Shown here: positions 1 to 64,000 of the stretch, piece by piece
How the letters are laid out: every line of letters starts with the position of its first letter
How positions within the stretch are numbered: position 1 is the stretch's first letter
NCBI GenBank assembly: GCA_963663275.1
Contig: OY760183.1
Coordinates: 1,888,001 to 1,952,000 of the forward strand
From: Chloroflexota bacterium
GTDB lineage: Bacteria > Chloroflexota > UBA11872 > VXOZ01
DNA: 64,000 nt
Direction of reading: 5' to 3'
Notes under the pieces: model-generated
The model's database searches: none
Seen by the model: the letters and a program-made list of their open reading frames with translations, nothing else
What the model was told of the DNA's origin: nothing
Translations under genes and position numbers: made by a program

Positions 1-283
1 GACCGCGCGCTTGCTCCAGGAATGCCGCCATCGCCGCTTCGTATTCTTCATTGGAGCACGGATACGGGATAGGTACTTCATAGAGCGGCAGCCCCAGCCG
101 CTCCGCCTGCACGCGCAGCAACTGTATTGGCGTGGCCTGTATCGAGACGCGACCAAAGTGAGGCGTCACCGTGGTGAAAACGCCGCGCACGTCGTACCGC
201 TCCGGCTGCTGTCGCAGGACGTGCAACGCCCAGGCGGAGTCTTTCCCCGATGACCACGAGACGAGCACGGGCTTTGGTGGCAC
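1..283 (-). CDS. PP-loop ATPase, DUF71/diphthine-ammonia ligase-like family (5' part; runs off window start)
   Basis: Manual translation, not in ORF track: GTG start with AGGAA upstream, MPPKPVLVSWSSGKDSAWAL...QAERLGLPL...CSNEEYE; SxSGKDS PP-loop motif. Confidence 0.8.
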   Translation of the reverse strand, partial: MPPKPVLVSWSSGKDSAWALHVLRQQPERYDVRGVFTTVTPHFGRVSIQATPIQLLRVQAERLGLPLYEVPIPYPCSNEEYEAAMAAFLEQARG

Positions 284-365
284 TTCCTATCGTGGCCTTT
301 CCTTGAATCCACTGACGCCGCGTTTGTGGGGTAGAGGCGATTACAACCGACGGGGATTCTGTTGG

Positions 366-1328
366 TCATTTGGAACCAAGTATCACTTCCAGCTGCTGAT
401 CGAAGACGTCTCTAAGCTTGGGTAGGAGTTCAAGCATCCATGCCCCAGTTTCCGCCAACTTCTCAGAAGGATAGTCTATGGATCCGTCTCTCCTGATGCA
501 GATGGAGGAGAAATTCCGGTTTTCATGCCTTAACCAATGCCATTCCGGCTTGGGATCAACGACGATGCTCTGTTCAATCTTCACCCGGTCGTCCTTCAAT
601 GTGTCGAAAACTCGCTTGGTGACCCCCTTCTCATTCATGTATATGCTCAGGATCACCCAGGCGCTGTCTCTAGATAATTCCGCCGCATACCTGATGCCCG
701 GGTAAAGGTTAGAGCGAAACATGCGGCCGGTGTGGTCAAAGTACTGGACCGGCCTCTCTTCAAAGCCCTTGCCATGCAGCTTAGCAAGTAGCGGCCAAAA
801 GAACTCAGCGTACTTCCGTTTGTCAGTATCCTTCTCTCCCGATTGGAGTGTGGCCTCTTTGCGCCAGCCGCCAGGCCACACGACCTTGCGGAACCTAGGC
901 GAACGGTCGCCACCAGGCCTCTTTACGACCTCGACCTTGACGCCGTAGAACCGGATGCTGTCTTTCGTCCATTCGTTGAGCCGGTGCAGGGCCTGCGCAT
1001 GTTCGTACACGAAGTCCGGCGCGACCCAGACTGCGATGTGTGCGTCGCGTCCGGTTGCATAGGTGAGCAACTGCCCAAGATGGCCCTGGTCGGTTACCTC
1101 TAGTTGGTTCTCAACAGCTACTTTCGCACCATTGCCGGCAATTCTCGCCAAGATATCTAGGGAGAAATGCCCCACCTGCGCTTCCGTCTGGAGAGATTCC
1201 AGTTTCAAATCTATAGCGTCGCCCAAGACTTGGAGATTCTCGGCGAGCCAGGGGGTGAAGTCGCGCGCCTCATCCTGCCACATGGTGCGGACACTCAACT
1301 GTTCTACCTCATCTTCGCCGTTACCCAA
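366..1328 (-). CDS. DUF4268-domain protein with N-terminal NucS-like PD-(D/E)xK domain
   Basis: N-terminus WQDEARDFTPWLAEN...LDILA...VENQL..TD..HLGQLLTYA is typical of DUF4268 proteins; less GC-rich than neighbours. Confidence 0.75.
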   Translation of the reverse strand: MGNGEDEVEQLSVRTMWQDEARDFTPWLAENLQVLGDAIDLKLESLQTEAQVGHFSLDILARIAGNGAKVAVENQLEVTDQGHLGQLLTYATGRDAHIAVWVAPDFVYEHAQALHRLNEWTKDSIRFYGVKVEVVKRPGGDRSPRFRKVVWPGGWRKEATLQSGEKDTDKRKYAEFFWPLLAKLHGKGFEERPVQYFDHTGRMFRSNLYPGIRYAAELSRDSAWVILSIYMNEKGVTKRVFDTLKDDRVKIEQSIVVDPKPEWHWLRHENRNFSSICIRRDGSIDYPSEKLAETGAWMLELLPKLRDVFDQQLEVILGSK

Positions 1329-1337
1329 TTTGATTTC

Positions 1338-1679
1338 CTATCGCTTCCCAGTGTCTCCAGGTTTAATCACGAAGTCCCGGCGGTCCCGGTACAGGAGCGC
1401 CCGGTTCAGCACATAGTCATCTGTCGCCAAGTCGATATCGGCGCAGTCCGTCATGGTCCAGTACTTGTAATCCCCCAGAAAGAGGTACAGCCGTCTCTGG
1501 TTGAAGAACGCGCACTCCACACCCTCCCCTCGCGTGATGCGCTCACAGAACGCGGCCAGCAATTCCTCTTGGCCGTCCTTCTTGATGACAACGTATTCGT
1601 GCGGCCACGAATCCTTGAACATGACCGCCTCACGCCAGGGGGCGCGGCGTATCAGAGTCATGATGTCATGTGTATTCAT
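1338..1679 (-). CDS. Conserved hypothetical protein (WPHEY / YKYWTM motifs)
   Basis: 113 aa ORF with GAGGA RBS-like sequence, 9 nt upstream of the DUF4268 gene. Confidence 0.65.
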   Translation of the reverse strand: MNTHDIMTLIRRAPWREAVMFKDSWPHEYVVIKKDGQEELLAAFCERITRGEGVECAFFNQRRLYLFLGDYKYWTMTDCADIDLATDDYVLNRALLYRDRRDFVIKPGDTGKR

Positions 1680-1887
1680 CTGGATTATCCTCTTCCTCGG
1701 TGCGTCCTCTATAGCATGCTTAGTCGTCCGCTCGACCTATCGCTTGGCTGCAACTACAGTTAGACATCACACGGCGTGCCGTTCCCGCCAGTAAAGCGGT
1801 CATTCCGATGCGGGCCACAATCCAGATTAGCCATCCCCCGGACTTTGGCTTCAAGAATAACACGGGAATACTCTAGAGTTCGATAAC

Positions 1888-1923
1888 AGACGTAGGGGCA
1901 CGACATGTCGTGCCCCTACGTCT
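1888..1923. repeat. REP-like perfect palindrome, family GTAGGGGCACGACATGTCGTGCCCCTAC (other copies 12900-12945, 20381-20414, 41930-41969)
   Basis: Identical 28-bp palindromic core with GTAG/CTAC ends read directly at four intergenic loci. Confidence 0.9.
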
Positions 1924-2011
1924 ATTGCCTATCCTGCGCAATCTGTCGCTACCACCCACTGCAAGTATCACGAATGCGGCAGTTACGAACTTGCCACTCT
2001 AGTACTCGCCG

Positions 2012-2884
2012 TCACCCAGCGCGAGCGACTGCCTCCTCAATCGCCCGTCCGGCGAACACCGTCGTCAGGTGTTCGCGGTAATCCGCCGAGGCGTGGAGGT
2101 CGTCGTTGAGGTCCTCGATGTTGGCGGCGGCGCGTTTGGCGGCGCGGCGGATGACGGCGGCGTCGACGTGTTTGCCGCGCAGGATGCGCTCGGTGTTGCG
2201 GGCGCGGACCGCCGTCGGGCCGGCGCCGGTCACGCCAATGCGCGCTGCCGCGCAGGCGCCGTCGTCATCCAGCGTAATCGCCGCCGCCACGCCCACCACC
2301 GCGTAGTGGGAGGCCTTGTTCGGCAGTTTCTGGTAAGAAACGCCGGTGCGGGGCGGCAGGGCCGGGATGCGGATTTCGGTCAGAATCTCGTTGGGACGGA
2401 GCGCCGTAGTCAGCAGGTCGCGGAAGAAGCGGTCGATGGACAGCGTGCGGCCGGAGCGCGCCGTGGCGGTGACAAGCTCGAAACCCAGCGCCAGCGCCAA
2501 AGCGGGGAAATCGCCCGCCGGGTCGGCATGGGCCAGGCTGCCGCCGATGGTGCCCTTGTTCTGCACCTGCACGTCGCCCACCTCACCGGCGGCCTGCGCC
2601 AGCGCGGGAATGCGCGCCTGCACGAGCGCCGAATGCTTGATGTCGTGGTAGGTTGACATCGCGCCAATGGCCAGGCTGCCGTCGTCTTCCTCACGGATGA
2701 AGCGCAGTTCGGAAATCTTGCCCAGGTCAATCAGGCACTGCGGCGTGGATAGACGCAGTTTCATGATGGGCAGCAGGCTGTGGCCGCCCGCCAGCAATTT
2801 CGCCTCGTCCCCGTGCTGCCGCAGCAGCCGCAGGGCGTCGGCAACGGACGTCGGCGCGTAGTAATCGAACGCTTGGGGGATCAT
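2012..2884 (-). CDS. coxM: Xanthine dehydrogenase/CO dehydrogenase family FAD-binding medium subunit
   Basis: LAGGHSLLPIMKLR, VQNKGTIGGSLAHADPAGD motifs; overlaps large-subunit stop. Confidence 0.9.
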   Translation of the reverse strand: MIPQAFDYYAPTSVADALRLLRQHGDEAKLLAGGHSLLPIMKLRLSTPQCLIDLGKISELRFIREEDDGSLAIGAMSTYHDIKHSALVQARIPALAQAAGEVGDVQVQNKGTIGGSLAHADPAGDFPALALALGFELVTATARSGRTLSIDRFFRDLLTTALRPNEILTEIRIPALPPRTGVSYQKLPNKASHYAVVGVAAAITLDDDGACAAARIGVTGAGPTAVRARNTERILRGKHVDAAVIRRAAKRAAANIEDLNDDLHASADYREHLTTVFAGRAIEEAVARAG

Positions 2885-5262
2885 GAGCGGCCTCCTCTCC
2901 GGCTACGGCCATGTTTCTGCAGTACCCGCCAGATGCGCTCGGCAGTCATGGGAATGTCTACGTGGGTCACGCCCAGGTGCGAGAGCGCGTCCACCACCGC
3001 GTTGGCGACGGTGGGCGTGGCGGAGATGGTCGCCATCTCGCCAATGCCCTTCGCGCCCATGGGGTTGACCGGGCTCGGCGTCACCGTGCGGTCGAGCTCG
3101 AACATCGGAAATTCCTGAGCAAACGGCATCGCGTAGTCCATGAGCGAGCCGGAAACTAGCTGCCCTTCGTCGTCCCAGACCGCCTGCTCCAGCAGCGCCT
3201 GGCCGATGCCCTGCGCCAGGCCGCCGTGAATCTGCCCTTCCACGAGCGTGGGATTGATGACCGTGCCGCAGTCGTCCACGGAAACGTAACGCTTCAAAGA
3301 GACCTCGCCTGTGTCCCGGTCGATCTCCACCACGGCGATGTGGGCGCTGAAGGGGAAGGTCAGTCCCGGCGGTTCCCAGAAGGAGACCGCCTCCAAGCCG
3401 GGTTGCTCGTCTTCCGGCAGCAACTGGCCGTCGTAGGCTTCGGAACCCACTTCGGCCCAGGTAACGTACTGGTCCGGCATGTCCTGCACGGCGAACAAGC
3501 CGTCTTCAAGCGTAATGAGGGTGGGATCGAGCGTATCGCCGATCTTGTCTTCCAGCAGCGCCGTGGCGATGCGCTTGGCCTTGTCCTTGATCTGTTCGTT
3601 GGCCTTGAGAATCGCCGTGCCGCCGACGACCAGCGTGCGGCTGCCAAAGGTGCCGACGCCGCGGGCGACGATGCTCGTGTCCCCGTGAATGATCTCGATG
3701 TCCTCGAAGGGCACGCCGAGATCGTCGGCCACGATTTGCGCAAAGGAGGTTTCCTCGCCCTGGCCGTGAGGCGACGCGCCGGTGAGAACGGTGACTTTGC
3801 CCATGGGGTCCACGCGCACCGTGGCGCTCTCGAACCCGCCCAGTCCGCCCATGGCGGCGGCGGGACCGAAACCGCAGACCTCGGTGGTCACGGTCACGCC
3901 GATGCCCATGAGCGTACCGGCCTTGCGCTGCGCCTTTTGTTCCGCCCGCAGGTTGTCGTAATCGGCGATTGCCAGCGCCTTATCCAGCGCGGCCTCATAA
4001 TCGGCGCTGTCGTACTCCATCTCGGTGGGAGTGGTGTAGGGGAAGGCGTCTTTGGGGATGAAGTTCTTGCGCCGCACGGCCACCGGGTCTTTGCCCGTCG
4101 CGTCGGCGATCAGGTCCATCACCCGCTCGATGATGTACGCCGCTTCCGGCCGTCCGGCGCCGCGATAGGCGTCGTAGGGAATCTTGTTGGTGTAGACACC
4201 AATAGTGGTCCAGCCGATGTCGCGAATGCCGTAGACGCCCGGCGAGAGCGAAGGCGTGAGCGTGGGAATAACGTGGGAAATCACCTGCGCGTACGCGCCC
4301 AGGTCGGCGTAGATCTTCAGCTTCATGCCCAGCAGGGTGCCATCCTTCTTATAGGCGGCTTCCACGTACTGCGCCTGTCCCCGGCCGTGGCTGGTGGAGA
4401 CGAAGTGCTCCGTGCGGTCTTCCGCCCACTTGACCGGCCGGCCGACTTTCTGGGCAAGGATAATGGCGATCAGGGATTCAGAGTAGGTATTGATCTTGCA
4501 GCCGAAACCGCCGCCCACGTCGATGGCGATCACGCGCAGTTTGTTCTCCGGCATGCCCAACATGCGGGCCGCGACCATGCGCTCGATGTGGGGATTCTGC
4601 GTGGTGACCCACAGCGTGGCGTTGCCGCTGCTGCGCTCGAAGTCGGCCACCGCCGCCCGCGGCTCCATGGGATTGGGAATGAGGCGGGGCTGCTCCAGGC
4701 GCGCTTCCACCACGCCGTCGGCCTCGGCGAAAGCGCGGTCGGGATCGCCGGCCTGGTCGGTGGCCTCGTAGCATTGATTGGTGCCCAAGTCCTCGTGGAT
4801 GACGGGCTGGCCCGCGTCCACCGCGGTCTCCATGTCCACCACGACGGGCAGCGGCTCGTAGTCTACGTCGATCAGGTCGAGCGCGTCCCGGGCGGCTGCC
4901 CGCGAGGCTGCGACCACCGCGGCAACCGGCTCGCCGACGTAATTGGCCTTATCCGCCGCCATGGGCCAGCGTTCCGGATACTTCATGTCGTCCAAGATGG
5001 CAAACAGCGGGAACGGTTCCGCGCACCGTTCGTTGATTTCCGCGCCGGTCATCACGCCCAACACGTCGGGGTGGGCCGCGGCCTGCGCCGTATCGATGCT
5101 ATTGATGCGCGCGTGGGCGTACGGACTGCGCAGCACGGCGAAATACGCCATGCCCGGCAGGATGACGTCGTCCGTATACTTGCCCTCGCCGGTGATGAGG
5201 CGAGGGTCTTCCTTGCGCTTCACGCGCGAACCGATCAATTTGGATACCTGGCCAGCGATCAT
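2881..5262 (-). CDS. coxL: Molybdopterin-binding large subunit, form II CoxL-like molybdenum hydroxylase
   Basis: VGGGFGCK, AYRGAGRPEA (form II signature), HGQGEET, VEGQIHGGLAQGIGQAL, GAKGIGE; gene order S-L-M. Confidence 0.88.
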   Translation of the reverse strand: MIAGQVSKLIGSRVKRKEDPRLITGEGKYTDDVILPGMAYFAVLRSPYAHARINSIDTAQAAAHPDVLGVMTGAEINERCAEPFPLFAILDDMKYPERWPMAADKANYVGEPVAAVVAASRAAARDALDLIDVDYEPLPVVVDMETAVDAGQPVIHEDLGTNQCYEATDQAGDPDRAFAEADGVVEARLEQPRLIPNPMEPRAAVADFERSSGNATLWVTTQNPHIERMVAARMLGMPENKLRVIAIDVGGGFGCKINTYSESLIAIILAQKVGRPVKWAEDRTEHFVSTSHGRGQAQYVEAAYKKDGTLLGMKLKIYADLGAYAQVISHVIPTLTPSLSPGVYGIRDIGWTTIGVYTNKIPYDAYRGAGRPEAAYIIERVMDLIADATGKDPVAVRRKNFIPKDAFPYTTPTEMEYDSADYEAALDKALAIADYDNLRAEQKAQRKAGTLMGIGVTVTTEVCGFGPAAAMGGLGGFESATVRVDPMGKVTVLTGASPHGQGEETSFAQIVADDLGVPFEDIEIIHGDTSIVARGVGTFGSRTLVVGGTAILKANEQIKDKAKRIATALLEDKIGDTLDPTLITLEDGLFAVQDMPDQYVTWAEVGSEAYDGQLLPEDEQPGLEAVSFWEPPGLTFPFSAHIAVVEIDRDTGEVSLKRYVSVDDCGTVINPTLVEGQIHGGLAQGIGQALLEQAVWDDEGQLVSGSLMDYAMPFAQEFPMFELDRTVTPSPVNPMGAKGIGEMATISATPTVANAVVDALSHLGVTHVDIPMTAERIWRVLQKHGRSRRGGRS

Positions 5263-5500
5263 CGCCTCGCTCCTTTACTTTCGCGCCTGGCCTCTGCCAA
5301 TTTCCCTTGGAATTGCAGAGGGCTGAAACTCTCTGAGAAAAAGCCTCTGTGTTCTCTCCGCAATTCCGTAACGGCAAGAGGCGCGACTATAATTCCCGGT
5401 CTGCCTCCCGGCGCATCGTTCTGCATCGCCTCGCCGGCGGTGTCCGCTCGCGGCGAAGGCGTGTGGGCTGTACGTGCGCCGTTGAGAACTACGAGTGCCT

Positions 5501-5974
5501 CTACGCCTGTTCCTGCATCCGTTGGGCGGCGAATTGCGCCGCTTTCACGATGTTCTGGTAGCCGGTGCAGCGGCAGATGTTGCCGGCCAGCGAGTGGCGG
5601 ATTTCGTCCTCACTGGGATCGGGTTGCTCCTCCAGCACCTGGTGGAGGGTCATGATGATGCCCGGCGTGCAGAAGCCGCACTGCAACCCGTGCTCTTCCC
5701 AGAAGCCTTCCTGCACCGGATGCAGTTCGCCGTCCTGCGCCAAGCCTTCGATGGTGGTCACCTCGCTGCCGTCGGCCTGCACGGCGAGCACCGTGCAAGA
5801 CTTGACCGCCGCACCGTCCACGACCACCGTGCACGCGCCGCATTGACTGGTGTCGCATCCCACGTGCGTGCCGGTGAGCCCCAGCTCGTCACGCAGGTAA
5901 TACGCCAGCAACGTGCGCGGCTCGACGCTGCCGGTGTGACGTGTGCCGTTCACTGTCACCGTAATCTCGGGCAT
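5501..5974 (-). CDS. coxS: 2Fe-2S small subunit of the molybdenum hydroxylase
   Basis: [12 protein letters not shown] and LQCGFCTPG...GNICRCTGY; start refined to MPEITV behind a G-rich RBS. Confidence 0.92.
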
Positions 5975-6126
5975 ACCGCTATCCCCCCCTACGCAAAAGC
6001 GTGTCTGCGCGCGCCAAAGAGCGCGATGCGCCAAAAATACTTGGTCTAGTATACCAAGTGTGTTTCAATTGCACACGCGGGTGAATCCGAGTGTTGAGCA
6101 CGCTCAGTTGTTGAAACGTCCTGAAT

Positions 6127-6219
6127 TGGCCCTATTCGTCAAAGTGGATCCATTCGTCAAAATGGCCTATTCGTAAAGATGGCCCCATTTTTCAAAGCGG
6201 CCCTATTCGTCAAGTGGAA
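6127..6219. repeat. About five degenerate 17-18 bp tandem direct repeats (TGGCCCTATTCGTCAAAG) between divergent coxS and coxG
   Basis: Units read directly: tggccctattcgtcaaag / tggatccattcgtcaaaa / tggcctattcgtaaaga / tggccccatttttcaaag / cggccctattcgtcaag. Confidence 0.8.
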
Positions 6220-6222
6220 TCA

Positions 6223-6267
6223 GCCCAACCGTTCGTGCTGAGCCTGTCGAAGTATGAACGGTTGGGC
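6223..6267. repeat. Palindromic repeat family CCGTTCAT.CTTCGACAGGCTCAG.ACGAACGG (other copies 39128-39184, about 43286-43318, about 58570-58605; variant about 43217-43247)
   Basis: Near-identical 33-bp hairpin core at four to five intergenic loci, in both orientations. Confidence 0.85.
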
Positions 6268-6402
6268 GGATTCTCATGGGAACGCTGTCGCCAATCCTCT
6301 ACTCTTGCATGGTTGCGGCGGCATAACCGATTAGAATGCCGGCCGGCATTGGCGGTATCATGGGAGAAACGATAAGCCACACACCGAGCAAGGGAAGAAC
6401 GC

Positions 6403-6846
6403 ATGAAGGTCGAAGGCACGTTTACGATCAAGGCGGAGAGAGACCGCGTCTGGGAACTGCTGCAAGACCCGGAGGTGCTGGCGGCGTGCATCCCCGGCTG
6501 CGAGAAGCTGGAACCGGCGGGCGACGATACCTTTGCGGCAACCCTGAACGTGGGCGTGGCCGGCATCAAAGGGCGCTACCAGGGCACGGTGGCGGTGGCC
6601 GACCGGGACCCGCCAAACGGCTACCGCATGATCGTGGAAGGCAAGGGCGGCCCCGGCTTTGTGAAAGGCGAGGGCAGCTTTGCGCTCTCCGAGAAGAAGC
6701 CCGGCGTCACCACCATCCACGTCACCGGCGAAGGCCAAGCCGGCGGCACCCTGGCCCGCGTGGGCCAACGCCTCATGCTCCAAGCCGCCAAACTGCTGAT
6801 GAAGCAGTTCTTCACGCGGCTGAATAGAGAAGCCTCGGCGCGCTAA
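6403..6846 (+). CDS. coxG: CoxG / SRPBCC family protein
   Basis: VWELLQDPEVLAACIPGCEKL...GGTLARVGQRL; adjacent to coxSLM. Confidence 0.88.
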   Translation: MKVEGTFTIKAERDRVWELLQDPEVLAACIPGCEKLEPAGDDTFAATLNVGVAGIKGRYQGTVAVADRDPPNGYRMIVEGKGGPGFVKGEGSFALSEKKPGVTTIHVTGEGQAGGTLARVGQRLMLQAAKLLMKQFFTRLNREASAR

Positions 6847-6950
6847 GAAAAACTCCGTAAGAGGGGTGAGGCTATCTGTCCGCGTAGCTTAGTGCCCTGC
6901 AAATGTGCTGTACCCAATCTCGCGCGTATCTCGGGTTGTGCCGATGGACA

Positions 6951-8033
6951 CTACCGGCTGCTCGCCTCTTCATAGGCTTTCGTGAAGACGTCGATTACCC
7001 GGGGCGTAATCTCGTGAATGGTGTTCCCTTGTCCAATCTTGAGTGGCTCAATCACCGCTTCAACGAGTTCAATTGAGTTTGGGGCGTGCCGCTTGAAGAC
7101 GGACCTCCATACCGAGATGTAAGGCTGCTGATTGTCGTTCCAGATAGTCACCAAGCCAGCGTTGTCTGGCATAATTCGAGGCAGCAGCGTGTAGCGGTTT
7201 ACGCCGGCGAAGGAAGAGAGACGCACGTTTGGCAATTCGGCTATCTGCTCCGCCCAAGCAATTAACTCCTCAAACATGGCGCGGGCTTCATCGGTTGCGC
7301 CTACGACCGACGCCCGAAACGCAGCGGAACCATCTGACTCTATGCCTTCGACCTTTTTGGGCGGGCTCCCGCCATCGCTTACAAAGGGTATCGCTGCACT
7401 GAGATCAGGTGAGACGCGCTGTGGCAAGGCGACCTGTGCGCCATTTAATTCGTAGACTGTCAGGGTGATGAGGTCAATCGTCAGCGCCTGGATGGTCATT
7501 GCGTCCAGGTAAGCAACGAGCCTTTCTAATTCAGCCGGCACTTCGTCCAGCACAAGAACCAGTCTGAAGTTCCCCCGGTCAAGAAACTCTTGCATAGAAG
7601 CGGTGAATGAATCAACATCCACTGCACCTTCCTGGTCCTGAGACTGTACGGCATTCAAGATGGACGCATATCCTGCATCTGCGAGGGGCCTCCTGAGAGG
7701 TCCTTGCTCAAGTCCTTCGACCGTTAATCCATGTAGGAACGCCGCGTATGACATGATCTGTGACACAATAGCTCGACGCGCCTCCGAACTCTTGGCTAGC
7801 TTCACTTCAATGATGGCGGGGCGGCCCGACGACTCTACCGCCACCAGGTCCGCGTAGCCGATTCCCAAATATACTTCGGATCCCAATACACTGAGATTTG
7901 GCGAACCGGCGAGTGGCAGAAGCCGAGGGTTCTGTTCTATCAGTGTGTGTAGGGTGGCTTCATCTTCAAACGCCTGGGGCGAACCCAACTGCCATCCTTC
8001 CCCTGTGTTCGTCCATATTCCGGTCATACTCAT
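6951..8033 (-). CDS. Hypothetical protein with N-terminal NucS-like PD-(D/E)xK nuclease domain
   Basis: FEDEATLH...ADLVAVESSGRPAIIEVK...QIMSYA (E..D..ExK..QxxxY); start refined to MSMTG behind GAGG; less GC-rich. Confidence 0.7.
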   Translation of the reverse strand: MSMTGIWTNTGEGWQLGSPQAFEDEATLHTLIEQNPRLLPLAGSPNLSVLGSEVYLGIGYADLVAVESSGRPAIIEVKLAKSSEARRAIVSQIMSYAAFLHGLTVEGLEQGPLRRPLADAGYASILNAVQSQDQEGAVDVDSFTASMQEFLDRGNFRLVLVLDEVPAELERLVAYLDAMTIQALTIDLITLTVYELNGAQVALPQRVSPDLSAAIPFVSDGGSPPKKVEGIESDGSAAFRASVVGATDEARAMFEELIAWAEQIAELPNVRLSSFAGVNRYTLLPRIMPDNAGLVTIWNDNQQPYISVWRSVFKRHAPNSIELVEAVIEPLKIGQGNTIHEITPRVIDVFTKAYEEASSR

Positions 8034-8586
8034 ACCTCGTGTGCCACGACTACCCAATTTGCAACTGACCAAATTCGATGTGCAAGTATCGAAGCGAGAC
8101 GGCATTCCTCAGCCCATTTCTAACCATTCAATTGTACATCGATTCGTCATGAAAAGGCGGCGTTGGGTAGCTTCCAAGTGGCGATTACTGTTGGAGCACT
8201 TGGCCTCCGGGTGCTCTGCACTCGGAGGCCAAGTGCTCGGTCAAAAACGGTATACATGGCAAGTTTCAACGCAGATTGCGGCAGGGCTACGCTGCCTACA
8301 TTCGCCGTGAAGAGGACGGCCCTAGCCTGTGCGTTGTCTTGGAATAGGTAGCTACGAGTCTCGCAGCTACTAGGATGAAGATTCTGCACAATTGCAGCCG
8401 ACCTGGACGCATGGCGGCCTGCTTGCGCGGAATGCCGTCAGCGTAGATTGTGTATGATGCTAGTGCGCCACTGGGGGCGAGGGTGTGGAGAGAGGGGTTT
8501 GCCGCGGGTAGGCTTAGGGCGGTGGCGGCGGGAACTTGGCGCGTGGACGTTGGGGACTTCATCGATATGTTCAAGGAGCAAGGCAC

Positions 8587-9324
<738 letters not shown>

Positions 9325-9358
9325 CCGGCGGCAGGAGGCCCGGCGCGCTTACTGCTCT

Positions 9359-9435
9359 GGCGGGGGATAAGCCCCCGCGCTACGTTAATGCTTGAATGAA
9401 ACGTAGGGGCGGTTCGCGAACCGCCCCTACACGTT
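9359..9435. repeat. Pair of REP-like palindromes (GCGGGGGATAAGCCCCCGCGCTAC and GTAGGGGCGGTTCGCGAACCGCCCCTAC) between convergent genes
   Basis: Read directly; the same families recur at 13003-13183, 20435-20530, 29036-29242, 36558-36724 and 40543. Confidence 0.85.
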
Positions 9436-9475
9436 GGCCTCGTTCACAGAAGCATGTCGGTTGCGCCGGGGTACG

Positions 9476-9988
9476 CTACGGCGGCGTCTCGCGATCACTT
9501 TCGACCAAGCGCGTGGCGGTTTCCTCAGCGTCGCCCAGTCCAATCGTGGCTGCCGCCAGCGCCAGCCCGATCTGCAAGAGCACGCCCGCGGCCAGGATCG
9601 GCGTAACGCCCACCGCGCCTGTGCCGATTTCCCACCAGCGTTCGAAGACGGACATCGACTCCCAGCGGTCGGTGTAGCGTCCGTCCAACGGCGCGGTATC
9701 GTAGTTTGCCGCCAGATGCTGCCAGATGCCCACTGCGGCCATGATGACCGCCGTCGCCGCCATCGCGCGGGCGAGCCGGACCGTCAGTCGTGAAACGCGC
9801 GCCAGCAGGGTCGCCAAGCCAACGCAGACTCCGCCGAGTGCCGCCCACGGCAGCGCCTGAATCCAGTCGTGCCAGTGGCGCGCCAACGCCAACTCGCCCG
9901 CCGTGCCGATTACGCCGAGCGCCGCCAGCGCCAGCAACGCCGCCCGCAAGAGTTCGGCGCGTCCGTTTTGCCTGATGCGTTGAATCAC
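9476..9988 (-). CDS. Hypothetical membrane protein (about 4 TM)
   Basis: Four hydrophobic segments; ATGA overlap with the upstream lipoprotein gene. Confidence 0.65.
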   Translation of the reverse strand: MIQRIRQNGRAELLRAALLALAALGVIGTAGELALARHWHDWIQALPWAALGGVCVGLATLLARVSRLTVRLARAMAATAVIMAAVGIWQHLAANYDTAPLDGRYTDRWESMSVFERWWEIGTGAVGVTPILAAGVLLQIGLALAAATIGLGDAEETATRLVESDRETPP

Positions 9989-10431
9989 GGTAAGTGCAAC
10001 TGCCCAACGATCGCGTCCACGACGCCGGGGCCTGGATTGTACTTGGCAAGCTCAGCGCGCAGTTTCTTGAACTCCGTATCGTCCGCGGGGTAGGGACGGT
10101 ACTCCACCACCTCGTGCGCCCATTTTGCCGCGTTGCTGATGCCGGCGGCTTCGAAAGCGGCCGCGAGTTCGTCTTCGCTCGCGTTGTTCGCCGACAGCGT
10201 TTGCGGTTCACTCTCGCCGGCCGCCGGCGATGCCGCGGTCTGGCTCGCCGCCGTATCTGTGGCGGCGGATTCCGAATCCCCGCCGCATGCGGCGCTCATC
10301 AAGACCGCGAACGCCAAGAGTGCGGCCAAGGCGAAACGGCCGAGCGGGATGCGGCGTTCGCCGCCGTTCACGGTGAACACTCGCGCGACGCTTCCGCGCC
10401 CCCTGAACGGGGCCACTGCAATGAAACCCAT
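9985..10431 (-). CDS. Hypothetical lipoprotein with C-terminal helical (HhH/ComEA-like) domain
   Basis: Lipobox AAC, Ala/Ser/Thr linker, then SANNASEDEL...VVEYRPY; GAGGAG RBS. Confidence 0.6.
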   Translation of the reverse strand: MGFIAVAPFRGRGSVARVFTVNGGERRIPLGRFALAALLAFAVLMSAACGGDSESAATDTAASQTAASPAAGESEPQTLSANNASEDELAAAFEAAGISNAAKWAHEVVEYRPYPADDTEFKKLRAELAKYNPGPGVVDAIVGQLHLP

Positions 10432-10519
10432 GGTATGACTCCTCGTTTCATTCGTTTCTGCACGGTGATCCTGGCAGCGGGCGCGTGCTGCGCTGTACGG
10501 CGCCTCTTCTCGCGCCTGC

Positions 10520-12007
10520 CTACTGCCGCAGCATCTCCTGCATGGCGATCGACACCTGCTGGGCCGCCTCGGCCACGCTGCTTTCGCCGCTCAAGATCGG
10601 CGTCATGAGGTGTTGCATGAACAAGGAATCCAAGTAAGGGGCGAGCAGAGGCGGCACGCCGCGGCTGTAGCCGAGCGCGTTGGCGATGATGGTGGCGTCC
10701 TCGATTCTCAAGCTGGGCCGCACCTGCTTGATGCGTTCGCCGCTTACGTTATAGACCGGATAGCCGAAGAAGGACACGGGCAACTGGGAGAGTTCACGGG
10801 AGAGCACCATGGCCGCCTGCGCCGCCAGTCCCGTATCCTTGGCCTGCGCGCCCACGCCGATGCCCGCGGTCGGCGCCACTTGCGTGGCCTGGCGCGCGTC
10901 GACCGGCAGCGGCGCGGCGTGGATTTGCTCCGCGCCCAGTCCTTGCCTGCCGCCGGAACGCACGGCCGTTGCCAGGCGCGCCGTCGCGCTGGGCTGCGCG
11001 CCGCCGCCTCCCCCGCCGCCGCCACCGCCCCGCTGGGGCAGTTCATCGAAACTGAGCACTTGCATGCCGTTGCGGTTGGAACTCATGAAGGCGAAGGAAC
11101 CCGCCGGCGGATTTGGCGCGATCTGGTGGAACGTCATCATGTCGCGCCACATTTCGATGCCCTTGAGCGCGGCGGGTTCGGAGAGCCGAACGGCGCCATT
11201 CTGGGCGTCGAAGACTTCGCCGCCGTGACTCCAGATGAGGCTGAGCAGCATGGGCACGGAGGCGTGGGCATACGTTCCCCACTGCCCGCCATCGTCATCG
11301 CTGAAGGTCAGGCTCTTGCCCGCTTCGATCATCTGCGTCCAGGTCCAGGCGCCGGTGGGCGCCGGCACGCCGGCGTCGGCGAGCAGGACCGCGTCGTACG
11401 TCAGCGTGTTGATGGAACTGGAGAGCGGCAAGACGAGCACTTGGCCCTGCCAGGTCACGGCCTCCAGCGCCCCCGGGGCAAACGCGGAAAGGTCGATGCT
11501 GCCGTCAACGCGGGTGGCCTGCTCGAACGGCTCGATAATGCCTTCCTCGAGGAGGAGCGGCAGTTCGCGTATGGTGCTGATCATCAGCAGGTCGGGGAGC
11601 GGGTCGCCGCTGGCCATTTCCCCGCTGGCCGCCGCCTCGTTGAGCGTTTCGGCAATCGGACTGAACGGCGTGGGCGTCGGCTCGGCATTGTTGGCCGTGC
11701 CAAAGAAGGCGGCAAAGTTGAACGCCGGCCCCGGCGGCACGACGGTCAGATTGACCTCCATCCGGAAGCCCAGGTTCTGGTCGTTGATTTCGTTGGCGGC
11801 CGCTTGGACGTTGGCCAGGATGTTGCCGGCCTGGGCGGCCTGAAAGTTGGCGCCCTGCCCTTGTCCCTGGGCCAGAAAGACCGCTACGCTGACCGTCTTA
11901 TCGCCGGAATCCCCGCCGACCAAATCTTCGAAGAAGCCGCAGCCGGAAGCGATGCTTGCCGCCAACGGCACGCCACCGGCCACCTTGAGAAACGAACGTC
12001 GCGTCAT
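10520..12007 (-). CDS. Extracellular solute-binding lipoprotein (family 1, sugar-type) with Tat signal
   Basis: MTRRSFLK Tat motif, ASGC lipobox, LPDLL...LPL...TLTYD..LL..AGV..PT..WTW; GAGGGG RBS. Confidence 0.75.
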   Translation of the reverse strand: MTRRSFLKVAGGVPLAASIASGCGFFEDLVGGDSGDKTVSVAVFLAQGQGQGANFQAAQAGNILANVQAAANEINDQNLGFRMEVNLTVVPPGPAFNFAAFFGTANNAEPTPTPFSPIAETLNEAAASGEMASGDPLPDLLMISTIRELPLLLEEGIIEPFEQATRVDGSIDLSAFAPGALEAVTWQGQVLVLPLSSSINTLTYDAVLLADAGVPAPTGAWTWTQMIEAGKSLTFSDDDGGQWGTYAHASVPMLLSLIWSHGGEVFDAQNGAVRLSEPAALKGIEMWRDMMTFHQIAPNPPAGSFAFMSSNRNGMQVLSFDELPQRGGGGGGGGGGAQPSATARLATAVRSGGRQGLGAEQIHAAPLPVDARQATQVAPTAGIGVGAQAKDTGLAAQAAMVLSRELSQLPVSFFGYPVYNVSGERIKQVRPSLRIEDATIIANALGYSRGVPPLLAPYLDSLFMQHLMTPILSGESSVAEAAQQVSIAMQEMLRQ

Positions 12008-12246
12008 TGCCACCTTGCAGTACCCCCTCGCGCGCAATCGCGCATTCTTGCGGTTACCGACCGCATACTCCTACTCCGCCCGTCTCGCGCGGAGAAACTC
12101 TCACACGCCTCAGCGTCCCACACTGCACGTTACACGGGGAATATCAAGAAAGTGTGAATGTGGGCCGGCGGCCCGTGGGAAATGGGACGATCGTTGCCTC
12201 AAGCCGGGCGCAAACGCGGGCTTGCCGCCGGAACAATCCGGCCGCC

Positions 12247-12732
12247 TCACTCGTGCAGCGTGCGTATCATTGCGATTTCGTCGCACTTGGAGAACTTCGG
12301 GCAGCGGTAGCATTCCTGCCAAACCTTGATAGAAAGCGTGTCGCGTTCCACGCGGCGGAAGCCGCACTTTTCGAAGAAGCGGGGTTCCAGCGTGAGCGTG
12401 AAGACGGTCTTGATGCCAAGGGCGCGGGCTTCGGCGACGCAGGCGTCTACGAGTTGGCGTCCGATGCCTTGTCCCTGGTACTCCGGCAGCACCGCCAGGC
12501 CGCGCACCTCGGCCAGGTCTTTCCACATGACGTGCAGGGCGCAGCAGCCGGCCACGGCGTCGTCCTGCCGCCAGACCACGTAGTCGCGGATGCCGCCGTA
12601 AAGCTCCGCCAGCGAACGAAAGAGCATGCGGTTCTGCTTGGCGTAGTAGTCGATGATCTGCTTCATTGCGGGCACGTCCGCCACTTGCGCCCGTTCCGCC
12701 GTGCTGGTGTCGATGAGCCGTACTGTTGCCAC
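12247..12732 (-). CDS. GNAT N-acetyltransferase, short ArgA-like amino-acid N-acetyltransferase
   Basis: LAEVRGLAVLPEYQGQGIGRQLV, VFTLT, KVWQECYRCPKFSKCDEIAM; GTG start with AAGGA RBS. Confidence 0.8.
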   Translation of the reverse strand: MATVRLIDTSTAERAQVADVPAMKQIIDYYAKQNRMLFRSLAELYGGIRDYVVWRQDDAVAGCCALHVMWKDLAEVRGLAVLPEYQGQGIGRQLVDACVAEARALGIKTVFTLTLEPRFFEKCGFRRVERDTLSIKVWQECYRCPKFSKCDEIAMIRTLHE

Positions 12733-13002
12733 GTTGCCGAATCCTTGAATGCCTGAGAGTTTGTCGCCGGATAAGAGAGAAGAGCCTACCTTAACCATAC
12801 TAACGCAAGCGTCAACATCGTGAAAGCGAGAGAGGCGCGTTTGGAAATTGACCGAGGCAGGCAGGCCAAGTCTGCCTGATTCATGCGATTGACGCCAATT
12901 ACACAGGTGTAGGGGCACGACATGTCGTGCCCCTACACCTGTGTATCGGGTCTTGATGGGGATGGTGATCCCATTAATGCCCCGCAACCCATCGATCTCC
13001 CA

Positions 13003-13183
13003 AGAAGGCGGGGGACAAGCCCCCGGGGTACGGGATGGGAGAGCCCCAGGAGGCGGAGGACGAGCCCCCGCGCTACGGGGATGAGAGAGTTCTAGAAGGC
13101 GGAGGACGAGCCCCCGCGCTACGGGGTGGGAGAGTCTCAGGAGGCGGGGGACGAGCCCCCGCGCTACGGGGTGGGAGAGTTTA
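13003..13183. repeat. Four tandem 45-46 bp units, each carrying the REP GGCGG(G/A)GGAC(A/G)AGCCCCCGCGCTAC
   Basis: Read directly; the spacers are near-identical to one another. Confidence 0.9.
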
Positions 13184-13254
13184 CCGATTCAGTGGGAGAC
13201 TGGGAAGAGGCTAAGGCACTGGGAAGAGGTGAAGGCAATGGTAGTCGGGGGCGC

Positions 13255-16200
13255 TTAGTTTGGTTCCACGCGGTAGATTGTGACCCGTTCGTTGCGGAAG
13301 ACGGGGATGATGCCGAGGCCGGCCATTTGCTCGAATTTCTCCAGGCCGGCGCCGGTGTAGTAGGCGCGTTCCAGGTCGCCCAGGTAGACGTAGTCCACGC
13401 CGTATTGCCGCAGCAGCGCCAACGCCTGGGAGAGGTCGGCGGTCTCATAGATCGTCTGCACGTCCTGGCGGCGCTGCTCGATCATGGGGCGGTATTCCGC
13501 GCGCTGGAGCCATTCGTGGGAATCCCAGCCCAGCACCGCGGGCAGGCCGGTGTGGATGGAGACCCGCGCGCCCCAGCGGAAGTAGGGGATGGTGGCTTCC
13601 AAGACCGTGGGCGTGCCATCCACGTGATCTTGCAGCCAGCGGATTGCCTCCAGATCCCACTTGAGGGGGATTTGGCGGTCCTGGTCCACAATCACGGCCT
13701 GCTCCATGAACGCCGCGCCGTCCAACGTCCTCAGTTCCGGCACGAGCCGTTGCTCGGCGCGGTCAGGCACGGCCGAGAGCGGGTAGACGAGGCCCACCAG
13801 GACCAGCAGCGCGCTCACGGCTAGTAGGGTGCGCCGCGTGATGGCGGATGCGTGCCGCCAGATGAGCGGCAACGATACCGCGGCCGCCAGCGCCAGCAGA
13901 TTCCAGGCCTGGAGATAGAACTTGAAGACGGTGTTCATGCGCCCTACGTCGCCCTCGATGGCGAGAAACTCAGGAAAGATGCCCAAGAGCGCCGCCAACG
14001 CCACCATTCCGGCCACCAGGCGCGCGGGACGCGCCCCGAGGGATGGGGAGGACTGCGGCGTTTTGCGCCGTCGTTTGCCCGAGCGCGGCGGTCGCGCACT
14101 GCGGGATTCCTGGGCGGTATGGGGCGCAAACGCCACTACCAGCGCCAGCGCCATGACCACCAGGAGCGCCAGCACGAGCGGCCGCTGCACCAGCCAGATG
14201 CCAAGCGCCGCCAGCAGCACGATCAAACCGCCTACCAAGCGCAGATCCACGGTGGCCCGCCAGCGTGGCAGCGCGCACCACAGGAAGACGGCGGTGAAGA
14301 AGAGCGGTACGGCGTGAATTACCAGGTACTGCCACAGCGGCGTTTGGTCGTCGATGCCAACGATGCCGAGGAAGAAGGTCTGGTAATGGTCGAGGTAGGG
14401 GCCGAAGGCGATGCGCCCCACGAGGAACAAGCCGAGGGCAGCCGTCCCCACCCGCACCCACGCCGGTATCTCCAGGCGCATGAGGCCCCGGCGCTCCACC
14501 AACACCACCGCTCCCCCTATCAGCAGAGCGTAGGTGGGGTAGTCCCAGGTATTCGCCGTACGGAGAAAGCCGAGCACGAAACCGCCGAGCAGCAGCAGCG
14601 GCAAGGTTGGAAAGCGCAGCAGCGGACGCAGCCACGTCAGTACGGAAGAACCGGCGGCCCGGGCCGCGTCGTCCTCGTCGGTGCGGTAGCTGAGGACGAA
14701 CGCCAGGGCAAGCGCGGGCATCAGCATGGTAAACGGCAGCGCCAGCACGTGGGGGTGAAGGTCGCCGTAGAGAAAGCTGAAGAAAGGGAACTCGTGGATG
14801 GCGCCCTCGATGAGGCGCGTGCTGTGCCAGTAGTCGAAACCCGGCGCCGGGCGGCCCCGCAGGATGTTGCCCAGGGCCTCACCCAGCCAGGCGAGGCCGG
14901 CGGGCGCGGCGCCGTCCTCGCCGCGCAGGCGCGCAAACCATTGCAGCGCGCCGTCCGCGTTGCCCAGCAGCGCCGCGAAGACGATTGCGCTGAGTCCGGC
15001 CAGCAGGCGCATCTTGCGTTCCGCCTGCCGCCAGACCGCGCTGCCAAACGTGTAGAGGTTCGCCGCGAACAGCGCCGCCACCAGCGGCACGACCAGGTTG
15101 AAGGCCACGGACGGCACGATGCCGAGCAGGCGAATCAGCGTGCTGAACACCTGATGCCCCATGTAGTAATAGTTGATGTATCCCCCGGCAAACCAGGGGT
15201 CGTAGGGCGGGTATTGACCGGCTTTGACGAGGGCGTTCATGTGGGCGAAGTCCATCGGCTTTTCGCCGCCAAAGTAGGGATGCCAGAGGTCGGGATTGGT
15301 CAGGCGCACCCACAGGAAGAAGAGGAACGCGCCACTGAAGACCGCCTCGCTGATGAGTATTTCCGCGCGGTGTTCGCGCAGAAACTGGGCAAACTGCCCC
15401 CGCGCGCGCCGCACAAGCCACGCGCCGGCCGCGGCGAGCAGCGCGAAAGTGAGCCAGGTCCCGGCGCGGCCGGCGTTCAGCAGGCCGCTGCTTCCCATCA
15501 AGAAGGGCACGTACGCCAGCAGCAGCAGCCCGACGCTCTTTGCCAGCAGATAGCCCCGGTCCGGCATCATGGGCAGCATGGGCCACAGCAGCGGCCACGC
15601 AAGCCAGCCAATGAGCAGCACCGCCAGCCACCAGACCAGCCACGGCGCGGCGTTGACGATGCCGTCACGGTTGAAGTAGGCGGACCAGGTGCCCCGCTCC
15701 GCGACTTCCGACCGCCGGGCATCGGTGAGCATGAGGCCGTTGTAGGTCAACTGCTGCGGCGAGAGGGCATGGTACAGGGTCGTCAGGTGGGGCGCCAGAA
15801 GCGCGCGCACCCGCGCCGGATCATAGGCGGCGGTCTTCTTGAAGAGGTAGACCCCCGGATGGTCGAAGACCTTGAATTGCTCCTCCGCACGGCTGTCGTT
15901 GATTTCCCAGCCGAAGAGCCGGGGATAGCCGGTGAAGGCTTGAGCCGGTTCGAAACCCAGGCTGCCGGCGAAGAGATGACGGTAGTAATGCCCCATCATG
16001 GGGAAGCGCGCCGGCAGGCCTTGAAGCGTGGTGTGGGTGCGGCCGCTGCTGATCACGACGTAGTCCGCCTGATTCAGCGCCTCGATCATCTCATCCAGCT
16101 TGCCGGCGTTGTCCGGATAGAAGACGGGAATCTGGACGTACTTGTACCGCTCCGGGGCCAGTTCCTGCCCCGGCAGCCGCAATGGCAGCCCGTCGTCCCA

Positions 16201-17916
16201 GTGCTCCACCGCCAGTACCGCGTCGGCCGGCACCACGCGGTAGATCCAATGGCTGGCGCGCACTCGTGTGGTCGGTTCGGCGTAGATGCGGGTGTAGGCA
16301 AAGGCCCACGCCAGCGTGCCGAGCAGCACGAGGGCGGCGACGCCAACGGCGAGGTGGGGCAAGAAACGCTCGCGGGAGGATGGATTCCCGCTTTCGCGGG
16401 AATGACGGGACGGCGTGGAGTTGCTTTCGCGGGAATGTCGGGACGGCGTGGAGTTGCTCTCGCGGGAGTTACCGGATGGCGGGCTGCCGCTCTTGGAGAC
16501 GTGGCGGGATGCGGCGTTGCCGCTTTCAGCGGACTGAACAGAGGGTGGGCTATCACTGCCGCGAGCGCGGCGAGAAGGTGGGACCAAGCTGTCGCGGACG
16601 TGGCGCGCGTACCGCCGCAGGCGGCGCGCCCAGGCGTGCGCGTTGCCCTGGGCAATCTGGTAGGCCAGCCAGCAGAGGAACACGCCGCCGAGCACGGCGA
16701 AGGCCGGGTAGATGGGCAGAAAATAGCGTCCGGGCTTGGCGAACTGGATGGCTTGGTAGACATAATGGACGCTCACCCACACAACCACGGGCACGAAGAC
16801 GAGCGCGCGATGCCGCAAAACGCGCCAAATTGCCCAGAACAGTCCGAGCCAGGCCACGGCGGCAAAGGCCCACCCCATCTCCCAGAAGAACATCTGTTCG
16901 ATGGGAAAGAGCGCGTAGTCCGTGCGCGCCCAGCTATATGACGGCGGGAAGTCCACCGTGCCTCCCGCCAGCAAGCGCAGCGTCTCGATATCCTGCGTGT
17001 AGCGCTCATCGGGCCGGGGATCCCACCAGAAGGGAGAGCGGAAGACGTAGGGCAACAGCAGGCGGAGGACACCGTAGACCATAATGCCGCCCAGGAGCGC
17101 GTGTCCGGCAAGTCGCGCCAGCAGGCGCGGGGTGAGGGCCAACGGCGGGGGCGGATTCGACGCAGCCGGATGGGTCTCGCGCCAGGCCCGCAGCAGGAAG
17201 GCCGCGCCGATGGCAAAGGCCAGCATCGCCACGCCGAGTTTGCTCGCCAGCGCCAGACCGGCGACGATGCTGAGGCCAACCAGGTTGTACCAGCGTCCTT
17301 CCTCCTGCCAGCGCAGCGCCCACCAGAGGGCGATAGTGGCAAAGCACGTCACCCAGATGTCGGTTGTATAGAAGTGCGCCTGTTGGATCGATTGCACCGC
17401 GCCGGCGTAGAGTCCGGCGGCCAGCGCCCCGGCCCAGAGGCCGCCCAGACGCCGCGCGATGAGAAAGACGAAGACGATTGTCAGCACGTCGAGCGCGGCG
17501 GTGAGGAAACGGCCGACGAGGTGCGCGCCGTCGTAGACGTCCTTGTCGACCAGCCCGGCCACGGCTTTCGTGACGAACAGGGGCAGTGTGCCGTAGACGA
17601 ACGAGCCGATGCCCTGGTTATAGGGATTCAGGGGCGAGGTAGCCGCGTCGAAGTACTGCGGGATGGATTCCGGCCACCGCACTTGGGCGGTGGTGATGGT
17701 GATGTGCCGCTCGTCCGGGTGGAGATGCGTGCCGGAATCCCAGTCCAGGCCGGTGAAGCGAAACCACGCGCCCACCAGGAGAAACAGGGCGAGCAACAGC
17801 CACGGCCCGTACCGGGGAAGCAAGGAGGGGTTGAAGTACGACGTCAGCGGCGGCGCGTCCCGCCGGGAGCGGCCTCTCTGCTTGCGTCGTGCGGCGGAAG
17901 CGGCGCGGCGACTCAT
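13255..17916 (-). CDS. Large membrane glycosyltransferase: GT-C/PMT-like N-module plus DUF2298 (YYY) domain
   Basis: HLHPDER, GGEKPMDFA, PPYDPWFAGGYINYYYMG, HEFPFFSFLYGDLHPH, RMNTVFKFY; many TM helices. Confidence 0.85.
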   Translation of the reverse strand: MSRRAASAARRKQRGRSRRDAPPLTSYFNPSLLPRYGPWLLLALFLLVGAWFRFTGLDWDSGTHLHPDERHITITTAQVRWPESIPQYFDAATSPLNPYNQGIGSFVYGTLPLFVTKAVAGLVDKDVYDGAHLVGRFLTAALDVLTIVFVFLIARRLGGLWAGALAAGLYAGAVQSIQQAHFYTTDIWVTCFATIALWWALRWQEEGRWYNLVGLSIVAGLALASKLGVAMLAFAIGAAFLLRAWRETHPAASNPPPPLALTPRLLARLAGHALLGGIMVYGVLRLLLPYVFRSPFWWDPRPDERYTQDIETLRLLAGGTVDFPPSYSWARTDYALFPIEQMFFWEMGWAFAAVAWLGLFWAIWRVLRHRALVFVPVVVWVSVHYVYQAIQFAKPGRYFLPIYPAFAVLGGVFLCWLAYQIAQGNAHAWARRLRRYARHVRDSLVPPSRRARGSDSPPSVQSAESGNAASRHVSKSGSPPSGNSRESNSTPSRHSRESNSTPSRHSRESGNPSSRERFLPHLAVGVAALVLLGTLAWAFAYTRIYAEPTTRVRASHWIYRVVPADAVLAVEHWDDGLPLRLPGQELAPERYKYVQIPVFYPDNAGKLDEMIEALNQADYVVISSGRTHTTLQGLPARFPMMGHYYRHLFAGSLGFEPAQAFTGYPRLFGWEINDSRAEEQFKVFDHPGVYLFKKTAAYDPARVRALLAPHLTTLYHALSPQQLTYNGLMLTDARRSEVAERGTWSAYFNRDGIVNAAPWLVWWLAVLLIGWLAWPLLWPMLPMMPDRGYLLAKSVGLLLLAYVPFLMGSSGLLNAGRAGTWLTFALLAAAGAWLVRRARGQFAQFLREHRAEILISEAVFSGAFLFFLWVRLTNPDLWHPYFGGEKPMDFAHMNALVKAGQYPPYDPWFAGGYINYYYMGHQVFSTLIRLLGIVPSVAFNLVVPLVAALFAANLYTFGSAVWRQAERKMRLLAGLSAIVFAALLGNADGALQWFARLRGEDGAAPAGLAWLGEALGNILRGRPAPGFDYWHSTRLIEGAIHEFPFFSFLYGDLHPHVLALPFTMLMPALALAFVLSYRTDEDDAARAAGSSVLTWLRPLLRFPTLPLLLLGGFVLGFLRTANTWDYPTYALLIGGAVVLVERRGLMRLEIPAWVRVGTAALGLFLVGRIAFGPYLDHYQTFFLGIVGIDDQTPLWQYLVIHAVPLFFTAVFLWCALPRWRATVDLRLVGGLIVLLAALGIWLVQRPLVLALLVVMALALVVAFAPHTAQESRSARPPRSGKRRRKTPQSSPSLGARPARLVAGMVALAALLGIFPEFLAIEGDVGRMNTVFKFYLQAWNLLALAAAVSLPLIWRHASAITRRTLLAVSALLVLVGLVYPLSAVPDRAEQRLVPELRTLDGAAFMEQAVIVDQDRQIPLKWDLEAIRWLQDHVDGTPTVLEATIPYFRWGARVSIHTGLPAVLGWDSHEWLQRAEYRPMIEQRRQDVQTIYETADLSQALALLRQYGVDYVYLGDLERAYYTGAGLEKFEQMAGLGIIPVFRNERVTIYRVEPN

Positions 17917-19118
17917 GTTACCCCTTGCGCGCGGCGCACAGCCTGCGTTGCTGCCGCAAGTTCGGGCGCGCGGTCGTCGTGAGCGATCCGGTTTGTGCGG
18001 TAGAGTTCTTCATGCAGGTCAACGGTGCGCTCGCAGTCGAATATGCTTGCTATTTCGGCGCGCGGCTTGGTAAAGCTGGCGGGATCGTCCAGCACCGCCA
18101 GCAGCGCCTCCGCCAATGCGGCGCTGTCGCCCGGCGGCGCGATGCGCCCCATGCCGGTCAGACGCACCGGTTGACGACAGCCGGGCAAATCCGACGCCAC
18201 TACCGGCGTGCCGCAGAGCATGGCCTCCACCTGCACGATGCCGAACGATTCCATGGGATTGATGCTCGGTAGGGTGAGCACGTCGCACGCGGCGTAGAAG
18301 GCGGCGAGGTCTTTCCCCTCCTGGTGGCCCAGCAATACGACGCTATCGCCGAACGCCTCGAGGCGGGAGCGCAACTGCTCGTAGTAATTCTCCCCCACCA
18401 CGTTGCGGTACTCGCCCGCGATGACCAGGCGCGCCTCCGGCAGGCGGCGCTGCACGGCGGCAAGCGCGTCGAAGAGGACGTGGAGGCCCTTCTGTTCGGC
18501 AAAGCGACCGGCAAAGCCGATGAGCGGCCCCTCCAGGCCGTGGGCGCGGCGGAAGGCGTCGGCGTCTTCCGCAGTGACGGCCTCGATCTCCACCGGCGGA
18601 TGAATGACGGCTGTCTTGTCAAGATGGTGAGAGAGCAGGTATGAGTGCTCGGCAAAGTCCCAGGTGTAGGAGCAGAGCCAGTCGGCGCGGCGGGCGGCAA
18701 AGCCCTGCATCAGGTTGACCGCGGCCCCCGCCGCGCGGTTGACGATGCCGGCGGGCAGGTGAAGGTCGGTGTGGGCGGTGAGTACGAGCGGCCGGCGTCC
18801 CCGGTTCACCAGGGCCGCGTACGCCGCCTCGAAGTACGGCAGGTGGACGTGCACGACGTCGTGGTCGGCCAAGCGCCGGCTCAGCGAGGTGAAGAGCGCG
18901 GGCATAACCGGCCCTTTGCTCACGCGCACAAGCTCCGGCAGACGCAACACGCGCACACCCTCCAGCCGCTCCTCCGCCGGCAGCGCCGGGTGGTGCCGGG
19001 ACGTGAGCGCCGTAACCGTATGGCCGCGCTGGGCAAGCCCCCGGGCGACGCGGTGCATGTAGGCCGTGATGCCGCTGCTGTGAGGCAGATAGTAGGTTGT
19101 GAGATAGATGATTCGCAT
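17913..19118 (-). CDS. Glycosyltransferase family 4 (GT-B)
   Basis: FAGRFAEQKG, ESFGIVQVEAMLCGTPVVASDLPG. Confidence 0.9.
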   Translation of the reverse strand: MRIIYLTTYYLPHSSGITAYMHRVARGLAQRGHTVTALTSRHHPALPAEERLEGVRVLRLPELVRVSKGPVMPALFTSLSRRLADHDVVHVHLPYFEAAYAALVNRGRRPLVLTAHTDLHLPAGIVNRAAGAAVNLMQGFAARRADWLCSYTWDFAEHSYLLSHHLDKTAVIHPPVEIEAVTAEDADAFRRAHGLEGPLIGFAGRFAEQKGLHVLFDALAAVQRRLPEARLVIAGEYRNVVGENYYEQLRSRLEAFGDSVVLLGHQEGKDLAAFYAACDVLTLPSINPMESFGIVQVEAMLCGTPVVASDLPGCRQPVRLTGMGRIAPPGDSAALAEALLAVLDDPASFTKPRAEIASIFDCERTVDLHEELYRTNRIAHDDRAPELAAATQAVRRAQGVT

Positions 19119-19496
19119 GTTCGCTCGGTGGTGCGCAGGCTCACTCTACGATAGCGTCTTTGGGGTAGCGGTGTCACCTTTCGCGGCAGGCGGACGCTAC
19201 GCCGGCGGCGCTTGGGACTTGTGCAAAACCGCCGCGCCGCGCCAATGATGGGCGCGCAACGGGTTGGATGGGGTAGACTGTTCTGGGCGGACGGCGCTTG
19301 AGCGGCCGGGTGCGCCTTGCTTGTCGCTTCGCAGCGCCTTTTGGGCAAGGTTTAGGCGATTGCCGTTCTTTGCTTTGCGGTTCGAATGGCGAGCGCAATC
19401 TGCGTGATCAGATGCTCGGACGAATCCGAAATTGGAAGCGCGCACATTCAATCGTGCGCAGCGCGTCCGGCGGCGTGAAAGTAAACGGATCCCACG

Positions 19497-20324
19497 ATGA
19501 ACGCTCCCCCCGAGGCGGCGGTTGCCGCGCTTCTGGCGCACGAGATCGATCCGGCGTTCGCCTGCCGGGCCGGCCTGATTCTGCGTCATCTGAGCGCGGC
19601 CGGCGCCGGCAACATTCTGGACGTAGGCTGCGGCCGCGGGTTCTACGCCAAGGCCGTTAGCTCGCTCTATCCGCGGGCCGCCGTGGTCGGGGTGGACTAT
19701 AGCGCCGACCACCTTGCCGTTGCCCGGGGGCAGACCCCGGCAGCGGGTTTCGCCCGCGCCGACGCCCGCACGCTGCCCTTTCCCGATGGGGCGTTCGACG
19801 CGGTCGTCTGCTCCGAAGTGCTGGAACACATCGTGGAGGATGACCTGGCGCTCAGCGAAATCGGCCGCGTGCTCAGCGACGACGGGCTGCTGCTTATCTC
19901 CGTGCCCCACCGGCGGTATCCGCTTCTCTGGGATCCGCTCAACTGGATACTGGAGCGCGCCTTCGGCAGGCACGTGCCCGCGCACATCTGGTGGCTGGCG
20001 GGCATCTGGGCCGATCACGTGCGGCTCTATACGTCCGCTGAACTCACGGGCGCGGTGCGCGCCGCCGGGTTCGAACTGGAAGAGGTGTGGTTTACGACGC
20101 CCCGCTGCCTGCCGTTTGCGCACTTTGCGCTCTACGGCATCGGCAAGAATCTGGTCGAACGGGGTTACTGTGCCTCCTGCAACCGCTTCGGCCAAGAGCA
20201 GGGAGGCTCCCGCCTCTTTCGATGGGCGCGGCGGCTGTTGTACGCGTTCGACGACCCGCAACCGGCGCGCACCGCCGAGACCGCTTCCGTCGGCATCGTG
20301 TTGAAAGCGCGCAAACGGGGCTGA
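19497..20324 (+). CDS. Class I SAM-dependent methyltransferase
   Basis: ILDVGCGRG, LPFPDGAFDAVVCSEVLEHI. Confidence 0.85.
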   Translation: MNAPPEAAVAALLAHEIDPAFACRAGLILRHLSAAGAGNILDVGCGRGFYAKAVSSLYPRAAVVGVDYSADHLAVARGQTPAAGFARADARTLPFPDGAFDAVVCSEVLEHIVEDDLALSEIGRVLSDDGLLLISVPHRRYPLLWDPLNWILERAFGRHVPAHIWWLAGIWADHVRLYTSAELTGAVRAAGFELEEVWFTTPRCLPFAHFALYGIGKNLVERGYCASCNRFGQEQGGSRLFRWARRLLYAFDDPQPARTAETASVGIVLKARKRG

Positions 20325-20534
20325 ATTCGAGCCGCGCCGCCGGAGCACGGGAATTCCGCTTAGGGCTATGTCTGTCACGCGGGGTAGGGGCACGACATGT
20401 CGTGCCCCTACCCCTTTGCCGCCCCTTCTAACCCGTAGCGCGGGGGCTTGTCCCCCGCCTCATGGGAAGCGGTGAGGAGAAGCCTTGTCCCCCGCCTCAT
20501 AGGCAGCGATAGGGCGAGGTCTTGTCCCCAATGT

Positions 20535-20687
20535 TGTCGCACTAATCGCTATAAGAGTGAAGAATGTGCCTCCTTCTCCGGTAGCGCAGGTTCGCACGAG
20601 ACGTGCGCATAACCTGCGTCTTCCGTAGGGTCAATCGATTCCGTTCTCGTGTTTCTTATTCCGGCGGGGGACAAGCCCCCGCGCTAC
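20535..20687 (-). mobile_element. Composite MITE/REPIN-like element, copy 1 (inverted relative to the others)
   Basis: Shares the REP GTAGCGCGGGGGCTTGTCCCCCGC, an identical 34-nt hairpin and the TGCGACAAC end with the copies at 29024 and 40531. Confidence 0.7.
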
Positions 20688-20776
20688 ATTTACGCTCATG
20701 GGAAGGCGGTAGGGCGAGGCCTTGTGCCTCGCCTCTTGGCGCGAAAATGCTATCACCGGCTTAGAGCGCGCCTGGC

Positions 20777-21289
20777 TCAGGAAGGCGTATCGGCAGGCGG
20801 GTCCGGCGGGAGTTGCCGTTCCTTGACGGTACCGACCTCCAGCACCCCAAAACGCTTGAGCAGCGTAAACTCCAATTCCACGCCGCCGTAGCGCGCCGTA
20901 GTCCAGCGCATGACGTACGTGCCCGGCTCCAGGACGCCTTGCCAGGTGACGAGCGTGGCCTCCTCGCCGGCGGTGAGTTTTTCAAGCGTGTCCTGCGTAA
21001 AGCGCGCCAGCAACTGCTGGCCCTCATTGAAGACTTCGCCGCGGCCGTCCAGGTGCTCGTCCCGGGCAAAGAGCCGGTCGCCGACGTTGCGGGCGACGAT
21101 GGTGATCTCGGTTTGCGCTTGTTCGTCCAGCCGGACGCTGCTGGCAAACGCCAAACGGCGGTCGTCGTCGCCGCCGAGGGTGCAGCCGGCCAGGAGCGCG
21201 CACGCGAGCACGAGGACGCCGAGCAGAACGGCAAGATCCCAGGCGGCGCGCATCCGGCGCGCTATGCGTGAATCTCCGTTGAATTGCAT
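20777..21289 (-). CDS. Hypothetical lipoprotein (Ig/CARDB-like beta domain possible)
   Basis: LLAGC lipobox followed by a beta-rich domain; downstream of the M16 peptidase. Confidence 0.55.
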   Translation of the reverse strand: MQFNGDSRIARRMRAAWDLAVLLGVLVLACALLAGCTLGGDDDRRLAFASSVRLDEQAQTEITIVARNVGDRLFARDEHLDGRGEVFNEGQQLLARFTQDTLEKLTAGEEATLVTWQGVLEPGTYVMRWTTARYGGVELEFTLLKRFGVLEVGTVKERQLPPDPPADTPS

Positions 21290-21321
21290 GGTTCTCGTCT
21301 CGCCAGCCGCCGCCGCGTGCC

Positions 21322-22587
21322 TCACAGCGTCACCAGCGGCAGGAGTTCCTGGCTGCTGTCGCGCGGGCCGATGACGGCCAGCTTGGCCGCGTTGTCGGTG
21401 AAGACGCGCGCGGCGGCGCGCTGGATGTCGTCCGCGGTCACCGCCTCGATGCGGGCCACGGCTTCGTCGGGCGTGATGAGTTTGCCGTGGAGCAACTCGC
21501 GCACGCCGCCCCAGCCGGCCACGCTTTGCGTGCTCTCCATGCGGAGCAGGAGGTGTCCCTTGGTGAACTCCTTGGCCTTGCGCAGTTCCGCCTCCGGCAC
21601 GGGTTCTCTCATGCCGCGAATCTGGTCCATGATGCAGCGCAAGGCGTCCGGGGCGTGGCCGGGATCGACGCCACCGTAGACCGTGAAGATGCCGGTATCC
21701 TGGTGGTAGCCCGCGTACGAGCCGACGCTGTACGCCAGGCCGCGCTTCTCGCGCACCTCCAGGAAGAGGCGCGAACTCATGCCTTCGCCGAGAACCGTGC
21801 TGAGCAGTCCCAGGGCGTAGCGATCCTCATCGAACATCGAGATGCCGGGGAAAGAGAGCAGCAGGCTCATCTGCTCCACCGATTCCCGCCCTTCGCCGAC
21901 CGCGCGCGGCTCGGGAGCGGGGGCTTCCCAGGGCGCGTAATCGGCAGGCGCGCCGTTCGTCCACGCGCCGTAGAGGCGCACCGCGTCGGCGGCCACCTGC
22001 TCGTGGGTGACGTTGCCCGCCACCGCCAGCACCGTGTTTTGCGGGCTGTACATGCGGCCGCGGTAATCGTGGATCATCGCCGGCGTAATGCCCTGCACGG
22101 TCTCCGGACTGCCGCCGATGTCCCGGCCCAGCGGGTGCCCCGGCCAGCAAATCTGGTCGCTGAGGATGCTCACCCAACTGCGCGGGTCGTCGTGGTACAT
22201 GCGCAACTCTTCCAGGATCACGCCTTGCTCGCGCTTCAGTTCATCGCCATCCAGCAGCGGGTTGAGGAAGATGTCGGCCAGCAACTCCATCGACAAGGTG
22301 TAGTGGGACTGGGCCACGCGGCACCAGTAATCCACGATTTCCCTGTCGGTACTGGCGTTCATGGAGCCGCCGACGCCCTCGATGGACTCGCTCACGATCT
22401 GCGCCGTGGGAAAGCGCGCGCTGCCCTTGAAGAGCATGTGCTCGAAGACGTGGGCGATGCCGGCTTCGGCGTCGTGTTCGTAACGCGACCCGGCGCGCAC
22501 GAGCACGATGACCGATACCGAGCGCGTGTGGGGCAGTGTGGACGTGACGACGCGCATGCCGTTCGCCAACGTGGTCTTATCGAACAT
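21322..22587 (-). CDS. M16 family zinc peptidase (pitrilysin/insulinase-like)
   Basis: Inverted zinc motif HVFEHMLFKG, SSRLFLEVREKRGLAYSV. Confidence 0.9.
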   Translation of the reverse strand: MFDKTTLANGMRVVTSTLPHTRSVSVIVLVRAGSRYEHDAEAGIAHVFEHMLFKGSARFPTAQIVSESIEGVGGSMNASTDREIVDYWCRVAQSHYTLSMELLADIFLNPLLDGDELKREQGVILEELRMYHDDPRSWVSILSDQICWPGHPLGRDIGGSPETVQGITPAMIHDYRGRMYSPQNTVLAVAGNVTHEQVAADAVRLYGAWTNGAPADYAPWEAPAPEPRAVGEGRESVEQMSLLLSFPGISMFDEDRYALGLLSTVLGEGMSSRLFLEVREKRGLAYSVGSYAGYHQDTGIFTVYGGVDPGHAPDALRCIMDQIRGMREPVPEAELRKAKEFTKGHLLLRMESTQSVAGWGGVRELLHGKLITPDEAVARIEAVTADDIQRAAARVFTDNAAKLAVIGPRDSSQELLPLVTL

Positions 22588-22943
22588 AGATTGAATGTCC
22601 TTGGGTACTTCGACTTTACTGCAAGAGAGCACGTACGGGATTCGCGCCCGCGGGCGGCACTCTTACGTAGTCCCATTGTACTCTACACCGCGCTCTTGAA
22701 TGCGCTGCCCGCGGCCCTGCGCGCGCAAGGCTGCATGAATAGGCGTAAAACACCCTTTGCGCCGCTATTTCAACCATGCTACCGTAGGAGAGAGGACGCT
22801 ACTGCAAGAAATGAAGTGACGCGGCCGCGATTCGGCGGGTAGCGCGGCAGGGTACGCGCCGCGTGACTTTTCTGCTCGAGAGACTTTTCCCTGCTGAACG
22901 TGGAGTTGTAGCCAATACTGCGCCGCTAGAGAGGTGATACGGC

Positions 22944-24017
22944 ATGGCAACGAATGGAACCCCCCGAACCGAGGACTTGGTAGACGCGCTGCGCGTGGTG
23001 CAGGACCCCGACCTGCACAAGGACATCGTCACCCTGAACATGGTGCGGGAGATGACGTTCGACAAAGGCACGGCGGCGTTTCAACTGGTGCTGACCACGC
23101 CCGCCTGCCCGATGAAAGAGCACCTGGAGAACGAGTGCCGCAAGGCGCTGCTGGGCGTGCCCGGCGTGCAGGCGGTGGAAATCGACACCCGCTCGGAAGT
23201 GGCCAAGCGCATGGCGCCCGAGGCGGATGATGTCCTGACCGGCGTGAAGAACGTGCTCTTCGTGGCCAGCGGCAAGGGCGGCGTGGGCAAGTCCACCACC
23301 GCCGTTAATCTGGCTATTGCCTTGGCCCAGTCCGGCGCGGCGGTGGGGTTGCTCGACGCCGACGTGTACGGCCCGAACGTCCCCATGATGATGGGGTCGC
23401 ACGCGCAACTGCGCGGCGCGGGCAACAAGGTGATTCCCGCCGAGGCGTACGGCATTACGCTCATGTCCGCCGGCTTCGTCATCAAGCCGGAACAGGCCAT
23501 CATCTGGCGCGGTCCGATCGTGCACCGCTTGCTTACGCAGTTTCTCGGCGACGTGCATTGGGGCGAGCGCGACTACCTGGTGGTGGACCTGCCGCCCGGC
23601 ACCGGCGACGCGCCGCTGAGCCTGGCGCAGTCCATCCCCGGCGCGGGCGCGGTGATCGTCTGCACCCCGCAGGACGTGGCGCTGTCCGATGCCCGCAAAG
23701 CCATCGGCATGTTCCAGCAACTGCGCGTGCCGATTCTGGGCATCGTGGAGAACATGAGCTATTTCCTCTGCCCCCACTGCGACGAGCGCACGGAAATCTT
23801 CAGCCACGGCGGCGCGCGCCAGGCGGCTGAAGCCATGGGCGTGCCTTTCCTGGGCGAGGTGCCCCTGAACGTGGCCATCCGCGAGGGCGGCGACAGCGGC
23901 AAACCCGTCGCCGCCACCGAACCGGACTCCCACCTGGCCGCCATCTACCGCGAAGTTGCCGGGGCGGTGGCGCAACAGATCAGCATCGCCGGCCAAGAGG
24001 CGGTGGTGATCAACTGA
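22944..24017 (+). CDS. mrp: Mrp/NBP35 (ApbC) Fe-S cluster carrier ATPase
   Basis: N-terminal DUF59 (TTPACP), GKGGVGKST, DLPPGTGD, ENMSYFLCPHC. Confidence 0.92.
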   Translation: MATNGTPRTEDLVDALRVVQDPDLHKDIVTLNMVREMTFDKGTAAFQLVLTTPACPMKEHLENECRKALLGVPGVQAVEIDTRSEVAKRMAPEADDVLTGVKNVLFVASGKGGVGKSTTAVNLAIALAQSGAAVGLLDADVYGPNVPMMMGSHAQLRGAGNKVIPAEAYGITLMSAGFVIKPEQAIIWRGPIVHRLLTQFLGDVHWGERDYLVVDLPPGTGDAPLSLAQSIPGAGAVIVCTPQDVALSDARKAIGMFQQLRVPILGIVENMSYFLCPHCDERTEIFSHGGARQAAEAMGVPFLGEVPLNVAIREGGDSGKPVAATEPDSHLAAIYREVAGAVAQQISIAGQEAVVIN

Positions 24018-24079
24018 GGCACTGAACCGGCGGTATTCAAACAGAACACAAGGGTGAATGGACTGTTGGAGATTGGCAG

Positions 24080-25174
24080 ATGGCGATAGCAGTCGCAGAC
24101 ACGGGTGCTGAAACCGAAGTTGAGGACATCCTCGGCTCTGAGGAAGAGATTCCTTTCACGTACTCGATTACAAGCTATGGCGCCGACTTTACCCTCGATG
24201 GCTTGGTGCGGCGAATCCAGGATGGTGACATCATAGTGCCATCCTTCCAGCGCGGGTACGTTTGGAATCAGAAGCAGGCATCCCTTCTCATCGAGTCCTT
24301 CCTGATTGGTCTGCCCGTGCCGGGCATCTTTCTTTCTCAGGAAGAAGATCAGACCTTGCTAGTGATTGACGGGCAGCAAAGGTTACGCACGCTTCAATAC
24401 TTCTACGAGGGTGCATTCGGCCCGGAGAGTCCCCGCTTCTCTGATAAGGAGTTCTCGCTAAGTGACGTTAGTGAAGCATTCCAGGGCAAGACGTACACGA
24501 CGCTCTCTCCCCAATATCGACGGCTACTTGACAATTCTCTACTGCACGCGACGATTGTCAAGCAAATTGAGCCAGAAGATGACAATAGCAGTGTCTATCT
24601 TCTCTTCGAGCGTCTGAATACGCAGGGAGTTCAACTCCAGCCACAGGAGATTCGCAACTCCATCTATCGCGGATCACTCAACGAGGCGCTCAAGGACTTG
24701 AACGACAATCAACCGTGGCGCCATATCTTTGGCAATGTGCACTCTCGCGCTAAAGATCAAGAACTCATCCTGCGGTTTCTTGCCCTTTACTTTTACGGAG
24801 AAAACTATTCGCGACCAATGAAGGGCTTTCTGAATGTCTACATGGACAAGAACCGGGACTTGGAATTGAACACGCGAGAAGAGATGACTCGGGCATTCGC
24901 GCCTACAATTGAGCTTATCGACAATGTGTTGGGCAGAAAGGCGTTCCGCCCCACGGCAACTTTGAACGCAGCCGTTTTCGATGCAGTTATGGTTGCTACC
25001 GCCAGGAGACTCGAACGAGGCGCTATTGCCAATTCAGCAGAGTTCGAGCAAGAGTACGATGGGCTTCTACGTAACGAGGAGTTTATCTCATTTACAAGAA
25101 GCGGTACAACGGACGTGGCGCGTGTCCGGCGAAGACTTGACTTAGCCACCACAACACTTGCTGACGTGGAGTGA
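24080..25174 (+). CDS. DUF262 (ParB-like/GmrS) domain protein
   Basis: PSFQRGYVW, VIDGQQRL, FERLN..G..L..QEIRN signature motifs; less GC-rich. Confidence 0.88.
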   Translation: MAIAVADTGAETEVEDILGSEEEIPFTYSITSYGADFTLDGLVRRIQDGDIIVPSFQRGYVWNQKQASLLIESFLIGLPVPGIFLSQEEDQTLLVIDGQQRLRTLQYFYEGAFGPESPRFSDKEFSLSDVSEAFQGKTYTTLSPQYRRLLDNSLLHATIVKQIEPEDDNSSVYLLFERLNTQGVQLQPQEIRNSIYRGSLNEALKDLNDNQPWRHIFGNVHSRAKDQELILRFLALYFYGENYSRPMKGFLNVYMDKNRDLELNTREEMTRAFAPTIELIDNVLGRKAFRPTATLNAAVFDAVMVATARRLERGAIANSAEFEQEYDGLLRNEEFISFTRSGTTDVARVRRRLDLATTTLADVE

Positions 25175-25635
25175 TGCGAGAACGACAAGCGTACCGAGAC
25201 CGGCTGGACACTCTCTTCAGGCAGATTTCAGACACTTCGGACAACCCTTTTCTTCACTCACACCTTGTCCAGTTTGCCTGCGTGTTAGTTTGCGGATATG
25301 TTGAGGTATCGTTGCGCGACATCTTGCAAGAGTACACGCGAACGAGAGCCTCGGCTGAGGTCAGCAACTATGTAAGCAGACGTCTAGACCGGTTTCAGAA
25401 TCCCAGAATGGGAGCCGTTATCGAGTTGGTAGAAGCCTTTAGCAGGGATTGGGCCGACATTTTGAGAGCCAAGACGAGAGACAGTCTCAAGGATCACATT
25501 GATTCGCTCGTGGCCAATAGAAATCAAATCGCACATGGTAGAGATGTGGGACTTAGCCTCGTCCGACTGGAAGAGTATTACCAAAGCGCGAAGAGAGTAA
25601 TCGAACTCGTAGAAGAACAGTGCAACACTGGCTAA
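25171..25635 (+). CDS. HEPN-domain protein (MAE_28990/RiboL-PSP-HEPN-like)
   Basis: Helical 154 aa with RNQIAHG (Rx4H) and upstream GYVE; overlaps DUF262 stop. Confidence 0.78.
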   Translation: MMRERQAYRDRLDTLFRQISDTSDNPFLHSHLVQFACVLVCGYVEVSLRDILQEYTRTRASAEVSNYVSRRLDRFQNPRMGAVIELVEAFSRDWADILRAKTRDSLKDHIDSLVANRNQIAHGRDVGLSLVRLEEYYQSAKRVIELVEEQCNTG

Positions 25636-25721
25636 CCCCTGTGTGATCACTCGTGCCAAAAGCGGTGCGGTTCTCTTCCGTTAGGGGCGCAAATAGTCGG
25701 ATTCCACGTTTATTCATGTAC

Positions 25722-25750
25722 TTGACGCTCACATAAGGCGCGGATAAGAT
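25722..25750 (+). promoter_or_regulatory. Sigma70-type promoter of tRNA-Gln/glmU
   Basis: TTGACG-17 nt-TAAGAT, 9 nt upstream of the tRNA. Confidence 0.7.
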
Positions 25751-25759
25751 TGAATCTGG

Positions 25760-25831
25760 TGGGGCGTCGCCAAGCGGTAAGGCACGGGCCTTTGGAGCCC
25801 GCATACGTAGGTTCGAATCCTACCGCCCCAG
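25760..25831 (+). tRNA. tRNA-Gln (TTG)
   Basis: Cloverleaf TGGGGCG/CGCCCCA, anticodon arm CGGGC-CTTTGGA-GCCCG, GTTCGAATC T-arm; typical position before glmU. Confidence 0.95.
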
Positions 25832-25939
25832 CCGCGCGTTTGCGAGCGGCGCAGAAGGAGGCAGGGTGTTGGCAGCGGCGCAATGCGACGGAGAGCCGGC
25901 GCGTGACCTTGGCGCGCGGCCCGCGCTGCCGGGCAACCC

Positions 25940-27343
25940 ATGACAGAGAGCGACTCGGAACTTCCGCACCAACCCACTGCCGCCATAATCCTGGCTACCG
26001 GCCGGGCAGAGCGGATGCGGTCGCGGCGCGCTGCGGTGATGCACCCGCTGGCGGGCCGCCCCGTGGCCGCCTATGCCGCGCGCGCGGCGCGCAAGGCCGG
26101 TTGCGCGCCGCTGGTGGCGGCCTGCGCCCCTGAGACCGCGCAGTTGCGGGATTGCTTTGGTTCCGCCGTTGTCTGCGCGCCCCAGTCGGACGTTAGCCCG
26201 CTGCAAGCCGCCGTCGCTGCCATTCCGGAGTCCGCGCGCTCGGTGCTGGTCGTCTCCGGCGCAATGCCGCTCCTCTCAGCCGAGACGCTCTCTCGCCTTA
26301 TCCGATGCCAGCAAGAGACGTCCGCCCCGCTGGCGCTGCTCGCCGCCCATCGCCCAGGCGCCGCGCACGGCGGCATCGAGCGCGACTCCACCGGTCGCGG
26401 CGCGCGCATCCTGCATGAGCATGAGGCGGATGCGGCGGGTTCATCGGTGGAAGCCGTTAGCCTCGGCGTGGCGTGCTTTGCGCGCGCGTGGCTCTGGGAA
26501 CACCGCGACGCTCTCCAGGCTGACGATGCAGACTGGCTTGCTTCACTTGCCGCGCTGGCGCTCGCCGAAGGGGCGCCGCTCGAGACGGCGCGCCACGCGG
26601 GCGGAGATATAGAACTCCTGCAAATCGACGACCGCGCAGACCTGGCTTGCGCGGAGAACGCCCTGCGCGAACGGATACGCGCGCGGGCGCTGCGGCGCGG
26701 CGTGACCTTAGCCGATCCGGCGACCGTTTGGATAGACGACACGGTAACGTTCGGGCAGGACGTAACGCTGCTGCCCAACTGCCACCTCTACGGTGACACC
26801 GCGGTGGGCGACAACTGTACGATAGGTCCCGGCACACGGTTGCAGGATACGCGGCTTGCGGCTAACGTTACGGTCATGGAGTCCGTGCTGGAAGGCGCGG
26901 CGGTTGGAGAGAACGCGCGCATCGGGCCGTTTGCCCACTTGCGGGCGGGCACTGTGATTGAGCGCAACGTGGAAATTGGCAACTACGCCGAACTCAAGAA
27001 CACCCGCGTGCGCGCCGGCGCCAAGATACACCACGTTGGCTATCTCGGCGATACCGTGATTGGCAGCGGCGCGAACGTGGGCGCGGGCACGATTACGTGC
27101 AATTACGACGGCGTGGAGAAGCATGAGACCGAAATCGGCGAGGGCGCTTTCATTGGCAGCGGCACGTTGCTCGTAGCGCCGGTGCGCGTCGGAGAGAAGG
27201 CGCTCACGGGCGCGGGTTCTGTGGTCACGCGGGACGTGCCGGCGCGGGCAAAGGCCTACGGTGTGCCGGCGCGGGTGCGCGGCAAACGGGCGCCGGCCCC
27301 AGACGCGGAGCAGGAACAGGCGCGTGAAGAGAAGGGCGTGTGA
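25940..27343 (+). CDS. glmU: GlmU homologue; acetyltransferase (LbH) domain intact, uridylyltransferase domain degenerate
   Basis: C-half IGPFAHLR, GNYAELKN, HVGYLGD, ITCNYDG..KH.T; N-half aligns to GlmU but with altered motifs. Confidence 0.85.
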   Translation: MTESDSELPHQPTAAIILATGRAERMRSRRAAVMHPLAGRPVAAYAARAARKAGCAPLVAACAPETAQLRDCFGSAVVCAPQSDVSPLQAAVAAIPESARSVLVVSGAMPLLSAETLSRLIRCQQETSAPLALLAAHRPGAAHGGIERDSTGRGARILHEHEADAAGSSVEAVSLGVACFARAWLWEHRDALQADDADWLASLAALALAEGAPLETARHAGGDIELLQIDDRADLACAENALRERIRARALRRGVTLADPATVWIDDTVTFGQDVTLLPNCHLYGDTAVGDNCTIGPGTRLQDTRLAANVTVMESVLEGAAVGENARIGPFAHLRAGTVIERNVEIGNYAELKNTRVRAGAKIHHVGYLGDTVIGSGANVGAGTITCNYDGVEKHETEIGEGAFIGSGTLLVAPVRVGEKALTGAGSVVTRDVPARAKAYGVPARVRGKRAPAPDAEQEQAREEKGV

Positions 27344-27434
27344 ATTGCGGGAAGGGGCATGATTTGGGTGTGAGGGTGTATGATTACGGTGGCGGGGCGG
27401 CAGGAAGGGCGTGCTGTAGCAAGGAGCAAATGAT

Positions 27435-28748
27435 TTGGATCCGTCAAGTTGGGGTCAGATTCTCGGCATTCTCATCCTAACGCTCCTCAACGGGTTCTTT
27501 GCAGCGACAGAAACCTCGGTTATTTCCGTGAGCCGCGCGCGCATCCAGCAACTGGCGGATGACGGCGCTGCCAACGCGCGTATCGTCCATGGCTTTCACC
27601 AGAACATCGACCGCTTCCTGACGACGATCCAGATCGCGATCACCACGGTCGGATTCCTCGCCTCCGCCATCGGCGCGGTGAGTTTTGCCGACGATCTGAG
27701 TCCTTTTGTCGGCAACGAGGTGATCGCCGTCATTATCATTACCTTGTCCATCGCCTTCGTCAGCATCGTCCTGGGCGAAATCGTGCCCAAGACCATGGCG
27801 ATTACTCACGCCGAACGCTTTTCCCTGCTCACGGCACGGGTGATTCTGGTCATCCAGTCGGCTTTCTACCCGCTCGTTTGGCTGATTTCGCGCTCCAGCA
27901 ATCTCATCACGCACCGCTTTGGGCAGGAGGCGCTGACCACGGTCCCCACGGTGACCGAGGAAGAGATCAAGATGATGGTGGATACCGGCGGCAAAGAAGG
28001 CGTGATCGAAGAAGGCGAACGCGAGATGATCCACGGCGTGTTCGAGTTGGGCGAGTTGACCGTGGGCGACATCATGTCTCCCCGTGTGGACATCGTCACC
28101 CTGGAGAGTGACAACACGCTGGTTGACGCTATCCGCGCGTCCGCCGACCACGGCTATTCCCGTATTCCGGTCTATGAAGAGACGATTGACAACATAAAGG
28201 GCGTTGTCTACGTTAAGGACATTCTGCCCTACGTGGCGGCGGACACGCTCGATACGCTCGTGCGCGACGTGATGCGCGAACCCTACTTCGTGCCGGAGTC
28301 GAAGAAGCTGAGCGACTTTCTCCAGGAGATGCAGCAGCGGCGGGTCCACGTGGCCATCTGCGTGGACGAATTCGGCGGCGTGGCCGGCCTGGTGACGATC
28401 GAGGACGTGCTGGAGGAGATTGTGGGCGAAATCCAGGACGAGCACGACGCGGAAGAGCCGCAGGTGGAAATGGTGAATGAACTCGAGGCCGTGGTGGACC
28501 CGGCAATAAGCATGCACGACCTGAACGACGTGCTGGGCATCAGCCTGGAGAATGAGGAGGTGGATACGCTGGGCGGCGTGATCTACGCGCAACTCGGCCG
28601 CATGGCGGATGAAGGCGATGAGTTGCAGATCGACGGCATTACCGTCTCGGTGCTGTCGGTCGAGGGCACGCGCATCCGGAAGGCCCTGGTGCGTAAGGAG
28701 CCGCGGGCGGAACCTTCCGATTCGGGCGAAGAAGGCGGCAGTGGCTAG
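27435..28748 (+). CDS. CNNM/HlyC-CorC family transporter (DUF21 + CBS pair + CorC domain)
   Basis: NGFFAATE, LGEIVPK, YSRIPVY, VDEFGGVAGLVTIEDVLEEIVGEIQDEHD. Confidence 0.9.
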   Translation: MDPSSWGQILGILILTLLNGFFAATETSVISVSRARIQQLADDGAANARIVHGFHQNIDRFLTTIQIAITTVGFLASAIGAVSFADDLSPFVGNEVIAVIIITLSIAFVSIVLGEIVPKTMAITHAERFSLLTARVILVIQSAFYPLVWLISRSSNLITHRFGQEALTTVPTVTEEEIKMMVDTGGKEGVIEEGEREMIHGVFELGELTVGDIMSPRVDIVTLESDNTLVDAIRASADHGYSRIPVYEETIDNIKGVVYVKDILPYVAADTLDTLVRDVMREPYFVPESKKLSDFLQEMQQRRVHVAICVDEFGGVAGLVTIEDVLEEIVGEIQDEHDAEEPQVEMVNELEAVVDPAISMHDLNDVLGISLENEEVDTLGGVIYAQLGRMADEGDELQIDGITVSVLSVEGTRIRKALVRKEPRAEPSDSGEEGGSG

Positions 28749-29023
28749 CCGCTTGCGGCGGTGGCGCCCGCATGGCGCGTATCAGGTGAGCGAAGCGGCG
28801 AGGCTGTGAGTGAGAAGACTCGCAGCCTTCCGTCATTCACGCGGCGGGCCGGGAACGAGATTTTCTTGCGGCGTGAGAAGGGGGCTTGCCGCTCGTTGGG
28901 GTTGTGTTGCACTGTGTTCACCTTGTTACGCGTTTTGCCCAAGGTGGCGAGTGCGATTCTTGGCAAGAAGCAAGGGACAAGCCCCTGCGTTTGGCAACAG
29001 GCGGGGGGGATCGGCCCCGTTTC

Positions 29024-29242
29024 TGTCCCGATAACGTAGCGCGGGGGCTTGTCCCCCGCCGGCGCAAGAAAAGTGAAAACGGAACAGTTGCCTCTACGGG
29101 AGACGCAGGTTATGCGCACGTCTCGTGCGAACCTGCGTTACCGGAGGAGCGAGCACAGACTTCATTCTCATCGCCTGTAGTGCGACAACAGGGGATAAGC
29201 CCCCGGGCTTGGCAAGAGGCGGGGGACAAGCCCCCGCGCTAC
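29024..29242 (+). mobile_element. Composite MITE/REPIN-like element, copy 2, with flanking REP copies (BIME-like cluster)
   Basis: Same REP plus 34-nt hairpin as 20535 and 40531; extra GGGGA(C/T)AAGCCCC copies near 28973, 29191 and 29221. Confidence 0.7.
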
Positions 29243-29340
29243 GGTGAGGCAGGGTAAATCCGGTTCCACCGCCGCGTGAATGAAAGGCAATTTCACGTGC
29301 CGGGCAAGAACGCGGTACGCCGCTAGTCTCTGGCGAACCG

Positions 29341-30105
29341 ATGGCAAAAGAACGAACCTACATTGCGGAAGCGATCGTGCTGCGCCGATCGGACTTTCAG
29401 GAAGCCGATCGGCGCTTGACGCTGCTGACGCCCGACCGGGGCCGCCTGAACGTGGTGGCAAAGGGCGTGCGGCGGCCCACCAGCCGCATGGCGGGGCACC
29501 TGGAACTCTTCACGCTGGCCAAGGTGTTCGTGGTGCGCCGCCGCAGCCTGGACCTGGTGGTGCAGGCGGAAACCGTGCAGACCTTCCCGCAACTGCGCAC
29601 CGATCTCAACCGCTTGCCGTACGCCTACCAGGCCGTGGAGACCGCCCATGTTCTGGTCGAGGAAGAGGTGGAGGCGCACGCGGAGTTCATCTTGCTTTTC
29701 AAGGCGTTGGCGGCGCTCGCCGCGACCGCCGCCTTGCCGCTGGTCTTGGTAGCCTATAAACTACAGCTATTGGCACTGCTGGGGTATCAGACTCAACTCC
29801 ACGAGTGCGCGCGCTGCGGCGGCCCGCTCTCTGTAGAAGACAATAGGATGCGCCCGGACAGCGGCGGCGTAGTCTGCGCCCCCTGCGGGGGAGTTTCGGG
29901 ACAGCCGGTTGAGGTTCGTGCGATCAAGTGCCTGCGCTGGCTGGCGCGCGAGCCGCTGCAAAGCGTCGAACGCCTGCAAGCCGACCCGGCCACCACCGTC
30001 CAACTGGAACAGGCCGCGGACGCCTTTGTGCGCTACGTGGCCGAACAGGACTTGAAGACAACACCCTTCTTGAATCGTATGCGCGCGTTGAAGACACAGT
30101 CGTAA
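29341..30105 (+). CDS. recO: DNA repair protein RecO
   Basis: EAIVLRRSDFQEADR..TLLT...G...VVAKGVRR, CxxC...CxxC zinc motif. Confidence 0.92.
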   Translation: MAKERTYIAEAIVLRRSDFQEADRRLTLLTPDRGRLNVVAKGVRRPTSRMAGHLELFTLAKVFVVRRRSLDLVVQAETVQTFPQLRTDLNRLPYAYQAVETAHVLVEEEVEAHAEFILLFKALAALAATAALPLVLVAYKLQLLALLGYQTQLHECARCGGPLSVEDNRMRPDSGGVVCAPCGGVSGQPVEVRAIKCLRWLAREPLQSVERLQADPATTVQLEQAADAFVRYVAEQDLKTTPFLNRMRALKTQS

Positions 30106-30116
30106 AGGGATTTGCG

Positions 30117-31457
30117 TTGGCAAAGAAAACCGACACTATGGAAGAGATCGTCAGTCTGTGCAAGCGGCGGGGGTTCGTCTATCCCTCCAGCGAAATCTAC
30201 GGCGGTTTCGAGAGCTTCTGGGACTACGGGCCGCTGGGCATTGCCTTGAAGCGCAACGTGCGCGAGGCCTGGTGGCACAATACCGTGCGCACGCGCCAGA
30301 ACGTGGTGGGCGTGGAGACCGGCGTGGTAATGAATCCCAGCGTGTGGCAGACCACCGGCCACGCTTCCCACTTTGCCGATACGCTGGTGGAGTGCACGAG
30401 TTGCCATCAACGCTTCCGCGTGGACCATCTTGAAGGAGAATCGTGCCCCAATTGCGGGGGCGAATTCACGGAGCCGCGCCGCTTCCTTACCATGTTCAAG
30501 ACGCACGTCGGCCCGGTGGAGGATGATTCCGCCGCGGCCTACCTGCGTCCCGAAACCGCCCAGGGCATGTTCGTGAACTTCAAGAACGTGCTCAATTCGG
30601 CGCGGCTGCGGCTGCCCTTTGGCATTGCGCAGATCGGCAAGTCGTACCGCAATGAGATTACTACCGGAAACTTCATCTTCCGCCAGCGCGAGTTCGAACA
30701 GATGGAACTGGAGTTCTTCTGCGAGCCGGGCACGGACGACGAATGGCACGCCTACTGGCTGGAGGCGCGGCGCCGATGGTACATTGCTTACGGGGTGAAG
30801 GAGGAAAATCTGCGTTTGCGCCAGCACGGGGACGACGAACTGGCGTTCTATGCCAAGTACTGCTGGGACATCGAGTACCGGTTTCCCTTCGGCTGGGGCG
30901 AGTTGGAAGGGATTTCGAACCGCACCGACTACGACCTGCGCAACCACAGCGAGGCTACCGGCGAGGACCTCACGTTCTACGACGAGCAGCGGAGAGAACA
31001 CGTCTCGCCCTACGTGATCGAGCCCGCGGCCGGGGCCGACCGGGCGCTACTGACGTTCCTGCTCGACGCCTACGATACGGACGTTGACGCCAAGGGGGAT
31101 TCACGGGTCGTGCTGCGCTTCCATCCGTTTCTCGCCCCCATCAAGGCGGCGGTCTTGCCGCTGGTGAAGAAGGGCGGGCTGCCGGACATCGCCAGGGAGA
31201 TCGTGGCGGAACTGCAATTGCACTGGGATGTATTCTACGACGAAAGCGGCAGCATCGGCCGCCGCTACCGGCGGCAGGACGAGGTCGGCACGCCCTTCGG
31301 CATTACGGTGGACTTTGAAACCAAAGACGACAGCACGGTGACCGTGCGCCACCGGGACAGCATGGAACAGGAGCGCGTGCCGATTGAGGGACTCGTAGCC
31401 TTCATGGCAGAGCGCATCCGCCCGGAGCCGAATCCTGAGGGCGATGTTGTTAGTTAG
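30117..31457 (+). CDS. glyQS: Glycine--tRNA ligase, alpha2 (GlyQS) type
   Basis: CKRRGFVYPSSEIYGG, YLRPETAQG, FRQREFEQMELEFF, SIGRRYRRQDEVGTP; TTG start after AAGGGA. Confidence 0.93.
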   Translation: MAKKTDTMEEIVSLCKRRGFVYPSSEIYGGFESFWDYGPLGIALKRNVREAWWHNTVRTRQNVVGVETGVVMNPSVWQTTGHASHFADTLVECTSCHQRFRVDHLEGESCPNCGGEFTEPRRFLTMFKTHVGPVEDDSAAAYLRPETAQGMFVNFKNVLNSARLRLPFGIAQIGKSYRNEITTGNFIFRQREFEQMELEFFCEPGTDDEWHAYWLEARRRWYIAYGVKEENLRLRQHGDDELAFYAKYCWDIEYRFPFGWGELEGISNRTDYDLRNHSEATGEDLTFYDEQRREHVSPYVIEPAAGADRALLTFLLDAYDTDVDAKGDSRVVLRFHPFLAPIKAAVLPLVKKGGLPDIAREIVAELQLHWDVFYDESGSIGRRYRRQDEVGTPFGITVDFETKDDSTVTVRHRDSMEQERVPIEGLVAFMAERIRPEPNPEGDVVS

Positions 31458-31661
31458 CTAATTGACGACATAGCGGAAGGGCTCGCCAGAGCCGCCTCTG
31501 CCTTGACGTCTTACACGCTTTTCTTTGATCAATGACCTGAGTACCTGATTGACTCGCTGTTGGTACCCGTTCTGACCAAAAAGCGTTTCAGCCAACTCCC
31601 GCTCAGTTCTTCCGGGGTGGTTCCTAATTAGCACCAGGAGCCTGTCAGCAATCGTCTCCAT
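31458..31661 (-). CDS. Small winged-helix/HTH-like hypothetical protein
   Basis: 67 aa, PGRTERELAETLFG...QQRVNQVLRSL; less GC-rich; starts 14 nt after the phosphatase-like gene. Confidence 0.55.
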   Translation of the reverse strand: METIADRLLVLIRNHPGRTERELAETLFGQNGYQQRVNQVLRSLIKEKRVRRQGRGGSGEPFRYVVN

Positions 31662-31675
31662 GTAAGGGGCTCACC

Positions 31676-32137
31676 TTAGGCCTTCAGACTCTCCGCGTAC
31701 TCGGCGATGAACGCATCAACCTCACCGCCCTTCAAGTCTCCGGGACGGAAGTCGCGCAGCGCCTGCACCGCGTCCGCCGGCGCGTAGCCTGCGTACTTCA
31801 CCAAGTACCCTGCCAGGACCGTACCGGCCCCGCCGTAACCGGAGCCTCAGTGAATGAGGGCTTTGTCGTCGCGCAGGGCCGCCGCGTGCAGGGACTCGAC
31901 GGCGGCGTCCAGCGTTGCCAGGTCGCTGCTCGCGCCGCTGAACTGCTCGACCGTCATGCCGAGGCGTTCGATGGTGGCCGTATCGGGTTCGTTGCGGGTG
32001 GCGGCAACGACGTGCTTGATGCCCTGCGCCGCCACTGCGCACAATTCCTCTTCGGTCTCAGGGAAGGCGGAAGCGGCGATCTTGCCTTCCTCGAACCACT
32101 TGAATACGGCGGGCAGAGACTGCTCCTGCGCAGACAT
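31676..32137 (-). CDS. DUSP23-like protein-tyrosine-phosphatase-fold protein with in-frame TGA at the catalytic Cys position (candidate selenoprotein, 153 aa)
   Basis: The track ORF stops at ...KALIH-TGA (31847-31849). The same frame continues GSGYGGAGTVLAGYLVKYAGYAPADAVQALRDFRPGDL...ESLKA-TAA, matching the DUSP C-terminal half. AAAGGAAG RBS. Confidence 0.75.
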
Positions 32138-32197
32138 GGGCTTCTTCCTTTCGTAACGGAGTACTGTCTATGGCACTTTGGGCGTAGGAGTGTGAGC

Positions 32198-32815
32198 CTA
32201 CTGGAAGTACAGCCTGAGTATCGCAATGATCAAACTCAGCGTCGCCAAGACGACGACTCCGGCAAGACTTCCCGTCATAATCCAGAGTTGCTTGAAGATG
32301 CTTGCCTTGAACTCGGCGATTTCCAGCTTCAATGCGGCCAGGTGAGCCGTCATCTTCTTGTCCAGGTCGTTCATCTGACGAGTCTGTCTGGCGTCCAAGT
32401 CCCTCACCTGACCCGTCAGCCTGGCGTCCAAGTCCCTCACCTGACCCGTCAGCCTGGCGTCCAAGTCGTTCATTTGGCCCGTGAATTCGCTCCTCAGTTC
32501 GGCCATCTGACCGGTGAGTCTACCATCCAGTTCGGCCATTTGGCCGGTGAGTTTGTTGTCCAAGTCGGCCATCTGACCGGTGAGTCTGTTGTCCAGGTCG
32601 GCCATTTGACCGGTGAGTCTGTTGTCCAGGTCGGCCATTTGACCGTTGAGTTCACTCTTGTGTGCGCTGAGTTCGCGCCTGAGGTCATCCTTGGTAACCA
32701 GGTTGATGGTGATTTCATCCAGCACGGCGACCAAGGCCTCGGCTTGGGGCTCAGTGATTTCCGCGGACGTCAGCGTCTTTACCGCCTTGTGGGTGTCAAA
32801 CGTCGTTGCAGCCAT
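32198..32815 (-). CDS. DUF1640/CCDC90-like coiled-coil protein with 11-aa tandem repeats and C-terminal TM anchor
   Basis: FDTHKAVKTL...EPQAEAL, LVTKDDL, about 9 copies of (L/F)TGQ(M/V)xDLDxR (33-bp DNA repeat), hydrophobic C-terminus; GGGGGAG RBS. Confidence 0.75.
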   Translation of the reverse strand: MAATTFDTHKAVKTLTSAEITEPQAEALVAVLDEITINLVTKDDLRRELSAHKSELNGQMADLDNRLTGQMADLDNRLTGQMADLDNKLTGQMAELDGRLTGQMAELRSEFTGQMNDLDARLTGQVRDLDARLTGQVRDLDARQTRQMNDLDKKMTAHLAALKLEIAEFKASIFKQLWIMTGSLAGVVVLATLSLIIAILRLYFQ

Positions 32816-33037
32816 TGCGTATGCTCCCCCGTGCCCAAGTCTCGTCATGCCGTGCTGGCCGCTGCTGAACCGGCGGCGCGTCGAGCGCCGTCATGCGTCT
32901 CGTCAACAATACCAAGAAAACAGGCGGCAAGCAAAGAGCGAACGGCGCGATCGCCGGCTTCTCAAGCCCCCGTGCGCAACTCCCATGCCACGTGCCGCTG
33001 TCCGTCCTGGCGTAGGCAGTGCGCTTTCTGGCGCCGG

Positions 33038-36000
33038 TCAGAAGGCAAGTGCCACGCCAATGGCGGCGCTGACGCCGTTGAGGTCAACGATCTCCCGTTG
33101 GGCCTCGTCCGGCGCGTCGGTCGGCTCCACCCGCAGGGATAGCGTCTCCTGGGCGACCGCGGCGCTGTGCGCGCGCAGCATCTCCGCGAGGGCGGCGCGC
33201 CCTTCCTCGCCGTCGGCAGCCGCGACGTAAGTCACGATGCGGTCGGAGAGGTCGAAGTCAGCCGCGCGGCGCAGGTTTTGAACGTGGTGTATCAGTTCAC
33301 GCGCCATGCCCTCCAGTTCGAGCGACGGGCTGACTTCCGTATGGAGCGCCACCAGATAACCTTCCTCAGTCGCCACGCTATAGTCGGCGCGCTCTCGCGC
33401 CTGCACGTCCACTTCTTCAGGCAGCAACGCGATTGATTGTCCGTCAACTTCAACCGAGATTGGCTCTCCCCGGGCAACCTGGCGGGCGCCAACCTGGGCG
33501 TCGGCCTGCCGGAGCGCCGCCGCGATGGCTTTGACCTGCCGGCCGTACTTGGGGCCGAGCAAGTTGAAGCGGGGCTTGAGTTCGTACGTCACCAACTCCT
33601 CTTCCGGCCCCACGAAACGCAGCGACTTGACGTTGAGTTCGCTGAGAATGTGCTCCTGCAGGCGCTCCAGGCCCGCCTGCTCGGCGGCGGTCTTGACGTG
33701 GGCCAGCATCTCCGGCAGCGGTTGGCGCACTTTAATCTTGCTGGAACTGCGCGCGGCGCGGCCCAAGCTCACGACCCGCTGCGCCAGTTCCATGTCGGCG
33801 AGCAAGTCTTCATCGATGAGCGCCGCCTTGTAGCGCGGCCATTCCGTGTGATGGACGCTCTCTGGCGCGCCGCCATCTACCGCGCGCACCAGGTTCTGGT
33901 AGACCTCTTCGCTGAGGAAGGGCATGATGGGCGCGAGCAGGCGCGTGAGCGTGGTAAGCGCCTCGTAGAGCGTGACGTAGGCGGAAAGGGTGTCCCGGTC
34001 CTGGCCGGACTTCCAGTAGCGGCGGCGGCCCCGGCGCACGTACCACGTGGACAACTGCTCGATGAAGTCGTTGACCCGCCGCGAGACGGTATAGGCGTCG
34101 AACTGGTCCAAGTCGTCGGTCACGTCCCGCACCAGCTTGTGGAGCAGCGCGATGATCCAGCGGTCGAGCAGCGACCGCACCTCCAGCGGCACGGAAACCT
34201 TCGTTGGGTCGAAATCCTCTAACCGGGCGTAGGTGACGAAGAAGTTGTAGACGTTCCAGAAGACCAGCAACCGGCGCTTGACGTCGTTGGCAACGCCGTA
34301 GCCGAAGTTCAGGTTTTGCTGGGTATTGCTCTCGCAGTAGAGCCAGCGCATCACGTCCGCGCCCATTTGCTCCACGGCGTCGTCGAACCAGATGGCGTTG
34401 CCGTGGCTCTTGTGCATTGGTCTGCCCCGCTCATCGTTGACCTTCTCGTAGATGAGCACGCTGCGGTAGGGGCGCACGTCCTCCAGGGTGACGCTCATGA
34501 AGGCCAAGGCATAGAACCAGAGACGAATCTGTTCGCGCATCTCGCTCACCCAGTCGGCCGGGTACCACTTGCCCCACTCGGCGCTGCCTTCCAGGTAGCC
34601 AAGCGTGGAGAACGGCACGATGCCGGCGTCCAGCCAGCAATCGCCGACCTCAGGGATGCGCGCAGTCTCGCTGTCGCACTGCTCGCAGCGGATCGTCACC
34701 TCATCGATCCACGGGCGGTGAAGTTCCGGCAGCGCGCGCACCTTGGCGGCGTCCACGGCCCGCTCTTCGAGTTCCTTTACCGTGCCGACGATGGTGACGT
34801 GATCGCAGTCCTCGCAGTGGTAGAACGGCAGCGGCAAGCCCCAGAAGCGCTTGCGCGAGATGCACCAGTCGCCCATGTTGTGCAGCCAGTCGTCCATCCG
34901 CTTGCGGCCGTACTCGGGCGCCCAGGCGACCGTTTGGTTCTCCGCCAGCATCCGCTCGCGAATCTCCTCGGCGGAGATGAACCACTCGTCCACCAGGCGG
35001 AAGGCCACCTCTTCGCCGCAGCGCCAGCAGACGGGGTAGCGGTGGGTGTAGTCCTCGATGCGGTAGACGATGCCCGCTTCCTCGAGTGCGGCGAAGATCA
35101 TCTCGTTCGTTTCAGTGATGTTTCGTCCCGTAAGCGCATTGAAACCATCGACGTAGTTGCCGTCGCCGTCGATGGGCACGATGACGTGAAGCCCGTGTTC
35201 CTGCGAGAGTTCGTAGTCTTCCGCGCCGCACCCCGGCGCGATGTGCACGATGCCGGTGCCCTCTTCCTCGCCCACGTTCTCCCAGGCGACCACTTTCGTC
35301 GGGAAGCCTTGCTGCGCCGGCAGTTCGTGCCAGGGCCCCACGTACGCCAAATCGACAAGCTCAGCGCCTGGAAACTCGCGCACGGCCTCGAGCGTGCCGC
35401 GCCCAACGCTCTCCAAAGTGCCTTTCGAGAGGTAGTAGGTGTCGCCGTTCGCTTTGGCGGCTACGTAGGTCAGATCGGGATGCACCGCCAGCGCGGTGTT
35501 GGCGGCGAGCGTCCACGGCGTTGTGGTCCAGACCAGGAAGTACTCATTGTCACGGCCCTCGACCGGCAGCCGCAGCGTGATGCCGGGATGGGTGACTTCG
35601 CGGTAGGTGTCGGTGCCGACCAACTCGTGCTGCGAGAGGCTGGTGCCGCAGCGAATGCACCAGGGCATCGAGCGCCAGCCCTTGTACAACCAGCCCTTCT
35701 CATGGCAGCGTTGCAGGAAGTGCCAAATGTGCTCGATATTGGTATCGTCCATGGTGTAGTACGAGTTGTCCCAATCCATCCACTGGCCGAGCCGGATGGA
35801 CTGGTTCGTCTGCACCGTGGAAAAGTGCTCGACGCGCTGGCGGCAGGCGCGGGAGAAGTTGTCCAGGCCGAATTCCTCGATTTCGTGCTTGGAGTCGAAA
35901 CCGAGTTCGCGCTCCACCTCGACTTCCAGCCAGAGGCCCTGGCAGTCGAAGCCGTTTTGGTAACGTTGCGCAAAGCCTTGCATGGCCTTGAAGCGCTGGT

Positions 36001-36208
36001 AAACGTCTTTGTAGGTGCGCCCCCAGGCGTGATGGACGCCCATGGGATTATTGGCGGTGATGGGGCCGTCGATGAAAGACCAGCGCGGGTTGCCGCGGTT
36101 CTTCTCTACGAGTTTGTTGAAGGCATCGGTATCCTCCCAGAATTGCAGGATCCGATGCTCCATACTGGGAAAGTCGAGGTTACTGCTGACTTCCTTGAAC
36201 CCGGCCAC
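33038..36208 (-). CDS. ileS: Isoleucine--tRNA ligase, type 2
   Basis: DGPITANNPMGVHH, GFDCQGL, WTTTPWTL, DWCISRKRFWG, PMHKS; GTG start with AGGAGG RBS. Confidence 0.93.
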   Translation of the reverse strand: MAGFKEVSSNLDFPSMEHRILQFWEDTDAFNKLVEKNRGNPRWSFIDGPITANNPMGVHHAWGRTYKDVYQRFKAMQGFAQRYQNGFDCQGLWLEVEVERELGFDSKHEIEEFGLDNFSRACRQRVEHFSTVQTNQSIRLGQWMDWDNSYYTMDDTNIEHIWHFLQRCHEKGWLYKGWRSMPWCIRCGTSLSQHELVGTDTYREVTHPGITLRLPVEGRDNEYFLVWTTTPWTLAANTALAVHPDLTYVAAKANGDTYYLSKGTLESVGRGTLEAVREFPGAELVDLAYVGPWHELPAQQGFPTKVVAWENVGEEEGTGIVHIAPGCGAEDYELSQEHGLHVIVPIDGDGNYVDGFNALTGRNITETNEMIFAALEEAGIVYRIEDYTHRYPVCWRCGEEVAFRLVDEWFISAEEIRERMLAENQTVAWAPEYGRKRMDDWLHNMGDWCISRKRFWGLPLPFYHCEDCDHVTIVGTVKELEERAVDAAKVRALPELHRPWIDEVTIRCEQCDSETARIPEVGDCWLDAGIVPFSTLGYLEGSAEWGKWYPADWVSEMREQIRLWFYALAFMSVTLEDVRPYRSVLIYEKVNDERGRPMHKSHGNAIWFDDAVEQMGADVMRWLYCESNTQQNLNFGYGVANDVKRRLLVFWNVYNFFVTYARLEDFDPTKVSVPLEVRSLLDRWIIALLHKLVRDVTDDLDQFDAYTVSRRVNDFIEQLSTWYVRRGRRRYWKSGQDRDTLSAYVTLYEALTTLTRLLAPIMPFLSEEVYQNLVRAVDGGAPESVHHTEWPRYKAALIDEDLLADMELAQRVVSLGRAARSSSKIKVRQPLPEMLAHVKTAAEQAGLERLQEHILSELNVKSLRFVGPEEELVTYELKPRFNLLGPKYGRQVKAIAAALRQADAQVGARQVARGEPISVEVDGQSIALLPEEVDVQARERADYSVATEEGYLVALHTEVSPSLELEGMARELIHHVQNLRRAADFDLSDRIVTYVAAADGEEGRAALAEMLRAHSAAVAQETLSLRVEPTDAPDEAQREIVDLNGVSAAIGVALAF

Positions 36209-36442
36209 CAGGCGCCTCCTCAGATGCCGTAAATCTACGGGGACGTGACTATGAATATCGTTAGTGTTGTTTGAGGCACGCCACGCATGGGCAAACGCGA
36301 AACAAACGGGATTCGCTTCGCTCCAGACCGAGCGACTCGCGATAGCGCCGAAGCGGAAAGGTCGCTCGCCGGTGATTGCGCCGCGCCGATGCACGGCAAT
36401 CGGACTGAGCGGCCAAGCGCGCGTGCTGCTCCTACGCGTGGC

Positions 36443-36472
36443 ATTCTGTCACGGATTCGCGCCGCGCGTCAA
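36443..36472 (-). promoter_or_regulatory. Candidate sigma70 promoter for ileS
   Basis: Minus strand TTGACG-18 nt-CAGAAT with upstream TG. Confidence 0.45.
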
Positions 36473-36557
36473 GGCGGAGCGGGTGTTGCCACCGGGCCTT
36501 GCCCACGGCGCTGGTACGACATGTAAGGACTGAGGCGCATCGAGGACAAGACGAAAC

Positions 36558-36724
36558 GTAGCGCGGGGGCTTGTCCCCCGCATGGGTGGGGGTGGGCGCG
36601 AAAGTGCCATGATGTAGGGCCGGTTTGCAAGAGTGCGATTATGTAGGGCCGGTTCGCGAAAGTGCGAAGATGTTGGGGCGATTCGCGAGAGTGCGGTGAT
36701 GTAGGGGCGGTTCGCGAACCGCCA
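36558..36724. repeat. REP followed by a 29-bp tandem array of partial GTAGGGGCGGTTCGCGAA units
   Basis: atgtagggccggtttgcaagagtgcgatt / atgtagggccggttcgcgaaagtgcgaag / atgttggggcgattcgcgagagtgcggtg / atgtaggggcggttcgcgaaccgcc. Confidence 0.85.
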
Positions 36725-36859
36725 TAACGCGTAATGGCGAACCGCCTCGCGTATGTAGAATGGGATACTATTCCGGGGTGTTTGCTCGGAGCAAGGGCAT
36801 GAAATGTCCACGCAACCTGATACGAAACGAATTCTCAACGCCAAAAGGAGCGTTCTGCA

Positions 36860-37624
36860 ATGACCGTGCCAGCGTTTGACTTGACAGACAAGGTTGCCTT
36901 GGTCACCGGCGCCAGCCGGGGCATCGGACGGGGTATCGCGAAAGCGTTCGCGGAGGCCGGAGCGGACGTGGCCGGCGTCTCGCGTTCCGCGTCTACCGAG
37001 ACCCAGTCTCAGGTGGAAGCCGCGGGACGGCGGTATCTGTCGCTGCAAGCCGACCTGGCGACGGCGACGGTTGCCGGCTTGAACGCCCTCGTGGATCAAA
37101 CGGCGGCGCACTTCGGCAGGATCGACGTCTTGGTGAACAACGCCGGCATCACCTGCCGCAAGACCGCGTTAGAACTCACTGAAGAGGATTGGAACACCGT
37201 CTTGCAGGTGAATCTCAATGCCGTCTTCTTCCTCTGCCAGGCGGCGGGCCGCTACTTCGTGCCCCAGGGACGGGGAAAGATCGTCAACGTCGCGTCGCTC
37301 ATGTCGTTTCAGGGCGGCGTGCAGATCTCGCCGTACGTGGCGAGCAAGCACGGCGTGGCCGGCATCACCCGCGCCTTGGCGACAGACTGGGCCCCGCACG
37401 GCGTCAACGTCAACGCCATCGCGCCGGGCTACATCGACACCGACATGACCGAGGCGCTGCAAGAGAATCCCGTCCGCGCTCCCGAAATCCGGCTCCGCAC
37501 GCCGGCGGGCCGTTGGGGCACGGCGCAGGACATCGGCAAGCTGGCGGTCTACCTGGCCTCGGCGGAGTCCGACTTCATGCACGGTTCGATTGTGCCCATA
37601 GACGGTGGCTGGCTGGCGCGGTAG
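36860..37624 (+). CDS. kduD: SDR oxidoreductase, KduD-like 2-dehydro-3-deoxy-D-gluconate 5-dehydrogenase
   Basis: TGASRGIG, NNAG, SLMSFQGG...YVASKHGV, VNAIAPGY, DGGWLAR. Confidence 0.8.
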   Translation: MTVPAFDLTDKVALVTGASRGIGRGIAKAFAEAGADVAGVSRSASTETQSQVEAAGRRYLSLQADLATATVAGLNALVDQTAAHFGRIDVLVNNAGITCRKTALELTEEDWNTVLQVNLNAVFFLCQAAGRYFVPQGRGKIVNVASLMSFQGGVQISPYVASKHGVAGITRALATDWAPHGVNVNAIAPGYIDTDMTEALQENPVRAPEIRLRTPAGRWGTAQDIGKLAVYLASAESDFMHGSIVPIDGGWLAR

Positions 37625-37764
37625 CGGGGGTGTTCGCCTTAGGGGCAATGCGGCTCGCGCGGGCAGGGCGTACGCTTCTTCACGCATCCGCCGCCGCTTG
37701 CTACAATGGAGAGCGGACAACGGAACGGTTACGCAAACCACAGCATCGAGAAGGGGCAAATACG

Positions 37765-39072
37765 GTGAGCGGCGGCACGGACCTGCGCTACCACCTGATT
37801 ACGTACGGGTGCCAGATGAACAAGGCCGACTCCGAGCGGCTGGGCGGTTCATTGGAGGCGCTGGGCTACGCCTGGGCGGACGAGCCGACGCAGGCCGACT
37901 TGGTCGTGGTGAACACCTGCGCCGTGCGCCAGAACGCCGAAGACCGCGCCCTGGGGCAGCTTGGCTGGCTCTCCGGTATGAAGAAGAAAAACCCCAAGCT
38001 ATCCATAGCCATGATGGGCTGCATGGTGGGTGACGACAGCCTGGAGCGGTTGCAGGCGCGCTTGCCCCAGGTGGACGTGTTCACCAAGCCGGTCGAGTAC
38101 GAACCAATTCTGGAATTCGCCCAGCAGAAGGCCGGCAACCGGGGCATGTTGGACGAAGGCTGCTTGGAAGGGTCGCCGCTGGCGCTGGGCGGGCCCTGCC
38201 GCTGGGTGCCGGTGATCTACGGCTGCAACATGCGCTGCGCGTTCTGCATCGTGCCCATCCGGCGCGGGCCGGAGCGCAGCCGTCCCATTCCCGAGGTGGT
38301 GCGCGAGTTGCGCTGGCTGGTGCGCCACGGCACGCGCGAAGTGACCCTGCTGGGGCAGACCGTAGACGACTACGGGCGCGACCTGGCAGGCCGCCCGGAC
38401 CTGGCGGACCTGCTCACGGCGTGCAGCGGCGTGCCGGGGCTGGAGCGCATCCGCTTCCTCACCTCGCATCCGCTCTTCATGTCCGACCGCATCATCGAGG
38501 CGGTGGGCAGCCTGCCGAACGTCTGCGAACACTTCAACATTGCCGTGCAGAGCGGCGACGACGCGGTGCTGCGGCGCATGAAGCGAGGCTATCCCGCCCG
38601 CCGATACGTGGACCTGGTGGCGCGCATCCGCGATTTCATTCCTCACGCCTCGATCGCGACCGACGTTATCGTCGGCTTCCCCGGCGAAACCCCGGAGCAA
38701 TTTGAGAATACGCTCGGCATGTTGGCGCGGCTTGAACTGGACGTGGTGCACACTGCCATGTACTCGCCGCGGCCCGGCACCAAGGCCGGCGAAGAGATGG
38801 CCGACGACGTGCCCCGCGACGAGAAGCACCAACGGCTGCTGGCGGTGGAAGCCTTGCAGGAGCGCATCGTGGCGGCCAAGAACGCCCGGCTGCGCGGCCG
38901 CACGCTGGACGTGCTGGTGGAAGGACGCAAGCACGGCAAATGGTGGGGCCGCGTCCGCACCGACCGGGTGACGTTCTTCACGGATCCCCGCGAGAACCTG
39001 GTGGGCGAAATCCTGCCCGTGCGCATCGACGAGACGACGGCGTATTCTCTGCGCGGCACGGCGGTGGCGTGA
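37765..39072 (+). CDS. miaB: tRNA-2-methylthio-N6-isopentenyladenosine synthase (radical SAM)
   Basis: TYGCQMN..DSE, NTCAVRQNAE, CNMRCAFC, C-terminal TRAM domain. Confidence 0.92.
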   Translation: MSGGTDLRYHLITYGCQMNKADSERLGGSLEALGYAWADEPTQADLVVVNTCAVRQNAEDRALGQLGWLSGMKKKNPKLSIAMMGCMVGDDSLERLQARLPQVDVFTKPVEYEPILEFAQQKAGNRGMLDEGCLEGSPLALGGPCRWVPVIYGCNMRCAFCIVPIRRGPERSRPIPEVVRELRWLVRHGTREVTLLGQTVDDYGRDLAGRPDLADLLTACSGVPGLERIRFLTSHPLFMSDRIIEAVGSLPNVCEHFNIAVQSGDDAVLRRMKRGYPARRYVDLVARIRDFIPHASIATDVIVGFPGETPEQFENTLGMLARLELDVVHTAMYSPRPGTKAGEEMADDVPRDEKHQRLLAVEALQERIVAAKNARLRGRTLDVLVEGRKHGKWWGRVRTDRVTFFTDPRENLVGEILPVRIDETTAYSLRGTAVA

Positions 39073-39390
39073 CCGGGTGCTCTGGTCCGCGTGCGTGCGG
39101 CGGAGGTTCGTGGGTGCTTGATGCGACGCTGAACTGCTTCCGTTCATACTTCGACAGGCTCAGCACGAACGGAAGCAGTTCAGCTACTTTGCATGCGCCA
39201 ATTGCATATTGAACGAGGAGCAATTGCATACCGAGCGGGTAGCTATTGGGTGCTTCAGTGGTACTAACCGAGCGGCAACTGAATAGCGATCGAACGGCTG
39301 CAGAGTGTCTGGACTGCGTTTAGCAATAGTGTGGCAAGCGATTGAAACGCTCTCAAACGATACAACTACAATTGAGATCGAGGTAGAGCC

Positions 39391-40389
39391 ATGGACTTGC
39401 GGGTAGCCGGTATCGGCGCGGGGCGGCGCGCGCAGGCGCACTATCGCGCGTTGCAGCAGGTTGAGAACGCGGAAGTGGCGGCGATTTGCGACGTGGATGA
39501 AGCGCGCGCGGAGGAGGCCGCCGCGCCGTTCGGCGCGCAGACCTACACCGACTACCGCGACATGCTCGACGCCGAACAGCCCGACGCGGTCTACGTCATC
39601 ACGCCTCCCAATCTGCACGCCGAGCAGGTGGAATACGCCGCCACCCAGAAGGCCGCCATCTTCGTGGAGAAGCCGGTCGCGCTTAGCGTGTTGGACGCCC
39701 GCCGCATTCGCATGGCGGTGGAGCAGGGCGGCGTGCTCTGTTGCGTCGGCTACCAGCACCGCTACGGCAGCCTGGCGCGCCGCGCCCAGGAACTCCTTGC
39801 GGGGCGCGAACTTGGTCTGGCGCGCATCTGGTGGTATCAGGGCGTGCCGAAAGTTCCGTGGAATCTCGACTCCGCCCAGGGCGGCGGCCAAATCGTGGAG
39901 CAGGCCACGCACCTGCTCGACCTGTGCCGGCTCTTTGGCGGCGAGGTGGACGAGGTCTACGCTCAGTTCGGGCAGAGCGCGTGGAAAGAAGATGAGTCCT
40001 TTCAGAATTGGGACGTCTACTCCGGCGTCTTTGCCTTCAAGACCGGCGCGGTGGGCAGCGCGGCCACCACCTACGCGCTCTTCTTCGGCCTGCCGCAGAG
40101 TTCGGGGCTGGACCTGGTGAGCGAGGAGATGCTGCTGCGCTTCTGTGGGGGAGAACTGCAACAAATCACCCCACGCGGGACAGTGGCGCATGAGGCCGAA
40201 CCTCCTTCCGCCGAGGCGCGCATGGCGCGGGCATTCCTGGACGCCGTAGACAAGGACGACCCCGCGTTGATCCAGTCGCCGCTGGATGACGCCCTGAAAA
40301 CCCTGGCGCTTACGCTCGCCTTCAACCGCTCCGCGGCCGAGGGCCGGGCGGTCAGCCCGGCCGAGATCGAAGAGGAGATTTTCGCGTAG
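39391..40389 (+). CDS. Gfo/Idh/MocA family oxidoreductase
   Basis: GIGAG Rossmann start, FVEKP, GGGQIVEQATHLLD. Confidence 0.85.
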   Translation: MDLRVAGIGAGRRAQAHYRALQQVENAEVAAICDVDEARAEEAAAPFGAQTYTDYRDMLDAEQPDAVYVITPPNLHAEQVEYAATQKAAIFVEKPVALSVLDARRIRMAVEQGGVLCCVGYQHRYGSLARRAQELLAGRELGLARIWWYQGVPKVPWNLDSAQGGGQIVEQATHLLDLCRLFGGEVDEVYAQFGQSAWKEDESFQNWDVYSGVFAFKTGAVGSAATTYALFFGLPQSSGLDLVSEEMLLRFCGGELQQITPRGTVAHEAEPPSAEARMARAFLDAVDKDDPALIQSPLDDALKTLALTLAFNRSAAEGRAVSPAEIEEEIFA

Positions 40390-40393
40390 TCTT

Positions 40394-40430
40394 ACCCCCT
40401 CTCCCCGGGGAGAGGGCCGGGGTGAGGGGA
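40394..40430. repeat. Palindromic repeat CCCCTCACCC(T/C)..CCCTCTCCC...GGGAGAGGG (other copies about 40702-40738, about 62255-62290)
   Basis: Hairpin family at three gene 3'/intergenic sites; may act as a terminator or mRNA stabiliser. Confidence 0.75.
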
Positions 40431-40530
40431 GCTTCCCGCGAGTGCTGCCCTTTCTGCCTGTCGTATCTATACGTACATGCGCCGATTGGTAGAGAGTGGC
40501 CCGGAGTGGAGTCCCCCCTCACCCCAACGC

Positions 40531-40695
40531 TGTCGCATTAACGTAGCGCGGGGGCTTGTCCCCCGCCGGAACAAGAAAAATGAGAGCGGAATCGATTGAC
40601 CCTACGGAGGACGCAGGTTATGCGCACGTCTCGTGCGAACCTGCGCTACCGGAGAAACGAGCGTAGTTTTCATTCTCATTGCGTTTAATGCGACA
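40531..40695 (+). mobile_element. Composite MITE/REPIN-like element, copy 3, with terminal inverted repeats TGTCGCATTA/TAATGCGACA
   Basis: 10-bp perfect TIR; flanked on both sides by CCCCCTCACCC sequences. Confidence 0.72.
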
Positions 40696-40881
40696 ACATT
40701 ACCCCCTCACCCTAACCCTCTCCCCGCAGGGAGAGGGAACAGAGCGCCTTTCAGCGAGGTTTTGCAAAGGTACCTGGCGGGAAAGAGGAGAGACTCTCGC
40801 CTCGGCAAGGGTCATTGATGAACCTCCTTTGCATGAACAGGTCTCCCCTGGATGGGTAGTTCTCCACTGGAAGATGCTCAA

Positions 40882-41892
40882 ATGATGCGTGACGCTAAGA
40901 CCTACCACTATCCCATTACCCTGTTCAACCCGGAGGCGGCACAGGTTGTGCTGGAGCCATTGGCGGCGGGGAACGGCCATTGGGTGGGCGCGCCTTGCGC
41001 GTTGTATCTGCCGGATGAAGGGGCGTTCTACCTCTACTACCGGCGGCGGCGTCCGCGCGGGGAGGAGCCGGATCGCGGGTTCGCGTGCTCCGTGGCGCGC
41101 AGCGCGGACGGCAGGCAATTCGAGACCGTTTGGTCGGCCTCCAAGGAGGCGTTTGGCGGCTCGCCTTCCGTTGAGAAGAGCAGCCTGGTCAGAGACGCCG
41201 GCGGGCGCTTTCTGCTATTCGTCTCCTATGTGGACAGCGCGGACAACCGCTGGCGGATCGATATGCTGGAAGCGGACACGCCGGAGAGGTTCGACGCAGC
41301 CGCGCGCCGGCCGGTGTTGACGGCGGCGGACATCCAGGCGGAAGGCGTGAAGGACCCCTACGTCGTCAACGTGGGCGGCCTCTGGCACATGATCGTGAGC
41401 TACGCGCCCACTCCCGCGCTGGCGGACGCGCCCGCCCGTGAAGCGATGCACGCCACCGCCGACGTCTACAATACCGGCATTGCCAAGTCGAGCACGGGTC
41501 TGGCGGTGAGCGCCGACGGACGCGAGTGGGAGTGGCAAGGCGACATTTTCGCGCCCCGCGAAAAGGGCTGGGATAGCTACTGCAGCCGCATCTCTTCCCT
41601 CGCGCGCGTGGGCCGGCAGTGGCTGGCGTTCTACGACGGCTCGGCGGACGTTTCCGAAAATTACGAGGAGCAGTGCGGCCTGGCGCTCTCCGCCGACTTG
41701 CGCGCGTTCACCCGCCTAAGTCTTAAAGGCCCGGCGGTACAGTCACTTGGCGGTACGCGCTCCGTGCGCTACGTGGACGCGGTACCGGTTGGCGACGAAC
41801 TGTACTTCTACTACGAGTGCGCCCGCGCCGACGGCGCGCACGATCTTCGCCTGAGCATCCTGCCCCGCGACGTTTTTTGCCCCGGCGAATGA
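40882..41892 (+). CDS. Five-bladed beta-propeller glycoside hydrolase-like protein (GH32/43/130 clan-like)
   Basis: WVGAP, ARSADG..F, EGVKDPYV, AVSADG..W (repeated SxDG..W/F blades). Confidence 0.65.
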   Translation: MMRDAKTYHYPITLFNPEAAQVVLEPLAAGNGHWVGAPCALYLPDEGAFYLYYRRRRPRGEEPDRGFACSVARSADGRQFETVWSASKEAFGGSPSVEKSSLVRDAGGRFLLFVSYVDSADNRWRIDMLEADTPERFDAAARRPVLTAADIQAEGVKDPYVVNVGGLWHMIVSYAPTPALADAPAREAMHATADVYNTGIAKSSTGLAVSADGREWEWQGDIFAPREKGWDSYCSRISSLARVGRQWLAFYDGSADVSENYEEQCGLALSADLRAFTRLSLKGPAVQSLGGTRSVRYVDAVPVGDELYFYYECARADGAHDLRLSILPRDVFCPGE

Positions 41893-41929
41893 AACGGCGG
41901 ACACCCCCCCATCCCCCGAACCATGCGCG

Positions 41930-42100
41930 CCCATGGTAGGGGCACGACATGTCGTGCCCCTACCATGGGGCGCGGCCGGGTGGGAATCGCCCGAGCCGAG
42001 GATAGAATTCGACATGTCGTGCCCCTACCACAGGGCGCGGCCAGGTCGAAATTGCCCGAGCCGAGGATTGAATTCACCACGTCCCGCCCCTGCCAGGGCA
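41930..42100. repeat. REP palindrome followed by about 2.5 progressively decayed 65-bp tandem units
   Basis: Unit cgacatgtcgtgcccctacca...gcccgagccgaggat(a/t)gaatt read directly. Confidence 0.8.
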
Positions 42101-42171
42101 CGCGAAACCTGGCCACCGCTGTCGTCTGTCCGTTGTGGGTGTAGGGACAGGCGTGCTACTATTCGGAAGCC

Positions 42172-42714
42172 ATGAACTCTATTCCCCTTTGGCGCTACAT
42201 TGCCGTGGGCGTGGCCGGCGGCACGCTGTCCGGTCTTGCCGGTGTCGGCGGCGGCGTCGTCATCGTCCCGCTGATTACGGCCTATCTGGCGTTGTCGCAG
42301 CGCCAGGCGCACGCGGTGAGCTTGGGCGCAATCGTGCCCACCGCCATTGCCTCGGCGCTGGTCTACGCCCTGTGGCCGCGCGACGAGCCGCCGGGCAACG
42401 CGGTGCCGGCGTACATAGCCGGGGCCGGTTTCATGCTCAGCGCCGTGCTGGCGGCGCCGCTCGGCGTGCGCATCTCCCACCGCATCAACCAGAGGCAACT
42501 CAAGCGGCTTTTTGCCATCCTACTCACCGCCGTCGGCCTCCGCATGCTCTTGCAGCATCCCGTGCTTGGGAACGCCATCTTGATTGCCGGTTTCGTCTTG
42601 ATGGTAGCCGTGGGGATTTGGAGCTTGGTGTTTCGCCGGGAGGAGACGCAGGAGAAACCGGACGACGCGGCTGACAAGGACACGGAAGACGGAACTGAGG
42701 AGGCGGCGGAATGA
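42172..42714 (+). CDS. TauE/SafE (TSUP) sulfite exporter family, half-size subunit
   Basis: GTLSGLAGVGGGVVIVP...AHAVSL motif. Confidence 0.75.
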   Translation: MNSIPLWRYIAVGVAGGTLSGLAGVGGGVVIVPLITAYLALSQRQAHAVSLGAIVPTAIASALVYALWPRDEPPGNAVPAYIAGAGFMLSAVLAAPLGVRISHRINQRQLKRLFAILLTAVGLRMLLQHPVLGNAILIAGFVLMVAVGIWSLVFRREETQEKPDDAADKDTEDGTEEAAE

Positions 42715-43154
42715 CTCTGGAGCCGGAACTGGCCGTTTTCCTCTTCAGCTTGCTCATCGGCTTTGGCGCGGGCCTGCTCAGCGGCACCATGGGCGTGGGC
42801 GGCGGCATCATCATGGTGCCCGCGGCGGTGCTCATACTGGGGTACAACCAGCACATCGGCCAGGGCATTTCGCTGGTGGTGATGATTCCCACCACGCTGG
42901 CCGGCGCGATTACCCACTACCGGATGAAGAATCTCAAGCTAAAGCCGGTGTTGCTGATCGCGATTGGCGCGGTCGCCGCCGGTTTGCTGGCCGCCACGCT
43001 GGCGCAACAGCTTTCGCAAGCCACCTTGCAGCGCGTGTTTAGCCTCTGGGTGCTGTATTCCGCCATTCGCGCCTGGGGGATAAACGACTGGATAATGCAG
43101 CGTTTCTTCGGCCGCCAGCCGGCGGAACATGTGGAAGAAGCCCCGGAAGAGTGA
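42711..43154 (+). CDS. TauE/SafE (TSUP) sulfite exporter family, half-size subunit
   Basis: GLLSGTMGVGGGIIMVP...QHIGQGISL; ATGA overlap. Confidence 0.78.
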   Translation: MTLEPELAVFLFSLLIGFGAGLLSGTMGVGGGIIMVPAAVLILGYNQHIGQGISLVVMIPTTLAGAITHYRMKNLKLKPVLLIAIGAVAAGLLAATLAQQLSQATLQRVFSLWVLYSAIRAWGINDWIMQRFFGRQPAEHVEEAPEE

Positions 43155-43367
43155 TCGGAGCATACGTTGAACTTCGAACGCAGCGCTTTCCCCCCATTCC
43201 GCTGGCGCCCCAGGCGCGTTCGCCCAGAGCTTGTCGAAGGGTGAACGTAACGCAGGTAAGGCTATGGCACAGACTCACGACAATTCCGTTCATGCTTCGA
43301 CAGGCTCAGCACGAACGGGACCTCCTGCGTCCTAACCTGGACGGATTGACAGAGCCGCTCATCAGGC

Positions 43368-44207
43368 CTACTCTAGTCCGAGCAGGCTCAGGCTGTCCCG
43401 GTGGATGATGCCCTCGATCACGTCCTCAGGCACGCGCGGCAGCGCCGTGCCCTCCACGAGGGCGTTCGCGTTGCGCAGTCCGGCCATGGTGTCGGCGGCG
43501 CTGAAAAGGGGAAAGTCCGTGCCGAAGAGCAGCTTGTGCGCCGCGCCGTATTCCACCGCAGTCATCAGGGCGTTGTAGTATTGCCACGGGCGGGGGTAGA
43601 GGCCGCTGATGTCGGTGTAGACATTGGGTTGCTTGCGCACCACCGAGACCGTTTCGCCGACGCCGGGATGCCCCATGTGCGCCACGATAATCTTCAGGTC
43701 AGGAAAGCGAATCGCCACCTCATCCACTTGGTACGGCTGAGCGTACTTCAATGGCGCTTTGCGCACGAAGGTCGTGCCGTGGTGCCACATCACGGGGGCG
43801 CCGAGCGCCTCGGCCTTGGCGAACATGGCGAGCGCGCCGGCGGAGAGCGGATCGTACCCCTGGTAGATAGGGCCGATCTTGAGGCCGCGCAGTCCGAGGC
43901 TTTTCACCGCGTGCTCCAGTTGGTCGGGGGCGTCCGCGTCGTTGGCGTCCACGCTGGCAAAGCCGATGACGTTGTCGCCGGCCCCGCGCACGTAGTCGGC
44001 CACGTACTCGTTGGGCACCACGATGCCGCTGTACGGGGCGTAGAGCGGAAAGACGATGATGGCGTCCACGGCGTCAACCGCCTGCCGGTGTACTTCCGGC
44101 GGCGCATCGATAGTATGCCCCTTCCACGACGCGCCCAGATCCGCTTTGAATTCATCCGTGAGGTGCAGCGCGGAATCCGCCATGTGCGAGTGAACGTCTA
44201 CGATCAT
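43368..44207 (-). CDS. Amidohydrolase_2 family protein
   Basis: DVHSH, GLRGLKI, IIVAHMG, LFGTDFP. Confidence 0.88.
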   Translation of the reverse strand: MIVDVHSHMADSALHLTDEFKADLGASWKGHTIDAPPEVHRQAVDAVDAIIVFPLYAPYSGIVVPNEYVADYVRGAGDNVIGFASVDANDADAPDQLEHAVKSLGLRGLKIGPIYQGYDPLSAGALAMFAKAEALGAPVMWHHGTTFVRKAPLKYAQPYQVDEVAIRFPDLKIIVAHMGHPGVGETVSVVRKQPNVYTDISGLYPRPWQYYNALMTAVEYGAAHKLLFGTDFPLFSAADTMAGLRNANALVEGTALPRVPEDVIEGIIHRDSLSLLGLE

Positions 44208-44377
44208 GCTGGCTTTCTTTCGTGATTGTTGCTCTCTACCGTTCGTCCGCTAACGCGGTAGCACCAGCATACCACGTCACGAGACGCGGCAATTGGGCCG
44301 GCGCTTCTTCGACCAATGGGCATGAGGGCGGAGATGGCGCAGCGGGCGCGTCGCCGGTCACTTTCAGGCGCAGCGTC

Positions 44378-44703
44378 CCACTGTCATTCCGAATGGAGCG
44401 CCCCTGCGTCATGTCAAACGGAGCGTATCGCCCCACTGTCATTCCGAACGGAGCGGAGCGCAGTGAGGAATCTAGTGTGGTGAGCCGATCAGACTTCACG
44501 CGGCAAGGACTCTAGATTCCTCGCTCCGCTCGGAATGACAGATAGATGCAGTCGGAATGACAGGCAGATTCGCTTGGAATGATGGGTAATTGTGCCGGTA
44601 GTGACAGGTAGCTGTGCCCGTGGTGACGGCAGCTGCGCCCGTAGTGACAGGTAGCTGCGCCAGTAGTGAAGGTAGCTGCGCCCGTGGTGACGGTAGTTGC
44701 GCT
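44378..44703. repeat. CTGTCATTCCGA..GAGCG..GAGGAATCT / AGATTCCTCGCTCCGCTCGGAATGACAG element (also about 58671-58781) with a 21-22 bp tandem array growing from its right arm
   Basis: Inverted arms about 44437-44541; eight drifting units 44531-44703. Confidence 0.85.
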
Positions 44704-44940
44704 CTGCATGTGATGAGATGAGGCCTAGTGTGGCGGTCACGTCTACGTATGAAAGACCCCCTCGAAGCAGTTGCTTGAAAACAACGGCGCTACGGCGTAC
44801 CATAGGAAGCACAGACAGCGGCCATGCAGCGGTCGCTTTCTTTATTTGGGAGCGGCGCAAAGGGACGGCCGGCGTCAGTACTTTGGGACAATGCCGGTTC
44901 TCCGCGACGAAACGACTCTGATTAGGAACATAGCGATCTG

Positions 44941-46680
44941 ATGAAAACAGAATCAGCCCGCGCGCACATTCGCGGTTTGTTGGCGCACGCCTTGAGCGTT
45001 GCGCAGGAGCAGAACAAGCTGCCGCCGCTGGCGAACACCGACGTGACGCTTGAGTACGCGCCGCCGGAAAAGGCCGATTACGCCTCCAATCTGGCTTTGC
45101 GGCTCGCCCGCGCCGTGCGCATGCCGCCGTTGCAGGTTGCCGAGGTAATCGCGGCGGCGCTGCCGGAGAGTGACTATCTGGCCGAGGTGAGCGTGGCGCC
45201 GCCGGGGTTCATCAACTTCCACTTGAGCGAGGCGTGGTTGGCGCGCCAGGTGGATGAGATCGTCGCGCAGGGCGCGGCCTACGGCAACTGCGACGTGGGC
45301 GGCGGCGCACCGCTCCAAGTCGAGTTCTGCAGCGCCAATCCCACCGGCCCGCTGACGATTGGCAGCGGGCGCAACATCGTGCTGGGCGATACGCTGGCGC
45401 GTGTGCTGGAGGCCGCCAATTACCAGGTGCAGCGGGAGTACTACGTCAACGACGCGGGCAGCCAGATGGACACCTTTGCCCGCACTCTGCTGGCCCGCTA
45501 CCAACAACTGCACGGCACGGACGCCCACGTGCCGCCGGACGGCTACGCCGGCGAGTACATGGTGGAACTTGCCGCGCAAGTCAAGGCAGAAGCCGGCGAT
45601 AGCATGGTGGAGATGCCGGAGAGCGAGGCGCTGCACGCCCTGCACGAGCGCGGCCTGGCGCTGATGCTGGAGTCTATCCGCGAGGACTGCGCGCTGCTGG
45701 GCGTGGAATTCGACGCCTGGGTTTCCCAGGCCTGGCTGGAAGATGAGGGCCGGGTGCAAGCCGCCATCGACACGCTGCGCGCGCGCGGGCGCGTGGCCGA
45801 GCGGGAGGGCGCGACTTGGTTCGTTTCGACTGATGTTGAGGAAGATAAAGACAACGTGCTGGTACGCAGCAACGGCGAGCCGACGTACTTTGCCGCCGAC
45901 GTCGCCTACCATGACTACAAGCTGGAACGCGGTTTTGCCAGTCTCATCGACGTGTGGGGCGCGGACCATCACGGTCACGTGCCGCGGGTGAAAGCCTCGC
46001 TGGCGGCCCTGGGCCACGACCCGGAACGGCTTACGATCCTGCTCTATCAACTGGTGCGCGTGCTGCGGGGCGGCGAAGAGGTGCGCATGTCCAAGCGCAC
46101 CGGCGACGTGGTGACCGTGCGCGAGGTGGTGGAAGAGGTGGGCGTTGACGCCAGCAGGTACTTCCTGGTGGCGCGCTCGCCCGATACCGCCATGAGCTTC
46201 GACCTGGACCTGGCGCAGCAGGAGTCGGAAGAAAACCCGGTCTACTATATCCAGTACGCCCACGCGCGCACGGCGAGTATTTTGAAACGCGCGGGGCAAG
46301 AAGGCGTTGTCTCTGACGAAGGCGGCGACAGTGACGAAGGCGGCGTTTCCAATGGAGGCGGCGTTTCCAACGAAGTCATCGAGCCGGGCGCCGCCGACCT
46401 GGACCTCTTGCGGCATCCGGCGGAACTTGCGCTCCTGCGACTGATGATTCGTCTGCCGGAACTCATCGAGGACGTGGCGCGCCAGCACGCGCCGCACCGG
46501 CTGGCCTTTTACGCCCAAGAATTAGCGGCGCTCTTCCACGCCTTCTACCGCGATTGCCGGGTGATCGACCCGGATGACCCTGCGCTTTCCCGGGCGCGCT
46601 TGCAGTTGGCGCGGGCGGCTAAGCTGGTGCTGGCGCGCTGCCTGAGCCTGATGGGGATGTCCGCCCCGGACCGTATGTAG
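44941..46680 (+). CDS. argS: Arginine--tRNA ligase
   Basis: ADYASNLAL, PPGFINF, EFCSANPTGP, REYYVND, TYFAADVAYH, WGADHHG, MSKRTG, YIQYAHAR. Confidence 0.93.
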   Translation: MKTESARAHIRGLLAHALSVAQEQNKLPPLANTDVTLEYAPPEKADYASNLALRLARAVRMPPLQVAEVIAAALPESDYLAEVSVAPPGFINFHLSEAWLARQVDEIVAQGAAYGNCDVGGGAPLQVEFCSANPTGPLTIGSGRNIVLGDTLARVLEAANYQVQREYYVNDAGSQMDTFARTLLARYQQLHGTDAHVPPDGYAGEYMVELAAQVKAEAGDSMVEMPESEALHALHERGLALMLESIREDCALLGVEFDAWVSQAWLEDEGRVQAAIDTLRARGRVAEREGATWFVSTDVEEDKDNVLVRSNGEPTYFAADVAYHDYKLERGFASLIDVWGADHHGHVPRVKASLAALGHDPERLTILLYQLVRVLRGGEEVRMSKRTGDVVTVREVVEEVGVDASRYFLVARSPDTAMSFDLDLAQQESEENPVYYIQYAHARTASILKRAGQEGVVSDEGGDSDEGGVSNGGGVSNEVIEPGAADLDLLRHPAELALLRLMIRLPELIEDVARQHAPHRLAFYAQELAALFHAFYRDCRVIDPDDPALSRARLQLARAAKLVLARCLSLMGMSAPDRM

Positions 46681-46694
46681 ACCCGGCCGCCCAC

Positions 46695-47813
46695 TCAGGC
46701 CACTTCCGCCAGCACCGCGGCCACGTGCCAGTAGAGATTCCACACCTCGCGCGCGAAGACGAGCCGGTTGGCGTCGTTAGTGGGATAGAGATGGGCGAAG
46801 AGAACGAAAGACCGAAACACCACGGTCGTGTGTTCTCCAGCCGCTTCGGCAAGGTGGACAGACTCGCTATAGGGCAGGAAAGCGTCGGCGTGGTCGTGGG
46901 CAATGTAGAGCCGGGCGCGCACGTTCCGCACGTCGGCTGAAGGCGAGATGTCTTGCAGCCAGCCGACGAGCGCCGGGTCGCCGGCAAGAATCTGCCGGGT
47001 GCGGCGGGGATTTTCATTCGCGTAGAGCGCCAGTAGGGTGCGTCCCCGCTGCGAGAGCGTCGCGGGCGGCGCGGTTTCGCCGGCCAGGGCGGCGCGGAGG
47101 CGCGCCCGTTCCGTATCGCTCCCGACGGTTTCCAGCAGCGCGTGTTGAAAGAGGTCGGCGGCCAGTGGGTCCGGCTGCCACGGCACGGCCTCGCCCCCGA
47201 TCAGCGTCTGCCGCGTCGTCACGGCGCTGAGGACGTTCGCCGCGTCGTAGTAGCCGCCAAAGCTGTGCACGAACGCCACGCGGTCGCGGATGCGGGGGTC
47301 CGCCGCCGCCCGCAACGCCAGTCCCGCGCCCACCGAGAACCCCAGAATGCCTACGCGCTCGCGGTCAACCTCCGGTCGGTCGTGCAGATAGAGCGTGGCC
47401 TGCACGACGCCTTCGATCTCTTTGGGGTCGATGACGCCCGCTTCCATGCGGCGCGACTGATGCACGAGCACCACGATGCCCTGCCGCGCCAGCCCGCGCA
47501 CCAGCGCCTGGGCATAGGGGTCGTCCGCCGGCGACGCGATGCCCAGATAGATGAGAATTGCCCCGTAAGGCCCCTCGCCGTCCGGCAGATAGAGATCGCC
47601 GACCAACGCCGGGTCAGAGCCGTCGTACGCGGTGCGTTCCTGGCGGATGGGATTGCCGACGAAGCTGAGCGGCTTGATGGGTACCTGCGGCAGCACCTCG
47701 GTGAGCAGCAGCGCCGCCTTGAAGACCGAACGCTCCTCAGCGGGAGTCAAGCAGCTAGTCAGCAACAAGCCGCAGGCCAAGAGGAGCAGGATGAAAAGTC
47801 GCAACGTGCGCAT
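46695..47813 (-). CDS. Alpha/beta hydrolase-fold lipoprotein
   Basis: LTSC lipobox, GFSVG nucleophile elbow, D and H candidates downstream. Confidence 0.65.
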   Translation of the reverse strand: MRTLRLFILLLLACGLLLTSCLTPAEERSVFKAALLLTEVLPQVPIKPLSFVGNPIRQERTAYDGSDPALVGDLYLPDGEGPYGAILIYLGIASPADDPYAQALVRGLARQGIVVLVHQSRRMEAGVIDPKEIEGVVQATLYLHDRPEVDRERVGILGFSVGAGLALRAAADPRIRDRVAFVHSFGGYYDAANVLSAVTTRQTLIGGEAVPWQPDPLAADLFQHALLETVGSDTERARLRAALAGETAPPATLSQRGRTLLALYANENPRRTRQILAGDPALVGWLQDISPSADVRNVRARLYIAHDHADAFLPYSESVHLAEAAGEHTTVVFRSFVLFAHLYPTNDANRLVFAREVWNLYWHVAAVLAEVA

Positions 47814-47964
47814 CGGTCCGCCCGTGTCGCGCGCTATCCGCGCCGGCGCCATAAATCTGTGAACGGTATCCGTATCGCCTCTATTGTATGCTACACGGGC
47901 GCTGGGAAACGTGCATTTGAAACAGGAAATCTAGTCGGTTGACGCCGATTTAGCGTGAGTAGTC

Positions 47965-48300
47965 TTACGGAGTCCGTTCCTCTTCTCCCACGTCGGAGAA
48001 GTTGGTGATAGCCACCTCGCCATCGGGAAACTCGGCCACGATCTTCAGCTTGCCGCCCACGGCCTCGATGTAGGCGCGGAGGCTGGACACGTACACGTCG
48101 GTCCGTTGCTCCAACTTGGCGACGGCGGGCTGATTTACCCGCAGCATCGCGGCGAGGTCTTGTTGAGTCAACGCGCGCGCCCGGCGCAACTCGTGCAGCG
48201 GCCTTTCCGCTAGCAATTCCCGCTTCACGTCGTCAATCCGCCGGCGGCGCTCCGGCGTGAAGTCCTCGGTCAGTTCGCTGAACGGTTGGCGTCCACTCAT
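47965..48300 (-). CDS. XRE-family HTH antitoxin (HigA-like)
   Basis: LHELRRARALTQQDLA..L.VNQPAVAKLEQRTDVYVSSLRAYIEAVGGKLKIVAEFPDG. Confidence 0.85.
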   Translation of the reverse strand: MSGRQPFSELTEDFTPERRRRIDDVKRELLAERPLHELRRARALTQQDLAAMLRVNQPAVAKLEQRTDVYVSSLRAYIEAVGGKLKIVAEFPDGEVAITNFSDVGEEERTP

Positions 48301-48397
48301 TCGAGCGCCCCTTCTTTTCTCAGTTCCTCAAGATACTCGACGTAAAGGCCGTCAGCCACCAGCCGAACTCGTCCGCGTACTCCACAAGCCAAGGCAT
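48297..48397 (-). pseudogene. RelE/HigB (Gp49-like) toxin remnant with large internal deletion
   Basis: N-terminal MPWLVEYADEFGWW is joined out of frame to C-terminal VADGLYVEYLEELRKEGALE-TGA, which overlaps the antitoxin ATG; TATAAT lies 6 nt upstream of the ATG. Confidence 0.7.
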
Positions 48398-48474
48398 GGA
48401 TGCATTATATCCCAGGTTCGGAATACTATGGAAGAAATGACCGGAGGCTCCCCGGAGCGTTCGGTCTCCTACCC

Positions 48475-48503
48475 TTGACTGTCTGGAGAGATTCACCTAT
48501 ACT
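48475..48503 (+). promoter_or_regulatory. Sigma70 promoter of tRNA-Glu
   Basis: TTGACT-17 nt-TATACT. Confidence 0.75.
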
Positions 48504-48537
48504 CGAAGTACAGTGCCTATAGTGCGGGAACGGGCGT

Positions 48538-48614
48538 GGCGCATTCGTCTAGAGGCCTAGGACACCGCCCTCTCAAGGCGGAGATCACGGGTTCGAATCC
48601 CGTATGCGCTACCA
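48538..48614 (+). tRNA. tRNA-Glu (CTC)
   Basis: GGCGCAT/ATGCGCT acceptor, CCGCC-CTCTCAA-GGCGG anticodon arm, GGTTCGAATCC, encoded CCA. Confidence 0.95.
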
Positions 48615-48811
48615 CAGAGAGGCTTCACGGCAGGCGGTTGGCGTGTCGTGAGGTCTGTTTTCGTGAGAGGTTAATGGCGAAGGGATTGCTGAGAGGGTCC
48701 TCATGGACAGTGGGGTATTGGAAAGAGAGACACAGTTACCAGGATAGTCGTTGGCTGGCGCCGCTGCGTCTCGCGGCGACTGCTTTGCCAACCCCAAGAG
48801 GTGTCGTTCGA

Positions 48812-48850
48812 CCGCTTTCGTCACGGTGATGGGAGCGGGTTTCTTGTTGT
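48812..48850 (+). terminator. Candidate intrinsic terminator/attenuator upstream of valS
   Basis: CCGCTTTCGTC...GATGGGAGCGG hairpin (with G-U pairs) followed by GTTTCTTGTT. Confidence 0.4.
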
Positions 48851-48908
48851 CTGGACAGAGGAATGAGCGTGGAGACCGCACAGAGGCGATAAGAGGGAAA
48901 GCGCAAGC

Positions 48909-51605
<2,697 letters not shown>

Positions 51606-51940
51606 GCGTGGGTGGCCCATGCCGCGTGCGCGTGTTGAAGACCTACGCTACCGGAGCGGCCCGCGCAGGCTGAAAACCTACGCTACCGAGCGGCCTGCGT
51701 GGGTTGAGAGCCTACGCTGGCATTCGCGGTGGCCTTCCGTCGTGAAGGCTGGGATAATGGGGACGGAAGGCTGGGGCCGCTGGCGGGCGGGCTTGGCCGG
51801 GGGCGCCCGTGTTTTGTGCGAAACCGGTCTGCGGCGGTGCGATTGGCGCTGGTCGCGGCTTGTGTAACTCCTGGAGAAATGTGCAACGAACACCGGAGCC
51901 GAATGGCTTCTAGCGAACCAAAGAGGGATGAGACGATACG

Positions 51941-52672
51941 ATGAATACGGCACGTTTGCCGGCGTTGGTTTGGAATGACGTGGCGGCCACGCAGCTTGTG
52001 GTAGCCGCGCAGGAGGCGCAGCGTTTGGCGGAAGTGGAAGCGGAGAAGGAAGCGGCGCAGAGTTGGGCGCGGGCGGCGCTTGCGGCCGCGGTTGCGCTGG
52101 AACCGGGCGAGTGCGATCTGGCGCCGTACCAGGCTTTGGCCGCGGCGTTGGCGGCTGTGGACGACGAGCAACTGGCGCAAGAAGCCGCCGACGCCTTGGC
52201 AAAGCAGCCTCCGGCATTGTTCGCGCTCGCCGCGGCCGCCCGGGGCAAGAAGTGGGAAGAGCTTGCTAACACCATTATGGCGCGCTGCCTGGCGCAGACC
52301 GGCGTGATGGCGGGGCCGGCCGAGTTTGGCTATCAGACGGAGTGGCGGCAGCAGTACGAGACCCAGTTGGTGGAAACGTTGGGAAAAGTGTGGAAGAAGC
52401 GCGCCACCCGCAATCTGAGCAAGCAGGCGGTGGCGCTGGCGTCGGAGTCCGAGGAGCTCGACGCCCAGCAGGTGGAGGAAAACCTGAAGGCGCTGCTTTC
52501 GCCGGCGGACTTGTGGCCGCGGCCGGTGCAGCGGCGCAAGCAGGCCCGCAGCCGGCAATCGTCGTCAGGCCGTTCGCGCGGCGGCGGCCGGCGGTCGTCG
52601 GGGTCGAGCCGCGGGCAGCGGTCGTCTTCCCGCGCCCAGTCAACGCGCAAGGCGGAAGGCGAGTCGTCGTAG
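51941..52672 (+). CDS. Hypothetical helical protein with Arg/Ser-rich disordered tail
   Basis: 243 aa ORF with GC3-rich codons, in line with downstream genes; no motif recognised. Confidence 0.55.
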   Translation: MNTARLPALVWNDVAATQLVVAAQEAQRLAEVEAEKEAAQSWARAALAAAVALEPGECDLAPYQALAAALAAVDDEQLAQEAADALAKQPPALFALAAAARGKKWEELANTIMARCLAQTGVMAGPAEFGYQTEWRQQYETQLVETLGKVWKKRATRNLSKQAVALASESEELDAQQVEENLKALLSPADLWPRPVQRRKQARSRQSSSGRSRGGGRRSSGSSRGQRSSSRAQSTRKAEGESS

Positions 52673-52723
52673 TTTCGCGCGGCCCGCGCGCCGCGCCGGA
52701 CGCATCGACGTACCGCGAGACCC

Positions 52724-53521
52724 ATGGCGGCAGTCATTACTCTCACCACCGACTTTGGCACGGCGGATGGATTCGTGGGCGCGATGAAGGGCGTGATTCT
52801 CAGCCTGGCGCCGGACGCGACCGTGGTTGACATCACGCACGACGTGCCACCACACGACATCCGCGCGGGGTCGTTCGCCCTGGAAACGGCGCTGCCGCAC
52901 TTCCCGCCGGACGCCATCCACGTGGTGGTGGTAGACCCGGGCGTGGGCAGCGAGCGCGCAGGTCTGCTCGTGGAGACCGGGGAGGGGCGGTTCGTGGCGC
53001 CTGACAACGGCGTGTTGACGGGCGTGGTACCGGAGACCGGCGCTGCCCGCATCTTCACGTTGGACCGGCCGGAGTACTGGCGGCCCCAGGTGAGCGCGAC
53101 CTTTCACGGACGCGACGTCTTCGCGCCGGTGGCCGCGCATCTGGCGCGGGGCGCGCGGCCCGACGCGCTGGGAACGCCCCGCGCCGCCATGGCGCGCCTG
53201 CCGTGGCCGCGTCCCCGCCGCCGCGGGCATGAAATCGACGCTGAGGTGATCCACGTCGATCGCTTTGGAAACCTGATCACGAACCTGCGCTTGGCGGAAC
53301 TAGGTCCGGAATTGCAGCGCGCGCGCTTGCGGGTGGGGGATTACACGATAGACGGAATCACGTCCCACTACGCCGCGGGCGACGGCCTGATGGCGGTGGT
53401 GAATAGCGGCGGGCGCATTGAAGTCGCCTTGCCCGGCGCGAGCGCGGCGCGTCGGCTGAACACGGGCGCCGGCACGGCGATTCACGTGACCCTGGCGGCG
53501 CAGGACGCTGGCGGAGACTAG
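52724..53521 (+). CDS. DUF62 SAM hydroxide adenosyltransferase (chlorinase/fluorinase superfamily)
   Basis: LTTDFG..D..VG.MKG, VVDPGVGSER, SATFHGRDVFAP, HVDRFGNLITN. Confidence 0.88.
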   Translation: MAAVITLTTDFGTADGFVGAMKGVILSLAPDATVVDITHDVPPHDIRAGSFALETALPHFPPDAIHVVVVDPGVGSERAGLLVETGEGRFVAPDNGVLTGVVPETGAARIFTLDRPEYWRPQVSATFHGRDVFAPVAAHLARGARPDALGTPRAAMARLPWPRPRRRGHEIDAEVIHVDRFGNLITNLRLAELGPELQRARLRVGDYTIDGITSHYAAGDGLMAVVNSGGRIEVALPGASAARRLNTGAGTAIHVTLAAQDAGGD

Positions 53522-53566
53522 CGGAGCGCGGCGGCAATTCGGATTTCGCGAAGAAGGAGGCGGCGC

Positions 53567-54307
53567 GTGACTACGCCCATGCCGGAGCGGACGCAAGCGC
53601 CAAATGCGAACAGCGACGCGTTCCTGGCGTATCTGGCGGACTGGCACGCCGGTCTGGAATCGCTCGACCTGGAAGCCGACTGGGCCGCTCACGGCGTTGC
53701 GGCGCAGAACGTCGCGGTGTTCGTAGTGGACATGGTCAACGGCTTCTGCCACCAGGGGCCGTTGGCGGGCCCGCGTGTGCAGGGCCTGATCCCGGCGGTG
53801 CGGGAGGCGATCGAACGCTGCTACGCGCTGGGCGCGCGCCACTTTCTCCTGCCGCAGGACACGCACCGGCCCGATGCCCTGGAGTTTGCCCAATTTGGCC
53901 CGCACTGCGTGGCGGGAGAGCGCGAGGCGGAAACCGTGCCGGAACTTGCCGCCTTGCCCGCCGCCGCCCGCTTTACCGTCGTGCCCAAGAACTCGCTGCA
54001 CCCGGCGCATGGCACCGGCCTCGAGGCGTGGTTCGCGCGGCATGACGCGGTGCGGTATTTTCTCGTGATTGGCGACTGCACCGACCTCTGCGTCTACCAG
54101 ACGGCCATGTACCTGTGTCTCTCCGCCAACGCGGCTCAGCGCGCTTGCCAGATAGTAGTGCCGGAAAACTGCGTGCAGACCTACGACCTGCCGGTGGAAA
54201 CCGCGCAAGCAATCGGCGCGCCGCCCCACGACGGCGACCTGTTGCACCGCGTCTTCCTCTATCACATGGCGCTGAACGGTGTGCGGGTCGTGAAAGCGGT
54301 AGAATAG
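53567..54307 (+). CDS. Isochorismatase/nicotinamidase-family cysteine hydrolase
   Basis: VDMVNGF, QDTH, HCVAG, K-N-S, GDCTDLCV. Confidence 0.85.
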   Translation: MTTPMPERTQAPNANSDAFLAYLADWHAGLESLDLEADWAAHGVAAQNVAVFVVDMVNGFCHQGPLAGPRVQGLIPAVREAIERCYALGARHFLLPQDTHRPDALEFAQFGPHCVAGEREAETVPELAALPAAARFTVVPKNSLHPAHGTGLEAWFARHDAVRYFLVIGDCTDLCVYQTAMYLCLSANAAQRACQIVVPENCVQTYDLPVETAQAIGAPPHDGDLLHRVFLYHMALNGVRVVKAVE

Positions 54308-54388
54308 AGGCGTGCGCTCCCCCGCCGGCTGCGAGAGGCGGCGGACGAGCGCAGAATGTCGCAGCGATTGTGAGAGGAAAGAAGTGCC

Positions 54389-55297
54389 GTGAAACTGGTG
54401 CAGTACTATGACGTCGATCAGAGCGTGCGCGTGGGGATCGTGCAGGACGAGCGCGTAATTGACATAACTGATACGGAACAAGAACTCTCGACCACGCTCG
54501 ACTTTGTGGACGAGGCTCACCGGCAGCGGCGCTCGCTGGACGCGGTGCTCGCGGACCGGCTGGCCGAGGCGACGGGCGGCGCGCACAGCTACGCTGAACT
54601 GCTGGACCCGGGCGAACCGCGCCTCACCATGCCGCTCTTTCCGCCGCAGGTGTGGGGCTGCGGCGTGACCTACCGCCGCAGCGCCGAGTTCCGCGACGCC
54701 GACATGGAAGGGCCGATGGGCATCTACGACAAGGTCTACCAATCGGAACGGCCGGAGATCTTCTATAAAGGCGATACGCAGCACTGCGCCGGCCCGAACG
54801 AGCCGATCGGCATCCGCGTGGATTCCACATTTACCGCGCCGGAGCCGGAGTTGGCCTACGTGCTCGGCTACGACAACGAGATCATCGGCTATACGATCTG
54901 CGACGACGTGTCGGCCTGGGACATCGAGCGCGAAAACCCGCTCTACCTGCCCCAATCCAAGATCTTCCTGGGATGCACCTCCCTGGGGCCGACGCTGGTG
55001 ACGACGGGCGAGATTGCTGATCCGTACCACCTGGAAATCACGGCCCGCATCCGCCGCGACGGCGCGGTGATCTTCGCGGGCTCGGCCAATACCGACCAGA
55101 TCCGGCACCCGTTCGAGACACTGACGGCCTACCTCGTGCGCAATAACCCGGTGCCGGTGGGCACGGTGGTGAGCACGGGCACGGGCATCATCGTCACGGA
55201 AGAAGCGGCGCTGAGGGAAGGCGACGTGGTGGAGATCGAGATCGACGAGATCGGGCTGCTGGCGACGCCGGTGCGTCAATTGACAGAAGCCGATTAG
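54389..55297 (+). CDS. Fumarylacetoacetate hydrolase family protein (2-keto-3-deoxy-pentonate dehydratase-like)
   Basis: VWGCGVTYRRS, RPEIFYK, PEPELA, DDVSAWDIERENPLYLPQSK, TGTG. Confidence 0.85.
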   Translation: MKLVQYYDVDQSVRVGIVQDERVIDITDTEQELSTTLDFVDEAHRQRRSLDAVLADRLAEATGGAHSYAELLDPGEPRLTMPLFPPQVWGCGVTYRRSAEFRDADMEGPMGIYDKVYQSERPEIFYKGDTQHCAGPNEPIGIRVDSTFTAPEPELAYVLGYDNEIIGYTICDDVSAWDIERENPLYLPQSKIFLGCTSLGPTLVTTGEIADPYHLEITARIRRDGAVIFAGSANTDQIRHPFETLTAYLVRNNPVPVGTVVSTGTGIIVTEEAALREGDVVEIEIDEIGLLATPVRQLTEAD

Positions 55298-55415
55298 GTC
55301 GTGTATAAGATGTAGAGAAGCTACTTGCAGCAAGGGAGAGACGCGCTGCTTCGGCAAAGAAGGACATGCCAGACGCGCCAACCGCTGCATGAATAGCACA
55401 GCGAGGCGGTGAGCC

Positions 55416-55838
55416 ATAGGCGAGCGACAACCGATTTGGAGTCTTCCGCCTCAAGCGGTAACCGTCTACTTCATAATCTTTCCCCTGCTTACCTTGACGG
55501 GTGTGGCCTTTGTCATCTGGGGGGAGGTGCAAGCGGGCACGGAAATCCTGCCAACAATGGTAGTCGAGGTGTTCAGAGGATCCGCTTCAGTATCTTTCGC
55601 ATCTGCCGCACTCACATTTGTCTTTGTAGATGGAGTATCCACAATCATGGGACTTGCAACCGCGCTACAGGAACGCCGGGATCGCAAACGGCAAGAAGAA
55701 TTGGACGAGGCGCGCAAAGAGGAACGCGATAGGGTCATTGCGTTCTACAGGAAGCGAGCCGAGGAGAGCGGAGAAGAATTCGTAGAGCCGCCGGACGAGC
55801 CTTCACCGGAAGAGCCTGCGGGCAATCACCGTTACTAG
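55416..55838 (+). CDS. Hypothetical membrane protein (2 TM plus charged coil); start uncertain (ATA at 55416 or TTG at 55494)
   Basis: The frame is open from 55416 (xGERQPIWSLPPQAVTVYFIIFPLL...); less GC-rich. Confidence 0.5.
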   Translation: MGERQPIWSLPPQAVTVYFIIFPLLTLTGVAFVIWGEVQAGTEILPTMVVEVFRGSASVSFASAALTFVFVDGVSTIMGLATALQERRDRKRQEELDEARKEERDRVIAFYRKRAEESGEEFVEPPDEPSPEEPAGNHRY

Positions 55839-56024
55839 CTTCTCAAGCATTTGGACAAGCCTCGGCTCTTGCCGAGGCTTGTTTGCTTTCAATGAGAGTT
55901 CGGTTTGTGGCCGGCCAGCGGGACTTTTCGATACGCTCCCTGCGTGAAAGGCACGGTGATTGCCGCCATGGCCACACTGGAGTTGCCGCCACGTTAAGCG
56001 CAATCCGGCCTTAACATCCACCCC

Positions 56025-56282
56025 TTAGTCGCCATCGGGCGGCTGCTCGTTGCGTCCGCTGAGGTAGAACCAGACCGCGTAGGCGATGGCGCAGCCCACC
56101 AGGAGCGCGCCCACGGCTACCTCGTCCCACACGCCCAACGCGCCATGGGCCGGTAGCAGCAGGGGCGCCGTGAACGGGCGCGGACGACCGTCGCGGCGCC
56201 GCGTGGCGGTCCGCGCCGCGCGGCGAAAGCGCTTCAAACGCCAAACTGCCATTGAATCCTGCTCTTTGCCTTCTGCGGACAC
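56025..56282 (-). CDS. Small single-TM membrane protein (AHGALGVWDE motif); start uncertain
   Basis: Downstream of the Fe-S membrane protein, same strand. Confidence 0.5.
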   Translation of the reverse strand: MSAEGKEQDSMAVWRLKRFRRAARTATRRRDGRPRPFTAPLLLPAHGALGVWDEVAVGALLVGCAIAYAVWFYLSGRNEQPPDGD

Positions 56283-56313
56283 ACTACGCCAAAGCGTGGG
56301 GGCATGGCATTTC

Positions 56314-57981
56314 CTATCCCAAGACCGTGCCGCGCATCTCCATTGGCTGGGTCATCAGCCACGCGCCTACGAAGAAGAGGGCCACGATGAGCACGGCCCA
56401 CGGCGCGAGCGCGCGCATGGCTTCGGCTGCCGAGCGTTGGTCTTCTCGCGCGATGCGGTAGCCGATTGTCAGCGAGACCAGCATCCCAAGCTCCAAGAGC
56501 AGCAGTTCGAGCGGTACCAGCCAGGAATCCGGCACGACGGCGGCCAACTCCCACCGCGGAGCGCCCAGAAGCAGTATGCCAAAGTCCGCCAGGAAACTCT
56601 GCGTCACGGGTACGGCGGTCAACGCGCCGATGAGAAAGTGAAACCCGTAGTGCGCCAGCCACATGCCGAAGCCGATGGGTATCAGGGCAAAGCTGTAGCG
56701 TGTCGCGATTGCTCTCAGCGGTTCGTTCTCGCTTGGCCGGGGCGGATGGATTCCCGCTTTCGCGGGAATGACGGAGCCTTTGGCGGCCAGGGCGCGGCTC
56801 AACCAGGCGGCGCCGGTGATGAGCGCGAAAGGCAGCGCCACAAGGCCCGCGATGAAGAGCACGGCGAGCACGACCGGCTCGCTGCTGACGCCGAGTTGCG
56901 CGGCGAGCCACTGTTCCAGGGCGTAGACCGGCGCCACCATGCCAAAGGCGTTTACGAACGCCGCGAACACGAGCACGAACACCAAGGCGGCCACGTCGGT
57001 GCGATTCAAGAGCGTGCCGACGCCGGAGCGCCACGCGCCCAGTTGGCGAAACTCGCTGGTGGGAGCGCGCAGTTGGATGCCGACGTTGTCGTAAGGGCAC
57101 GCCTGGATGCAGTCCAGGCAGAAGGTGCAGTCCATGTTGCCGGTTTTGCGCTCCTGGAAGAGCCACAATTCGCAGCCGGATTGGACGAGTTGGAGGCCGG
57201 CCGGTCTTGATGGGTCTCCGGCTGAACTTGGTGTTAATGCAGGCGCGATTGGCACTGGCGCTTGCGGATGCTGAACACCGGAAGATGGATTCCGGCTTTC
57301 GCCGGAATGACGGAGGCTTTCGCTGCTGGGGGAATGACGGGCCGTGTGCGGCTCGGACTGCGGGGCGTAACGTCCCTTAATGCAATCTTTCGTCGTGCAC
57401 GAGCCGCAGAGCGCCGGTTGGCGCACCTTCACTTCCAGCGGCGAGACCATGCCGTTTATGAAGTGGAACTGTCCGATGGGGCAGACGTATTTGCAGAAGG
57501 CCGCGCCTTTGAAGATGCCGTCGATGGCGAACGCGGCGGCGAAGTAGGTCAGCGCCACCCAGGCGGTCAGCCAGGGGCTGGCCCAGAGGTCGAACGCCTC
57601 ATACGCCCAGAAGAAGACCAGCAGCACGCCGATTGCCAGCCACTTGTTGCGGATGAACTGCGGCCAGGGTCGGTTGGCGGGCAGGAGTTTCTTGGCCAGG
57701 CGGCGCGGCAGCATGAAGGGGCAGGCCATGCAGAAGAGATTGCCCGCTATCAGCAGCGCCAGCACCACGAAGCCGCGCCAGTGCACCCAGGGCAGCACGC
57801 CCGCCAGGTTCTTGGGCGCAAGTTGCGGCCCCCAGAACCCGTCGTAGAGGATCAAGGCCGATACCGCCAGCAGCGCCGCCTGCATGGACGTGCGGGCGTG
57901 CTTCCAGCGCAGAAACCGCCCGATGACGGGCAGGTCGAGGAGATCCCGCCGCTTCGTCTGCCGGGTCTCCAGCACAGCCAC
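56314..57981 (-). CDS. Polytopic membrane 4Fe-4S protein (FixG/NapH/FesM-like)
   Basis: GNLFCMACP, FCKYVCPIG, CGSCTTKDC, DCTFCLDCIQACP and multiple TM helices. Confidence 0.8.
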   Translation of the reverse strand: MAVLETRQTKRRDLLDLPVIGRFLRWKHARTSMQAALLAVSALILYDGFWGPQLAPKNLAGVLPWVHWRGFVVLALLIAGNLFCMACPFMLPRRLAKKLLPANRPWPQFIRNKWLAIGVLLVFFWAYEAFDLWASPWLTAWVALTYFAAAFAIDGIFKGAAFCKYVCPIGQFHFINGMVSPLEVKVRQPALCGSCTTKDCIKGRYAPQSEPHTARHSPSSESLRHSGESRNPSSGVQHPQAPVPIAPALTPSSAGDPSRPAGLQLVQSGCELWLFQERKTGNMDCTFCLDCIQACPYDNVGIQLRAPTSEFRQLGAWRSGVGTLLNRTDVAALVFVLVFAAFVNAFGMVAPVYALEQWLAAQLGVSSEPVVLAVLFIAGLVALPFALITGAAWLSRALAAKGSVIPAKAGIHPPRPSENEPLRAIATRYSFALIPIGFGMWLAHYGFHFLIGALTAVPVTQSFLADFGILLLGAPRWELAAVVPDSWLVPLELLLLELGMLVSLTIGYRIAREDQRSAAEAMRALAPWAVLIVALFFVGAWLMTQPMEMRGTVLG

Positions 57982-57983
57982 GC

Positions 57984-58475
57984 TTAGTTGCCTTCCTGGG
58001 CTTTGTCGGACTTCATGTCCATCCGCATCTCGCCCTGCACGCCCTTCAGATCGACGCGGTTATGCGCCGTGGTACCGTCGGCCAGCCTGGCGCGCACGAT
58101 GATGACCCAATCGCCGCCCATGGTGAACGCAAAGCCTTTGGTGGCGTACCTGCCGCCGCCAAGCGCCTCGGTCTCCACGATCACGGGCTTCATGCCGGCG
58201 TGGGTCATGGTTCCTTCCACCTCGATGGTCGCGCCCTCAAGTGGATTGCCGTCGGTATCGCGTAATGCCAACGTGAGCACGGCTTCACCGACGGTTGCCG
58301 GGTCCGGCGCGACCGAGACAATGGTTACGTCAAGTCCGCCGCTCTGTTCCCCGCGCGGGCCGCAGGCGTTGAGCGCAAGCGCGCCCAGCAGCGCGAACAG
58401 GACGATGCGCGCCGCCAGCGCCAGGCGCGGGTGCGGTTTGCACGTGGATCGAATCAAAGAAGCCTCCATGTCCAT
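57984..58475 (-). CDS. FixH/YtkA-like lipoprotein
   Basis: LNAC lipobox, EGTMTHAGM, GRY...FTMGGDW, Met-rich tail. Confidence 0.78.
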   Translation of the reverse strand: MDMEASLIRSTCKPHPRLALAARIVLFALLGALALNACGPRGEQSGGLDVTIVSVAPDPATVGEAVLTLALRDTDGNPLEGATIEVEGTMTHAGMKPVIVETEALGGGRYATKGFAFTMGGDWVIIVRARLADGTTAHNRVDLKGVQGEMRMDMKSDKAQEGN

Positions 58476-58942
58476 AGTAACAACAGGCGCTCAAAACCAC
58501 GAACCGAGGAGGCGACGAAGCAAGGAGTTCACAAGCGGAAGAGTGAACAACCCGTCGTGAGAGCGAGCAGCCGTTCATCCTTCGACAGGCTCAGGACGAA
58601 CGGCTACCGGCTTTGTGGGCGGATGCAGAACTAGCTACACCAAACTTGGTTGCCTTGCAGGGCCAAACTTCTGTCATTCCGAGCGGAGCGCAGCGGAGAG
58701 AGGAATCGAGAGCACAGCCTTGCAAGACCAGCATCTTTAGATTCCGCGAACCCTGTTCGATGCTGCGCTCGGAGTGACAGATGGAGAAGCCGCAATAGGT
58801 GTCACCGTGTGCAATAGTCTGCTTATCTCCGCAAAGTGAATCCGAATCTACTACGTCCGGACGGATGCACGCTAGACGAACGGCTTCGGACTGGACAGAC
58901 GAATGCACACTTAGGAACGGCTATGCGCCTGCAAACACCCGC

Positions 58943-59887
58943 TTAGTCCTCCGGTTGGAGGACAAGCGCCGCCGCGCCGAGGATGCCGGCGTGTTCATCG
59001 AACGCGGCCAGGCGGATGAAGGACTTTACGTCGGGATGTTCGCTGCCGGCGAGGCGCTGGAACCACGCGCGGATTGCCTGGATCAACTGGCCGCCGTCCT
59101 GCATCACGCCGCCGCCGAACACGATGCGCTCCGGGGCGAAGAGTTGCTGGCAGATCTGGCAGCCCATGGCGAGCCAACGCGCCGTTTCGTCCCACACGGC
59201 TTGCATGGCCGGATCGCCCGCGTCGGCGGCGGTACGCGCGACTTCACCCGTCAGATTCTTTAGATCACCGTTCGTGAGACGCTGCACGATTGCGGAAGGT
59301 TCTTCAGCCGCCGCCAGCCGGGCGCGGCGCGCGATGCCGGGTCCGGCGGCCAGCGACTCCAAACAGCCGCGCACGCCGCAGTTGCAAAGCGGACCCCCCG
59401 GGCTCAGCAGAATGTGGCCGATTTCCCCCGCGGCGCCGCTGCCTCGCACCACCCGTCCGGCTTCGATGATGCCGCCGCCGATGCCGGTGCCGACGGTGAC
59501 GTACACCAGGTTTTCCACGTCTCTGCCGGCGCCAAGCGCATACTCGCCCCACGCGCCGGCGTTGGCGTCGTTCGCGATCACGCCGGGCAGACCGTAGCGG
59601 TCTTGCAGGAGTGCAACCAGGGGCAAGCGCCGCCAACCCACGTTAACCGCCGACACGGCGATACCTTCATCCCGGTCTACCGTGCCGGGCACGGCGATGC
59701 CGATGGCGTCGGGCCGCGCGGGCGTCTGCGCCAGCGCATCGTCAACCGCCGCGCAGATGCTTTCCAGCATCGTCGCGTGGGAATCCTTCACCATGGGCGC
59801 GCGGGCGGTCGCCGCGATGCCGCCGCTCTCGTCCACGATGCCGACGGCGACTTTCGTGCCGCCAATGTCGATGCCGATGCCGGTCAT
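58943..59887 (-). CDS. ROK family sugar kinase
   Basis: GIDIGGTK, NDANAGAWGE, GTGIGGG, GEIGH, CNCGVRGCLE. Confidence 0.9.
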   Translation of the reverse strand: MTGIGIDIGGTKVAVGIVDESGGIAATARAPMVKDSHATMLESICAAVDDALAQTPARPDAIGIAVPGTVDRDEGIAVSAVNVGWRRLPLVALLQDRYGLPGVIANDANAGAWGEYALGAGRDVENLVYVTVGTGIGGGIIEAGRVVRGSGAAGEIGHILLSPGGPLCNCGVRGCLESLAAGPGIARRARLAAAEEPSAIVQRLTNGDLKNLTGEVARTAADAGDPAMQAVWDETARWLAMGCQICQQLFAPERIVFGGGVMQDGGQLIQAIRAWFQRLAGSEHPDVKSFIRLAAFDEHAGILGAAALVLQPED

Positions 59888-59898
59888 GGAAACTGCCC

Positions 59899-61068
59899 CT
59901 ATGCGAACTCCGGCGCGCGGTACGCGATTTTGCCGCCAATCAGCGTCAGCATAACGCGAAAATCCTTGCTGAGCACGGCAATATCGGCGTCCGCGCCGGG
60001 CCTGATCACGCCTTTCCGGTCGCTCAATCCCATTTGCCGCGCCGGCACGAAACTCGCCATGGCGAGCGCGTGCGGTAAGGGAACTCTGGCTTCCGCGTAC
60101 ACCCGCACGTTGCGATTCATCGCCGATGAACTCCCCGTAATCGTACCATCCTCCCGCGTGGCGAGCACTTCGGAAACCGTTACACTCGCGCCACTCGCCC
60201 GCCGGTACGCGCCCGGCGGCAGGCCGGAAAACTCCACGCCGTCGGTGACGAGCGCCACGCGCTCCCAGCCTTTCACGGCAATCAGCAGTTTGCCCGCCTG
60301 GGGGTCTACGTGCGCGCCGTCGCCAATCAACTCGGCGGTGATTTGTGGGTGCGCCATCACGCCGCCGACGGTGCCGGGGTCCCGGTGGTGGAGCGGGCGC
60401 ATGGCGTTGAAGGTGTGCGTGGCTTGGCTCACGCCGCTGCGGACGGCCGCGGCCACCTGGTCGAACGTTGCGTCGGAATGACCGATGGAAGGGACAATGC
60501 CCAGCGCAGCCAGGTGTTCCACCAGGGCCAGACCGCCCGCGCGCTCCGGCGCGACGGTCATCACCTTGATCATGCCGTGCGCCATGTCTTGCAGCGCGGA
60601 AACCTCGCCGGGGTCGGGCGCGCGCATGAGTTCCACGCGCATCGCGCCCGGACGCTCCGGACTGAGATAGGGTCCTTCAAGGTGCACGCCGAGAAGCTGA
60701 GAGCCGGTTGGCGTAGCCGCCGCCTTCACCAGCGTTTCCAGCGCCGCGGCCATATGCTCCCAAGACGACGTGCCGACGGTAGCCAGCAGTCCGGTCGTGC
60801 CCGTTTCCGCGCGGTAGGCGCAGATCTTGTGCACGTCCTCTACGGAACCCGCGCCGAATGACGCCCCCAAGGCCCCGTGCACGTGCATGTCGATGAAGCC
60901 GGGGCAGACGATGCAGCCGGAGACGTCGATGGTCTCCGTGTTCTCGGCAAGGTCGGCGCACGCCTCCAGGGGCGCTACCCGCGCAATGCGGCCGTCTTCA
61001 ATGACGACGCCGCACTGGGGAAGTTCTTGCAGTGGTGTGTAAACGGTACCGCCGGCGAGGAGCATCAC
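59899..61068 (-). CDS. nagA: N-acetylglucosamine-6-phosphate deacetylase
   Basis: PGFIDMHVHG, HLEGPY, TVAPE, GHSDAT, THTFNAM, LVTD. Confidence 0.92.
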   Translation of the reverse strand: MMLLAGGTVYTPLQELPQCGVVIEDGRIARVAPLEACADLAENTETIDVSGCIVCPGFIDMHVHGALGASFGAGSVEDVHKICAYRAETGTTGLLATVGTSSWEHMAAALETLVKAAATPTGSQLLGVHLEGPYLSPERPGAMRVELMRAPDPGEVSALQDMAHGMIKVMTVAPERAGGLALVEHLAALGIVPSIGHSDATFDQVAAAVRSGVSQATHTFNAMRPLHHRDPGTVGGVMAHPQITAELIGDGAHVDPQAGKLLIAVKGWERVALVTDGVEFSGLPPGAYRRASGASVTVSEVLATREDGTITGSSSAMNRNVRVYAEARVPLPHALAMASFVPARQMGLSDRKGVIRPGADADIAVLSKDFRVMLTLIGGKIAYRAPEFA

Positions 61069-61096
61069 GTTCCTTCCAATCGTTGACGCTCATGTT

Positions 61097-61126
61097 ATCG
61101 TACGGGGGCGGTGAGGGCGGCGTCAA
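61097..61126 (-). promoter_or_regulatory. Candidate sigma70 promoter of the nagA-ROK operon
   Basis: Minus strand TTGACG-about 18 nt-TACGAT. Confidence 0.5.
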
Positions 61127-61177
61127 TGTATACTAGAGTAACGCGCAATCGGCCTGAAACTGAATGAGGAGAGTGCC

Positions 61178-62227
61178 ATGGGTTCAAAGGTGCGGGTCGG
61201 GGTCATCGGCGCCGGCGGCATAGCGCGCGGCGCCCACCTGCCGGGATACGCGAAGATTCCCGATGAAGCGGCGGTGGTTGCCATCAGCGACGTGGACGTG
61301 CCCCGCGCGCAGGCGGTGGCGGATGAGTTTGGCGTTCCCAGCGTCTATGCCGACTTCAACGAGATGGTCGCAAAGGAAGACCTGGACCTGGTGAGCGTCT
61401 GTACGCCGCCGTTCATGCACTGCGGCGCGACGGTGGCCGCGCTCAACGCGGGGGCGAACGTCATCTGCGAGAAGCCCATGGCCATGAACGCCGCCGAGTG
61501 CGAGGAGATGATTGCCGCCGCGCGGCAGAACGACAAGATGCTGACCATCGGCTTCCAGTCGCGCTTTGGCGAACGGGCGCAGTTCCTCAAGCGCCTGATC
61601 GAGCAGGGCGAACTCGGCGAAATCTACTATGCCCGCGTGCTGGCGCTGCGGCGGCGCGGCATTCCGTGGTGGGGCGTGTTCGTGGAAAAGGACAAGAACG
61701 GCGGCGGCCCGCTGATCGACATCGGCGTGCACACGCTCGACCTGACGCTGTGGCTGATGGGACATCCCACGCCCACGGCGGTGACCGGCGCGGTCTTTAC
61801 CAAACTGGCCAAGCGTCCCGGCCTGTTTACCCGGGGCCGGGAGGCGGACCAGGAACGGTACACGGTGGAAGACTTCGCCACGGCGCAAATCCGCTTCGAC
61901 ACCGGCGCGGTCATCAACCTGGAAACCAGTTGGGCGCTGAACATCGAGAATGAAGTGAACGCCTATCTCTGCGGCACCGAGGGCGGCGCGACGTTACGCC
62001 CGCTCAAAATCCACAAGGAAGTGCCCCATGCCGGATTGCTCGATTACACCCCCGCGCATGAAGAAGGCCGGGAACATAATCACGAAGGCCAGTTCGCCCA
62101 GGTGGTGAAGAATGTGAAGGAGGGCACGCCGCCGCTGGTAAAAGCGGAAGAGGCGCTGACGGTGCAACGCATCGTGGACGCGATCTACGAGTCGGGCGAG
62201 ACCGGGCAGATGGTGAACTTGGCGTAG
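61178..62227 (+). CDS. Gfo/Idh/MocA family oxidoreductase
   Basis: GVIGAGGIA, CEKPMA, GGGPLIDIGVHTLD. Confidence 0.88.
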   Translation: MGSKVRVGVIGAGGIARGAHLPGYAKIPDEAAVVAISDVDVPRAQAVADEFGVPSVYADFNEMVAKEDLDLVSVCTPPFMHCGATVAALNAGANVICEKPMAMNAAECEEMIAAARQNDKMLTIGFQSRFGERAQFLKRLIEQGELGEIYYARVLALRRRGIPWWGVFVEKDKNGGGPLIDIGVHTLDLTLWLMGHPTPTAVTGAVFTKLAKRPGLFTRGREADQERYTVEDFATAQIRFDTGAVINLETSWALNIENEVNAYLCGTEGGATLRPLKIHKEVPHAGLLDYTPAHEEGREHNHEGQFAQVVKNVKEGTPPLVKAEEALTVQRIVDAIYESGETGQMVNLA

Positions 62228-62370
62228 CGCCGCTGTGCGGGCGGGGCGGAAATTCCCCCTCACCCTAACCCTCTCCCCAGGGAGAGGGGATGCAAATGCC
62301 TGCGCCAGGACCGTTCGGTAGCGCGAATTCAGAGGTAATCAATGCGTAGCGCGAAGAGGAAAATAACCGC

Positions 62371-63222
62371 ATGGCGCGTTTGAAAGTGGTCGTGACCGGC
62401 GCCGCGGGCTACGTGGCTTCCCAACTGCTGCCCGCCTTTCGCGAACGGTACGACGTGGTACTGCTCGATACGCGAGACAAGACCCGCGACGGCGCGTTGG
62501 TCGAGGGCGTCACCCTCACCGACCTCCGCGATCCGGACCGCGAGACCTATCGCCGCTTCTTCACGGGGGCGGACGCCGTCGTGCACCTCGCATTCAACTA
62601 CAAGCAGGGGCATTCGATGAACGATGGCGACTACTACTCGGAGCGGTCCAATCTCGACCTGGCTTACCACGTCTACCAGACCGCTCGGGAGGAAGGCGCG
62701 GGGCGGGTGGTGGTCGCCAGTTCGAACCACGCCGCCGACTGGTACGAACACCTGCTGCGGCAGCGCAAACTGGAGATGCTGGACGAAACCGCGCCGCCCC
62801 TATCGGACAATTACTACGGCTGGGCGAAAGCCTGCTACGAGCACCTGGGATTTCTCTTTGCCACCGGCGCGATGGGCCGCCCACTGGAGATCGTGCAGGT
62901 GCGCATCGGCGCGCCGCGTTCGATACCGGCGGCCAACGCGGCGGATAACCTGACAGGCTACAAGCGCAACCTAGGCGCGTACGTCAGCCCCCGCGACCTG
63001 CAGCAACTCTTCGTGAAGTCAATCGAGACGCCGGACATTCGCAATGAGCACGGCGTCCCGTTCCAGATCTTCTACGGCGTCTCCAACAACGCGCGCGCGT
63101 TCTGGAGCATTGCCAACGCGCGCAAGGTCATCGGCTACGCGCCGCAAGACGATTCGGAAGTCGCCTTTGCCGACGACATCCGGCGGGTGCTGGTCGCACA
63201 AGAGAGCGGCGGCAGGCTCTAG
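62371..63222 (+). CDS. NAD-dependent epimerase/dehydratase (uronate dehydrogenase-like extended SDR)
   Basis: VTGAAGYVA, ASSNHA, YGWAK, YGVSNN...W....A...IGYAPQD. Confidence 0.8.
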   Translation: MARLKVVVTGAAGYVASQLLPAFRERYDVVLLDTRDKTRDGALVEGVTLTDLRDPDRETYRRFFTGADAVVHLAFNYKQGHSMNDGDYYSERSNLDLAYHVYQTAREEGAGRVVVASSNHAADWYEHLLRQRKLEMLDETAPPLSDNYYGWAKACYEHLGFLFATGAMGRPLEIVQVRIGAPRSIPAANAADNLTGYKRNLGAYVSPRDLQQLFVKSIETPDIRNEHGVPFQIFYGVSNNARAFWSIANARKVIGYAPQDDSEVAFADDIRRVLVAQESGGRL

Positions 63223-63283
63223 GAAAACCAATCAGACCCAGATGGGTAACAAACGCTATGAAAAGCTGTGCGCGTCGAGCAAA

Positions 63284-63313
63284 TTGACTCAGGGCAAAGG
63301 AGAGGGATAGAAT
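63284..63313 (+). promoter_or_regulatory. Sigma70 promoter of the GTC-anticodon tRNA
   Basis: TTGACT-18 nt-TAGAAT, 9 nt upstream of the tRNA. Confidence 0.65.
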
Positions 63314-63322
63314 TAAGAAGGT

Positions 63323-63397
63323 ACCCCGGTAGCTCAATGCAGGTAGAGCGCTGGACTGTCGATCCAGTGGTTGCGGGTTCGAGGCCCGCCCGGGGTG
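63323..63397 (+). tRNA. tRNA with GTC (Asp) anticodon, atypical body
   Basis: Full cloverleaf: ACCCCGG/CCGGGGT, D-stem GCTC/GAGC, CTGGA-CTGTCGA-TCCAG, GCGGG-TTCGAGG-CCCGC, G73; no encoded CCA. Confidence 0.85.
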
Positions 63398-63413
63398 CCC
63401 TTCTTATGCGCTA

Positions 63414-63442
63414 ATTATCACATTTGCCGAGAATGGTGTCAA
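63414..63442 (-). promoter_or_regulatory. Near-consensus sigma70 promoter facing antisense into the tRNA
   Basis: Minus strand TTGACA-17 nt-GATAAT with extended -10 TG. Confidence 0.5.
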
Positions 63443-63814
63443 GGAGATTTAGGCACTTCTTGGTAAATCCCATCTCTGCCTAATTCTGTTGCTCGTTAGG
63501 GAAGTTGCCACAGTAGAGTTAGCGTGGCTTGATTTCTTGTATCCCTGTGCAATTAGCCCACTAGCGTTGGGATTGCTACTCGCTGCGTGTTGCGCTGTGG
63601 CCTATAACAAGATTTCAAGCTAGTGCTCCTACGGGTCTGCACTGCCGCAACCAAGCTGTCTTTCGCGGCAAAAGCCGTCAACACAATTTATCGACACGTT
63701 CACGCCTACTCATAGACAATTCCTTCGAATATAGCTAGAGGGAACGAAACTGCCGGCCGCTGTCACTGAAGACACGCAGCCGGCAATTCTCGATTACTGT
63801 TTTCAGAACCTATT

Positions 63815-64000
63815 CTACGCGCCGACCAACTCCCGCAGGCCGATCTTCGCCACTGCCGCGTGGACGGCGGCTTTGTCGTCGGGGGACAGTTCGGCCAGGG
63901 GCGGGCGCACCGGGCCGCCGGCCAGGCCGATAGCCATCATCACCTCTTTCATCACGGTGACCTCGTAGCCGCGCACCTTGTAGCGGATGTCGTAGATCGG
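63815..64000 (-). CDS. Dihydrodipicolinate synthase (DapA/KdgD-like) family, 3' end only
   Basis: Manual translation: ...RGYEVTVMKEVMMAIGLAGGPVRPPLAELS...LVGA-stop. Confidence 0.7.
   Translation of the reverse strand, partial: PIYDIRYKVRGYEVTVMKEVMMAIGLAGGPVRPPLAELSPDDKAAVHAAVAKIGLRELVGA

Follow-up and report, generated by a model that had tools for sequence, protein, structure and literature searches.

The closest described systems are the atypical dual-specificity phosphatases of the DUSP23/VHZ type (4erc and 2img; bacterial 25xa; archaeal SsoPTP and Tk-PTP), which have the same single-domain fold as the protein described here. Other members of the PTP superfamily, such as STYX, are pseudophosphatases that retain the phosphatase fold with their catalytic residues replaced. 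The known pseudophosphatases usually lose the nucleophile. Selenocysteine (Sec) surpasses Cys both as a nucleophile and as a leaving group, and Sec/Cys pairs usually fall on the position of a Cys nucleophile. Published searches for selenoproteins depend on close Cys homologues. The type case of the bacterial in-ORF SECIS is that of E. coli fdhF.

A 2026 catalogue contains 119 prokaryotic selenoprotein families, most of which are thioredoxin-like (PMC13188914). Rhodanese-like (UxxG, UxxS) and arsenate reductase (UxxS, UxxC) selenoproteins, known by computation only, are among the rows of its Table 1. The catalogue also gives criteria for a bacterial SECIS in its section 5, based on the consensus model of Zhang and Gladyshev. 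[quoted passage not shown]

Here we describe a gene with an in-frame TGA from sponge-associated Chloroflexota, located in a stretch of 64,000 nucleotides (the window). Comparative sequence analysis leads us to regard it, with a probability of roughly 85%, as a genuine uncatalogued selenoprotein gene, in which UGA-97 would be decoded as Sec by means of a hairpin within the ORF to give a 153-aa product with the PTP fold of the DUSP23/VHZ branch. Its features are listed in Table 1.

Table 1. Positions of the features of the selenoprotein gene within the window
Feature	Position	Strand	Description
Full selenoprotein CDS (predicted)	31676..32137	-	153 codons + TAA, Sec at codon 97; DUSP23/VHZ-like PTP fold
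In-frame UGA, predicted to be read as Sec (U97)	31847..31849	-	PTP nucleophile codon, from DUSP23 alignment and orthologues
96-codon part	31850..32137	-	Separate protein in databases; clade-specific FKWF and shortened general-acid loop (QFS-GASSD)
P-loop, codons 96-106	31820..31852	-	H-U-G-S-G-Y-G-G-A-G-T; signature Arg = Gly103, next Ser/Thr = Ala104
SECIS-like hairpin, +19 to +35 from U of UGA	31815..31831	-	Stem GGGGCC(G)/(C)GGUCCU, apical loop G-GUA-C (G26, U27)
Possible ribosome-binding site	32141..32150	-	Purine-rich AAGGAAGAAG, 4-13 nt 5' of ATG; sequence inspection only

The gene starts with an ATG at 32137-32135. The 96-codon ORF stops at ALIH-TGA, and the same frame stays open for 56 codons further, up to a TAA at 31678-31676. 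An initial annotation of this DNA had noted the clean frame past the TGA and the 153-aa product, and each of its statements on the sequence was borne out, with the gene on the minus strand. Read through the TGA, the translation is ...DDKALIH-U-GSGYGGAGTVLAGYLVK...DAVQALRDFRPGD...SLKA. Because the genome has 64% G+C, a stop-free run of 56 codons is by itself a weak argument; the homology described below weighs more. The two halves of the gene score alike in codon usage (0.31 vs 0.29, under a weak model). A codon-usage scan for other TGA-interrupted genes, with the same weakness of the model, gave 177 candidates, mostly shadow ORFs.

Other assemblies carry the TGA too. It occupies the identical codon in every one of the 26 orthologues, which come from two Chloroflexota genera (identity 79-87% and 45-48%): all 17 genomes of the gene's own genus and all nine of a second genus, which belongs to another family. 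The ortholog search covered 61 genomes and yielded 42 match rows, 26 with TGA, and the TGA positions were checked. A survey of the whole class (98 genomes) found the TGA in the same 26, and a phylum sample of 401 genomes held no further carriers. Since the 26 genomes represent only two lineages, the independent observations are few. A scan of genome contigs gave 24 loci, all in the two genera already known, and these are not independent because they probably belong to the same genomes as the 26. Among metagenome contigs, a degenerate nucleotide pattern encoding H-U-G-x-G-[YF]-G-G-A-G-T matched a single contig, from the gene's own genus and with the TGA present. The TGA is found as well in contigs of two public runs (X1 and X3), with no variant listed there. 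The U97 column is Cys in 141 of the best 150 of 2645 relatives, in nine paralogues of the second genus and in six further members of the class. Outside the Sec clade it is Cys in all homologues compared (the best 150 of the 2645 relatives, the class members and the aligned Cys set).

The codons downstream of the TGA are conserved as proteins are, a point on which the initial annotation had made its proposal depend. In the gene's own genus dN/dS (NG86) is 0.112 upstream and 0.127 downstream of the TGA, or 0.097 downstream when codons 102-109 are left out; in the second genus the values are 0.208 and 0.195. Judged by these ratios of about 0.1-0.2, purifying selection is the same past the TGA as before it. 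A pseudogene, a nonsense mutation or an assembly error has nothing to commend it beyond the stop itself, and the comparative data refute this reading. The TGA recurs in every orthologue down to 45% identity, in the metagenome contig and in the two runs, the 26 orthologues are co-linear and free of frameshifts, and dN/dS is low on both sides, which leaves such an accident virtually no probability.

A hairpin follows the UGA in the coding region. Like the bacterial in-ORF SECIS, it lies just past the UGA, with a stem of 6-7 bp and a loop of 3-5 nt in which a G is followed by a U. Its loop (G-G-U-A-C), its spacing of 21-22 nt and its energy (-10.0 kcal/mol here, -12.4 to -12.9 in the second genus) all lie within the published bSECIS criteria as given in section 5 of the catalogue (PMC13188914). 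The hairpin appears in the RNAalifold consensus with 100% of cells paired (12 distinct sequences) and is kept in all 26 orthologues. The codons that encode it are frozen. Out of 31 invariant residues with at least fourfold-degenerate codons, only four use a single codon in 26/26, and these are the consecutive GGG GCC GGT ACG of codons 103-106, which form the apex of the hairpin. Over codons 102-109 dS is 0 (136 pairs) vs 0.86-0.91 elsewhere. No compensatory base change was seen among the 12 distinct sequences; the sole variation is one G-U/G-C alternation, so the hairpin is supported by conservation rather than by covariation. The 45 nt past the UGA, when folded in isolation, are no more stable than shuffles (z = 0.06). 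The hairpin differs from catalogued SECIS elements in having no match to an Rfam model, the scan of 31600-32200 (E up to 10) giving two chance microRNA-like matches only. Elsewhere in this genome, a peroxiredoxin-like gene with an in-frame TGA (WASW-U-RCRD) serves as internal control; it folds with a GGU loop at +25 to +27.

Two other hairpins had been proposed in the initial annotation. Both can form in this sequence, but neither is the conserved one, and both were set aside as SECIS candidates. The first (+4 to +24) is a competing structure that constitutes the minimum-energy fold after the UGA in this genome (-13.6 kcal/mol), with 81% of cells paired and -1.6 kcal/mol in the second genus. 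The second (+22 to +38) has 88% of cells paired and an energy of -6.6 kcal/mol here and +1.6 in the second genus (one sequence -2.9).

The machinery for Sec insertion, whose presence the initial annotation had left to be established, is complete. The genome encodes a tRNA-Sec (67 bits, anticodon TCA), SelA (443 bits), SelB (367 bits) and a SelD (352 bits) that itself contains Sec, the U in CAG-U-AGK. In the proposed mechanism SelB and Sec-tRNA(Sec) would be recruited by the short in-ORF hairpin, whose apical loop would present G26-U27, 22 nt past the UGA. TGA is the stop of 1145 of the 2786 ORFs of at least 300 aa in this genome, and five of the 17 own-genus orthologues stop at a second TGA, one codon past the stop point of this gene. 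Because TGA ends these long ORFs and five orthologues of the gene itself, the genetic code is standard. That finding is at odds with UGA being decoded as one of the standard amino acids (Trp, Cys, Gly or Arg) through a code change or near-cognate suppression. Such read-through would on its own account for the selection downstream. However, the synonymous freeze over the hairpin, together with tRNA-Sec, SelA, SelB and SelD, points to SelB-dependent decoding, and the UGA stands at a Cys nucleophile position, as is usual in Sec/Cys pairs. We consider decoding as a standard amino acid very improbable.

The same holds for UGA as a true stop, with a functional N-terminal piece of 96 aa and a downstream region translated separately or not at all. 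It was foreseen in the initial annotation that standard annotation would truncate the gene, and 24 of the 25 database relatives are indeed 96-aa stubs. Their number, and the common use of TGA as a stop in this genome, would suit a true stop. However, an end at 96 aa would cut a single compact domain within its active-site loop, and purifying selection acts in the same frame on the 56 downstream codons. A true stop is also hard to reconcile with the complete Sec machinery, with a conserved hairpin at the distance expected of a SECIS and with the lack of a conserved in-frame start past the TGA (codon 112, TTG here, is CTC in the second genus). A genuine end of translation at codon 97 is thus highly unlikely.

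Several methods place the product of read-through in the PTP superfamily. Two Pfam matches span the TGA, PTP-SAK (PF22784; E 1.2e-16, residues 10-122, 61.5 bits against a cut-off of 27) and DSPc (PF00782; E 2.2e-9, 37.7 bits against a cut-off of 33.5). A Pfam scan with E up to 1 gave only these and PF22785, with no rhodanese domain (PF00581) and no ArsC/LMW-PTP domain. The DUSP23/VHZ PDB chains 25xa_A, 2img_A and 4erc_A align over residues 9-151 (E about 1e-13), and the TGA aligns with their catalytic Cys, in agreement with the initial placement of the TGA on the nucleophile codon. An AlphaFold2 model (pLDDT 88.1, pTM 0.84) has VHZ/DUSP23 structures (4erc, 2img) as its best PDB matches in Foldseek, with TM 0.80-0.84 and probability 1.00. 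A quick ML tree groups the 26 Sec forms with four truncated metagenome proteins on one branch (SH-aLRT 98, length 1.04). The truncated proteins (P0031, P0033, P0035 and P0152) point to more lineages.

The active site was compared in an alignment of the 26 Sec forms with 103 Cys forms, the latter chosen by the pattern HCx5R. The Sec forms share with DUSP23/VHZ the His that precedes the nucleophile, the P-loop GxG, the helix that follows and the R..R of the C-terminal loop. Unlike DUSP23/VHZ, they have Sec as the predicted nucleophile and a P-loop that reads H-U-GSG[YF]G-G-A in 26/26 and departs from the signature HCx5R(S/T). All 26 have Gly for the signature Arg, followed by Ala at a position that is Thr in 95 and Ser in three of the 103 Cys forms. 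A deletion of three residues in the general-acid loop, again in 26/26, removes [VI]-x-D (Asp in 85 and Asn in 12 of the 103 Cys forms). The Gln of the Q-loop, present in 99/103 Cys forms, is Val in 25 Sec forms and Ala in one. The loss of the other phosphatase residues that the initial annotation saw in one sequence extends to all 26 Sec forms. Smaller differences from DUSP23/VHZ are RPGS-IE vs RPGD-LK or RERD-LP here, and an N-terminal NFSWV vs FKWF here. No Cys form with an Arg-less loop occurs among the best 150 of the 2645 relatives. The Sec proteins of the second genus are without any cysteine and therefore have no internal resolving thiol.

These features suggest that the Sec clade descended from canonical Cys phosphatases along a single long branch, on which Cys would have been exchanged for Sec while the Arg, the Ser/Thr, the general-acid Asp and the Gln were lost. 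From homology and the fold prediction, the selenolate would lie at the bottom of the cradle of backbone amides formed by the P-loop. Inferred only from the missing residues, the protein is probably not a phosphatase. The comparison with STYX and other pseudophosphatases goes as far as the retained fold and replaced catalytic residues; unlike these, the Sec clade appears to have upgraded the nucleophile and lost the other catalytic residues. We tentatively propose, at somewhat under even odds, that the protein no longer hydrolyses phosphate esters and that the selenolate in its anion-binding loop serves redox or chalcogen/oxyanion chemistry. Candidate chemistries would be the reduction of peroxide or oxyanions, or the carriage of sulfur or selenium, with an external thiol as the reductant. 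The initial annotation had proposed repurposing for redox, sulfur/selenium transfer or metalloid chemistry.

A selenoprotein that is still a phosphatase is an unlikely alternative, although several features are compatible with it. Sec, as the stronger nucleophile and better leaving group, might offset the lost Arg, Asp and Gln by way of a selenophosphoryl-enzyme intermediate, and the protein retains the fold, the His preceding the nucleophile and a P-loop backbone rich in glycine. A canonical Cys paralogue is found beside the Sec form in the second genus, so the substrates could be divided between the two. Against it, all four residues that define catalysis besides the nucleophile are gone in 26/26 Sec forms. 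The Arg that binds phosphate and the transition state is Gly, for which Lys13 of FKWF is a candidate positive replacement.

For the preferred redox or chalcogen/oxyanion chemistry, the nearest parallels are the rhodanese-like and arsenate reductase selenoproteins in the rows of Table 1 of the catalogue (PMC13188914). As in these, Sec takes the place of a nucleophilic Cys in a small anion-cradling loop, and the UxxG motif is found here too. The fold and family differ, the protein having only PTP-type Pfam domains. By analogy, we think that the Sec protein works like these selenoproteins. A PTP-fold Sec enzyme with chemistry novel to the superfamily is possible, though we hold it with less than even confidence. 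It would be a peroxide or oxyanion reductase, or a sulfur/selenium carrier, with a lone selenolate in a glycine-only P-loop that lacks the Arg, the acid and any internal thiol. Selenium would then be obligatory for activity and not an optional upgrade, because the Sec form is without a Cys equivalent among the best 150 relatives.

The initial annotation did not recognise a described selenoprotein family in this gene, which agrees with the sources consulted. A phosphatase, DSP or PTP entry is absent from the rows of Table 1 that were compared, and the word "phosphatase" occurs 0 times in the text of the catalogue (PMC13188914). In an NCBIfam scan no curated selenoprotein model matched, the only match being a partial one of 15 bits to PRK12361, and literature searches found no natural Sec member of the PTP superfamily. 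If confirmed, the gene would represent a further selenoprotein family, built on a fold absent from the 119 catalogued ones as far as the compared rows of Table 1 go (PMC13188914). Within the literature searched, it would also be the PTP superfamily's first natural member with Sec. The pattern is unusual: the protein retains and upgrades its nucleophile while all its other catalytic residues are gone, and a Cys counterpart was not found among the best 150 of the 2645 relatives. For these reasons the family would be a clean natural experiment on selenium versus sulfur in a P-loop.

Gene neighbourhoods gave no functional clue, the gene lying near ileS, glyS and recO in its own genus and near unrelated genes in the second. 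No sigma-70-like promoter was found in 31300-33200. The hairpin, as a putative SECIS example for sponge-associated Chloroflexota, could seed searches for further selenoproteins there. The analysis also exposes an annotation error, as the gene is split or truncated in the public protein records compared (96-aa stubs from NCBI, ENA, JGI and Logan).

Standard ORF calling of the minus-strand gene at positions 32137-31676 of the window (the Sec gene) returns a 96 amino acid (aa) protein with the C-terminus ...DDKALIH. When the in-frame TGA is read through, the product is 153 aa. In Pfam the read-through product matches PTP-SAK (PF22784; residues 10-122, E = 1.2e-16) and DSPc (PF00782; residues 32-132, E = 2.2e-9), and thus the phosphatase domain spans the TGA. 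Among solved structures the closest are human DUSP23/VHZ (2img_A and 4erc_A) and a bacterial protein recorded as 'dual specificity protein phosphatase family protein' (25xa_A), all of which align with residues 9-151 (E of about 1e-13). The TGA lies on their catalytic Cys, as the initial annotation had proposed for the nucleophile codon of a phosphatase-fold ORF. An AlphaFold2 model built with 26 orthologues as input (pLDDT 88.1, pTM 0.84) has VHZ and DUSP23 as its top PDB matches (TM 0.80-0.84). The fold is common to both, whereas the aligned nucleophile position is a catalytic Cys in DUSP23/VHZ and a UGA-encoded residue here.

Features of the Sec gene and its surroundings (window coordinates)
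Feature	Position	Strand	Remarks
Sec gene	ATG at 32137; TGA (codon 97) 31849-31847; TAA 31678-31676	-	sequence reading
SECIS-like hairpin	31831-31815	-	G19-G25/C29-U35, loop G26-U27-A28, numbered from U of UGA
CCDC90-like coiled-coil protein, 216 aa	32198-32848	-	between ileS and the Sec gene
67-aa ORF	31458-31661	-	directly 3' of the Sec gene, same strand

When 61 related genomes were searched in all six frames, the Sec gene with one internal TGA was recovered in 17/17 genomes of the source organism's own genus (79-87% identity to the protein of the window) and in 9/9 genomes of a second genus (45-48%), which belongs to a different family of the same class. The other 16 match rows are 28-37% identical and lack the TGA. 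Its codon position is identical in all 26 extracted genes, inside H-U-G[SGA]G[YF]GGAGT. The whole class (98 genomes) contains the same 26 genes with TGA and none beyond, and no further Sec gene was found in a phylum sample of 401 genomes. Among public sequencing runs, the contig of run X1 has 17 differences over 31679-32200 and that of run X3 has 11 over 31839-32200, none of them listed at the TGA, and a metagenome contig (L080) carries the TGA too. The codon is therefore not unique to this assembly. Four of the six public runs with DNA related to window 31400-32400 (X3-X6) are labeled sponge metagenome; no run with related DNA over that interval is recorded as RNA.

The sequence beyond the TGA evolves as coding sequence. 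Nei-Gojobori dN/dS in the own genus (all 136 pairs) is 0.112 upstream of the TGA and 0.127 downstream; the corresponding values in the second genus (all 36 pairs) are 0.208 and 0.195. Purifying selection downstream, which the initial annotation had proposed as a check, is evident in both genera. No conserved start codon occurs 3' of the TGA among the orthologues. In five of the 17 own-genus orthologues the reading frame closes with another TGA, which lies one codon past the TAA stop of the window gene (loci cited for this are L027, L030, L035, L036, L039, L040 and others). TGA is thus read within one gene family both as Sec (codon 97) and as a stop (at the end), and it stops translation where no hairpin comes after.

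Such a hairpin follows codon 97. Only 4 of the 31 columns with an invariant, at least fourfold degenerate residue use a single codon in 26/26 genes. These four are contiguous (GGG GCC GGT ACG, codons 103-106) and form the apex of an RNAalifold hairpin. Across codons 102-109 the own-genus dS is 0, versus 0.86-0.91 in the remaining gene. The 12 distinct sequences are paired in 100% of cells; they vary only by one G-U/G-C alternation and show no compensatory change or covariation. Own-genus sequences fold into it with an energy of -10.0 kcal/mol, those of the second genus with -12.4 to -12.9 kcal/mol. Folded as a single sequence, the region after the UGA is as stable as its shuffles (z = 0.06), and Rfam has no match for the hairpin region. 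[quoted passage not shown] Our hairpin agrees with this consensus in all four respects. The two folds suggested initially (+4 to +24 and +22 to +38) overlap the region but are unconserved across orthologues, and we rejected them as the conserved element. The putative bacterial SECIS thus lies near the UGA, with its register corrected to 31831-31815. A peroxiredoxin-like gene of the same genome (WASW-U-RCRD) folds with its GGU loop spanning +25 to +27, at a distance equal to that of the Sec-gene hairpin.

The window is part of a single 3.53-Mb contig, which encodes tRNA-Sec (67 bits, cut-off 47; SeC with anticodon TCA by ARAGORN), SelA (443 bits), SelB (367 bits) and SelD (352 bits). All of selA, selB, selC and selD, on which the earlier proposal depended, are thus in the genome. 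SelD is itself a selenoprotein: its gene, outside the window (G000:C1:3051010-3051993 on the source genome contig; locus L022), has its own in-frame TGA (CAG-U-AGK). A hairpin lies directly 3' of the SelD UGA. Further in-frame TGA genes outside the window are at G000:C1:2732913-2733686, 2790653-2791003, 2089000-2089362 and 2020630-2020989. One is formate-dehydrogenase-like (CNRT-U-HAPS), and three are AhpC/TSA-family genes with WASW-U-RCRD, WTYT-U-PICR and WTYG-U-INCR; the TGA falls where it would be expected, and these four are likely other selenoprotein genes. TGA is also an ordinary stop in this genome: 1145 of the 2786 ORFs with 300 aa or more terminate in it. Of the 98 class genomes, 86 encode SelA; the Sec trait is thus common across the class, whereas the Sec gene is restricted.

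The conserved nucleophile-codon UGA, the coding selection downstream of it, the frozen hairpin at SECIS distance and the complete Sec machinery are established, as are the PTP fold and the loss of four catalytic residues. The reading of the Sec gene as a selenoprotein gene is strongly supported. SelB would bind the G26-U27 loop and bring Sec-tRNA(Sec) to the UGA, and the product would hold a selenolate in the amide cradle of the P-loop.

Standard annotation truncates the protein, as predicted. In a collection of 5.8 billion proteins (sources include NCBI, ENA, JGI and Logan), a word-indexed search found 25 relatives, of which 24 are 96 aa, one is 114 aa and none is full length; their sole name is 'hypothetical protein'. 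No NCBIfam selenoprotein model matches. Table 1 of the review (PMC13188914, May 2026) lists 119 prokaryotic selenoprotein families and subfamilies; its rows in parts 1-2 of section 7 include no phosphatase, DSP or PTP entry, and the words 'phosphatase' and 'PTP' are absent from the text. 'Phosphatase' is likewise absent from the article passages of BSepDB (PMC13326102) and deep-Sep (PMC12013277). A full-text search of literature outside subscription journals found no prior description of a tyrosine-phosphatase/DUSP23-type selenoprotein. Within these sources, the impression that the family had not been described holds. We class the Sec gene as the representative of a new family of selenoproteins and, within the PTP fold, of a branch that bears Sec and lacks the Arg.

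We aligned the 26 orthologues with TGA (Sec forms) with 103 relatives with Cys at the nucleophile (Cys forms; 15 from class genomes and 88 database representatives of 140-200 aa). HCx5R was the selection pattern for every Cys form, which fixes His, Cys and Arg by construction in that set. The changes first noted in the window gene (CX5R Arg to Gly, a shortened general-acid loop, an altered Q-loop) are each seen in all 26 Sec forms.

Active-site residues in Sec and Cys forms
Position	Sec forms	Cys forms
P-loop Arg	Gly 26/26	Arg by construction
Residue after P-loop Arg	Ala 26/26	Thr 95, Ser 3 of 103
General-acid loop [VI]-x-D	deleted 26/26	Asp 85, Asn 12 of 103
Q-loop residue	Val 25, Ala 1	Gln 99 of 103
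Ser of RPGS	Asp 26/26	Ser 91 of 103
Ser of NFSWV	Lys 25 of 26	Ser 59 of 103

Because the Arg, acid, Gln and Thr are absent, phosphate-ester hydrolysis appears unlikely, and redox or chalcogen/oxyanion chemistry that draws on an external reductant would be likelier; this reading as a whole has a rough probability of 0.4-0.5. Such chemistry would be analogous to that of the catalogued rhodanese-like and arsenate-reductase selenoproteins, although by Pfam the Sec protein lies outside those families. The main functional rival, a phosphatase boosted by Sec, is improbable. Every second-genus genome has, besides the Sec form, a canonical Cys DUSP23-like paralogue (loci L110-L118) with the motifs HCAAG[LR]GRTGT, PV[EQP]DFAAP and RPGSVET..QQ. 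The own genus has the Sec form only, at the thresholds used. The second-genus Sec proteins contain zero cysteines.

A profile of the 26 proteins gave 2645 matches (E <= 0.001) among 1.84 billion representative proteins. The best 150 comprise 139 with HCx5R, 2 with Cx5R but without the His, 8 short proteins that stop exactly at the His preceding the TGA position (stubs) and 1 C-terminal fragment; no full-length Cys protein with an Arg-less loop is among them. Four stubs (database proteins P0031, P0033, P0035 and P0152) are 97-99 aa, less than 50% identical to either genus, and have FKWF and a C-terminus of ...L/T-L-V-H. A quick maximum-likelihood tree (90 rows) places them on one branch with the 26 Sec forms (SH-aLRT 98, length 1.04) and the Cys paralogues in a clade of their own (support 100). 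These stubs are probably truncated Sec forms of additional lineages, and their position inside the Sec branch suggests that the family extends beyond two genera.

The Sec gene lies among the housekeeping genes recO, glycyl-tRNA synthetase and isoleucyl-tRNA synthetase (window 29341-31457 and 33038-36394). This order surrounds it in 15/15 other own-genus loci and in 0/9 second-genus loci. The 67-aa ORF has no Pfam match and no tblastn match in 24 related loci. The CCDC90-like protein contains roughly nine repeats of 11 residues (LTGQMADLDNR-like) and a hydrophobic segment at the C-terminus. In 12 of the 15 other own-genus loci, a related shorter piece on the opposite strand flanks the Sec gene from the other side.
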